Below, in pieces: positions 1-64,000 of a stretch of DNA of 64,000 bases (its first letter is position 1; every line of letters begins with the position of its first letter). A program made the translations under genes and the position numbers. Below the pieces are notes generated by a model, which was not told the origin of the DNA, did no database searches, and saw only the letters and a program-made list of their open reading frames with translations. Where the stretch lies: positions 19,346,001-19,410,000 of the forward strand of contig NC_086097.1 in assembly GCF_963921235.1 (NCBI RefSeq), in the 5' to 3' direction. This DNA is from Mobula hypostoma (taxonomy: Eukaryota).

Positions 1-116
1 TACTGACGTTGAGTGCCAGGTTGTTGCTGCGGCACCACTCCACTAGTTGGCATATCTCACTCCTGTACGCCCTCTGGTCACCACCTGAGATTCTACCAAC
101 AGTGGTTGTATTGTCA
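1..116 (-). mobile_element. Rex1/Babar-like LINE reverse-transcriptase fragment, truncated by the window edge
   Basis: Minus strand reads SDNTTTVGRISGGDQRAYRSEICQLVEWCRSNNLALNVS, matching the region after the FADD motif in the other Rex1-like copies (e.g. ORF 35555..35902). Confidence 0.6.
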
Positions 117-725
117 GAAGAAGGGTATCAAAGATTACAGGAGAAGGGAAAAATGCAGTTGAGTGGGTTAATAAATCAGCCATGATCAAATGGTGGGGTA
201 GGCTCGATTAGACAAATGGTCTAATTCTGCTTCTATGGCTTGTGGTTTTATCACATCACATTTTGCCCACAATTCTATTGTTTTATTATCTTCTTCTAAC
301 ACCATCTCATCTATACCTGTTACTTCCAATCCCATCCATCCTGGGAACAGACAGCAATATGTGGCTCTTTTATCCCATCGGGTGAGCTTGCTCTGAGATG
401 GTTTGGCAAACTCAGCACTGGTCAACTACTTCACAGAGACACGAGAGAGGCTGCAGATTCTGGAACTTGGAACAACCAATCTGCTGGAGAAACTCAGTGA
501 GTCGAGAGACATCTGTGGGGGGGATAGGCATTATGACTGTAATTATTTCAGAGCCATTTGCTATGCTGGAAAGAAGTATCCCTCTCAAAACCTCTCCCTC
601 GCTGTCAAAAGGCAATCACAGTTTGCCTTGTCACCTTGACTTTTAATGCATGACATGGAGAAAATGAAACAGTTGAGTGTTCTCCTTGCACAGGCAACAT
701 CGAAAGGTGCAGCACGCACACCATA

Positions 726-1454
726 CAATCAGTGGCCACTTCATCAGGTATACCTGTATACCTGCCCGCTCATGCACATACCTATTCAGCCAATCATGTG
801 GCAGCAACTCAATGTATAAAAGCATGCAGACATGGTCAAGAGGTTCAGTTGTTGTTCAGACCAAACATCAGAATGGGGAAGAAATGTAATCTGCAAGACC
901 TTGACCTGGAATGATTGTTGGTGCCACACTGGGTGATTTGAGTACCTCAGAAACTGCTGATCTCCCAGGATTTTAGACCATAGGACCATAAGACAAAGGA
1001 GCAGAAGTCGGCCATTCGGCCCATCGGGTCTGCTCTGCCATTTTATCTTGAGCTGATCCACTCTCCCATTTAGTCCCACTTCCCCGCCTTCTCACCATAA
1101 CCTTTGATGCCCTGGCTACTCAGATACCTATCAATCTCTGCCTTAAATACACAATAGACTCTAGGGTTTACTGAGAATTGTGCGCAAAACAGAAAAACGT
1201 TGAGTGAGTGACAGATGGGTGGGTGAGAATGTCTTGTAAATGAGGGAGGTCAGAGTAGAATAGCCAGGTGGGTTCAAAAGTGACAGTAACACAAATAACC
1301 ACACATTACACACGTGCTATGCAGAAAGGCATCTCTGAATGACCGCACATTGAGCCTCGAAGTGGATGAGCTATAGCTGCAGAAATCCACAAACATACAC
1401 TCAGTAGCCACTTATTTAGGTACAGGAGGTACCTAATAAAATGACCATTGAGTG
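726..1454 (+). mobile_element. Decayed Tc1-like DNA transposon, interrupted by a CR1 3' fragment at about 975-1152
   Basis: Left end TA-CAATCAGTGGCCACTTCATCAGGTA and right end GTACCTAATAAAATGACCATTGAGTG are imperfect inverted termini. Carries a frameshifted Tc1 N-terminal HTH remnant (MGKKCNL...GMIVGA...SETADL). A related copy lies on the minus strand at 55725-56247. Confidence 0.7.
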
Positions 1455-2199
1455 TTGGTATGTATACATGTATCTATCTATCTACTTGTCTATCGATCTA
1501 TCAACCTATTGTGACAGGAGATACCTAAAAAAGTGGCCAACATACAGCTAGTAAGCCTGTATGTTGATTTCTATTAAAAGAGGTTAAGGTCCACCCAGGT
1601 TAACAACAGCCCACTTATGGACAGCCAGTATGTACAGAGAACATAGAACCCAGCACGGTACAGGCCCTTCTGCCCACAATGTTGTGCCAACCTTATAATC
1701 TACTCCAAGATCAATCTAGCCCTCCCCTCCTACATGGCCCTCCATTTTCTCCATCATCCATGTGCCTATCTAAGAGTTTCTTGAATCTCCCTAATGTAAC
1801 TGTCTCTGTCACCACTCCTGGAAAGGTGTTCCACGCACCTACCGCTCTCTGTGGAAAAATTACCTAACTTCTGACATCTCCTCTATACTTTCCTCCATTC
1901 ACCTAAAATGCTGCCGCCTTGTGGTAGCCTTTTCTGCCCTGAGGAAAAAGTCTCTGCCCATCCACCCAACCTCAGCCTCTTACCATCCTGTAGTGCAATC
2001 ACTCGATTTGGGTATCATGTTCTCCTAAGGAGTTATCTATTGGTGTGTTATTAGTCCTCACAATCCTGCCCCCTTCGCCACCTCTCCAGTTGTTGATTGT
2101 CATGGGACTTAATCCAGGATATTAGGGAGGATTCCCTTAATAGAGTTTTTAATGTGAGGAGCCGAGGCACAAGTGTATAGGGAAGCCATCTTGAGTATT

Positions 2200-2507
2200 T
2201 CTATCTAATCACCCCTCATCCTGCTTAACTCCAAAGGGAAAAACCCTTGTTTACTCAACCTATCCTCATAGGACACGCTCTCTAATCCAGGCAGCATCCT
2301 GGTAAATCACCTCTGCACCCTCTCTAAAGCTTCCACATCCTTCCTATAATGATGTGATCAGAACTGAACTCAATATTCCAAGTAAGGTCTAACCAGAGTC
2401 TTATCGAGGTGCAACATAACCTCACGGCTCTTGGACTCAGCTCCCTGATAAATAAAGGCCAGCACACCAACTGCCTTCTTAATAATCCTGTCAACTTGTG
2501 CAGCAAC
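2200..2507 (-). mobile_element. CR1-clade LINE ORF2 C-terminal fragment
   Basis: ORF 2370..2699 ends in AAQVDRIIKKAVGVLAFI...LVRPYLEY, the conserved CR1 ORF2 C-terminal region. Confidence 0.75.
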
Positions 2508-2944
2508 AGATGAATCAGTTTCAAAATCAGAATTTTTTTGAAATCTGTCATTTTGTGGCAGCAGTACAGTGCAAAACATTAAAAAAATAACAGTTACAGT
2601 AGATAGTAAATAAATAGTGCAATGGAGGAATAACGAGATAGTGTTGATGGACTTTACAGAAATCTGATAGTGGAAAGGAAGAAGCTGTTCCCATAACATT
2701 GAGGGTGGGTCTTTAGACTCCTGTACTACCTCCGCAATGGTAGTAATGAGAAGAGGGCATGTCCTAGATGCTGCTCGTCCTTAGTGATGGATGCCATCTT
2801 CTTGGGGCACTGCCTTTTGAAGATGTCCTCAGTGGAGCCAATCCATCTCACTCCTGCACACACGAAAAGATCTGCAGATGCTGGAACACACATAAAAGTT
2901 GCTGGTGAATGCAACAGGCCAGGCAGCATCTCTAGGAAGAGGTA

Positions 2945-2982
2945 CAGTCGACGTTTCAGGCCGAGACCCTTCGTCAGGACTA
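2945..2982 (-). ncRNA. Minimal type-I hammerhead ribozyme motif
   Basis: Minus strand reads UAGUC-CUGACGA-A-GGGU-CUCG-GCCU-GAAAC-GUC-GACUG. Confidence 0.65.
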
Positions 2983-3079
2983 ACTGAAAGAAGAGCTAGT
3001 AAGCCTGCTGCGTTCACCAGCAACTTTTGTGTGTGTTGCTTGAAATTCCAGCATCTGCCTTACTAGCTCTTCTTTCAGT

Positions 3080-3117
3080 TAGTCCTGACGAAGGGTCTCG
3101 GCCCGAAACGTCGACTG
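3080..3117 (+). ncRNA. Minimal type-I hammerhead ribozyme motif, best-preserved copy; predicted cleavage after C3112
   Basis: UAGUC (stem I), CUGACGA (3085-3091), A, GGGU/CUCG/GCCC (stem II), GAAA (3105-3108), C, GUC, GACUG (stem I'). Palindromic ACGU occupies stem III, as in dimer-acting minimal PLE hammerheads. Confidence 0.72.
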
Positions 3118-3219
3118 TACCTCTTCCTAGAGATGCTGCCTGGCCTGCTGTGTTCACCAGCAACTTTTGTGTGTGTTGCTTGAAATTCCAGCATCTGCCT
3201 TACTAGCTCTTCTTTCAGT

Positions 3220-3257
3220 TAGTCCTGACGAAGGGTCTCGGCCCGAAATGTCAACTG
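3220..3257 (+). ncRNA. Minimal hammerhead motif, second tandem copy with two CpG-type substitutions
   Basis: CUGACGA...GAAAU-GUC-AACUG; differs from the 3080 copy at C3249T and G3253A. Confidence 0.55.
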
Positions 3258-6200
3258 TACCTCTTCCTAGAGATGCTGCCTGGCCTACTGCGTTCACCAG
3301 CAAATTTGATGTGTCCATTTCACTCCTGTACATTTTGCTTTCTGAGATTTTGACAACAGCAGTGGTGTCATCAGCAAATTTATCGGTGGTGTTTGAGCTG
3401 TGACTACACGTGTAATAACTGTAAAGAGAACAGAGCCATAGGCGAGGCATGCATCCTTGAGGTGCTCCAGAATGGGTGGGGATAGATTTGCTGGGTGTTG
3501 CAGGACTGTAGGCATCTGCTGCCAGATGGGAATGGAACACTTCCCTGTGTCTCCTTTCCCCTCCACTTGTCACAACTATCACCTCCCCACTCCCTACTCC
3601 CACCCCACAAGCCACAATAAGTGGGGGCGGGGCCAAGCTGGACAGAGCTGGGATCAGACCCGCTCGCCCACTCACTCACTCATTCGGTCAGTGTAATTCT
3701 TCCCATGCCTGCTCGTTCTCCCATCACAGCTGCTTCTCTGATCCTCCACAACACAATGTGTTTGCTCATTTCCAACTCCGGGTTACAAACAGTTCTCAGG
3801 AACTGAGAACTGCCATAACCTGGGGCCTGCCTCCACTGAGACTTTTGCTCCAGTTATAGCAGGGGTTCCCGAACTGGAGCCCATGGACCCCTTACTTAAT
3901 GGCATAAAAAAGACTGCAAAGCCTGCTCTGAAATACTGTGTATGTCTCTCATCTCTATACATAAGGAAGGATAAACCTGCAGTGACAGGACAACAGTGAA
4001 GATTGATTCCTGGGCGGCCAATTAATTAGTAAATTGGAATATTAGTTTATTATTCTCATGTACCTAAGTGCAGTGAAAATCTTTGTCTTGCAAGGCACCT
4101 AGACAGATCATTTCATTACATTGGTGCATTGTGGTAGTACAATAACAAAATGCTGAATGAAGTGTTAATGGACCAAGTGCAGGGCAAGGAAACAATAAGG
4201 TGCAATGTCATAAACAGGTAGATTGTGAGGTCAAGAGTCTACCTCTTTGTACCGGGGGAACATTCAAAAGCCTCATAACAATAAAGGGCTAGAGAAGAAG
4301 GAATCTGATTGGACAGGAGAATGGACCTTGGGGGAAAGGGAAGGCAGCGTAGGCCTGGCGGTATGTGATAGGCAGGTGAGAGGACAGAATGGAGAATAGA
4401 AGAAGAGGGGAGGGGAAGGATTATTTTTTACTGGAAGGGGAAACCAATATTCATGCTATCAGGTTGGCGGCTACACAGATGGAATATATGGTGCTGCTCC
4501 TCCACCCTGAGGATGGCCTCACCTTGGCACAAGAGGAGACCATGGACCAACATGTCGGAACAGGAATGGGAATGGGAATGGGAATTAAGTGGCCATAATG
4601 TTGCTATTCTGAGATAGTGATTAAGGATGTGCAGGATGGTTCAAGGGTGAAGTGTTTGAAGGGAAGTAGCTCGTGGTGTGGGACTTCAGGATTCTGTACC
4701 TCCTGCCTGATTTTAGCTGGGAGAAGATGGCATCGCCCGGATGGTGGGGATTTTTTATGATGGATGCAGCCATTTTGAAGCAGTGCCTCATGAAGATATT
4801 TATAATGATGTTGGGGGGGGGGGAATAAGTCTGTAATGTATTGGGCTGCAGATTTCCATCATTTTCTGTCTTTATAATGAAGAGGGGGATTTTAATTCTA
4901 CCTCGCCAATAGGAAGAATGCACCCTACCCCATGTCATGTCCTAACTCAACTGATCTGACATAGCTCTCAAGAATAACATTTGCTATATTATTTATTATC
5001 TCTCTATGTTCTGTAAGATCTTATTTCTTTACAGTATATAAAAATCCTTTAGATTTTTCCTGACATCTCTGCCTTCTGGCATTGGGGAATAATATCACAG
5101 TCCCTCATTTTCACCAATTCAGGAGAAAGTGATACAATTGGAGAAAGTAAGCAGGGCACTAGCTGTAAAAAACTCAGAGAAAAGGAACAGAGTGCACATA
5201 TGAGGATCTTTACAAACTGTGTTGAGAATGGGAGATGACGGAAAAGGCAATGACAGGGTTTTGGTTCTGCAGAGAACTGAGAGGGTAACTATGCAAGAAT
5301 TGCTCGGAACATCGCCTAGGACCCTCAGCATATGGGACATGCCCTCTTTTCATTATTGTCATCAGGCAGGAGGTACAGGAGTCTGAAGACCCACACTTAG
5401 TGATTCAGGAACAGCTTTATCCCCTCTGTCCTCAGATATCTGAACGGCCCATGACCATTTTAGATAACTCATTCCAGAAAAGATTAAGGGTATAGAAAAT
5501 AAGATGTCACATGATTCAAAAGATGGCAATGGAGGAGAGAATTTTTAATTATAATGAGATGTTTAAAAAAGTAAGATAGCATTCCCATAATAGAATGGAT
5601 TGAGGGGAAATTTGCAGTCAGTATTCAGAGTGAAAGATAATTTTCCTTGATCAACTGTGAAAATAAATTTAGAATTCAGGTTAACTAAGGAGGCGGGAGA
5701 GGTTTTTTAAGAGTCTGCAGAATATTAGTGTTACTGTGCCTTGAAGCTGACTTTTACAAAGGAACCAGATGTATCGGAATATTTTTTAAAAGACGCAAAT
5801 TTCCTATAATATCGTTCACAAGTTCACATCCTTTTTAGAAAATTCAAAGCACTCTGCATCTTAAACAGGGCTCTTGGCAATACAGTCAATGTTATAGGAA
5901 AATGGGCAAACTGTATACAACAGACTCCCAGACATCAAAATAACCAGATAACTTGCTGCAGGGATATCAGTATCAGAACCAGAATCTGATTTATTATCAC
6001 TAACTTATATGATGTGAAATTTCAGCAGTACAGTGCAAAAACGAAAAAATTACTATAGCCTATAAAAAATACATTAATAGTGCAAAGAAATTAAATAGCA
6101 AGATAATGTTCATGAGGTCTTGGACCATTCAGATATCTGATGGTGTAAGGGAAGATGCTGATTGTGGATCATTGAGCGTGGGTTTTCACTTTCCTCAATG

Positions 6201-6714
6201 GTAGTAATACAAAGCAGGCATGTCGCAGATGGTGAGGGTCCTTCGTAATGGATGCTGCGTTCTCAAAGCACTGTCTCTTGGAAATATCCTTGATGGTGGA
6301 AGATTGTGCTCCTGATAGAGCTGGCCAAGTCTACAACACTTTGCAGCCCTTTGTGATGCAATGCATTGGAGCCTCCATACCAATCAGTCACAGTACATGA
6401 TTGAGGAATGAACACAGATCAATAAAAAAGAGGGAAACCCCTGCTCTCTGTTGAAATAGAGCCTTGAGATTTATCACTCCCATCTGGTAGATTATAGTGG
6501 CCTAGCTTAACATCTCATCTGTAAGATACAAAAAGAGCGGTAGAGAAATTCCAGGAGCCATAAGGATCTGGGTATCCTTTTCCTATCTTCCAAGTTTACT
6601 AAGGATCCTTTTCCTGGTTTTATGGAAATAGCTGCAATTTGTCTTTGTGTTTAAAGATTATAAAGAATAAAAATAAGCTTTATTTGTTACCTGTACATCA
6701 AAAAATCAAAACAC

Positions 6715-7856
6715 AGCTCTACACACTGTCCTTACTCATCTGGAGAAGAAGGATGCTTATGTGAGAATGCTGTTCTTAGACTACAGTTCAGCATTCAACA
6801 CAATAATTCCCTCCAGGCTTGACAAGAAGCTCAGAGACCTTGGTCTTCACCCTGCCTTGTGCAGCTGGATCCTGGACTTCCTGTCAGATCGCTGGCAGGT
6901 GGTAAGAGTGGGCTCCCTCACCTCCGCCCCTCTGACTCTCAACACAGGTGCCCCTCAGGGCTGTGTCCTAAGCCCCCTCCTTTATTCTCTGTATACCCAT
7001 TACTGTGTCACCACCCACAGCTCTAATCTAATTAAATTTACTGACAATTCTACATTTGATTATCTCAAATAATAACGAGGCAGCCTACAGAAAGAAGTCA
7101 TCACCCTGACACAGTGGTGTCAAGAAAACAACCTCTCCCTCAATGTCACAGAAATGAAGGAGCTGTTTGTAGTCTACAGGAGGAATGGAGACGGGCTAAC
7201 CCCTATTGACATCAATAGACCTGGGGTTGAGAGGGTGAACAGCTTTAGGTTCCTTGGCATACACATCACCGAGGATCTCACGTGATCGGTACATACAAGC
7301 TGTGTGGTGAAAAAAGCACAACAGCACCTCTTTCATCTCAGATGGTTGAAGAAGTTTGGCATGAGTCCCCAAATCCTAAGGACTATCTACAGGGCACAAT
7401 TGAGAGCATTCTGACTGGCTGCATCACTGCCTGGTATGGGAACAGTACTTCCCTCAGTCACAGGACTCTGAGAGAGTTATGTGGATAGCCCAGCGCCTCT
7501 TTAGGTGTGAACTTCCCACTATTCAGGCCATTTACAGAGACAGGTGCATAAAAAGGATCTGAAGGATCACTGGGGACCTGAGTCATCCAACCACAAACTG
7601 TTCCAGCTGCTGCCGTCTGGGAAACAGTCCTGCAGCTTAAAAGCCAGGACCAGCAGGCTCCGAGACAGCTTCTTCCACTGGGCCAGATTGATTAATTCAC
7701 GCTGATACAATCGTATTTCTATGCTATATTGACTGTGCTGTTGTGCATACTATTTATACAAATTACTATAGATTGCACATTGCACATTTAGATGGAGACG
7801 TAACGTAAAGATATTTACTTCTCATGTATGCGATGGATGTAAGAAATAAAGTCAAT
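6715..7856 (+). mobile_element. 5'-truncated Rex1/Babar-like LINE (RT remnant plus 3' UTR)
   Basis: ORF 6761..7072 contains [15 protein letters not shown]...[21 protein letters not shown] 7282..7488 contains GTIESILTGCITAWYGN; ends near AATAAAGTCAAT. Confidence 0.85.
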
Positions 7857-8139
7857 TTTACGTTCTACACACAGTGAAATGCATCATTTTACATCAACAA
7901 CCAACAAAGTCCAAGTATTGTGCTGGGGGCAGCCTGCAAGTTTCTTTATTCTTTTGACATCAACCTAGCATGCCCACAACTCACAACCATAACGGTACGT
8001 CTTTGGAATATGGGAGGAAACTGGAGCACCCAGAGGAAACCCACGTGGTCACAGGCAGAACTTCCAGATAGCGGCAGGAATCAAACCCGGATCGGTGACC
8101 GATGGCGCTGTGAAGCAATTGCACTAACTGCTATACTAT

Positions 8140-8476
8140 TATGATGCACAGCTGTGATTTCTTTATTGCATATGGCCTGGGAAGAGTTCAGAGATCTCTC
8201 AGTGGGCTGTGGAACTCTTGGGGGCATCAAGAGGCTGATCTGATACACTGTGCTGCATCTGACTTAATGCTGTGCAACAGGAGGAAGCCCATCGGAGAAG
8301 CAGGATGTCTGTCAGCATCAAAATCTCCAGAGTAGCTGGAGGTAGTGAAGTCCATTCTTGCTAAGAGCTCACAGAGGCATGGCTCGAATACCTCCTGTCT
8401 CTGTGCCTCCCAGTTGTCTGAGGTGGGCATGCCAGTGAGCTCCAGGGAGAAGAGAGGTCTAGATATTGTAGCCAGG
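8140..8476 (-). other. Candidate terminal exon / 3' UTR of an unidentified host transcript
   Basis: Non-repeat island. Minus strand has the pyrimidine tract TTTCTCTTCTCTTTAAATCCTTCCTGTCAAG ending at 8477 and AATAAA at 8167-8162. Phase 0 gives PGYNI*. The AAG acceptor is a less common type. Confidence 0.3.
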
Positions 8477-9159
8477 CTTGACAGGAAGGATTTAAAGAGA
8501 AGAGAAATGCACTGAAGCAGTAACAATAACTACAAGGATAAATACAAGAATATATGCAGCGATATACTATTCAGACACAGATGTACATACAAATGCATGC
8601 ACTCAAAAGCACATAGTACTTAAAACCACGTGCACAGAAAGGCGTGTGATACACACCATCAACCCGCAATGAAGCAGCATTATTGTGACATTTGTGTATT
8701 TTGCATGTGAAGACACATTGAAAGCAATGCCACAGGTAGAGAGGGTAGCGAAGAAGGTATCTGACACCTTGGTCTTTATCAGTCAGGGCATTTCAGTAAA
8801 GGAGCTGGGAAGGTAGACTGCAGTTAAATAAAACGCTGGTTTCCCTTGGAGTATTGTGTACATTTCTGGCAGTCCTGCTATAGGAAACATGTTATTAAAC
8901 AAGGAAGAGTGCAGAAAATATTTTCCAGGATATCGCCTGGACTTGGAGCAATTAAATGGGGAGGCTATGTGAACTAGAATTTTATTCCCGATATTGTAGG
9001 AGATTGAGGAATGACCTGAGATCATGAAGAGCATGATCGGGGTGAAAATACATAGTCTCCTCCTGTGGACGGGGTGCTAGAAACAAGAAGACATAGATTT
9101 AAGATCAGAAGTGTTAGGACTCCAGTATATTCCAGGGTTGGGCAGGAGGGGCAGGTATA

Positions 9160-10990
9160 GACAGGTGAAGGAACTATGGGTGACAAATGAGGTGGAAAAT
9201 CTAGTCAGGTGGAAGAAGGCAGCATACATGAGGTTTAGGAAGCAAGGATCAGATGGGTCTATTGAGGAATATAGGGTAGCAAGAAAGGAGCTTAAGAAAG
9301 GGCTGAGGAGAGCAAGAAGGGGGCATGAGAAGGCCTTGGCGAGTAGGGTAAAGGAAAACCCCAAGGCATTCTTCAATTATGTGAAGAACAAAAGGATGAC
9401 AGGAGTGAAGATAGGACTGATTAGAGATAAAGGTGGGAAGATGTGCCTGGAGGCTATGGAAGTGAGGTCCTCAATGAATACTTCTCTTCGGTATTCACCA
9501 ATGAGAAGGAACTTGATGACGGTGAGGACAATATGAGTGAGGTTGATGTTCTGGAGCATGTTGATATTAAGGAAGCGGATGTGTTGGAGTCATTAAAATA
9601 CATTAGGACGGATAAGTCCCCGGGGCCTGATGGAATATTCTCCAGGTTGCTCCACGAGGCGAGAGAAGAGATTGCTGAGCCTCTGGCTAGGATCTTTATG
9701 TCCTCGTTGTGCACAGGAATGGTACTGGAGGATCGGAGGAAGGTGAATGTTGTCCCCTTGTTCAAAAAAGGTAGTAGGGATAGTCCGGGTAATTATAGAC
9801 CAGTGAGCCTTACGTCTGTGGTGGGAAAGCTGTTGGAAAAGATTCTTAGAGATAGGATCTATGGGCATTTAGAGAATCATGGTCTGATCAGGGACAGTCA
9901 GCATGGCTTTGTGAAGGGCAGGTCGTGTCTAACAAGCCTGATAGAGTTCTTTGAGGAGATGATCAAGCATATAGATGAGGGTAGTGCAGTGGATGTGATC
10001 TACATAGATTTTAGTAAGGCATTTGACAAGGTTCCACACGGTAGGCTTATTCAGAAAGTCAGAAGGCATGGGATCCAGGGAAGTTTGGCCAGGTGGATTC
10101 AGAATTGGCTTGCCTGCAGAAGGCAGAGGGTGGTGGTGGAGAGAGTACATTCAGATTGGAGGATTGTGACTAGTGGTGTCCCACAAGGATCTGTTCTGGG
10201 ACCTCTACTTCTTGTGATTTTTATTAACGACCTGGATGTGGGGGTAGAAGGGTGGGTTGGCAAGTTTGCAGATGACACAAAGGTTGATGGTGTTGTGGAT
10301 AGTTTAGAGGATTGTCGAAGATTACAGAGAGACATTGATAGGATGCATAAGTGGGCTGAGAAGCGGCAGATGGAGTTCAACCTGGAGAAGTGTGAGGTGG
10401 CACACCTTGGAAGGACAAACTCCAAGGCAGAATACAAAGTAAATGGCAGGATACTTGGTAGTGTGGAGGAGCAGAAGAATCTGGGGGTACATGTCCACAG
10501 ATCCTGATGTGGAAGCATTGGAAAGGGTACAGAGGAGATTTACCAGGATGCTGCCTGGTTTAGAGAGTATGCATTATGATCAGAGATTAAGGGAGCTAGG
10601 GCTTTACTCTCTGGAGAGAAGGAGGATGAGAGGAGACATGATAGAGGTATACAAGATATTAAGAGGAATAGATAGAGTGGACAGCCAGCGCCTCTTCCCC
10701 AGGGCACCACTACTCAATACAAGAGGACATGGCTTTAAGGTAAGGGGTGGGAAGTTCAAGGGGGATATTAGAGGAAGGTTTTTTACTCAGAGAATAGTTG
10801 GTGTGTGGAATGCACTGCCTGAGTCAGTGGTGGAGGCAGATACACTAGTGATATTTAAGAGACTACTAGACAGGTATATGGAGGAAGTTAAGGTGGGGGG
10901 ATTATGTGGGAGGCAGGGTTTAAGGGTCGGCACAACATTGTGGGCCAAAGGGCCTGTTCTGTGCTGTACTATCCTATGTTCTATGTTCTG
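9160..10990 (+). mobile_element. CR1-clade LINE, 3' half of ORF2 (RT) with an internal deletion near 10504
   Basis: The 354-aa ORF 9443..10507 has KSPGPDG, NYRPVSLTSVVGKLLEKI, DFSKAFDKVPH, SGVPQGSVLGP and KFADDTK. The C-terminus is in ORF 10443..11039, followed by a (TTCTATG)n tail. Confidence 0.95.
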
Positions 10991-10993
10991 TAG

Positions 10994-11797
10994 CAGGGGT
11001 CCCCAACCATTTTTGCACCGCAGACCGGTTTCATATTGACAATATTCTTGCGGACCGGCCGACCACCCCCCCCCACTCCCCCCCCCCCGGTGTTCAAGTG
11101 GGGTTAAACTCACCTCAACATGTCTTTTACAGTTAGGGTTGCCAACTTTCTCACTCCCAAATAAGGGACAAAAGTAGCAGTCAAATCCCGGGACACTTGT
11201 GTTTACCCCAGGAAAGACTACCATGACCATGAAGCCTTGCACGGGCACCTGTGTGCGCATGCATGAGTGACGTACGCATGCGCGTACGTGCCAATATTTT
11301 CCCCCACAAATCAGATTTGCCTTAGTCTTCCCAACTATACTGCACATACATTATTTTTATTTTATATAGGCTGTGTATTGATCATATCATTCCTGCTTTT
11401 ACTATATGTTAGTGTTATTTTAGGTTTTATGTGTTATTTGGTATGATTTGGTAGGTTATTTTTTGGGTCTGGGAACGCTCAAAAATTTTTCTCAAATAAA
11501 ATAATGGTAATTGCTTCTTCGCTTTACGCCATTTCGGCACGAACGGTTTCATAGGAACGTTCTACCTTAGCGGGGGAAATATGGGACAATGGCGGTCCCG
11601 TATGGGACAAACCAGTTTAGCCCAATGTACGGATGTCCCGGCAAATACGGGACAGTTGACAACCTGATGTTCAACTTCAACAGTGCGTGACAGGGAATGA
11701 GGAAAGGTGCAGCTGACTCATATCGTTTCCTCATGGCCCAGTAGCACATGTTTTGTGGCCCGGTACCAGTCCGTGGCCCGATGGTTGGGGATCGCTG
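10994..11797. mobile_element. Composite hAT MITE with MER1/Charlie-like ends and a nested second hAT-like element
   Basis: Ends CAGGGGTCCCCAACC and GGTTGGGGATCGCTG; 8-bp TSD TTCTGTAG (10986-10993) / TTCTATAG (11798-11805). Inner element 11099-11667 is flanked by TGTTCAAG / TGTTCAAC. Confidence 0.8.
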
Positions 11798-13624
11798 TTC
11801 TATAGTTCCCCAAGGATATTTTCAGAACTGATTGGACTCTCTTGTTATTGATCATTTAATCCTCATGTTCCCAATTAACGACTGTGTATTTAAACCCTGC
11901 TTCCTGCGCCTTGCTTTTCACAGTCTTAAAGTGTGATCTTGTAGGTTGCAAGAGCCTCTTTTTTTCTGTCTTTTCTGTGTTTTATGATGTCTGCTTACTG
12001 CCTGCCATTCCTGAATCTTAATTGTGTATCAAAGTTACTGAACTTGTGTTTGGATTACTGCCCCTTTGAGTTGGACTGGTTGCCTGTTTTTTGCGCATGT
12101 CAGCTAAAAGAAAGTAAAACTTGCTTTTGAATCTGCACATCAACTCCTGTCTGCATTGTGGTTTCTGCAATTGAGTTCACTCTCAATCCTCAGGGGTAGA
12201 GTGCTGGTCTTTCAACCCAGTGACCTGAGTTTCATTCCCTTGCAATAGAGGAGAGATTTAAAAGGCATATCAGAGGCATCTTTGTGCAAAGGGTGGTGTG
12301 TATTCAGAATGATCTGTCAGAAGTAGCGGTGGGGCAGACTCATTAGCAACATTTAAGAACCATTTAGGTAATGTAAGTACACAGAGGAGAGGTTTATAGG
12401 GCTATGGGCCAAATGAGGGCAGATGGGTATAGGCAACGTGGAATGGATGAAATGAGTGAAAGGGGCTGTCACTGTGATGTATGACTCAATCACTCTAAGG
12501 GTGGAATATGTGAGTGTCAGGAATGATGGAACTGGTAGTGGGTACCAGCCATGACTCAGTTGGTGATGCTCTCACCTTTGAGATGGGTGTCAATGCGGGT
12601 TTATACTCGGGAATCAAAGCACAGACGTTCAAGCCAACTCTTTAGTGGAGTACTGAGGCTGTGTGGCAGTATCACAGGGTGTTGAACTAAGGCTTTGCCA
12701 ACCTTCTCTCGGGTGGACATAAAAAAATCCCATTACCGCTGTCAATAAGGAGCAAGATGTCCTGGCCAGTGTCGACACTGCAGAAAACAGATTATCAAAT
12801 CATTCTCGCACTGCAGTCTGTGGGGGATGCTTGTCTGCAAAGAGGTTGTTGTGGGTCCCATGTTACAGCGCCTGCCTGGTGCCATCCATTGCAAGACCAT
12901 GAAGGACACTACATTTGTTCATTGTGATCCATTAAATTGCCATCCCTAAATCTGCAGTTTCACAGAAACTTCCCCAGGCCCCATCTCAAATTCTAATGAT
13001 CTTCCATGTGCTTGTACTTGTTATATTGTCTGTAGAAATCCAGTAATTAGCTTCCTGAGCCACTTGTATCAAGTTGCACCCCACTGTTCATTGATCTAAC
13101 AGTTCTTCACAAGTATATCTTCACAGCTGTACTTCGTCATTTCAGAACCCATTACTGCTTGGAAGTTTAAAACGTTCAATATAAATAGCTTGTTAGATAA
13201 TTTCATTTTAAGTATTTAACCATTTTAATGTTCACTTACAAATTCCTGCAGATGTACCGTGGAGAGCATTCTAACGTTGCCATGGGGGTGGGGGCTATGG
13301 CACAGGATCGAGGATGGGAAAAAGATCTGCAGAAGATCATAACCTGGTCAGCTCTGTAATGGGCACTAGCCTCCGTAGTATCCAAAACATCTCCAAGGAG
13401 CGATGCCTCAAAAAGGAGGTATCCATCACGAAGGACCCCCATCACACAGGACGTGCCTCTTCTCATCGCTACCATCAAGGAGGTGGTACAGGAGCCTAAA
13501 GCCACACACTCAATGATTCAGGAATGGCTTCTTCCCCTCTGCCATCCAATTTCTGTATAGACATTGTATCTATAAACACTACCTTACTACTTTGTAATTT
13601 TTTTATTTTTGCACTACTTATTTA

Positions 13625-14650
13625 CCATAGGAAACATCCTCTCCACACCCACAAACATTCAATAGGTTTCAATGAGGTTACCCCTCATTCTACTGAATTC
13701 TAATGAGTACAGGCCCAGAGTTAATCAAACGCTCTTCATACGACAAGCCATTCAATCCTGGAATCATTTCCATGAACCTCCTTTGAACCTTCTCCAGTTT
13801 CAGCACATCCTTTCTAGATTTTTTTTTTTGCATTGCTATATTTACGCTCTATTCTTGGTTGGTGCAGCTGTAACGAAACCAAATTTCCCTCGGGATTGAT
13901 AAAGTATATCTATCTATCTATATATAAGATGAGGGCTCAAATCTGCTCATAATGCTCCACTTGAGTCCTCACCAGTGCCTTATAAAGCCACAACATTACA
14001 TTCTTGCTTTTATATTCTAGTCTTCTTGAAATGACTACTAACATTGCATTTGCCTTCCTCACCACAGACTCAACCAGCAAATTAACCTCTAGGAAATCCT
14101 GCACATGGACTCCCAAGTCCACTTGCACCTCAAATTTTTGAATTTTCTCTCCATTCAAAAAACAGTCTATCCTTTTATTTCGCCTATGAAAGTGCATGAC
14201 CACAGACTTCCTAACACAGTATTCTATCTGCCACTTCTTTGCTCATTCTTCTAATCTGTCCAAGTCCTTCTGTAGTGTCTTACTTCCTCAAAACTACTGG
14301 TCCCTCTATCTATCTTTGTATCATCTGCAAACTTTGCTACAAAGCCATCAATTTTGACATCCAAGTCATTGACATACAATATAAAAGGAATCAGTCCCAA
14401 CACCAACCCCAGTGGAACACCACTAGTCACTGCCATCTAACCAGAAAAGGCTCCCTTTATTCCTATTCTTTGTCTCCCAATAATCAGCCACTGCTTTATC
14501 GATGCCAGTATCTTTCCTGTAATACTATGGGCTCTCTACTTGTTAAACAGCCTCATGTGTGCCACCTTGTCAAAGGCCTTCCGAAAATCCAAGTACACAA
14601 CGTCCACTGATTAACTTTTGTCTATGCTGCTTGTTAGTTATTCAAAGAAG
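13625..14650 (-). mobile_element. CR1-clade LINE ORF2 fragment, interrupted by a short plus-strand LINE tail at about 13817-13925
   Basis: ORFs 14251..14436 (VTSGVPLGLVLG...KFADDTK) and 13937..14203 (ESVVRKANAML...LYKALVR). Confidence 0.85.
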
Positions 14651-16446
14651 TCCAGCAGCTTTGTCATTTTGTTGGTGGCTTTCCGAGGCAGCAGAAAATG
14701 TAGACTGATTTTGGAATGTAATAGGTTCAGTGGAGAGAGTCTTGGCAATCCGTGTATTTCAGTATCCACAGGAATTCCATGCCTCTCATGCAAGTTCTCC
14801 ATCTGTTGACAGTAACACCTCCCTTTCTACTCCAAGTACAACTAAGGACCCAGGTTGAGTGACTTGCAGCAGAGTTACATTTGTTCGTAGTTTGAGAGGT
14901 GATTAGGTGTGGCAGAATGAAGGGGAGAAAATTATCACTACCAAGGCAACCAGTTCTTGCTTGACTCTGGCATCACTGGGGCATTGAATAAATGCTGTGT
15001 ACTTGTCATGAGATATCATACCATAAGGCATAAGAACAGAATTAGGCCATTCAACCCATCAAGTCTTCTCCACAACTCAAACTGCAGGAGAGTAGGCAAG
15101 AGAATGGGCAGTAAGAGAATGTGAGCTGAAGTCCCAGACACAGGTCCAATCTCAGCTGAGTTCTCTATTTTTAACAGCTTCAAGCAACCCTGCTACAGGA
15201 GGCAGACAGTAACAAGCATGACTGACATTCACTTCACGCACGCTGATGAAAGCCATTGGTACCAGAATCTTCAGTCCTGACACAATGGCACACATTGATT
15301 CCTCTGCAGTAGACTGAATAAAGTTCAACTGTGCTGCAGTTCCTCTAGCTTCTTTGTGTTTTGCCTTCTGCGGCAGCATTGGGAGTTTGAGAAGATCTGG
15401 CACAGCACCAAAGACTCTAACAAATTTCTACAGATGTACGTTGGAGAGCAGTCTGACTGGTTGCATCACCTCCTGGTATGGAGGCTCCAATGCACAGGAT
15501 TGAAAGAGCCTGCAGAGGGTTATAAACTCTGCTGCATCATGTGCGAAGGAAGAGTTGGATTGATGTTAGTAGGTTAAAAAGTCAGCATGACATAGTGGAC
15601 TGAAGTGTCTGTACTGTACCATACTGTACTCTTCTATGGTCTAACCCTCTCCACTATTGAAGACATCTTCAAAAGGTGGTGACTCAGGAAGGTGGTATCC
15701 ATCAATAAATATCCTCACTAGCTAGGACATGCCCTCTTCTCATCAGAGAGTTGGTACAGGAGCCAAAAAACACACTCAATTATTTAGGAACAGCTTCTTC
15801 ACCTCTGCCATCAGATTTCTGAATGGTCCATGAACACTACTTCACTTTTCCTATTTTGCACTATTTATGTATGTTTATTTATCTATTTATTTATTATTTT
15901 AATTTTTAAAATTTAACTTACGGTGGTTTTTATGTCTTGCCCTGTACTTCTGCTTCAAAACAACAAATTTCACAACCCATTCTATAAGTCAGCTTCTCTC
16001 CTCTTGTCAGACTCTGGAATGGGCCTCCTGTACAATAAGATGGACTCTTGGCCCCACAATCTACCCTGTTATGATCTTGCACTTTATTGTTTACCTGCAC
16101 TACACTCTTTCAGCAGTTTTTACACTCTATCCTCCAGTGTTACTGTTTTATATTATTGTAATGTGTAATGATCTGATCTGTATAAACAGTATGCAAGTGT
16201 TTCATTGTATTTTGGTACAACTAAAAATCATAAACTAATGTCATAATAAACCTGATTCTGATGTTGGCTCCAACTAGGTTTATGATGAGCAGAGAATATC
16301 CTTTATTCAGCATTAAAATCTCTCACCTTTGAATGTGATAAAAACCTGTGTAAGCTAGCAAGCACAATAAAGCTTAAGCAAGCAATTGTCATGGCTCTCA
16401 GGAGCAGTACGGAATTCAAAGGAGGTTTGAAAGAGCTAGTCCTTAC

Positions 16447-16494
16447 ACATGGAAGTCTGTGTGGTTTACACTGAGATCCTCCAGTACCATATGC
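16447..16494 (-). other. Candidate 48-nt internal exon
   Basis: Minus strand CTTTTAGCGTACAG|GCATATGG...TTCCATGT|GTAAGG; open in two frames (AYGTGGSQCKPHRLPC or HMVLEDLSVNHTDFH); lies in a unique island. Confidence 0.2.
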
Positions 16495-18034
16495 CTGTAC
16501 GCTAAAAGTGGAGTGCTATCATCTTCAAATCACCAGGCATCATCGTAAATACCGTAGCATTCTTCACTATATGTAAGCTGTATTGAAGACTTCTCAGAGA
16601 AAAGAAACTTCATGCAATGTGTCACTCACAACCACTCAACACCACTTTAAACAGATACATCAGATGTTGGCTGGCTATTTGAGTTCTCATTGACTCTACT
16701 TTCTTAGATGTTTGTGCAGATTCAGCAGATCATCTAAAATTTTGACAAACTTCTATAGGTGTGCAGCGGAGTGTATACTAACGGGCTGCATCACAGCCTG
16801 GTATGGAAACACCAGTGCCCTAGAATAGAAAAGCCTGGATACAGCCCAGTGCATCATGGGTAAAGCCCTCCTCACCATTGGGCATATCTGTCACAGGAAA
16901 GCAGCATCCATCATCAAGGAACCCCGCCATCCAGACCGTGCCTTCTTCTCACTGCTGCCATCGAGAAGGAGGTACAGGAGCCTTAGGTCCCATACTATCA
17001 AGATCAAGAAGTTATTACCCATTAACCAACCGGCTCTTGAACCAGAGGGAATAACTTCATTCACCCCAACACTAAACTAATTCCACATTCTATGGGCAAC
17101 CTCTGGACTCATGGAGTCATAGGGTCATAGAAAAGTAAAGCACAGAACCATGCTCTTTGGCCCATCTAGTCCATGCTGAAACCATTTAAACTGCCTACCC
17201 CCATCAACCTGCATTGAATCCCACATAGCCCTACTCACCCCTACCATACACTTACCTCTCCAAACTTCACTTAAATGTTGAAATCGAGCTTGCATGCCCC
17301 ACTTGTGCCAGCAGTTCATTCACTCTTTTTTTTAAGGACTCGCTTTCAAGGACTCAACAGTTCATGGTATTTATTGCTCATTTATTTATTATTACTACTT
17401 TTCTCTTTTTGTATTTTCAAAGTTTGCTGTCTTTTTCTCTTTGGTTGTTTATCCATGTTTCTGTGGATTTTCATTGACTGTATTGTGTTTCTTTGTATTT
17501 AATGTGAATGCCCACAAGAAAATGAATCTCAGGGTGGTGTACAATGACATTCAATATATCTACTTGTATAATAAATTTACTTTAAACTGGACCACAGACT
17601 AATTGAGAGACTCCACGTTCATTTGATATGAATGTATTAATTTCCCCTACTCTTACAAATTGGCCTCAGCATGTGAGAGTTAAAAAGCACATTGCTGTAA
17701 AATCTGCCCAATTAACCCCTTCTACTACAAGTAGCTCTGAAGTCATGTTGTTATCTGACTTGATCAGAGCTGTAATTTGCCTCGGACGCAACACCCGCAC
17801 ACAATCTACTGTGGTTCTGGGCCGGAGTGAACAGCAGAACTGATCATTTCCATTCTTTGCTCGGGGTTACTGAGAGCAATTACAAAACCTCTCTCACCCC
17901 CACGGAAACAACTCGGCCTGGAACTAACTCGTCAAGTTCATTGCCAGCCGTGGTGAGATGGAAGTACAGGGGGAAAGTTGCTCGCAGCAGCACCACAGGC
18001 ACGTAGGTACAGAAAACACAGAGGATATAAATCA

Positions 18035-18415
18035 TACACAAACAACAGAGATTCTGGGAATCTCAAGCAACACAAACAAACTACTGGAGGAATTTGGCAA
18101 GTCAAGCAGCATCTGTGGCGGGGAGCAAACTGCCGACATTTCAGGCTGAGGTCTTTCATCAGGACTGGAACGGAAGGGGGCAGAAGCCAGAATAAAAAGG
18201 TGAGGGAGGAGAAATACAAGCTGGCAGATGAAAGGTGAGCCCAGGTAAGGGGGAATGTGTCTGGGCGGGGGAAGAGAATGAAGTGAGAAGCTGGGAGATA
18301 ATAGGTGGAAGAGGTAAAGAGCTGAAGGAATCTGATAGGAGCGGACAATGGACTAGGGATGAAATAAAGGTGGTAAGACACCAGAGGGAGGTGCTGGGCA
18401 GGTTAGGAGAACAAG
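18035..18415 (-). mobile_element. PLE-derived non-autonomous 3' fragment with a degenerate hammerhead at 18130-18167
   Basis: Pyrimidine-rich body followed by CAGTC-CTGATGA...GAAA on the minus strand; same organisation as the PLE at 58967-59400. Confidence 0.65.
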
Positions 18416-18574
18416 GTAAATTAATTATCGAAGTACATATGTCACCATATAAAACCCTTACATACTGAATCTGCACAAACTTCTAAGTAGAGGTGATGCC
18501 GTGCTTTTTATGTAACGGCACTTGCATGCTGGATCCAGGACAGATCCTCTAAAAATAAGCCAGGAAATTACAGG

Positions 18575-19850
18575 CTGGTGAACCTAACATCAGTAGAGAG
18601 TAAGTTATTGGAAGGTATTCTAAGGGACCAAATATATAAGTATTTGCATTGACTGGGACTGATTAAGAATAGTTAACATGGCTTTGTGCATGGTGGGCCA
18701 TGTCTAACCAATCTTATAGAGTTTTTTGAGGAAGTTACCAGGAACATTTATGAAGGAAAGACAGTGGATGTTGTCTACATGGGCAAGGCATTGGCAAGGT
18801 TCTGCATAGTAGGTTGGTCAAGAACATTGAGTCACTTGGCATTAAGGATGAGATAGTACACCTTGGCTTCATGGAAGAAGCCAGAGAGTGGCAGTAGATG
18901 GTTGCTTTTCTGACTGGGGCCTGGCAGCTAGTGGGATTGGTGTTAAGTCTGTTGCTGTTTGTCATCTATATCAACTATCGGGATGACAATGTGATAAACT
19001 GGATCAGCAAATTTATGTATGACACCAAGATTGGGGGTGTAATGGACAGCTAGGAAGCTTGCAGTGGGATTTAGACAGGCTGGGAAAGTGGGCTGAACAA
19101 TGGCAGGTGGAATTTAATGCCGACAAGTGCAAGGCGTTGCACTTCAGAGGACAAACCAGGATAGGACTTACACAGTGAGAAGCAGGGAACTGAGGGATGC
19201 GGCGGAACAGAGGGATCTGGGTAGATCGGGTTGTAAAGAGAACTTATGGCACATTGACATTCATAAATCAATGTACTTAGTACAGGGAGTTGGGATGTTA
19301 TGTTGAAGTTGTATAAGATGTTGGCGAGGCCTAATCGGGAGTATTAAATGCTGTTCTGGTCACCTATCTACTGGAAAGATACAAATAAGATTGAAAGAGA
19401 AAATTTACAAGGATGCAGCCAGGACTTGACAACCTGAGTTATAGGGAAAGGTTGACTGGTTAGGGCTTTATTCACTGGAGCGTAGGAGACAGAGGGAAGA
19501 TTTGATGGAGGTATATAAAATTATGAAGGATGCTTCTATCCTTCATAGAGACTTTTTCCACTGAGGTTGGGTGAAACGAGAGCTAGAGGTCACTGGATAT
19601 GGGTGAAGGGTGAAATATTTTAGGGGAACATCTTCATTCAGAGAGTGGTGAGGGTGTTGAATGAGCTGCCAGAGAAGTGGTGGGTGTAGGTTTAATTTCA
19701 ACATTTAAGTGAGGTTTGGATAAATACTTGGATGGGAGCAGTATGGAGGAATATGGTCCAGGTGCACGTCAATGGGACGAGGCAGAATAATAGTTTGGCG
19801 TATCAGATGGGCTTACAGGCCTGTTTCTGTACTATAGTATTCTATGACTT
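18575..19850 (+). mobile_element. Old, heavily mutated CR1-clade LINE 3' part
   Basis: Nucleotide similarity to the other CR1 copies (CATGGCTTTGTG...TGTCTAACCAATCTTATAGAGTTTTTTGAGGAAGT; GACACCAAGATTGGGGGTG) and a CR1-type 3' end. Confidence 0.75.
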
Positions 19851-20849
19851 TATAACCAGTAAGGTTATAGTTCAGATCTGGTGGTAAATCTAAAACATCA
19901 ACTGTCCATTTCATTCTGGAGAGGCTGCCTGACCTGCCAGTTTCCTGCAGCATTATGTGTGTTGTTCCACATTCCAGTATTTCCAATCTCTTGTGTTTCC
20001 ACCTGGCCAATCAAACTGTGTGAAGATTACATAGGCAGAAAACTTGTGGAAAAGTTCTGGTCTAAGTTATAAGACAATAGAGAGATGGAATCGGAATTGA
20101 ATTGGAATTGGTTACTATTGTCACATGTACCACGACAGAGTGAAAAGCTTGTCTTGCATACTGTTTATACGGATCAAATCATTACTCAGTGCATTGAGGT
20201 AAAACAAAGGAGACAGTGATAATACAAAATAAAGTGTAACAAGCTCAGTACATGTGACAATAATAAACTAATTTATTTACCAATTTTAAAATCAAATGTG
20301 ACTCAGCTATTGCTATTGAGTCAAAAGCTTGTAGACTCGATTCCCAGTCTGAGGCGTGAACACAAAATTCTCAGTATTGGTATTGGTTTTGGTTTATTAT
20401 TGTCACATGTACTGAGATACCGCTTGTCTCACATTCTGTTCGTTCAGGTCAAATCATTACACAGTGCATTGAAGTAGAACAAGGTAAAACAATAACAATG
20501 AAGAATACATCTACAAAGAAAGAGAAGTGCAGATAGGCAATAAGGTGCAAGTGTGATGGTGTTGGGTTTGCTGACCGTGCAGTTCTAAACTCAAAAAGAA
20601 GACCCGAAGCCGTATCCAGTATACAGCAGATAGCACAAATATTCTCACTAAAGGGAGGTTATACTGTAACTACACAATCTTTAAATCAAGTTCTCTCCCC
20701 TGCATTTTTCTCCATGGTAAGTTTAGCTGCCAATACCCACTATTTGAGGAGTGAATCCCCTCCCAACCAAGGAGAAGATACTTCCAACTGACAAAGTAGT
20801 TTAAAACACACTTCATTTAACCTGTGCATCTGAACTGAAATTTGCATCT

Positions 20850-22772
20850 GCAACAGAAGATAACTAAAGAGGCAATACATAGAGAAAAAATGAGGTACAA
20901 AGGTAAACTAGCCAAGAATATAAAGGAGGATAGTAAAAGCTTCTTTAGCTATGTGAAAAGGAAAAAAATAGTTAAGACCAAAATCGGGCCCTTGAAGACA
21001 GAAACGGGTGAATTTATTATGGGGAACAAGGAAATGGCAGATGAGTGGAACAGGTACTTTGTTGTCTTCACTAGGGAAGACACAAACAATCTCCCAGATA
21101 TAAGAGTGGCCAAAGCATCTAGGGTAATGGATGAACTGAAGGAAATTTATATTAGGCAGGATATGGTGTTGGATAGACTGTTGGGTCTGAAGGCTGATAA
21201 GTCCCCGGGACCTGAAGGTCTGCATCCCAGGGTACTTGGTGGCTTTAGAAATCGTGGATGCATTGGTAATCATTTTCCAATTTTCTATAGATTCAGGATC
21301 AGTTCCTGTGGATTGGAGGGTGGCTAATGTTGTCCCACTTTTCAAGAAAGGAGGGAGAGGGAAACAGGGAATTATAAACCAGTTAGCCTGACATCGGTGG
21401 TGGGAAAGATGCTAGAGTCAATTATAAAAGATGAAATTACGACACATTTGGATAGTAATAACAGGATAGGTCCGAGTCAGCAAGGATTTACGAAGGGGAA
21501 ATCATGCTTGACTAATCTTCTGGAATTTTTTGAAAATGTAACTAAGAAAATGGACAAGGGAGAGCCAGTGGATGTAATGTACGTGGACTTTCAGAAAGCC
21601 TTTGATAAAGTCCCATATAGTTGATTAGTGGGCAAAATTAGGGCACAGGGGATTGGGGGCAGAGTACTGATGTGGATTGAAAATTGGCTGGCTGACAGGA
21701 AACAAAGAGTAGCAATTAATGGGTCCTTTTCGGAATGGCAGGCGGTGACCAGTGGGGTACCGCAGGGTTCAGTGCTGGGACCGCAGCTGTTTACAAATAC
21801 ATTAATGATTTAGATGAAGGGATTAAAAGTAACATGAGCAAATTTGCAGATGACACAAAGCTGGGTGGCAGTGTGAAATGTGAGGAGGATGTTACGAGAA
21901 TGCAGGGTGACTTGGACAGGCTGAGCGAGTGGGCAGATGCATGGCAGATGCAGTTTAATGTGGATAAATGTGAGGTTATCCACTTTGGTGGTAAGAACAG
22001 GAAGGGGGATTATTATCTAAATGGAGTCAAGTTAGGAAAAGGGGAAGTACAATGAGATCTAGGTGTTCTTGTACATCAGTCACTGAAAGCAAGCATGCAG
22101 GTACAGCAGGCAGTGAAGAAAGCTAATGGCATGCTGGCCTTCATAACAAGGGGAATTGAGTATAGGAGCAAAGAGGTCCTTCTGCAGCTGTACAGGGCCC
22201 TGGTGAGACCACACCTGGAGTATTGTGTGCAGTTTTGGTCTCCAAATTTGAGGAAGGACATTCTTGCTACTGAGGGAGTGCAGCATAGGTTCACAAGGTT
22301 AATTCCCGGGATAGCGGGACTGTCATATGCTGAAAGATTGAAACGACTAGGCTTGTATACACTGGAATTTAGAAGGATGAGAGGGGATCTGATTGAAACA
22401 TATAAGATTATTAAGGGATTGGACACGCTAGAGGCAGGAAGCATGTTCCCGATGTTGGGGAAGTCCAGGACCAGGAGCCACAGTTTAAAAATAAGGAGTA
22501 GGCTATTTAGAACGGAGTTGAGAAAAAACTTTTTCACCCAGAGAGTGGTGGATATGTGGATTGCTTTGCCCCAGAAGCCAGTGGAGGTCAACTGTCTGGA
22601 TGCTTTCAAGAAAGAGATGGCTGGAGCTCTTAAAGATAGCGGATTCAAGGGATATGGGGATAAGGCAGGAACTGGATACTGATTGTGGATGATCAGCCAT
22701 GATCACAGTGAATGGCGGTGTTGGCTCGAAGGGCCGAATGGCCTGCTCCTGCACCTATTGTCTATTGTCTAT
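20850..22772 (+). mobile_element. CR1-clade LINE, 5'-truncated, ORF2 RT with frameshifts
   Basis: Consecutive ORFs 20842..21327, 21397..21624 (DFQKAFDKVP), 21628..21813 (SGVPQGSVLGP), 21735..22055 (KFADDTK) and 22095..22682; (CTATTGT)n tail. Confidence 0.95.
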
Positions 22773-22875
22773 TTATTTCCAGTGATACACAATTAAATTC
22801 ATACAACACTCTTAAAACACATTTAAAACTCAGAGGATTTCTATCTTAAACAGTTCCCAATTACAAACCATTTCT

Positions 22876-23387
22876 TCTTTTTTATAATTTTTTTATTGAG
22901 TTTTCAAACTTGGTTACATGGAATAATAATATCTACCCTCTCCCCCTCCCGTTAACCCTTCCCCCCCCCCGATCCATACCCCTACCTAAAAGAAAAGAAA
23001 GAAAAAGAAAAAAAGAAAGAAAGACTGTCTGGATATTGGAATAAAAATAGAGGTTTTAAAAACATGAAGATTAGGTATGATAAAGCTACGAAAATACAGG
23101 AGAAAATGGATAAGAAATTTAACAAGTTGGAAAGAACGATAGAATGGAAAAAACAGAAAATGATATTCTTGCCTGGAAAACGGAAAGAGGTCAGTTGTGG
23201 GAAAAAGTAGATGTGCTGGAAAATTTTAGTAGGCGAAATAATAATAAGATTGTTGGTCTTAAAGAAGGTATAGAGGGAGATAATCCAATAGAATTTTTTC
23301 AAAGATGGATCCCGGAAAATTTGCAAATGGAAGAGGGAGATTGGTCAATTGAAATTGAACAGGCACATAGAGCTCTAAGATAAAAAC
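22876..23387. mobile_element. L1-clade fragment: minus-strand poly(A)/3' UTR end fused to a plus-strand ORF1 piece
   Basis: ORF 23144..23383 LENFSRRNNNKIVGLKEGIEG...IEIEQAHRAL matches the L1 ORF1p motif (LENRSRRNNIRIxG...ERAHR). T-rich end containing TTTATT at about 22878-22900. Confidence 0.75.
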
Positions 23388-23605
23388 TACAAACTATTTC
23401 TAAACCACAAGCCATTTCCAAAGCACAAAGCATTTCTCAAACACAAAGGATTAAGGATTTCCAAATCACAAGTACAATTCCTATAAACAAACAAGTTGTC
23501 CTTCACAGAAACCAAAGCTGGAAAAATGGATTCGAGCTCTTCCATGTTTCTTGATGACCTAACCCCATTCCCAATGACCCTGACCTGCTCTCTACACTTA
23601 TACCC

Positions 23606-24801
23606 TGTTGCATACCCCGTAACAGGTTAAAAGAACCAGCAGAAATGGAACACACCTGGAGTCTGTTTTTCTGTTAGCTAACACTACCTTATTAGTAACT
23701 ACGCTATACAGTAATATAAAACTAGATAAGTCTAACAGGTTAGCAGAGTTTATGCATATATAGGTGTGGAAATATAAAACCCAAACTTCTTCAAACTTAG
23801 GTGGTAATTGATATGGTCTTACGATGGTATTTTAAATAAAATTTTCAGTTCAGATGCACAGGTTAATTAATACAAAATAACAATAGTAGTAGGTTTTATC
23901 TCCAAAGTTGTTCCACTCCACACATGAAATAACACAGACAGTGATCTTCAACGAATATCCTTTCAACACAATTGGTACCACATCCGAATTCAGCTATGGG
24001 ACATCTCAAAGAGGCGAACACAGGATACTCCAACAGAATCCACATATGGATTATCACCAACAGTAGCTTATCACAAAGGGGACCCTCTTCAAGGGAACCA
24101 CCACCCAGGCAAAGGTTGACACACTGGTAGGTTCCACAAGGTTACCCCAAACACACAACGTGATAGTCATCTATCCCGTTCCACGACATACGAAGTAACT
24201 CCAACAGTGATTTGCAACGGGGTGCCTTTCTTCAGTGAGCTACCATACCCAGACAAAGGGTAAATACACATGTGGTATTCACAAAGGTTTTGCCCTCACC
24301 AGAGAACCCACTCCTGTGGATTAACTAAGTGACAATCACACTTTCGTAGTCGAATGGAAACAAACTCACCCTCATGGGCTACTTAGAGAGAGAGTCCAAA
24401 CAGTGATCTCTTTGTCACTAGGTTTCTTCTGTTTCAAACCTATCTCTCCTCTTTTCTCTTCCTGCAAACTTGTTCTAGTTGCAGAAAACTTGTGAGAGTC
24501 ATTTATCAATACTCAGGATCGATCTCAACTCACCCCTTTTGGGCTACTGAAAGTTTAAACCAGCGACCAACTCACTGGTGTCTTCCATTGACCGAATCCA
24601 TCTTGACTCTAACTGTGTGTATCTGTGTCTCCTTGTACATTCAAAACAAGCTGCAGAGAGACTGTAACATCGATTGTCCATCAAATAACTCCACCTCTCT
24701 CTCTCTGTAGCAGCTTAAAGAGTGTCCAAAAGTCAATACCATTCTCCCAATGTTTTAAGGTGACAGTCCGCAGAAAATATGAACCCTAGGGGTACATAAC
24801 A
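23606..24801. mobile_element. Solo LTR, 1196 bp (Gypsy-like by TSD length)
   Basis: TGTTGCATACCCC...GGGGTACATAACA (TG..CA, 13-bp imperfect IR); perfect 4-bp TSD ACCC (23602-23605 / 24802-24805); no long ORF. Confidence 0.75.
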
Positions 24802-27259
24802 ACCCTTTCCAGTCATTTGAGTGACTTCACAAGGATGTAATATTTCCTCTGATGTCCTTTTAACACAAATAGTCTAAAAGCATTTTTGGAGATATAGATT
24901 TTAGCTAGCTACCATTAATACTGTAAAGTTAACTTCTGAGTACATAACTCTTCCAACTATAAACACATCAATTATTGATATACTAAATGATATTATCCAT
25001 CTGTTCTACAAGCTACCTTGAACTAAGCAACTTAGGAATCAGCTTGTCTGTTTGAAACAACACATTGTCACATACTATACTCTTAAGCAATAATAAAGGA
25101 GATGCAGTGACTCTTTACAAACAGAGCATCTTCAAAATACAGAACCTGTCTGCAAAGTTGTTTTTTAACTTCAAGCTACTTTCCATTTCCATTTAAGAAC
25201 TAAAGATTGACTTCCATTTATAACCTGAAGTTAAACAAAGTAATATAGTTGGAAGTTTACTTGCAGCTGTTTATGACTTTTCAAATGGCAGCTGCTTTTT
25301 AGGAAGCAAGCTTAGGAAATCTGAGATAAAAGCAAATGTCTATCACACATGATCATAACAAGGTAAATTATGATGTCAGTAATCCATGTTATCGTGCTAG
25401 GGACCTATTTAATAGTCTTATAACAACAGAGTAGAAGATGTCCTTGAGTCTGATGATATGTGCTTTCAGGCTTTTGTATCTTCTGCCCAATGGAAGAAGA
25501 GAAAAAGTCTCCTGTAATGATAATCTTTACCTGTAAAAATTCTAGCCAACTCTTTAAAAAAACCATTATAGCTGTTCATCCTTCAGAGCATCAAAGAATG
25601 TGTTTAGTGAGCATCTATTATTTGTAAATGCATTTATGCATGTGACTCTGCCTTATCGGACTTGCAAAGTGTACTCCCTTGTCCTGCAGAAGAATTGTTC
25701 TTCTGTCAAGGAGTGTTTGCTCTGAGCATAAGCTCTAGAGATCCAAACAGCCTGATCTCACTGCACAGCTCATCTCAGGGGCTTGTTAACATCCACTCTT
25801 CAAATATTTAATAGGCAGATAGGTTCTGAAATTTCAATTATTATCTAATAGTTAGAAGCAATAACAACCCAACCTTCAGTGTTTACTTAAAGCATTTATT
25901 TTTATTTAAGAAGACACAAGAGACTGAAGATGTTGGAATCCGGAGTGAAAAGCAAACTCTGGAGGGACTCGGTGAGTCATGCAGCATTTATGTAGGCAAA
26001 GGTATGGCTGACATTTCAGCATCAAGACTGAGAGGAGTGTGGATGGGACAGAGGCAGTATGGAGAGGCGAGGAGGGAGGGGCAAGGCTGGAGCTGCCAGA
26101 TAACAAGGAAGTGATGGGACAATAAGGCAGAGGCATGGGTGAAGACACGAGACAATAGATGATAAAGGTGAAAAAGAAAAGGTGGGGGGAGGAAGTAGGT
26201 GGAGCCCATGAGGGACGGGAGAAGGAGGAGGTTGACAGAGGCAAAAAAGTGATAAGTGGTGACACAAGAGGAGGCAGATGCAGAATCTGATTTGGAAAGA
26301 AGGTGATAAGTGGATCCACATAAGGGAGAGGTAATGAATAGACAAGGTAGTACTGTTTAGAATCAAAAATCCGGATTCTTATCATTAACATAGGTCATGA
26401 AATCTGTTGTTTTGTGGCTGCCAGACAATGCAAGACATAAAAAATTTATTATAAGTTAAAACTAAAAGTAAGTAAAGTAAAATGTGAACAGTGCAAAAGA
26501 GGAATAGTGAGGTAGAGTTCATGGGTTGGTGGAGCAGAGGGAAAGAAACTGTTCCTAAACATTGAGTGTGGGTCTTCAGGCTCCTGAACCCTCTTCCTGA
26601 ATGGCAGTAATGTGAAGCGGGCATGTCCCAGCTGGTGATATTCGTTAACGATGGATGCCTTGTTCTTGAGGCACCGCCTATTGAAGATGTCCTCGATGGT
26701 GGGCAGAGTTGTACCTGTGTTAGTGCTGGCTGTGTCCATCACACTCTGCAGACTCTTTTGATCCTGTGCATTGGAGCCTTCATACCAGCAGGAAGGCAAT
26801 CAGTCAGAATGCATGCTACAATCCATCCGTAAAAGTCTGGTGTAGCCATAGAGCCATAGCACAAAACAGGCCCTACAGCCCATCTAGTCTATGCCAATCT
26901 GTGCTGAAGTCTGCTGGATTTACTGCTATATTACAGACATTAGACAGGAACTATCAGACACTTCCTCATACCTTTCTGACTAGGATTCCATCCACAGACA
27001 TCAGACCACTGTCTCTTAACACCAACACAGATCTCATCACATCTGGAGGTATCCCCTCCACAGTCTCCAACCCATGAGTACCTGAACCTTGTACGTCCAT
27101 CTCTTACCTTAATCCACAAACAGTGCTGTCTTGATAGGTCCATTGTTTCTGTCTACACTTGGCCTACCAAACTTACCACCTCATGCCCCAACTCTATGCT
27201 ATCTCTCCTTTCCCAGTCCCTTCATACCTACTTCCTGAACTACTGTATATCTCATATTA

Positions 27260-29035
27260 GAAACATAGAAACAAAGAAAACCTACAGCACAATGCAGGCC
27301 CTTTGGCCCACAACGCTGTGCCAAACATGTCCTTACCTTACAAATTACCTCGGGTTACCCATAGCCCTCCATTTTTCTAAGCTCCATGTACCTGTCCAGG
27401 AGTCTTTTAAAGGACCCTGTCGTATCTGCCTCCACCACCGTTGCCAGCAGCCTATTCCACACACTCTCTGCGTAAAAAACTTACCCCTGATATCTCCTCT
27501 GTACCTACTTCCAAGCACCTTAGAACTGTGTCCTCTTGTGTTAGCCATTTCAGCCCTGGGAAAAAGCCTCTGACTATCCACATGATCAATTGCGCTCATC
27601 ATAATATACAGCTCTGTCAGGTCACCTGTCATAGTCCGTCGCTCCAAGTGAAAGAGGGAGAGGGAGATGGTGATGCAATGTAGCTCACAGCGGCCACTCC
27701 GGTGGTGATGTCTGTTATTTGTCAAGTAGGGTGCCGTGCACAATCCTGATTTGATGGAGACGGACGTGAGAGCACAGAGGAACATCTGGTGAAACTTCTG
27801 AAATGTCCGCTTCGCTGCTGCTGCTACTGTGTGGTCCAGAATCTCCGGAGGAGAAGGCCCCGAGTCCTCGGCTTTGTTTGTTGCTCGGCGGCCGGGGCAG
27901 GGTCAAAGTGCTTGGCAGAGAATGGTGCTCGGAGAGCTGTGTCGGAGGGGCCAGTCGGAGGCTTGAAGTTTTCGGACGGACTCAGAGTCTGCTGTGGTCA
28001 GGTGCTTCCAATGGTGCTGCATTGGCCAGTTGGCAGCGCTTGAAGGTTCATGGCAGGGAGAGTTTCTCCCTTCTGCCGCCAGTGTAGGATGATGAGTCTA
28101 TCGGGACTTTGAGACTCTTTTTTTACCGTGCCCATGGTCTGCTCTTTATCAGATTATGGTATTGCTTTGCACTGTTGTAACTATATGTTATAATTATGTG
28201 GTTTTGTCAGTTTTAGTCTTGGTTTGTCCTGTGTTTTCTTGTGATATTATTCTGGAGGAACGTTGTATCATTTCTTAATGCATGCATTTCTAAATGACAA
28301 TAAACTGAAAACTGAACTGAACTGAACTGAAAAGGCCAAGTTCACTCAACCTATTCTCATAAGGCATGCTCCCCAATCCAGGCAACATCCTTGTAAGTCT
28401 CCTCTGCACCCTTTCTGTGGTTTCCACATCCTTCCTGTAGTGAGGCGACTAGAAATGAGCACAGTACTCCAAGTGGAGTCTGACCAAGGTTCTATATAGC
28501 TGCAACATTACCTCTTGGCTCCTAAGTTCAATCCCACGATTGATGAAGGCCAGTGCACCATATGCCTTCTTAACCACAGAGTCAACCTGCGCAGCAGCTT
28601 TGAGTGTCCTATGAACTTGGACCCCAAGATCCCTCTGATCCTCCACACTGCCAAGAGTCTTACCATTGATACTATATTCCGCCATCATATTTGACCTACC
28701 AAAATGAACCACTTCAGACTAAACTGGGTTGAACTCCATCTGACACTTCTCAGCCCAGCTGTGCATCCTATCAATATCCCGCTGTAACCTCTAACAGCCC
28801 TCCACACTATCCACAACACCCCAAATTTTGTGTCATCAGCAAATTTGCTAACCCATCCCTCCATCCTCATCCAGGTCATTTATAAAAATCACAAAGAGTA
28901 GGGGTCCCAGAACAGATCACTGAGGCACACCACTGGTCACTGACTTCCAAGCAGAACATGACCCGTCTACAACCACTCTTTGCCTTCTGTGGGCAAACCA
29001 GTTCTGGATCCACAAAGCAATGTCCCCTTGGATTG
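27260..29035 (-). mobile_element. CR1-clade LINE 3' part, split by an insertion at 27655-28330
   Basis: ORFs 28685..28879 (SKFADDTK), 28449..28712 (LVRLHLEYC) and 27345..27785 (RLFPRAEMANTRGH); tail near 27260. Confidence 0.9.
27655..28330 (+). mobile_element. Non-coding SINE-like retroposon with GC-rich body and (ACTGA)n tail
   Basis: Interrupts a CR1 copy and ends TAAATGACAATAAA-CTGAAAACTGAACTGAACTGAACTGA. A 5'-truncated homologue lies at about 39255-39600. Confidence 0.65.
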
Positions 29036-30934
29036 CCAAAGCTTCATCATCACTGGGCCTAAATCCTACAACTCCCTTTCCAATACCAATAAGGGACTAT
29101 ATTCACTAGGGTCGCAACAGTTCAAGTAGGCACCTCACCATTGTCTTTACAGGGGCCATTAGCAATGATGGATGAAATCTGGCCTTGCAACCAACACCAC
29201 CTCCCAAATAAAATTGCTAAATGAAAGCACAGAAAGAGACTATTCAGCTTATTGCTCCTGTACGTGCACTAACCCTTCAACTAGAGGAGTCTATTTCAAT
29301 CTCAAACTGTTTGCCTTCCCTCAAATCATTGCCTTATTTTTCTCATTCAATAGCTATCAGATTCCCTTTTAAATGCTGTTAGCATGTCTGGTTCCAAAGC
29401 TAGTGCAGTTAAACTTCTCCAGTTCTATTAACAATTCATCGACCAATGGAGACCCCACAGAGTTTCCTAACCTCAGATCCACAGACCCTTTGCTTAATGA
29501 CATTGGTCCATGGCATAAAAAATTTGCAAACCCCTGCTCTATCACATTTTAGCCTATCATCGTCTTTGTAATTTTTGAAATATCCCAAGTCAGCAACTGT
29601 TTCACTCTCTACAGCTGCTTCCAAATCTGCTGAGTATTTCCATAATTTTTTTCTGTCTTTATTTTACAGAAAATGCAATAGTTTACTTTTGACCCAGAGA
29701 TCTGGCTTATGCAACATAGGTCACAGCCCCTCCATAGAAAATGGGATTCAATTTTTAAAAATCTACTACACTATATCCACCTCATATCCTTTAGTAGTTA
29801 TCTGCTACATTCACTTGGATGGACCTCTGCATGATTCATATCGCACATGAACCTAGCTTCTTCACCAGCCTCGGATGTCATCCACTTCCTCGAGCCAACA
29901 ACACCCACGTCCTAGTAATGACTAAAAACAAGTCCACATCTATTTCCTTGGTCATGTGCCAGCATGTTTTCTGAACCCCTTTTGACCTTTTTGCTCAATA
30001 GTAGTCATAGAGATAAAGAGCAAATAAAAAGGTCCTTCAACCCACCATGCCTATGCTGACCTTTTGGCCACATTTGCCCACATTATCACCATATCTCTCT
30101 CTCTGCCTTGTCTAATTAAGTGTAAATGACCCTTAAATATAGTGATTGTACCTGATTCCACCACCTCCGCTGGCAGTGTATCCAAAATATCAACCACTTG
30201 CTGTACAATAAATTCTCCCTTGCAGTCTCCTTCATCTCAGTTTAAACATTTACCTTCTTGGTTTTTTATATCCTCCTACCATGGTAAAATATTTTGACTA
30301 TCTACATCTTGTATAATTTTATATACCTCTGTCAGGTCAGACCTCTGCCTCCTAACTAGATTTCCCCAAAACAGTCTTCATACTGATAAATATCCTCTGC
30401 ACTCTCTCCAGCTTAAATCACTTCCTTCTTATAGTGTGGCCATCAGTATAGTACACAATGTTCCAAGTGTGACTTACCTGGTGCTTTGTAAAGTCCCAAC
30501 TCGTATATTTTATGTCCTAACCGATGAAGGCAAGCAAGTCATGTTGCTTCTCCATCATCCTATCTACCGGTGGTTCCACTTTCAGGGAACTATGGACCTC
30601 TCTAGGTCGATCTACTCATCAGCATTCCTTAGTGACTTACCACTTAGTATATATGTTCTACTTTTATTTAAAATGAGTCACCAAGGATTTATTGTGGCCC
30701 CCAACCATGCAACAATCAGATCCCAACCCCCACTGGATTAACAAGCATCTATCTACCACTTAATGGCCAAGGACTTTTCCTCTCCTGGTTCCCCACTGAC
30801 AGCCTATTAATCCGGGCAATCAAATTGCAGACATAATCAGGAAAATTAATCAACGTTATCACCAGGGAAGGAGGTACTTGACCTTTGTTAATGACTTTGA
30901 GTTTGTTTACCAGTTGCAAATGAAACCTCAGGGA

Positions 30935-31216
30935 GCCGGGATGTGTCATTTGAGCGTGCACGGAGGCAATGGCAGTGTGAAAATGCGGCACCTCGTGGAG
31001 ACGCAGCGCGCGGGATGGTGCTGAGAGTGTACCGGCAGCACAGAGACGGTCCGTCATGAGGAGCAGGGCACCTTACAAACCACTCGCCTGCCTTTGTTGG
31101 CACCTCCTGCCCTGCCTGTGGAAGAGACTATGGTCCCCAGGTCAGACTTATCAGCCTGCTTAAAACCAGAGTGGAAGGGAATCATTCTCACTCCTGAGGG
31201 GCTGCCTAAGAAGAAG
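30935..31216 (+). mobile_element. RTE-clade LINE 3' end (degenerate)
   Basis: CPACGRDYGPQVRLISLL zinc-finger-like C-terminus, then the RTE-type 3' UTR (GAGGGGCTGCCT) and an (AAG)n tail. Confidence 0.55.
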
Positions 31217-31854
31217 ACATCCACCCAAACCAAGGAACCCAGTGTGATGCAGGGTGGATCGCAGGGAGAGCAGGCATGTCATTAAATACACTAACTTCTA
31301 CAAGTGCACTATTGAATGTATCCTGACTGGTTGCATCATGGTCTGGTATGGAAATTCCAACTCACAGGGACGCAAGAGACTGCAAAGAGTAGAGGACACA
31401 GCCCGGTCCAACAGATACACTGATCGTCCCACCACTGACGGCATCTGCAGGAGGCACTGCCTGAAGAAGGCAGCATCTATCATCCAGGATCCCCTCCGTC
31501 CAGGTCATTCTCTCTTCTCTTTGGAAGTACAGAACCCTTAAGTCATATTCTACCAGCTCTAGGAACAGCTATTTTCCTACAACAATCAGTCTCTTGAACC
31601 AACCTGCACAACTCTAACAATGGGCCACTACCCTTTATCCTCTTGAAACACTAAAGCTTCTAGGAACACCACAGACCACCTCCTGTACTACAATGGACCT
31701 ATCTTCAACGGTGGTTTCTTTTTTGCACCAAAGTCTTGCTTGTGCACGGTCATTTTTTTCTTGTCACTACATAATTTTATGTACAATGTATATTCTGTGT
31801 TGTCTATAGCTACATGCCAGTGATGTTGCTGTAAGTGGGACTTCTCATTGTCTG

Positions 31855-32115
31855 GTAGTGGCACAGTAGTGTAACGGTTAGCACAACGCTTTGCAATGCC
31901 AGAGACCCAGTTTCATTTCCTGCCGCTGTCTGTAGGGAGTTTGCGTGTTCTCCCAGTGACCACATGGGTTTTCTCACACAGTCCAAAGACATAATGGTTG
32001 GCAGGTTAATTGGTCATTGTAAATTGCCCCAGGATTAGGCTGGGGTTAAACTGGGGGTTGCTGTGCAGTGTGGCATGAGGAGCCAAGAGGGCCTATTCCG
32101 CACTGTATCTCAATA
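31855..32115 (+). mobile_element. tRNA-derived SINE; related copies at about 7980-8130 (-), 52867-53060 (+), 55000-55270 (-), 63820-63895 (+)
   Basis: A-box-like TAGTGTAACGGTTAGC, B-box-like GTTTCATTTCC and the shared core GTCTGTA.GGAGTTTG..GTTCTCCC. Confidence 0.6.
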
Positions 32116-33725
32116 AAACAAAATATATTTACCTCACTGTACTTGTGTGCACTGCAATAAACTTGACCTGACTTAAAGAAGGAACATAAGGGAAGGAGTT
32201 GAGTCCAAGGTTGGGGAGAAGAGTAGACAGTGAGAGGGGAAAAGTTAGCATTGTGGCTGCCTGATCATCAGACAACTTGTCGACAGTTAAAAGATTCACT
32301 GCTGAATCCTTCCATCCTCTGGCACGACTGAGGAGTGGTTATCACTATCTTCTCTAGGCTCAAGGCCCCAACCTCACTCAGCCTCCTTCAGAATCAGAAT
32401 GAGGCTTATTATATGTTGAGAAATTTGTTGTGTTGCAAGACATAAAAGTTACTGCAGGTTACAAAAATAAAGAGCACAAATGTCGAATAACAAAGGTTTA
32501 TGGGTTCATGATGGTGGAGGGAAAGAAGCTGTTCCTAAAACATTGAGTGTGTGTCTTCAGGCTCCTGTATCTCTTCCTCGATGGTAGTAATGAGAAGAGG
32601 GCATATCCTGGAGCATGATGGTCCTTCATGATAGATGCCACTTTTTTGAGGTAGTGCTTTTTGAGGATGTCCTTGGTTCTGATGTAGGGCTCTGGCTATG
32701 ATGGAACTGATTGAGACTACAACCCTCCGTACCAGGTTGTGATGCTACCAGTCAGAGTGCTCCCCACAGTAAATCGTTACAAATTTGCTGGTGTTTGGTA
32801 CTATACTAAATCTCCACAAACTCCTCATGAATTGACATTCCTTCTTCATCAATACATTAATGATTTGGGCTCAAGATAGTTCATCTGAAATATTGATGCC
32901 CAGCATCTTGAAGCTGCTCAGTCCTTCTGCCACTGAACCCTCAAAGTGTGTGTTTCCCCGACTCCCCCCGGCTCCAGTTTTGTAGGATGCTGAGATGCAT
33001 GATGAGGCCATCGTCAGATCCACATGGGTGACTGATGGACAGGTAGTTGGGTGGTTTGTGTGGTCTTGCACTCCTGCCATTTACAGGGCACTTCGTTGTG
33101 CCTCTGACACCGCTTTGGCTCTCAACACCAAACTGAATCATCCTTCTCCACCTCAGGAAGTCAAAGGACAGGGAGATCCAGGATTTTCAGCATGGTCTAG
33201 AAGGGCCGAGACGGCCTGTTTCCGTGCTATAATTGTTATATGGTTAATTGTTATATGTTGCACCTTTCCAAGGATAGGCTGAGCACGTCCATAAGCCCTT
33301 TCCTCTGTGGACCTCATAATCTCTTCCCATGACAGAGCTCCATATACAGTGTATGGGCAGGAGTCTGGCACTGGGATAGAAGCAAAATGGTCAGTGCTAC
33401 AGTGCCTACTGAGTGTAACATGGGCCTCGCTTCTGGGACATTAAACAGGGAGGGATTACTGACATATCTTCGCTTATGCTCCAGCGGATATGAAGGATTT
33501 CGCAGAGGCAACATTTGTGGCATATCACCAGTGCCTTGTGAAGCCTACAGCAGGCCTGTGAAGCTTATGAGATGGTACAGACCACTGCTGCCTGCTAGAT
33601 CATGTGTTTTATGCCAAGACTGAGATCTTGATAGTGAAATATCCTTTTCCTCCAGCCATGCCGGTGCTCTGAAAGTGGAGGTGAATCTCATTGCTGAAGT
33701 CTGCCTTTGTTGAGTGCTGACTCAC

Positions 33726-33777
33726 GAGGAATGGGCAGCGGTCCACATTCCCCAGGGCTCACCATCAACCTTTATTA
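33726..33777 (-). other. Candidate 52-nt exon (or 15-nt microexon 33763-33777)
   Basis: Minus strand GATTGTTCTTCAG|TAATAAAGGTTGATG(GTGAGC)...CATTCCTC|GTGAGT; only phase 1 is open (xIKVDGEPWGMWTAAHS). Confidence 0.25.
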
Positions 33778-33834
33778 CTGAAGAACAATCGTGTGCAGCA
33801 ACGACGCAAGAACACGAGCACAGTAACAACTCAA

Positions 33835-34490
33835 AGCACAAGGAAGTCTGCTGATGCTGGAAGTCCAAAGCAAACACACAAAATGCCGGTGGAAATCAGC
33901 AGGTCAGGCAGCATCTAGGGAAATGAGTGAACAGTCAACATTTCCAGCTGAGACTCTTCTTCAGGACTGGAAAGGAAGGGGGAAGATTCCAGAACAAAAA
34001 GGTGGAGGGGGGAAGGGAAGGAAGATAGCTGGAAGGTGATAAGTGAAGCCAGATGGGTAGGAAAGATAAAAGGCTACAGAGGAAGTTACCTGATGGGAGA
34101 GGAGAGTGACCCATGGGAGAAAGGGAAAGAGAAGGGGACCCAGGGGAGGTGATAGGCAGGTGAGAAGAGGTAAAAGGGTAGAATGTGGAATAGAAAGGGG
34201 AGGAGGGAAAAATCTTTTTACCAGAAAGAGAAATCAATATTAATGCCATCAGGTTGGAAGCAGCCCAAATGGAATATAAAGTGTTGCTCCTCCACCCTGA
34301 GGGTGGCCTCATCATGGCACAAGAGGAGGACATGGATCGGCATGTTGGAACGGGAATGGGAAATGGAATTAAACTGTTTGGCCACTGTGAAGCTCCACTA
34401 TTGGCAGATGGCGCGGAGGTGCTCGACGAAGCGGACCCCCAAATTACAACGGGTTTCACCAATGCAGAGGATGCACTTCAGGAGCACAGA
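33835..34490 (-). mobile_element. PLE 3' part: degenerate GIY-YIG C-terminus plus terminal repeat with a hammerhead at 33932-33969
   Basis: Homologous to 58700-59400 (CHDEATLRVEEQHFIFHLGCFQPDGINIDFS on the minus strand). A further fragment lies at about 4290-4595. Confidence 0.8.
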
Positions 34491-35019
34491 AGGCCAACAC
34501 CGTTTAATGTGATCATGGCTGATCTAGAATGGTATCTGTGCCCACTCTCTGCCATTTCTGCACACTCCTCGATTCCATTGTGGACAGGTTGTGTTGGCAC
34601 CAGAATGTGTAGCAACACTTGTGGGCTGCCCCGAGCACTTCCCTAAGTTGCATTGGTTGTTAACACAAATGACAGATGTACATCTGATAAATAAATCAGA
34701 ATCTGAATTAATCTACATATTTATCCACCTCCACTTTAAGTACTTCTAATAATCCAGCTTAACCACAGCAGGGAGTTCCAGAAATTCACCACCCTTTACA
34801 AGAAGAAATTTCTACATACCTGTTTTAAGTGACTAGCATCTTATCTTGGAGTTACACTGCTCTACACAAGACTTTCTCACTAGTAACAGCATCCCTGTAA
34901 ACACACACAAAATGCTGCAGGAACTGAGCAGGTCAGCCGGCATCCATGGAGGGGAATAAACTGTCAACGTTTCTGATCAATACTCTTCATGAGAACTGAA
35001 CAAGTTGTTCAGCCTCTCA

Positions 35020-36260
35020 GAATCAGGTTTAATATCATTGGCTTCAGTCGGGAAATCTGTTCTTTCGTCACAGCAGTACATTTCAATACATAATAACTTT
35101 AAAATTATAAATTACAATAAGAAATATATTTTAAGAATTAAATAAATAGTGCAAAACGAGAGCAAATAAAGAAAAAAATGAAATAGTGTTCAAGTGTTCA
35201 TTGTCCATTCAGAAATTTGATGGCAGAGGGGAAGAAGCTTCAGGCTTCTGTACCTCCTCCTTGATGGTAGCAATGAGAAGAGGGCATGTCCTGGGTGATG
35301 TGGGTCCTTAAAGATGGATGCTGCCTTTTTGAGCCATCGCCTTTTGAAGATGTCCTTGATGCAGGGGAAACTAGTGGCCATGATGGAACTGGCTGAGTTC
35401 ACAACTCTCTGCAGCTTTTTACGATCCTGTGCAGTGGCCCCATCATACCAGGCAGTGATCCAACCAGTTAGAATGCTCTCCACGTTACATTGGTTGAGAT
35501 TTGCAGGAGTCTATGGTGTTATACCAAGTCTCCACAGATTCCTTTGTTATTGCATCAATATTTTGGGCCCAGAGATAGATCTTCAGAGATGTTGATGTCC
35601 AAGAACTTGAAACTGCTCACCCTTTCCACTGCTGACCCCTTGATGAATATTGGTGTGTGTTCCCACAACTTCCCCTTCTTGAAGTCCACAATTAATTCCT
35701 TGATCTTACTGACATTGAGTGCAAGGTTACAGCTGCAACAGCACTCAACCAGCTGATCTATCTCACTCCTGTATGGCTCCTCCTCACCATCTGAAATTCT
35801 GCCAACAATAGTTGTGTCATCGCCAAATTTATAGATGGTGTTTGAGCTGTGCCTAGCTACACAGCTGTTGGTGTAGAGAGAGTAGAGCAGTGGGCTAAGC
35901 ATGTATCTTTGAGATGCACCAGTGTGGATGGCCAGTCAGCAAGGAAGAGATGTTATTTCTGATTTTCATTGACTCTGGTCTCCCAATGAGGAATTCAAGG
36001 ATCCAGTTTCAGGTGGATGGCGGGGGGGAGAGGTACAAAGACCCATGTTGATTAATACTGAGGTGTGAACCACCGAATTATAATCAATAAATAGATGTAT
36101 TGCTATTGTCCAGGTAATCCAAAGCCAGTTAGACTACATCTGCTGTAGACCTGTTGTGGTGATAGGCAAATTGCAGTGGCTCCAGGTCCTTGCTTAGGCA
36201 GGAGTTGATTCTGGTTATAACCAACCTCTCAAAGTACTTCATCACAATCAATGTGAGTCC
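35020..36260 (-). mobile_element. Rex1/Babar-like LINE fragment
   Basis: ORFs 35555..35902 ([10 protein letters not shown]...KFGDDTTIVG) and 35190..35483 (ESILTGWITAWY). Confidence 0.85.
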
Positions 36261-38405
36261 AACTGCTCTGAATTGGTGGACTGGGCTGTATACAGGGATT
36301 CATCTTCAAATCTGGATGAGTATGCCACAATTGTTACTGTTTTCATTAGAACCTGTGTGGATGAGTGTGTGCCTACGAAAACTTGCTGTACATCCCCAAA
36401 CCAAAAGCCGTGGATGAACCAGGAGGTTCATCATCTGCTGATGGCTAGATCTGCAGCATTTAAGTCTGATGACCCAGGTCCATACAAGAAAACCAGGTAT
36501 GATTGCAGAAGGGTCTCAGCCCGAAATGTCAGCTGTACTCTTTTCCACAGATGCTGCCTGGCCTGCTGAGTTCCTTCCGCATTTTGTGTGTGTTGCCTGG
36601 ATTTCCAGCATCTGCAGATTTTCTCTTGCTTGTAATTTGTGGAGGGCTATTTCAAGAGCGAAGAAACAATTCCAAGTGAGGTTGGAAGCGATGTCAGATG
36701 TACATCAATTCTGATGGGATTTGCAGAATATTACTTCCTACAAAGTGAAACCCAAAAGCATAAATGGCAGCAATGCTTCACTACCAGATGAACTCAACAC
36801 CTTCTATGCCCGCTTTGAAAGGGAGAATACAACCACAGCTGAGAAGATCCCTGTTGCACTGGTGACCCTGTGATCTCTGTCCCGGAGGTTGATGTCAGGT
36901 TGTCTTTCAGGAGGGTGAACCCTGACGAGGCAGCAGACCCCAATAGAGTAGCTGGTAAGGCTCTGAAAACTTGTGCTAACCAACTGGAGGAAGCATTCAA
37001 TGACATTTTCAACATTTCTATGGTCAGAATTTCCCACCTGCTTCAAAAGGGCAACAATTATACCAGTGCCCAAGTAGAGTAGAGTCAGCTGCTATTGTCC
37101 AGTAGCACCAAATGTACAGTGATGAACTGGTTTGAGATGTTGGTCATGGCTCAAATCAACTCCTGACCCATTGAAATTTGCCTATCACCACAATAGATCT
37201 ACAGCAGATGCAACCTCAATGGCTCTTCACATGGCCTTAGACCACCTGGACAACACAAAACCCTATGTCAGGATGCTGTACATTGACTATAGCTCAGCAT
37301 TTAACACGATCATTCCCACAACCCTGATCGATAAGCTACACAACCTGGGCCTCTGAACCTCCCTCTGCAATTGGATCCTCCACTTCCCAACTAGAAGGCC
37401 ACAATCTGTGCAGATTGGTAATAATATCTCCTCCTCACTGACGATCAACACCGGCGCACCTCAGGGATGTGTGCTTAGCTCACGGCTCTATTCACTGTAT
37501 ACTTATGACTGCTAGGTATAGCTCAAAGGTCATCTATGAATTTGCTGATGATACAACCAGATGGAGATGAGACGGCATATACCAGCTAGTTGAGTGGTGT
37601 CACAGCAATAACCTGGCACTCAACGTCAGTAAGACCAAAGAGCTGATTGTGGACTTCAGGAAGGGTAAGATGAGGGAACATGAACCAACCCTCATAGAGG
37701 GATCAGAAGCAGAGAGAGTGAGCAATTTCAAGTTCCTGGGTGTCAAGATCTCTGAGGATCTAGCCTGGTCCCAATATATCAATGCAGCTATAAAGAAGGC
37801 AAGACAACGGCTATTTTTCATTAGGGGTTTGAGGAGATTTGGTTTGTCAACTAAAACACTCAAAAACTTCTGTAGCTGTACCATAGAGAGCATTCTGACA
37901 GGCTGCATCACTGTTTGGTATTGGGGGGTGAGGGTCTACTGCACAGGACTGAAAGAAGCTACAGAAAGTCATAAAATTATTCATCTCCATCTTAAGTACT
38001 AGACTCTGTAGTATCCAAGACAACTTCAAGGAGCAGTGCCTCGGAAATGTGGTATCCATCATTAAGGCTGACCCATCACTCAGGATGTGTCCTCTTCTCA
38101 TTGCTACCATCAGGTAGGAGATACAGGAGCCTGAAGGCACACACTCAGCAATTCAGGAGCAGCTTCTTCCCCTCTGCCATCCGATTTCTAAATGGACGTT
38201 GAACCGATGAACACTACCTCACTTTTTTTATGTTTTCTGTTTTTGCACTATTTTTAATTTAACTATTTAATATACATATATTTACCTACTGTAATTAATT
38301 TACTTATTTATATTTTTTCCATACTATCATGTATTGCAATGTACTGCTGTTGCAAAGTTAACAAATTCCATGACATATGCCGATGATATTAAACCTGATT
38401 CTGAT
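36261..38405 (+). mobile_element. Rex1/Babar-like LINE, about 2.1 kb, with a PLE tail inserted at about 36500-36632
   Basis: ORFs 36273..36569 (NQKPWMNQEV), 36870..37082, 37132..37356 ([12 protein letters not shown]...[13 protein letters not shown]) and 37649..38002; tail ATTAAACCTGATTCTGAT. Confidence 0.9.
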
Positions 38406-38860
38406 AGTCGTTGAAACAACTCACCCTGTTCTTCTTGAGCACTGGTATTATAGTCATTCTTGTGAAGTAGGTGGAAGCCTCCAACTGAAACAGTGAGAGA
38501 TTGAAGATGTCCTTGAAGGTTCCTGCTAGTTAAATTGGCATAGGTTTCCAGTACCCTGCCAGGTACACCATCAGGACCTGATCCCTTGCAAGGTTTCACC
38601 CTCTTGAAAGATGTTCTGACATGGGACTCCAACACAGAGATCATAGAGTCACCAGATGCTGCAGCGATTTGCATAGACGTAGTTTTATTTTCCCTTTCAA
38701 TGTGTGCATAAAAGGCTTTGAGCTCATCTGGGAACAAAGCATTACAGTTATTCATGATGTTAGGTTTTGCCTTGCAGGATGTAATGGCCTGCAAACCCTG
38801 CCAGAGCTGACGCGCATCCAATTCCATCTCTAACTTCAATTGGAATTGCTTTTTCACTCT
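38406..38860 (-). mobile_element. Rex1/Babar-like LINE internal fragment
   Basis: ORF 38327..38857 (ARQLWQGLQAIT...KGSGPDGVPGRVL), homologous to 36660-37090 in opposite orientation. Confidence 0.8.
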
Positions 38861-40914
38861 CTTGATAAAACAACCTTCTTATCCCGGGAATTAGCCCTGG
38901 TGAATCTCTTTAGTCCAATTGTCAATGTCACTAGGTCATTTTCATTTAGGTAAGAGGACCAGAAAAGTGCAGAGTGTTCCAGGTGTGGCCTCACCAATAT
39001 TCTGTGTCATTGCAAAGTAACCTCCCTATTCTTAAATTCCAACCCCTTTTGCAACAAGGCCAAAGCATCAGCTGATTACTTCTTAACCACTTGATGGAGC
39101 TAGCCTTTGTGATTCATGCACTAAAACACACTGATCCTTCTATACTTCGATCATTTTCAGTCTCTCTTCACTTAGATAATAATTTTGCCTTTTGATTTGT
39201 CTTACCAAAGTGCGTGACCTCACACTTGCCCATGTGAAACTCCATTTTCCAGTCTTTAGTTTTCGGATGGGCTCGGAGTTGGACTGTGGTCAGATGCTTC
39301 CAGTATGCTGCATCGGCAAGTTGGCGGCGCTGGAGGTTCACCGTCTTTGTGAGATGATGGGACTTTCAAGAGACTTTGAGACTTTTACCGTGTCATGGTC
39401 TGTTCTTGTCAAATTACGGTATTGCTTTGCACTGTTGTAACTATATGTTATAATTATGTAGTTTTTGTTAGCTTTTAAGTCGGTTTGTCATGTGTTTCTG
39501 TGATATCATTCTGGAAAAACATTGTATCATTTCTTAATGCATGCACTACTAAATGACAATAAAAGAGGACTGCGTGTCCTCATAATCTAATCTAATCATT
39601 TAATCTATCTATTACCCATTTCACAATCATAGAAGACTTACTACAGCATAGCCTTACAGCACCTATTTTTCTTTGGTCAGCATATCTGGAAACGTTCCTC
39701 CAGATCATTAATGTAAATCATGAACAATTACTCCAATTCACTTTTTTCCCACAAAACATCCAGTTTTGTCTTCCATCCATTCTCCCTTCAATACCACAGG
39801 CTTCTAAGTTATGCACCAGCCTCCTATGTGAATTCAAGTGAATTCATCAAACATGACTTACCTTTCATAAAACCACCTTGACTGAGCTTAATTATATTCA
39901 GCTTTCTTAAATAATTTATTAGTTCCTCTGATTATTAAGATGCTAGACAGCCAATAATGCAAGCTGTTAAACTAACCTCTGGTTCCCTACCTTCCAATTT
40001 CCTTCTTTTTTTGATCAAGGGAGTTGGTTGTTTTCCAATTTTCTGGTAGCTTCTTAGAGTTTAGCAAATTATAAAAAATTTCAACCATTGGGTCCACTAT
40101 CTCTGCAGTGGACCTTAGCATGCAATCAACTGGGCCCTGGCGACTTGTTCACCTTTAGACGCTTGAGTTTCTCCAATGCCTTATCCTTTGTAATTTGGAT
40201 TTTTGTAAGCTTTACCATGTTATTTGAAGTTATCCTGTTTGATATTTTAGGATTATTGGCAATGGCTTCCACAGTGAAGACTGATACTAAATATTTATTC
40301 TGCGTATTTGCCTTCTAGTTGTTTGCAGTTATTAATTCACTCGCCACGTTCTCTGGAGGTGCCACATTTACCTTGGCTGTCCACTTCCTGTTAATATATC
40401 TATAGAAACTTCTACTGTTTGTTTTAAAACTGTGTGCAAATTTTCTCTCAAGATTCATTTTCTTATGATAGAAGACCAAATCTAAAGCAGTCATTCCGAG
40501 GTAGGTTCCACCATTTGCTGCTCTACAAAGCAATTACTGGCATATTCCACAAATTCTTCTTCTATGGTGCCTTCACCTGTTTGCTTCATCCATCAATACA
40601 CAGTTTAAAAATTTTCCATGATAATTGCAGTTTCCATCAAACGTGCCCTTGAGGTTTCCTCATTTATGTTTTGACCTACAGAAAGGTCACATTTTCAGTG
40701 TCTACAGACTTCCCCCCACCAGTGTCTTGGTTCCCTTGCTAGCTCAGCCCAAAGTGATTTCACATCACCATCCCTGTCTTTGTCTCACAATGGGTTTGCT
40801 TGATTAACCCAATATCCACCTCTTTTTCCTTTGGGCCTGCTGGTCAAAAGCCTTTACCTTGCAGACACTATAAGAATAAGGTCTGCACTTACATTTGCCT
40901 CAGTGAACGAACGT

Positions 40915-42270
40915 AGAACATAGAGATCTACAGCACATTATAGTCCCTTCAGCCCACAATGTTGTGCTGACCCATGTAACCTACTCTAGAAACTGCCTGG
41001 AATTTTGCTACCGCATAGCCCTCTATTTTCCTAAGCTCCATGTACCTATCTAAGAATCTCTTAAAAGACCCTGTTGTATCTCTTCCACCACCACCGCCGG
41101 CAGCCCATTCCACACACCCACCACTCTCTGCATGAAAAACTTACCCCTGACATCCCCTCGGTACCTATTTCCAAGCACCTTATCACTATGCCTCCTCGTG
41201 TTAGCCACTTCAGCCCTGGGAAAAAGCCTCAGGCTATCCACACGATAAATGCCTCTCATCATCTTATCCACCTCTCATCCTCCATCTCTCCAAAGAGAAA
41301 AGACCAAGATCACTCAACCTATTCTCATAAGGCATGCTCTCCAATCCAGTCAACATCATTGTAAATCTCCTCTGCACTCTCTCTATAGTATCCACATCCT
41401 TCCTGTAGTGAGGTGACCGGAACTGAACATAGTACTCCAAATGGGGTATAACCAAGTTCTTATATTGGTGTAACATTACCTCAGGGCTCTTGAATTCAAT
41501 CCCATGGTTGATGAAGACCAACACACCACACACCTTCTTAACAACACTGTCAGCCTGTGCAGCAGCTTTGAATGTCATATGGACATGGGCTCCAAGATCT
41601 CACTGATCCTCCACACTGCCAAAAGTCTTACCATTAATATATATATTATATTAACAAGGTAGTCTCCAGCCCCTTGGTATGAACATAGAATTCTCCAACT
41701 TCTGGTAATTCCCTCCCCCTCCCTTCCCCTATCTCTATCTCACTCTGCCCCCTCCCCCAGCTGCCTATCACCTCCCTCATGGTTCCGCCTCCTTCTACTA
41801 CCCATTGTGCTTTACCCTATTCCTTCTTCACCTTTCCTGCCGATCACCTCCCTGCTTCCCCTCCCCCACCCCTTTTATCTTCCCCCTGACTGGTTTTTCA
41901 CCTGGAACCTACCAGCCTTCTCCTTCCCACCCTCCCCCCCCACCTTCTTTATAGGGCCTCTGCCCCTTCCCTCTACAGTCCTGACGAAGGGTTTCAGCCC
42001 GAAATGTTGACTGATTGTTTCCACAGATGCTGCCCGACCTGCTGAGTTCCTCCAGTGTGTTGTGAGTGTTGCTTTGACCCCAGCATCGGCAGATTATTTT
42101 GTGTTTATATTATATTAAACTTGACCTAGCAAAATGAACCACTTCACACTTATCTGGGTTGAACTCCATCTGCCAATTCTCAGCCCAGTTCTGCATCCCA
42201 TTGATATCCTGCCATTACCTCTGACAACCCTCTAGACTATGCACAACACCCACAACTTTTGTGTCATCTT
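40915..42270 (-). mobile_element. CR1-clade LINE 3' part, interrupted by a plus-strand PLE tail (about 41655-42105; hammerhead 41976-42013)
   Basis: ORFs 41264..41578 and 41050..41271 are CR1 ORF2 C-terminus. The insert contains CAGTC-CTGACGA-AGGGTTTCAGCCC-GAAATGTT-GACTG. Confidence 0.85.
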
Positions 42271-42744
42271 TGAACCAACACAGGCTCTTTGCCAGCCGGC
42301 CATCAACCACCTCCTCCTCACAGGTCTGGCACCTCTAGCTCACCTGAGAGCCTTTAACTAGCAAGGGAAATGAAGTGGGTGGGTTTAACCAGCTCTTCAG
42401 ATCTGGTGAGCCGGGGTGGATTGTACGCTGCATGGGTGAAGCAGAGCAAGCATCCGAACGGTAGCAAGGGGGCTGACCTTCTCTGTGTAATCCAGGCCTG
42501 TAGCTGAGGCAGAAGGAACTGGAATTCCCCAGTATGACCGGAATGCAGATTCCCCCACTTGGAAGATAAAAATGTTACTTAATTTCTACTTACTTTAAAT
42601 CTTTAAGAAGTATTTATTAGTGTTTTAACATGGTTTAAATATTAAACATTTTAATTGCAATGAACTTTTTAGCTTTTAAGTGTCATGGTATGAGGTTTAA
42701 AAACTCTTAAAGTCTCAGTGACTCCGGTGGGAGGAAAAGCTCCG

Positions 42745-43065
42745 ACCCAAGTGTTGCTTCCTGTCATTGGCTCTCAGGGAGAAGTGGGGGCGGGTCCACG
42801 GCAAGTCTAACCCAAGTGTTGCTTCCTGTCATTGGCTATCGGGGAGAAGTGGGGACGGGTCCACGGCAAGTCCAACCCAAGTGTTCCTTCCTGTCATTGG
42901 CTCTCAGGGAGAAGTGGGGGCGGGTCCACAGCAAGTCTAACCCAAGTGTTGCTTCCTGTCATTGGCTATCGGGGAGAAGTGGGGACGGGTCCACGGCAAG
43001 TCCAACCCAAGTGTTGCTTCCTGTCATTGGCTATCGGGGAGAAGTGGGGGCGGGTCCACGACAAG
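42745..43065. repeat. Tandem repeat, 5 x 65 bp, in A-B-A-B-hybrid order
   Basis: Units start at 42745, 42810, 42875, 42940 and 43005 (ACCCAAGTGTTGCTTCCTGTCATTGGCT[C/A]TC[A/G]GGGAGAAGTGGGG[G/A]CGGGTCCACGGCAAGTC[T/C]A). Confidence 0.95.
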
Positions 43066-43335
43066 ACCTCACTGTCTAGGTCAGCCTTTCTCAACCTTTT
43101 TGCCCTGGAGGAACCCTTGAAATAATTTTCAGGTCCCAGGGAACTCTTGCGTAAAAATTATTATATCCACAGCTCGCAGTGTGTTAGCATGATCTGTATA
43201 GATATAATCTGTGTAGTTGTAGATATAATAATCCAAAAATAATTGTCAACGTTCTTTTGAAATAAAAGGTAGTTCAGCTTGGCTTACCTCTCTTAAAATT
43301 AATCCCTTACTTTCATAAATTTTAAAAACTCATTA

Positions 43336-43653
43336 ATTATATTGCAAAACTGGAAAAAACCCAGATGTCCCACTGTGAAGGAATGGACTGAGGAAATGAT
43401 TAAGATTTCATCATATGAACACATGTTGGGAAGAATTAACAGTGAGGGAAAAGGGCAAGACACATGGGATCAATTTTGGTTGTATGTTAATTTAAACTTA
43501 AATTAGAACTTCTTTCTGTTTCTAAGTTTTATTTGTTTTCCTGTTATGGGACGGCTGTATAAATACGCTGTACTCTATCTGCTCTATTATATGCTGTGCT
43601 GCTTTGTAAAATAAGAGTAAATAATAATAAAAATTTGAATTACAAAAAAAAAA
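43336..43653 (+). mobile_element. L1/Tx1-like 3' end inserted in the hAT element
   Basis: WKKPRCPTVKEWTEEM...TWDQFW C-terminal motif, AATAAA and an A-tail; CTCATTA repeated on both sides (43329-43335 / 43656-43662). Confidence 0.6.
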
Positions 43654-44715
43654 TCCTCATTACACAAACATCATAGATTTCTACTAAATAAATGGCTTTA
43701 GCCAAAGTTCGATTTAATTTTTCTAAAGGTAGGCTTGGTAGATTTAATTTAAATAAAGGTTGTATATTGCTTTTAATTAATGCTGTTTACAACGTGAAAA
43801 TTTATTGACAATGTTGAATGAAAGCTACTAAAAACCATAAACCAGAGCAATATGAATGAAATATAGCTTTAGACTCAATTTTATACAAGACTAAAAAAAC
43901 ATTTTTGTATTAAATGACATGATCAGGCTCAGATATAGGCCTAGCTTCTGAAACGTTTGCTGTGTTTTTGCTGCACAAATACTCAATTTTGGGTTGAGCA
44001 AGATAAGCGCACAAGGATTTCACCTTCAACTGAAATGAGACGATTTCTATCCTTGCTCTTAATGCTTGTTAAGAAAGAAAAATCTTGCTCACACATGTAA
44101 GAAGTTGAAAACTGCAGCAAAATGTTCATTGCTGTCTTATGAATGGCAGGATACTCTTCTTTCACGGAAATGCAGATCTTGTCCAGGGGCAAGTCAGTAA
44201 ATCTCATCTTGAGTGCACGATCAGACTGCAGCTCACAAAGTTAAACATTCTTGAGTCAACTGCTCTTTATTTAATAAAATTAACCATTTTTGTAGTATCA
44301 ACCAGAACTTTTCTCATTTCATCTCCAAGAGGTTTTGACATCAGCACCTCACTGTGAAGAAAGCTGTGTGTGTTGTGACACCATCAAGGTTTTCTTTTTT
44401 TATAAGAGAAACCAAACCTCTCATGGAGCCATCAGTACAGATGCCAACACAGTTCCTCCAAGACAGACCTTTTGTTTCCAGATATGAAGACAAAACATTA
44501 AATATATCTTGGCCTTTGATTGTTTCAGGTATCTCTTTGTAATGGAAAGGGTTTTCTTGAATTTCACCATAATTTACAAATCTTACCAATGCTACAACAT
44601 GACATTTATTTGTGAACTCTGTTGACTAATCAACCTGGATAGAGAAGCTGTTGTTTTTCTGTTTGTCACAGAAAACCTCTTCAACATCATGTGACATGTC
44701 ATCAATACAGTGACT

Positions 44716-45200
44716 GGGCACAGATGAGATTTACAAGGATGTTGCCTGGATTGGGGAGCATGCCTTATGAGAATAGGTTGAGTGAACTTGGCCTTTTCTC
44801 TTTGGAGCAACGGAGGATGAGAGGTGACCTGATAGAGGTGTACAAGATAATGGAGGCATTGATCATGTGGCTAGTCAGAGGCTTTTTCCCGGGGCTGAAG
44901 TGGCTAGCACGAGAGGGCATAGGTTTAAGATGCTTGGAAACAGGTACAGAGGAGATGTCAGGGGTACGCTTTTTATGCAGAGAGTGGTGAGTGCGTGGAA
45001 TGGGCTGCCGGCGGCGGTGGTGGAGGCGGAAATGATAGGGTCTTCTAAGAGACTTCTGGATGGCTACATGAAGCTTAGAAAAATAGAGGGCTATGGGTAA
45101 AGCCTGGGTAGTTCTAAGGTAGGGATATGTTTGGCACAGCTTTGTGGGCCGAAGAACCTGTATTGTGCAGTAGGTTTTCTAAGTTTCTATGTTTCTATGT
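44716..45200 (+). mobile_element. CR1 3' fragment inserted in the hAT transposase
   Basis: ORFs 44691..44990 and 44867..45100 (RFTRMLPGL...RGDLIEVYKI); (TTTCTATG)n tail. Confidence 0.9.
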
Positions 45201-45220
45201 TATCGTACTGTTTGAGAGTA

Positions 45221-46238
45221 GCCGCCTTCTCACCCAACAAAAACCATGCAAGAGCCCACTCTCCAGCTACTATATGAGGATGACTGTGCTCTTCCCACGC
45301 ACGCAGAGGATGCACTACAGGCTGCAGTCACAGTTCGCCAAGGCTGCAAGGGCTTTAGGGTTAACGGTCCGTCTGAATCTCCATGATGCTCCATCAGAAG
45401 CCCCCTCGTGGTGTTTACAGCCAACCTCGGATGACCATTGATGACCACCATCTCACCACGGTTGAGCAGTTCACCTACCTGGGCAGCATCATCTCCAACG
45501 ATGCTACGGTAATAAGGGACATTGACAATCGACTCACCAGAGCCAGCAGTGCCTTTGGGCGCCTCCAGAAACGTGTGCGGAAGAACCACCAGCTGCAACT
45601 GTCCACAAAAATCCAGGTGTGCAGGGCTACCATCATCGCAACACTGCTATACGGTTCTGAAGCCTTGATCTCGTACCACAAGCAAATCCGGTCGCTCGAA
45701 CACTTTCATCAGCACTTCCTCCACTCCATCATGGGTATCAGCTGGCAGGATCAAGTCTCCAACATTGAAGCCACTTTGCTGCTCTAGCTGCTCCACCGGC
45801 CAGGCCACGTGTCTCCCATGGACAGCTCCAGGTTACCGAAAACAATACTCTATGGAGAACTCCCTCAGGGCAAGAGAGATCATAGTGCCTTATGCAAGAG
45901 GGACAAAGACCAACTGAAGCAGCAGCTCCCTCTGGAAAATATCGAGGTCAGCAAGGGGCAGCAGCCGGCTTGTGACAGAGACCGCCGGAGAACGCTAATC
46001 CACAGAGTAGCCATGAATTTTGAGGAATCCAGAAGAACGACTGCTGAAGAGAAGAGGGGACACAGCAAAGATACTACTACCCAAGTGCCACATCCCAGCT
46101 GTTCCCCTGTCCCTACTGTCCCAGAGTCTGCAGATCCAGAACTGGCCTCTATGGTCACCAATGATCAAACCATCACTCCTGAGGACTCTTTTTCCATCCT
46201 GATCTTCACAAGTGAAGAACCAGCCATCATCATCAATG
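45221..46238 (+). mobile_element. RTE-clade LINE 3' part inserted in the hAT transposase
   Basis: ORF 45383..45787 VEQFTYLGSIISND...RASSAFGRL...TLLYGSE; ORF 45809..46339 RLPKTILYGEL; (CAT)n tail. Confidence 0.88.
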
Positions 46239-47564
46239 AGCATGAAACCTTTTCAATCTCTCACACTACATCTTGTCCGAGCTTTTTACTCACTATAATT
46301 TTACATGCTGGCATTATTAGGTTCTCACCATCTGTGTGATTTTTCCTTTTCTGGGTAATAAGTTCTGCTACTAAGTAACTTGCTTCCTGGATACTTCTAT
46401 TGACTGTGACCTTATTAAAAAAATCTTTACTCTGTTTGTTTTGAGATTCCAATAGATGTTTAAAATAATCAGCACTTTTATGTGTCATATGGCAGTGATT
46501 TGTAGTTAAATATCTTTTCATTTCTGTGGGAACCACTACTGCATTTGTAAATTGTTTGCCACAGACTAGGCAATAGGACAACTTAGATCACCAGTCCATG
46601 TAAAACCCATTGATAAGTCTTTTCATTGTAAAGACAGATTGTTTGTGTCCATTGTTGCACTGGAGCAGTAAGATGACTCAGAAAATTGTAATTCAAAAAT
46701 TGCCACATTGGACCGTCAGACATGTCCGTAAAACCCGGGATAATAAAATATAAATTTGGGTGAGTCTATTGAATGCCTGGAAAATGCACTTCATGCTCCT
46801 CATCAGCCTACGGTCCTCCCCTCTGTGCAATACAGCGCTCACCAATTATCAACGGCCTCCCCTATCTCACATCAAAAACTGAGAACAGACTCAACCAAGT
46901 CTTACTGCACACTGCCATACTGCGCTGAGTGACCTGTACCAAGATTGCTAACAGGGCTGCTTAGTCACTGCCCACCACTGCGAATGGTAGCATTGCACGT
47001 TGCGTGAAGTTCATAAAACAATGCTTCTTTTTTATCACAATCTCTCGTAAAACCCCCATTGAGAAACCCTGGTCTAGGTCAAGAACCACAGCGTGAATGG
47101 ACCAGGGGGTCTGCACCAAGTGATATAGACGTGAGGCAATGCCTAGATGATGGATCAAAACAAATAATTTCTATCTATTTTGTATATGCAAGCATCATAT
47201 TCTTACAAAATATTGGTTTATGATATTCAAATATGGGCAGATGACAAGATTAATTTTGTATACTCATGGATATTTCATGATGTTAATGGTTCTCTCAGAT
47301 GCAAGTTGTTGTTTTACTGTTATCACTATTATTTTTGTTGCTGCTGTTGTTCCTGTTATCTGTTGTGTATTTAATATTTCAGTAATATTGTAAATATATT
47401 GTTTGATTCAGCATTCTTTGATGGTTACATAATGCATTGTGGGTTATATATAAAAGTATGTAAATAGCGTACATCATCACACCACCGCGTGATACGTGCA
47501 CGCCTCACTAGTAGTAAAATGAAGTTAGAATCCTATTTCGGACTCCTTTGTTTTCTTTATTACC

Positions 47565-48573
47565 TGACTGGCAGACCACAGTACGTGTGCTTGCAACACT
47601 GTGTCCGACAGAGTGATCAGCAGCACTGGGGCTCCACAGGGGACTGTCTTGTCTCCCTTTCTCTTCACCATTTACACCTCGGACTTCAACTACTGCACAG
47701 TGTCTTGTCATCTTCAGAAGTTTTCAGATGACTCTGCCATAGTTGGATGCATCAGCAAGGGAGATGAGGCTGAGTACAGGGCTACGGTAGGAAACTTTGT
47801 CACATGGTGTGAGCAGACTTATCTGCAGCTTAATGCAAAAAAGACTAAGGAGCTGGTGGTAGACCTGAGGAGAGCTAAGGTACCGGTGACCCCTGTTTCC
47901 ACCCAGGGGGTCAGTGTGGACATGGGGATACGAATTGACAATGAACTGGACTGGTCAAAGAACACTGAGGCTGTCTACAAGAAGGATCAGAGCCATCTCT
48001 ATTTCCTGAAGAGACTGAGGTCCTTTAACATCTGCCGGACGATGCTGAGGATGTTCTACGGGTCTGTGGTGGCCAGTGCTATCATGTTTGCTGTTGTGTG
48101 CTGGGACAGCAGTCTGAGGGTAGCAGACACCAACAGAATCAACAAACTTATTCGTAAGGCCAGTGATGTTGTGGGGATGGAACTGGACTCTCTCACGGTG
48201 GTGTCTGAAAAGAGGATGCTGTCCAAGTTGCATGCCATCTTGGACAATGTCTCCCATCCACTACATAATGTACTGGGTGGGCACAGGAGTACATTCAGCC
48301 AGAAACTCATTACACCGAGATGCAACACTGAGCGTCATAGGAAGTCATTCCTGCCTGTGGCCATCAAACTTTACAACTCCTCCCTTGGAGGGTCAGACAC
48401 CCTGTGCCGATAGGCTGGTCCTGGACTTATTTCATAATTTCCTGGCATAATTTACATATTACTATTTAACTATTTATGGTTCTATTACTATTTATTATTT
48501 ATGGTGCAACTGTAACGAAAACCCATTTCCCCCTGGGATCAATAAAGTATGACTATGACTATGACTATGACTA
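47565..48573 (+). mobile_element. Rex1-like LINE, 5'-truncated, with a 270-aa open RT C-terminal frame
   Basis: ORF 47601..48413 STGAPQGTVLSPFLFTIYT...QKFSDDSAIVG; tail AATAAAG(TATGAC)n. Confidence 0.92.
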
Positions 48574-48999
48574 TTTTCAAATAGTTTAATATTTTGGAGT
48601 TATAAAGGCTCGCATTACCAGTATTGTTGATGATGCTTCTGTTACAGTTCCCCGTTAAAGCTATTACCTTGTCTTTTTACTGTTATTACTAACTATTGGT
48701 GCTGATGTTGCTAATGCTATTACTGATGCTGTGGCTGCCACTATTACACAGTTAGCGTGCACTTTACAGCACCAGCGATCGAGGTCCAATTCCTGCCATT
48801 GAAAAGTTCAAAGTAACTTTCATTATCAAAGTACATATACATCACCATATACAACCCTGAGGTTCATTTTCCTACGGGCATACTCATCAAATCTGTAGAA
48901 CAGTAACTATAACAGGATCAATGAAAGATCAACTAGGGTGCAGAAGACAACAAACTGTGGAGATACAAATACAAATAAATAGCGAGAAAATCAGATAAT

Positions 49000-49980
49000 G
49001 AGTCCTTAGTGAGATCACTGGTTGTAGGAGCATTTCCATGAAGAGGCAAATGAGTATAATTATTCCCTTTTGTCCCTGATGGTTGAAGGATAGTAATTAT
49101 TCTTGAACCTGGTGGTGTGAGCCCTGAGGCTTTTATACCATCTACCCGATAGCAGTGAGAAGAGAGCATGACCTGGTTGATGGGGATCTCTGATGTTGGA
49201 CACTGCTTTCTTATGATAGTGTTTCATGTAGATAAGCATTTGTCCTTTTGCAAGATTTTCTGTGTTTCCATACCAGGCCATGACGCAGCCAGTCAAAACA
49301 CTCTCCACTACACTTCTTTAGAAGTTTGGTGAAGTTTTATATGTCATGCCAGATCTCCACAGACTCCGAAGGAAGCAGAGGCGATGCTGTGCTTTCTTCG
49401 TAATTGCACTTACGTGCTGGGTCCAGGACAGGTCCTTTGAAACAGTAACATCCAGGAATTTAAAGCTGATAACCCTTTCCGCCTTTGATCCTCCGAGGAC
49501 TGGCTCATGGACCTCTGGTTTCCTTCTCCAGAAGTCTACAACCAGTTCCTTGGTCTTGTTGACATTGAGTGAGATGTTGTTGCTATGACACAAATCAGAT
49601 AAATTTTCATTCTCCCTGATTTATCACCACCTTTGATTTGGCCCACAACAGTGGTGTTGTCAGCAAACTTGAATATGGCATTAGAGCTGTGCTTAGCCAC
49701 ACAGTCATAGGTGTAAAGCAAGTAGATCAGGGGGCTAAGCACACATCCCTGTGGTGCACCTGTGCTGATGGAGATTGTGGAGGAGATTCAGTTGCCAATC
49801 CAAACTGACTGGGGTCTACAAGTAAGAAAATTGAGGATGGAATTGTAAATGGAGGCATTAAGGCCAAGGCCTTGGAGCTTATTGGTTAAGTTTTGAGGGC
49901 ATGATGACATTGAATGCTGATCTGTGCTTGATAAAGATCGTCTTGAGGTATGCACCTTTGCTGTCCAGATCTTCCTGATT
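49000..49980 (-). mobile_element. Rex1/Babar-like LINE fragment
   Basis: ORFs 49536..49742 (LSPLIYLLYT...KFADNTTVVG), 49318..49593 and 49060..49308. Confidence 0.85.
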
Positions 49981-50827
49981 TGATGAGTCAATGTTTTCAC
50001 TATTAACCAAGTAGGCTTCCTCCGGGTTCTCCAATTTCCTACCACATTCCAAAAACATACAGGGTTAGGGTTAGTAATGGGTGCTATGTTGGTGCTGGAA
50101 GCATGACGCGCCTGTGGGCTGCCCCCAGCACATCTTCGGACTGTACTGGTCATTGAAGCAAACAACATATTTCACTGCATATCTGGTGGGAGCAAAAGAT
50201 TTTTGGAATGGAGAGGGTAGAGTGCCACGGGAGGGGCGTGGGACAGTTGGCAGAGAAGGAGAGCCAGGGATGGTGGGTGGTATGGCTGCAGACACACCCA
50301 GCTCTGAGATACCAGGCAAGTTTATTTGATTCCAAGCAATTGGTTTATTGATCGATACAGAATGTCTCTCTGGTGCTTCCCACTCTCTCGCCTCTCCCTT
50401 CCCCTTTTCCCAACCATGATTCCTGACCCTCCCTGCTCTCAGTCCACAATAGAGACCCATATAGAATCAGGCTTATCATAACTCATATATCATGAAATAT
50501 GTTTTTCGTGGCAGCAGTACAGTGCAATACATAAAATTACTACAGTACTATGCAAAAGTCTTAGGCACCCTAACTACATATACATTGCTAAGATATGTAC
50601 TGTATATGGGATAAACCCTAATCTAATCTAATCTGATGCTGCTAGTATTCCAGTCAGTAATACTGTGTTGCAGTTGCTATGACGAATACCGGTGATGTTG
50701 TTATTAATTGCGATTACTGATGCCATTGTTGCTACATTCACTGTTACCGTTACAATCACTATTACTGTTGTTTTTATCACTACTTGTTTCTTTTGCTGAT
50801 GTTGGTCCAGTTTCACTATTTCTCTTA

Positions 50828-51033
50828 TTCTTGTTGTTTCTTTCCATGCCTTGTGCTGCATCAGGCTGCATTTTTTTGCCATTTTCTTAGCATTTTGTCT
50901 GTATTTTATGAGGCCGAATTGCTAGCTCGACACTCAACCCAGCACAGGTGGAAAGCACGCAAGGGTCGAGCCGGATGTGAACCCGGGACCATTCGCCTCA
51001 AAGTCCAGTGCTGATGCCACTACACCACCGGCC
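50828..51033 (-). mobile_element. tRNA-derived SINE with Pol III A/B boxes
   Basis: Minus strand GCCGGTGGTGTAGTGG (A box) ... GGGTTCACATCC (B box), followed by a non-tRNA body and an (AAC)n-like tail. Confidence 0.7.
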
Positions 51034-51209
51034 AGCATATTCCTTTTATCATTACTGTTGTTTTTGTTATTGTTGCTATTACATCTGTCTTGTGTTACAA
51101 TCGCCCATCTGATAGACACACCTATACTCAAACAAGCTCACAGTGTTATTAAGTTCAGAATTCTGACGTACAAGCACACATTCATTCCTACAGGCAGCAG
51201 AACTAGCTT

Positions 51210-52830
51210 TCCATAAGACCATAAGATATAGGAGCAGAAGTAGGCCATTTTGCCCATTGAGTCTGCTCCGCCATTCAATCATGGGCTGATCCAATTCTTC
51301 CAGTCATCCCCACTCCCCTGCCTTCTCCCCAGTCCTTTTGATGCCCTGGCTAATCAAGAACTTATCTTTCTCTGCCTTAAATGTACCCAATGGCTTGGCC
51401 TTCACAGCCACTCGTGACAACAAATTCCACAAATTTACCATCCTCTCACTAAAGTAATTTCCCAGCATCTCAGTTCTAAAAGGACATCCTTCAATCCTGA
51501 AGTCGTGCCCTTTTGTTCTACAATCCCCTGCCATGGGAAATAACTTTGCCGTATCTAATCTGTTCAGGCCTTCTAATATTCGGAATGTTTCTGTGAGATC
51601 CCCTCTCATTCTCCTGAACTCCAGGGAATACAGCCCAAGAGCTGCCAGATGTTCCTCATATGGTACCCCTTTCATTCCTGGAATCATTCTTGTGTGTATC
51701 TTCTCTGAACCCTCTCCAATGTCAATATATCCTTTCTAAAATAAGGAGCCCAAAACTGCACACAATACTCCAAGTGTGGTCTCACGAGTGCCTTATAGGG
51801 CCTCAACATCACATCCCTGTTCTTATATTCTATACCTTTAGAAATGAATGCCAGCATTGCATTGGCCTTCTTCACAATTGACTCAACCTGGAGGTTAACC
51901 TTTAGGGTATCTTGCACAAGGACTCCCAAGTCCCCTTGCATCTCTGCATTTTGAATTCTCTCCCCATCTAAATAATAGTCTGCTCATTTATTTCTTCCAT
52001 CAAAGTGCATGACCATACATTTTCCAACATTGTATTTCATTTGCCACTTCTTTGCCCATTCGCCAAAACTATCTAAGTCTCTCTGCATGGCTCTCTGTTC
52101 CCTCAACACTACCCACTCCTCCATCTATCTTTGTATCATTGGCAAATTTAGCCACAAATCCAGTAATACCATAGTCCAAATCATTGACATACATCGTAAA
52201 AAGCATCGTAAAAAACGGACCCCTGTGGAACTCCACTGGTAACCATCAGCCAGCCAGAATAGGATCCTTTTATTCCCACTCTCTGTTTTCTGCCGACCAG
52301 CCAATGCTCCACCCACGCTAGTAACTTCCCTGTAATTCCACGGGCTCTTACCTTGCTAAGCAGCCTCATGTGCAGCACCTTGTCAAAGGCCTTCTGAAAA
52401 TCCAAGTACATCACATCTACTACATCTCCTTTGTCTATCCTGCTTGTAATTTCCACAATGTATTGCAGTAGGTTTGACAGGCAGGATTTTCCTTTCAGGA
52501 AACCGTGCTGGCTTTGGCCTATCTTGTCATGTGCCTCCAGGTACTCAGTAATCTCATCCCTAACAATCAATTCCAACTACTTCCCAACCACTGATGTCAG
52601 GCTAACTGGTCTATAGTTTCCTTACTGCTACCTCCCACCCTTCTTAAACAGCAGAGTAATTTTCCAGTCATCCGGTACAATGCCAGAATCTATCGATTCT
52701 TGAAAGATTGTTGTTAATACCTCCGCATTCTCTCCAGCTACTTCCTTCAGAACCCAAGGGTGCATTCCATCAGGTCCAGGAGATTTATCCACCCTCGGAC
52801 CATTAAGCTTCCTGAGCACCTTCCACTCCA
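51210..52830 (-). mobile_element. CR1-clade LINE 3' half
   Basis: ORFs 52628..52876 (KSPGPDG), 52181..52576 (DFQKAFDKV...SGVPQGSV), 51684..51941 and 51304..51687; (TCTTATGG)n tail. Confidence 0.93.
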
Positions 52831-54535
52831 CCACCAATTTTTGGTAGTTGTTCCTTCTTATCAGTGGGGGCAGCATGGTTGCCTAGCGGATAGCTTAACA
52901 CTGCACCCGTGACTGGAGCACACTCTTGCTGCAGTCTGTAAGGCGTTTGTACGTTTTCCCCAGGACCGCGCGAGTTTCCTCCCACATTCCAAAGGCATAC
53001 AAGTCAGTAGGTTAATTAGTCACATGAGTGTTATTGGGTGCCGCGGGCCTGTTACCTGTATCCCTAACTAAGTCCGATGTCCTCTTGATTCTGGTCGTTA
53101 CAATATTGTGGAGGTATGGTTACCATGTCAAATGACACTTCTGTGTATCTTCCGCCTTGCAGACAAAATCTATTTACAAATGTCTTTAAATATTCAGAGC
53201 TAGAATCAGGTTTAATATCACAGGCACACGTGGTGAAATTTGTTGTGTTTGCGGCAGCAGTATAGTGCAATACCTGATGATGGTGATGATGATGCTGACA
53301 TTGTCTGTCTCAAAGGACAAGGGAGTAGCAGCTCTGGAGTGACCTCTCCAGGGCCCAAGCCTGGGCCGAAGGTATGGAGATCCTGGGATGCCACCAAGAT
53401 CCACCTCTCAGCCTCACCGATATAGTCCAAAGGAAAGTGAAGCAATACGTTTGGCACCAGCTTGGCTGCAGGAGATGTCGGAAGGATCTTCAATGATGTC
53501 CAGCCACCTTAGGTACTCTACTCCGGTTTTGCTATCTGGGTTTACTCCTGTAGCCTCCATCTCTCCCGAGGCTGCCCGCAATGCTGGGGATCTGGTTCAC
53601 CAGCACCAGGGCGTGTTCACATGCCGGTGGGCCTGTGTGCTGCGTGTGCAGGGGCCAGACCTCCTCCCCATCATAATACATAATAATAGACAAACAAAGG
53701 GACAGCCTGAATATTTGTTAACATTGTTAATACTGATGATGGTGTTACTGCTCTTGTGTGTGAAGCAGCCCATGCATCCGCCTCTGTCCCCATTTAATTT
53801 CACGCTTTAATTTGTGTTCCCATTTGCAATAATAAGGTCCTGTTCAGTACTGCACAGCACTGGCCGTGTCTTCCTGACATATGTACCTTTCGCTGACCCC
53901 CCACCTTTCTAAGCGCCCTTGTCCAAAAAAGAAAAATTATTATAATGATGCATCTTCTCAAAAGAAAGCAGGAAAGGATAGATAATGGCTTAAGGAACAG
54001 CACAATTACTCATGTGCCAGGCTCTGTAAAGCTTTCTGAGAGGCTGTAAATGAATGCAAGGAACATCTGCCTACCTCTCTGTCAGAAAACTACTTAGCTG
54101 TTCAGAATCATTCAACATATATTACAAATAATGAAAACATGATAATGGTGTTTGAAGCTCATCTTCTGCCACGTAAATAGGGCAATTTGTGTCATATCAG
54201 AGAAATGGTACTGTGTTTGTTGGAATCTATTAAACTTGGTCAACTATTTCACATCTACATTTAAACAGAGTCAAACAAATATTATCACCCTCCCCCCCCC
54301 CCAACCAAACAGCACCTGATAAAATTGACTGAAACCTATGAAAATGCATTAAATAGTTCAGCTCTGTACTTCTTAGAGTTTAGAATGAAGGTGACATAGA
54401 CTTGCATGGGGATTGGGAGGCAACTTTTTCACATACAGATTGATGTATATATGGAATTGAATTGCTGGGGAAAAGGTGGGTAAGATTACATTTAAAAGGC
54501 ATTTGGGTAGTTATGTGTATAGGAAAGGTCTAGAG

Positions 54536-54616
54536 CAAGGGTTCCCAACCTTTTTTATGCTATGGACCCTTACTATCAAACGAAAGGTCCATGGACCCCC
54601 AAGTTGGAAACCCCTG
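54536..54616. mobile_element. 81-bp hAT MITE; related copies at about 3861-3925, 29445-29537 and 57166-57244
   Basis: CAAGGGTTCCCAACC...AGTTGGAAACCCCTG with 8-bp TSD GTCTAGAG (54528-54535) / GTCTAGAA (54617-54624). Confidence 0.8.
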
Positions 54617-55460
54617 GTCTAGAAGGACGTGGGCTAGCATGGGTGTGTTGGGCCAAAGGGCCTGTTTCCATGCTGTATTACTCTATGGGACTCCCTCTGC
54701 AGATTTCTGGGATACAAGGTGTCTCCGTTCAGTATACATGGGTGCCCCTGCACTTCCAGCCGCCCATCACTTTGATTCTGCTCCCATTTTCAGTCTGAGC
54801 TGACTGCCCTCTCCCTCCGACACTGCCCCAGCAGAGCTCACATAGGTCTAAGGAAGAGGAACTGAACTTCCGTACAGATTTGTTGCAGATTTCCGGCACT
54901 GTGACTTCTTTACGCAGAGGGTAGTGAGTACCGGGAATGAGCTGCCAGAGGAAGTGGTACAATTACAACTTAAGCAGCATTTAAATTTATTTATTTATTT
55001 AGAGATACAGCGTGGGACAGACCCTTCCGGACCAACAAGCTACGCTGCCTAGCAACCCACCTATTTAATCCTAACCTAATCATAGGACAATTTACAATGA
55101 CTGATTAAGCTAGTAACTGGCACATCTTTGGACTTTCGGAGGAAACCAGAGCACGCAGAGGAAACCTGCGAGGTCACGGGGAGAACGTACAAACCCCTTA
55201 TAGACAGGCCGGAACTGAACTCTGAACTCCACCACCTCGAGCTGTAACAGCTTCGCTAACTGCCGCGCTCCCGAGGTGCTCAAATAGATACATATCTGGA
55301 ACTTGTGGCAAGGCAAGGGTTAATTAGATAATGTGCAGTCAACTTAGGTAAGAATCATCTTTAAAAAGCATAAATTCCCTTTGCACGGCAGAGAACCAGG
55401 GTCATTTTGGCCTACTGAGACAAGATAAGAATGTAGCTGAAGGATGTAAAACACACATAC

Positions 55461-55550
55461 CAACCAAGGGACAATTACTTTACTAACATCAGTTGTTAGC
55501 TTGTAGCTTCTATTGATTTTTAGCACTTGTATTGTGAATGATGATTGATC
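55461..55550 (-). CDS. Candidate 90-nt symmetric coding exon (DQSSFTIQVLKINRSYKLTTDVSKVIVPWL), gene unidentified
   Basis: Acceptor TTCCTTATTTGCAG, donor TTG|GTATGT, length a multiple of 3, exactly one open frame, in non-repeat sequence. Confidence 0.4.
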
Positions 55551-55724
55551 CTGCAAATAAGGAATTTGACATATACAAGGTTTCCAATTGATCACTATTT
55601 GTAACTGCTGGTCAATTCTCCATAAAAATGGCATTTCTCCTTTCAGATTTCAACACATTGTTGTGACAGGGGTCACGCTGTTCTTCTTGTGCACAAGTAA
55701 ATAAAATGGGATTGAGGAAAGTCC

Positions 55725-56247
55725 TGTACCTAATAAAGTGGCCGCCCAGTGAATGTGTGTGGTCTTTTGCTGCTGTAGCCCATCCACTTAAGGGTTCAAC
55801 GTGTTATGCATTCCTACATGTTCTTCTGCAACATGTGGTTATTTGAGTTACTGTCGCCTTCCTGACAGCCTGAACCAGTCTGGCCATTCTCTTCTGACCT
55901 CTCCCATTAGCAAGGTATTTTCAGAATCAGAATCAGATTTAACATCACTGGCATATGTCATGAAATACTCCCACAGAACTTCTGCTTTGTAAACTCTAAA
56001 GACTGTAGAGTGTGTAAATCCCAGGAGGTGAGCAGTTAACGAGATACTCAAACCACTCCATCTGGCACCAGCAATCATTCCACAACCAATATCACTTAAA
56101 TCACATTTCTTCCCCATTCTGATGTTTGATCTGAACAACAGCTGAACCTCTTGACCACGTCTGCATGCTGCCACATGATTGGCTGATTAGATAATTGCAT
56201 TAACGAGCAGGTGTACAGGTGTAACTAATAAAGCGGCTATTGAGTGT
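55725..56247 (-). mobile_element. Tc1-like non-autonomous element, same family as 726-1454
   Basis: ORF 55848..56174 contains MGKKCDLSDIGCGMIAGARWSGLSISLTAHLLGFTHSTVFRVY (Tc1 HTH); terminus CTAATAAAGCGGCTATTGAGTG-TA. Confidence 0.75.
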
Positions 56248-57686
56248 ACTACGTACGGTACTTTGATAATACACTTACTTTGAACTTGAACTATCTCTAA
56301 CCCCTCCCAGTTCTGATATAAAGTCACTGAACTGAATTGCAATTGTTTCTCTCCCATGGATGCTGCCTGATCTGCTGAGTAGTTCATGCATTTTCTTCTC
56401 CTTACCTTTTCAATATCTTCTCCTTTAGATTCCCCAACCATATCAGTGCCTTTCTTTCATCTGTTTTATGTTCATTATGCATTTCCCCAATATGTCACTG
56501 AGGGTTTGCTAACTCCCTATTGTCAACTTGTTCTTGCTCACTAACCTCTCCAGGATTCAGTTCAAAGAAATGTTTTCTAAATTTTTAATATTTACATTAA
56601 AAATGTGAACTATGAGGGAGAAGCCCATTCAGCCTTCAAGCTTGTTCGTCTATGCAATCTGATCATGGCTGGTTATCCAAACACTATGTCCCATTCCTGC
56701 TTTCTCCCCACATCACTTGATATCATTAGAACTGTAACAACCTCATTCTTCAATACGTTTAATGATTTGATCTCACTATCTTCTATAGAAGTGAATTCCA
56801 CAGGTTCACTACTCTCCAGGTAAAGAGACATCTCCTCTCGGTCTTAAATGACCTCCAATATCCTTACACCATGACCCATGATCCCAGACCTGGCCATTGG
56901 TTTATTTCTGTCACATGTACCAATATACAATGTAAAATCTTTATGTCCAAGTGGATTGTTCCATATATATAAAAACATCAAGGTAGTACAGAAAGCAGAA
57001 TATCATGTTAATACTACAGAAAGAGCAGTGCAGGTTGACTAATAAGGTGTTAAGGCCATGATGAGACTGAGAGATTAAGAGATCGTTCAAGACTTCCCTC
57101 CATTGAGAACGTCCTTCTGCATCGAGACTGTCCCGTCAGAATTCCTACTCCAAGATCACTCCAACCAGGGATTCCCAACTTTTTTATGGCATAGAGCAAT
57201 ACTGTTAAGCAAAGGGTATGTGGACCCCAGATTGGGAACCCCTGCTCTAGCACATCCCTCTCACATAGCCCTCCATTTTTCTTTCATCCATGTGTCTACC
57301 TAAGGGACTTTAAATGTCTCCAATGTATCTGCCTCTACCATCCAGGCATCTACCACTCTCTATTTAAAAGCTTACCTCTGACACCCCTCTCCCACTACCC
57401 CTGTATAACTTCCAGCTATCACCTTATAGTTACGGACATTCGTATTAGCCACTTCTGTCTTGGGAAAACATCTCTGGCTATCCTCCCTAATTATGCTTCC
57501 TATCATCTTGTACACCTCTATTAAACCAACTCTCTTTGCTTAAATAATGACATTTGAGCCAGGACTGAAAAGGACCAATTGTTGGCTTCAGTTTGCAACA
57601 GCCCCAGGTGCACAAACAGATAAAATTCATTATCAACTCGCATCTGCTCAGCACTGACACCGAGGTCACAGATTTTGAATACTAAC

Positions 57687-57722
57687 CGTAGAAATTCTGA
57701 TTGAGTATGTGTGTTCTCCACT
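57687..57722 (-). CDS. Candidate 36-nt symmetric exon (SGEHTYSIRIST in phase 0)
   Basis: Acceptor TGTCTGTTGACAG, donor ACG|GTTAGT; joins in frame to 55461-55550. Confidence 0.28.
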
Positions 57723-58600
57723 CTGTCAACAGACATTCAGAGCTGGATTTTAGTTCCAACATCCAGTTAAAGTTTCATGTACTTTATTATTCCATTATCT
57801 GCATGGAAATTCTTTCCCTATGTGCAACCGTACGCGTTGGTATGCCCAAGTGTCAAGTCGGGTTCATTGTCATATGCACAGGAACAGTTCCCCAATGTGT
57901 CTGTGAAAGCATGTGTGTATGTATGAGTGTATGTTTAAATTGCAACTGCTTACAAGTTCAAGTTTAATTTTCATTCAACTATACACATGTATACAGCTAA
58001 ATTAAGCAGCGTTCCTCCAGGGCCAAGGTCCGAAACACAATACGTACAGTCACATACAGCACAAAGAGTTAGTATGTGGGTAGAGTGTGTTTGTGTGTGT
58101 GTCCTAGAACCAGGGAGCTGGTGAGAAACAAATATGAACAGACAGTGTCTGTAACATTAGCATACATGTTAATATGCCCACTGGCATATGCATTCTGCAC
58201 CGGTCACATTGCAGAGTGATAATTAATTGCAAAAGGACTAGAGACATCTTGATCGAATTATATAGATCACTGATGAGACCACGTCTGCATTATTAGTTCT
58301 AGTTTAGAGCTTTGACTAGCGGCCAATGCAGACATTGGAAGTTTGGAGAGGAGGGACCTTAAACAGGTCCACTGCCCAAGGGTAAAAGGTAGGAGCAGTT
58401 TGCAGCAGCATAAAGAGCTTTGACCAACAACCAATGGGTGTTTGGGATTGATTAGTAAGAGCAAATTAAAGGAAGGCAGGGGAAAGCGCAGCGGCCATCG
58501 ACTGAGTGGACATTGTCAGAGTGGTGATCTTAAGGCTTTAGCTCTGAGGTTCAGCGAAGAGAGGCTTCACTCAGAGAAAGCAAAGGAAAGAAAAGTTCAA

Positions 58601-59402
58601 AGAAAAGAAAATATTCAGGGCCCCAAACAGTCCTTCCAGGTGAGGCAACACTTCACCTGTGAGGCGACTGGGGTGATATACTGCGTCCGGTGCTCCCGAT
58701 GTGGCCTTTTATATATTGGCGAGACCCGACGCAGACTGGGAGACCACTTTGCTGAACATCTACGCTCTGTCCGCCAGAGAAAGCAGGATCTCCCAGTGGC
58801 CACACATTTTAATTCCACATCCCATTCCCATTCTGACATGTCTATCCACGGCCTCCTCTACTGTAAAGATGAAGCCACACTCAGGTTGGAGGAACAACAC
58901 CTTATATTCCGTCTGGGTAGCCTCCAACCTGATGGCATGAACATCGACTTCTCTAACTTCCGCTAAGGCCCCACCTCCCCCTCGTACCCCATCTGTTACT
59001 CATTTTTATGCACACATTCTTTCTCTCACTCTCCTTTTTCTCCCTCTGTCCCTCTGAATATACCTCTTGCCCATCCTCTGGGTCACCCCCCCCACTTGTC
59101 TTTCTTCCCGGACCTCCTGTCCCATGATCCTCTCGTATCCCCTTTTGCCAATCACCTGTCCAGCTCTTGGCTCCATCCCTCCCCCTCCTGTCTTCTCCTA
59201 TCATTTTGGATCTCCCCCTCCCCCTCCAACTTTCAAATTCCTTACTCACTCTTCCTTCAGTTAGTCCTGACGAAGGGTCTCGGCCTGAAACGTCGACTGC
59301 ACCTCTTCCTACAGATGCTGCTTGGCCTGCTGCGTTCACCAGCAACTTTGATATATGTTGCTTGAATTTCCAGCATCTGCAGAATTCCTGTTGTTTGCGT
59401 TT
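58601..59402 (+). mobile_element. Penelope-like element, 5'-truncated: GIY-YIG endonuclease C-terminus plus terminal repeat, 15-bp TSD
   Basis: ORF ending at 58966 FTCEATGVIYCVRCSRCGLLYIGETRRRLGDHFAEH...VATHFN...QPDGMNID. TSD GAAAGAAAAGTTCAA at 58586-58600 and 59403-59417. Confidence 0.93.
59262..59299 (+). ncRNA. Minimal type-I hammerhead ribozyme motif in the PLE 3' repeat; predicted cleavage after C59294
   Basis: UAGUC-CUGACGA-A-GGGU-CUCG-GCCU-GAAAC-GUC-GACUG, sense to the GIY-YIG ORF. Confidence 0.7.
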
Positions 59403-60798
59403 GAAAGAAAAGTTCAAGTTTTTTCCTTCTCTTCTTTATATCTCAGCTAGGACAGTAGAGATGTCAGGCAGGATAGTGCAATCCTCCTCTTGTGTGATAT
59501 GGGAATGCAAGGAGACCTCCAGTATCCCTGACTACTACAACTGTGAGATGTGCATCCAACTGGATCTTCTAACAAACTGCATTAAGGAGATGGAGCTGGA
59601 AGTGGATGAACCCCAGATCATTTGGGAGGCAGAGGGAGTGATAGATAGGACATATAGAGAGGTAATTACACCCAAAGTGCAGGACACAGGAAACAGGGTG
59701 ACAGTCAGGAAGGTGAAAGGGGTTAAGGAGCCAGTGCAGAATACCCCTGTGGCCATTCCGCTCAACAACTGGTATATCACTTTGAATACTGTCGGGGAGT
59801 TAACATAACAGAGGAAAGTCACAGTGGTCAGGTCTCTGGCACTGAGTCTGCCTTTGTGTCTCTGAAGGGAAGGAGGAAGAAGAGGCATGGTGTGGTGATA
59901 GGGGATTCATTAGTTAGGAAAATAGACAGGAGGTTCTGTGGGCAAAAACAAGATTCCCAGTTGGTGCGTTGCTTCTCAAGTGCCAAAGTCCAGGATATCT
60001 TGGATCATTGCTCAGCAATCTAAAGTGCGAGGGTGAACAGCCAGAAGTCATGGTCTATGTAGATACCGATGACACAGAAAGGACAAGTGACGAGGTTCTG
60101 CGTAGGGAGTTCAGGGAGTTAGCTGCTAAGTTAAAGGGCAGGACCTCCAAGGTTGTGATCTCAGGATTGCTACCTGTGCCACGTGCTAGTGAGGTTAGAA
60201 CTAGGAAGATTATACAGTTTAATATGTGGCTAAGGAGTTGGTGTAGGAGGGAGGGCATAAGATTTTTGGATCTTCGGTCTCTCTTCCAGGAAAGGTGGGA
60301 CCTGTACAGAAGGGACGGTTTGCACCTGAAGGGGGAATAATATCGTAGTGGGAAAGTTTATTAATGTTGCACGGTGGGGTTTAAACTAGAGTTGCAGGGT
60401 GATGGGAATCAGAATGCCAGAACAGTTTGTGGAGAGGTTGTGGAGGCAGATGTTAGTAAGACCTCAGACAAAGTTAGGAATCAAAAGGTTGAGTATGGTG
60501 CGACAAAATTGAAAAGGGTGAATGCAGGACTGAAAGTGTTGTACCTGAGTGCATGTGGTATATGGAATAAGGTAGAAGATCTTGCAGCACAGTTACAGAT
60601 TGACAGGTATTACAGATTGTTGGATGCATCAGTGAGTCATGGCTGAAAGAACGAGGCTGGGAGCTTAATGTCCAGGATATACATTCTATCAAAAGAATAG
60701 GCAGGAACGCAGAGGGGGTGGTGTTGCTCTGTTGGTAAAAAATGAAATCAAATCATTAAAAAGACATGACATAGGGTTAGAAGGTGTTGAATCATTGG

Positions 60799-61109
60799 GT
60801 AGAAGGAGATGAGTTATAAACTTCAAACTTTCTGCATAATCATTCAAAGGGTTGAACTGCCAGTGCATGTAACGAGAGCTGTATAACTCATCTCCTTCTA
60901 CTTAGGCCATGAACTTATCAATCACCCTGCTGTGGACCGCTTTCTAAAGGTCCACGATGCCGACTTCTACCAAGAAGAGATCCGTGTGCTCCATGACCGC
61001 TGGACTAAGTGTGTAAAGGCAGGAGGGGACTATGTTGAAAAATAAATGTGTTAGGTTTTCTAAAATGACTCCTTCTACCTTAGGCCACAAACTTATCAAT
61101 CACTGCTCG
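60799..61109 (+). mobile_element. Mariner-derived MITE with left end truncated
   Basis: Encodes the mariner transposase C-terminus DFYQEEIRVLHDRWTKCVKAGGDYVEK*; right end CTTATCAATCACTGCTCG-TA; internal 20-bp perfect IR at 60799-60818 / 60882-60901. Confidence 0.8.
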
Positions 61110-64000
61110 TATTTTGCATCAGTCTTCATTATGGAAGACACTACCGATAGAAGATCTAGGTGTCATGGGGCATGAAGTGTAGTTACCATAACTAGAGAGA
61201 CTGTTCTTGGGAAACTGAAAGAACTGAAGGTAGATAAGTCACTTGGACCAGATGGTGTACACCTAGAGTTCTGAAAGAGGTAGCTGAAGAGATTGTGGAA
61301 GAATTAGTAATGATCTTTCAAGAATCACTAGATTCTGGAATGATTCTGGAAGACTGGAAAATTGCAAATGTCACTCCACCCTTCAAGAAGGGAGAGAGGC
61401 AGAGGAAAGGAAACTACAGGCCAGTTAGTCTGACCTCAGTGGTTATAAAGATGTTGAAGGCAATTATTAAGGATCGGGTCTCAGGGAACATGAAGGCACA
61501 TGATAAAATAGGCCATAATCAGCATTGTGTCCTCAAGGGAAAATGTTACCTGATAAAATTTTTTGGAATTCTCTGAAGAAATAACAAGCAGTATAGACAA
61601 AGGAAAATCGGTTGATGTTGTGTACTTGGATTTTCAGAAGGCCTTTGACAAGGTGCCACACATGAGGCTGCTTAACAAGCTATGAGCCCATGGTATTACA
61701 GGAAGGGCTGTAACATGGATAAAGCAGCAGCTGATTGGCAGGAGGCAAAGAGTGGAAATGAAGGGAGTGTTTTCTGGCTGCCGGTGACTAGTGTTGTTCC
61801 ACAGGGGTCTGTGTTGGGACTGATTCTTCTTAAGTTATATGTCAATAATTTGGATGATGGAGTTGATGGTTTTGTTGCGATATGAAAATAGGTGGAGGGG
61901 CAGATCGTTTTGAGGCAGTAGAGAGGCTGTAGAACCTGACAGTTTAGGGAAATGGGCAAAGAAATGGCAGATGGAATACAGTGCTGTCGTGCACATTGGT
62001 AGAAGAAATGAAAGGGTTGACTATTTTCTAAATGGAGAGAAAATACTAAAAGCAAGGGTGCAAAGGGATTTGAGAGTCCTTGTGCAGGATTCCCTAAAGG
62101 TTAATTTGCAAGTTGAATCTGTGGTGAGGAAGACAAATACAATGTTAGCATTCATTTCAAGAGTACTAAAATATAAAAGCAAAGGTGTAATGTTGAGATT
62201 TTATAAAGCATTGGTGAGGCCTCACTTAGAGTACTGTGAGCAGTTTTGGGCCCCAGGATGTCTGAAACTGGAGAGGATTCAAAGGAGGTTCACGAAAATG
62301 AATCCAGAATTGAATGGCTTGTGAAATGAAAAGCATCCGATAGCTCTAGTCCTGGATTCACTGGAATTCAGAAGAATGAGGGTGCCCTCATTGAAACCTA
62401 TCAAATGGTGAAAGGCATTGATAGAGTGGGTGTGGAGAGGATGTTTCCTATGGCGGTAGAGTCTAAGATCAAAGGACACAGCCTCAGAATAGAGGGGTGT
62501 CCTTTTAGAAAGGAGATGAGGAGATATTTCTTTAGACAGAGAGTGGTGAATCTGTGGCATTCTTTGTCCCAAGCAGCTGTGGAGGCCAAGTCTTTTTGTA
62601 TAGTTAAGGCAGAGATTAATTGATTTTTGACCAGGCCATGAAGCAATATGGGGAGAAGGCAGGAATTGGGGTTGAGAAGAAAATTGGATCAGCCATGATG
62701 AAATGGCAGAGCAGAATCGATGGGCCAAATGGCCTAATTCTGCTCCTATATCTTGTGGTCTTATTATGGACAGTTCTGGTCTCATCACTGAAGAAAGGCT
62801 AAACTTGCAATTGAGGGAGTGCTTTATTCCACCATTATAAGACTTCTGAATGGATCTCTTGTGCGATAAGATGGGTTCACGACCTCACGATATTTTTGTT
62901 ATGGACTTACACCTTATTGTCTACCTGCACTGCAGTTGTTCAATAAGTGTGACATTATATTCTGAATTCTGTTATTGTTTTTTCCTTGTACAATGACATC
63001 TTCCTCCTTCCTTTCCAGTCCTGATAAAGGGTCTTGACCTGAAACATCGACTGCATATTCATTTCCATGGATGACGTCAGACCTGCTGAGTTCCTCCAAC
63101 ATTTTGGGTGTGCTTTTGCTCTGGATATCCAGCATCTGCAGAATCTCTTGTGTTTATGGTTTACGTTTCATCAACAGATGCTCAAGTTCAGACACCTTTC
63201 TGATTTGCCACTAATGTGGATGGCCTACATTATTACTCTATCAGCAGTGTATTTTCCCACTTACTCTGTCTGTCCAAATCACACTGGAGACTCTCTACAT
63301 CCTCCACATGGTCCCAATTCCATACAGCTTTATGCAAATAACACACTTGATTCCCTCTCCTAGACATTAATGTATATTGTGAAATACTGAACCTTGTCTC
63401 CACTACCCAATAAACACATTTACCGCACAGAAAAGGACCAATTTATTCTTCCTGTCTTTTATGTCTGCCGACTTTAATTCTATGTACTTCAGTTTTATAT
63501 ACCAAGCTCTTTCTGTGGAAGTTTGTTGAAAGTCTTCAGAAAATGCCACCCACTCGGCAAGTTATATGCTGAAAAACTTGTAGTAAGTTTGATATTGAAT
63601 AATTATAGTAAGTTTGTATAAAGATAGAGTGGACATGGAGAGGAGGTTTCCGATAGTGGGAGATTCTAGGACCAGAGGGCACAACCTCAGAATACAGGGG
63701 CTTCCATTTAGAACTGAGATGAGGAGGAATTTCTTTAGCCAGAAGGTGGTGAATCTGTGGAATTCATTGCCAAGACAGCTGTGAAGTATATTTAAAGTGA
63801 AGTTTGATAGGCAGTATGTTAGCGTAGTGGTTAGCACAATGTTTCACTGACCTGGGTTCAATTTCTATCACTGCCTGTAAAGAGCTTGTACATGTAGCCC
63901 CCCCTGCTCAGCCTCAGGGTCGCCCAGCTCGCTGTAGTCTAGGGAAACAGCCCTCGGCCCCGCCAGACTGGGGAATCAGTTGGTGTGGATGCAGTGTGAT

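Follow-up and report, generated by a model that had tools for sequence, protein, structure and literature searches.

A tandem pair of hammerhead motifs in Mobula hypostoma as a probable one-off by-product of Penelope-like element insertion

We analyzed a 64,000-nucleotide window of the Mobula hypostoma genome (contig NC_086097.1, positions 19,346,001 to 19,410,000, forward strand), and all positions below are counted from its first letter. At 2861–3313 the window contains a block of inverted and tandemly repeated sequence bearing hammerhead ribozyme motifs. This block splits a decayed reverse transcriptase (RT) repeat on the minus strand (2661–3460; six-frame reading and repeat matches), which we take to be LINE-type from its F/YADD motif. 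The block is enclosed by the left (2842–2860) and right (3314–3332) copies of a 19-bp target-site duplication (TSD) on the plus strand, which are identical at 17 of 19 positions. Both differences are transitions, both copies abut the block edges exactly, and the chance of such a flanking repeat is approximately 5e-6 with 29x29 offsets allowed for. The host reading KFADDT...YRSEM in the right flank runs on in the left flank as CRSEMDWL, and the duplicated bases read RSEM twice. The presence of RSEM on both flanks thus confirms the block boundaries. A single duplication around the whole block agrees with the earlier note on this DNA, which had regarded it as one insertion.

The outer junctions were recovered without differences in contigs of the same species (run X1: 2808–2907 and 3285–3900). 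They were also present in a second organism (runs X5 and X6: 2801–2909 and 3276–3900), whose flank differed at 20 of 625 bases. As both organisms share these junctions, the insertion is real, old, and older than their split. Among the contig pieces listed, none spanned the inner junctions.

The block begins with an inverted arm (2861–3003, minus strand) which corresponds to the pLTR of a Penelope-like element (PLE) at 59241–59383 together with a tail remnant (86% by blastn, with the family tail at its end). On the plus strand, a partial unit (3004–3058; PLE ~59326–59380; 91% by blastn) adjoins the inversion junction at 3003/3004. It is followed by a full 140-bp unit (3059–3198; PLE ~59241–59380; TRF and blastn) and a terminal unit (3199–3313; PLE ~59241–59352), which stops at the tail-less end of the family and carries the TTTGA allele. 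The head-to-tail junction connects PLE 59380 to 59240/59241 at 3048–3069 and again at 3188–3209 (plus strand). All block sequence derives from the last 155 nt of the PLE copied at 58613–59395 (blastn).

Repeat analysis supported this structure. TRF reported a tandem array at 3003–3314 (period 140, 2.2 copies, score 575), while the arm at 2885–3011 is the inverted complement of 3051–3177 (94% over 127 nt). The inverted arm, which bears the tail of the element, is shortened by a 10-bp deletion. Motif scanning placed CTGACGA...GAAA cores with starts at 3085 and 3225 on the plus strand and at 2977 on the minus strand. These data bear out the inverted unit, head-to-tail 140-bp units, and three cores described previously. 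The accompanying claim of a hammerhead in every 140-bp unit holds for the two plus-strand units but not for the third, a 30-bp stub without a core (3284–3313). Similarly, the two substitutions reported for the second copy (3249 and 3253) are present, but the units differ at a third position as well (3151); all three are CpG-type transitions. Fourteen stop-to-stop frames of at least 30 aa (32–173 aa) overlap the block, none of which was recognized by eye as a gene, in agreement with its description as lacking coding capacity.

Hammerhead A (3081–3116, plus strand; motif scan and folding) is intact, minimal, and of the family type. It comprises stem I (3081–3084/3113–3116), the core (3085–3091), stem II (3093–3104), GAAA (3105–3108), and a palindromic ACGU, with the predicted cut after C3112. 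The minimal type I motif of the inverted arm (2946–2981, minus strand; core start 2977; motif scan) is likewise intact. Hammerhead B (3221–3256, plus strand) is decayed by two changes, of which C3249T falls within the stem III palindrome and G3253A affects the first base pair of stem I. Cores were assigned by the motif of PMC4209133 rather than by covariance model. They have the features that define minimal PLE hammerheads, namely CUGANGA, stem II, GAAA, palindromic 15.2/16.2, NUH, and a short stem I, and share with those of PMC4209133 an extra base before stem II and an occurrence mostly as single motifs of truncated PLEs, with opposite-strand pairs 100–700 bp apart also on record in that paper. 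A point of difference is stem II, which is only 4 bp in the block. An Rfam scan of 1500–5000 gave no hammerhead match at E<=10, and its four matches, all below gathering scores, were hairpins or chance. The hammerhead identity proposed earlier is therefore upheld by motif scan, as PLE-type minimal motifs, but not by the Rfam models.

A reference copy of the parent element lies at 58613–59395 (plus strand). This 5'-truncated PLE retains the GIY-YIG end, the 3' UTR, the tail, and a pLTR carrying the same hammerhead as the block, with its core at 59267. The GIY-YIG end (58619–58963, 115 aa) comes without reverse transcriptase, and the copy's Pfam GIY-YIG match (E=5.5e-4, 20.6 bits) falls under the 22.6 cut-off. 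In longer family copies, this endonuclease is accompanied by upstream YIDD and a CxxxxCxxC linker. The linker reads CKRNKCYTC at four loci (L031, L053, L058, and L021), which fits the CX2-5CxxC between RT and endonuclease given for Neptune and Nematis in PMC8557442. The RT call for the family is by motif (YIDD), and a 302-aa RT-end fragment from locus L014 matched 0 Pfam families. By its sequence features, the parent appears to be an endonuclease-bearing PLE of the Neptune type, although its linker is one that Neptune and Nematis share. The block had been thought to be mobilized by PLE machinery at 58601–59402. PLE machinery indeed made the block, but the local copy, with a 115-aa endonuclease end and no RT, could not have mobilized anything.

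The family is abundant. Across the 3.48-Gb genome, a degenerate hammerhead core pattern has 74,901 matches and the exact 32-nt core of hammerhead A has 6,052; as pattern counts, both miss more decayed copies. For comparison, PMC4209133 gives 4,000–9,000 in coelacanth and Xenopus, far fewer than the 74,901 here from one degenerate pattern. Separately, contig depth summed over cores was about five orders of magnitude above that of unique flank, a value which is not a copy number.

Core pairs at the spacing of the block were predominantly head-to-head (270), with 43 head-to-tail and approximately 25 per orientation expected from random scatter. Head-to-head arms were present in 25 of 43 loci examined, the block included. 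All 24 of the other head-to-head loci had a 9–22-bp flanking repeat above the shifted-flank control, and 23 of the 24 paired one tailed arm with one tail-less arm. Head-to-head tailed and tail-less arms within a 9–22-bp duplication are thus the routine insertion form of this family. Partial tandems and inverted 5'-truncated copies with a one-sided tail, as in the block, are reported for Neptune-clade PLE insertions by Craig et al. 2021 (PMC8557442). The block departs from those insertions in retaining no coding sequence and in its tandem, a stutter of 140 bp whose junction is private.

Head-to-tail pairs totaled 746 over the three gap ranges searched, with 167 at 5–42 nt, 43 at 92–122 nt, and 536 at 123–400 nt. 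Random expectations were ~31, ~25, and ~224, respectively. Their periods were scattered: the 43 rows gave 22 different periods, and the 536 rows gave 70 in the first 100 alone. Arrays of at least three units with private periods were found in six other single TSD-flanked insertions. One of these (L045) repeats the layout of the block, combining an inverted tailed arm, 65-bp units, a tail-less end, and a 16-bp TSD. A 145-bp repeated unit at L037 holds both strands, a 62-bp repeated unit at L078 has no core, and the remaining periods are 67 (L052), ~43 (L055), and 61 (L079). Private periods, together with core-less and both-strand units, imply that tandem growth needs no ribozyme-made circle. 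Tandem growth at the junction is a general by-product of PLE insertion in this family. Short tandems (gap 5–42) numbered 167 with the core and 49 for a core-less control motif, unscaled to the copy number of the control. This excess could mean that the hammerhead region favors tandem formation.

A recurring period might also have indicated a family, but 130 alone stood out clearly (8 of 43 rows, one being 2 x 65). The period-130 loci L034, L041, L053, and L057 have long arms reaching 59359–59366 followed by pLTR from 59231, and are ordinary partial tandems.

The earlier note had interpreted the block as a retrozyme-like, non-autonomous ribozyme retroposon and had suggested a junction search for a multimer family. 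The head-to-tail junction gave two genome-wide matches at up to one mismatch in 22 nt, both within the block. Allowing up to three mismatches in a degenerate 33-mer (3.48 Gb) again gave only these two. The detection probability for a sister junction was 0.92 at 5% divergence and 0.58 at 10%. In a DNA search for sister loci, only the two units of the block covered positions 1–140 among the 40 scored of 465 candidates; the other matches listed covered 55–140 or 1–55 separately. No second locus was found, and a junction unique to this locus was the outcome set beforehand as refuting the proposal. With a unique junction and all of its sequence plain pLTR of an abundant PLE, the block does not sustain the retrozyme interpretation.

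A two-site fold can be drawn for the plus strand, with stem III pairs A-U, C-G, G-U, and U-A. Stem I is perfect at the C3112 cut, but its first pair is a C-A mismatch at the C3252 cut. The double-hammerhead fold of 3004–3313 lies 23 kcal/mol above the minimum, and 104 kcal/mol above when the inverted arm is included; as the folding model under-rates hammerhead cores, only the latter figure is telling. In transcripts that include the upstream arm, core A was predicted to pair with the inverted arm at a probability of at least 0.999. The inverted arm is therefore predicted to sequester core A in a long hairpin. Release of a 140-nt monomer from 3113–3252 is unlikely on these models because of the C-A mismatch at the C3252 site. 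Both the mismatch and the predicted burial of core A speak against the monomer release in cis that had been envisaged. The monomer itself folds no better than dinucleotide shuffles, with z about -1.5 (-1.47) as a linear and -1.8 (-1.79) as a circular molecule. In line with a caveat raised earlier, the unit junction is not at the predicted cleavage site but 54 nt upstream. Retrozymes yield abundant monomeric linear and circular RNA. Of the listed sequencing runs that contain the sequence, none is recorded as RNA, which counts neither for nor against such a product. A presumed-RNA run (X16) showed only family pieces among the contig pieces listed, and contigs cannot show absence. Luense et al. 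2017 reportedly addressed dimer cleavage. Even intact PLE hammerhead dimers have low activity (PMC4209133).

The block very probably formed in one insertion event of a Neptune-type PLE, producing head-to-head arms and, by template switch, a 140-bp stutter. Its two arms are joined at their 5' ends, one extending to the tail and the other to the tail-less end, within the 19-bp duplication. The PLE protein would have nicked the two target strands about 19 nt apart, with reverse transcription primed from both ends, using a pair of internal initiation sites already known in the Anolis element. In the available text of Frangieh et al. 2024 (PMC11167929), the Anolis Poseidon element PAc has two RT start sites which match the tailed and tail-less ends of the block. 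The PAc protein cuts and extends both strands, and hammerhead cleavage is unnecessary for insertion, though PAc belongs to another clade than the parent of the block. That text deals with neither TSD length nor junction repeats. For L1, priming at both ends has been described (PMC11702581), and we infer it for the PLE here by extension.

Both cDNAs would have ended shortly before reaching the upstream limit of the hammerhead. During joining of the cDNA ends, the growing end may have switched template once, leaving at 59240 and resuming at 59380, with the opposite arm's template as the likeliest acceptor. The 140-bp step could then have been repeated by a second round of the switch, or by later slippage between the 32-bp direct repeats left by the first. 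Hammerheads would have been carried along as a result of their pLTR location. Afterwards the block would have decayed by CpG transitions, leaving no daughter copies.

Allele differences bear on the template. The internal units and the inverted arm carry TTTT, while the TTTGA of the terminal unit is the commonest family allele (GA 57, TA 13, and TG 1 among 73 arms). L045 has the same split. On these two loci only, the pattern argues against one circle and for copying of the opposite arm's template. Simple inverted loci with one allele call per arm numbered seven, of which six had like alleles and one (L045) was split, too few to generalize. The switch model leaves the landing at 59380 without explanation, the junction microhomology being 1 nt. 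The block also shows one and the same 5' boundary, 59240/59241, at three places, as would be expected too from a short or circular template. Differences between units 1 and 2 (3/140) and between the inverted arm and unit 1 (5/119) do not separate the timing of these steps.

A circular template is the basis of one alternative, in which a 140-nt pLTR RNA circle formed once by ligation away from the ribozyme site, and the PLE RT went round it 2.2 times during this insertion, without any later spread. It would account for an identical junction found twice with no microhomology beyond that single nucleotide. Circular templates have been proposed for PLE tandems (PMC4209133), and the arrays of at least three units at six other single insertions (L037, L045, L052, L055, L078, and L079) could be read in the same way. 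However, with a circle the 32-bp sequence should have been inserted as three identical copies, and the terminal copy carries another family allele at two adjacent bases. The junction is also 54 nt upstream of the predicted cut, and the both-strand unit of L037 is impossible from a circle of the sense transcript. We therefore regard this origin as improbable. An assembly artefact as the source of the extra 140-bp unit is more improbable still. The inner junctions, unbridged among the listed pieces of short contigs in a very high-copy repeat, would allow it, but the three CpG transitions between units indicate biological decay, the outer junctions were recovered without differences in run X1, and similar arrays occur at many loci.

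We give least credence of all, very little indeed, to membership in a retrozyme family spread via a self-cleaved, circularized 140-nt RNA copied by PLE reverse transcriptase. The preprint by Li et al. 2026 (bioRxiv 10.64898/2026.07.22.740005) derives animal retrozymes from pLTRs, reports one chondrichthyan with them, and classes two consecutive type I units as an "active retrozyme". The block is also pLTR-derived and has two consecutive cores, although stem I of the second is broken at one pair. It further resembles the metazoan non-LTR retrozymes of Cervera and De la Pena 2020 (PMC7229834) in its similar-size non-coding tandem units, type I core, and long TSD, and its dimer fold can be drawn. 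In contrast to those retrozymes, it has no second locus with the junction, its cores are minimal rather than canonical, and its monomer folds like shuffled sequence rather than pairing with itself. Retrozyme type I cores have loop 1/loop 2 contacts, whereas those of the block have 4–5-bp stem I and no stem III hairpin. The head-to-head setting, with an inverted tailed arm and a tail-less end, is the mark of PLE insertion, and the decayed second core at a single locus is likewise unlike a retrozyme. At site B, stem I begins with a C-A mismatch, and the dimer fold is costly (23 and 104 kcal/mol). Among pLTR-like dimers in the Li et al. preprint, one of nine was cleaved in vitro. Our verdict is that the block is a one-off by-product of PLE insertion and not a retrozyme, with its hammerhead motifs as passengers.

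The core-less tandems contained a separate pattern. Their 49 rows represent 42 loci (neighbors merged, counts by eye), and in eight of these the restart coincides exactly with GACUG, the predicted 3' cleavage product. Several of these restarts have one extra untemplated-looking base, and one is a 4-unit array. Five of the eight are without microhomology ambiguity. For one position of 40, P was 8e-6 with eight loci and 0.004 with five, for a pattern noticed post hoc; another restart position pair was about equally frequent and is accounted for by microhomology. We also asked whether 5' truncations across the genome accumulate at the cleavage site, which was unsupported by the first 100 of 3,935 matches. 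After removal of one row as a slippage insertion, scoring by eye gave 7 of 99 truncations at the site compared with ~4 per position (P 0.10, or 0.54 with its CpG-ambiguous neighbor pooled).

Our literature search returned no paper joining hammerhead cleavage-site truncation in PLEs with template jumping. PMC11167929 leaves in vivo cleavage by the PLE hammerhead open, with no RNA ends at the site and cleavage unneeded in vitro. Local tandems seeded by pLTRs were already proposed in bioRxiv 10.64898/2026.07.22.740005. Tentatively, and with more doubt than conviction, PLE machinery might routinely make hammerhead-bearing tandems that serve as retrozyme seeds, of which the block would be a dead one. 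The GACUG restarts would then reflect cutting in vivo followed by an RT jump to the internal start of the next RNA.

As a locus, the block is unremarkable, since complex PLE insertions of this sort are many. It is also a worked example in which pLTR tandems with two hammerheads arise without a ribozyme cycle. Pipelines that call each such two-core tandem an "active retrozyme" would therefore over-count in PLE-rich genomes. The resource is the family itself, which offers ~75,000 cores and junctions by the hundred for testing in vivo cleavage by the minimal hammerhead of PLEs.

Multi-unit arrays were present at other insertions carrying the pLTR, the hammerhead-bearing terminal repeat of the Neptune-type Penelope-like element (PLE). 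Locus L037 (G000:C2:12241411-12244554) comprised three identical 145-bp units, each containing both pLTR strands; this insertion is young and has a perfect 13-bp TSD. At L079 (G000:C5:27282000-27282900), at least six 61-bp hammerhead-only units occupied a head-to-head insertion junction, forming the longest array of this type seen. A period of 130 recurred as a partial tandem at L034, L041, L053, and L057, where a pLTR beginning again at 59231 abutted a long arm whose end lay at PLE 59359-59366 (positions on the copy in the window). The two sites are mutually similar, and this arrangement suggests repeated insertion into the PLE's own AT-rich pLTR site.

Within the window, six older pLTR copies (18049-18166, 19893-19980, 33850-33968, 36508-36615, 41977-42074, and 63017-63139) represented related subfamilies (70-84% identity), and their hammerhead cores were decayed. 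A separate tandem repeat at 42741-43065 (65-bp unit, 5 copies, 92% matches) contained CCAAT-like and GC-box-like words and was a promoter-like minisatellite. Directly behind the PLE copy lay a repeat (about 59430-60500) which, judged by eye, we take to resemble a CR1-like LINE in its ORF1 (esterase-type) region.

In a genome-wide pattern count, the hammerhead itself formed 167 very short tandems (periods 38-75), roughly threefold the number obtained with a control motif. In many of them the restart fell on the 5' stem I strand, giving a palindromic junction. Stem I microhomology may account for this abundance without catalysis. At L078, L083, L080, L081, and L082, the tandem junction linked a tail-less arm end to a new unit whose start coincided exactly with that of the predicted product of hammerhead cleavage; some of these junctions held a single additional A or G. 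L078 (G000:C55:76471500-76472200) contained four 62-bp units, and its junction was identical to that of L083, 3 Mb away on the same contig. These five restarts are possibly the footprint of in vivo cleavage and template jumping by the PLE reverse transcriptase, or else a mini-lineage.
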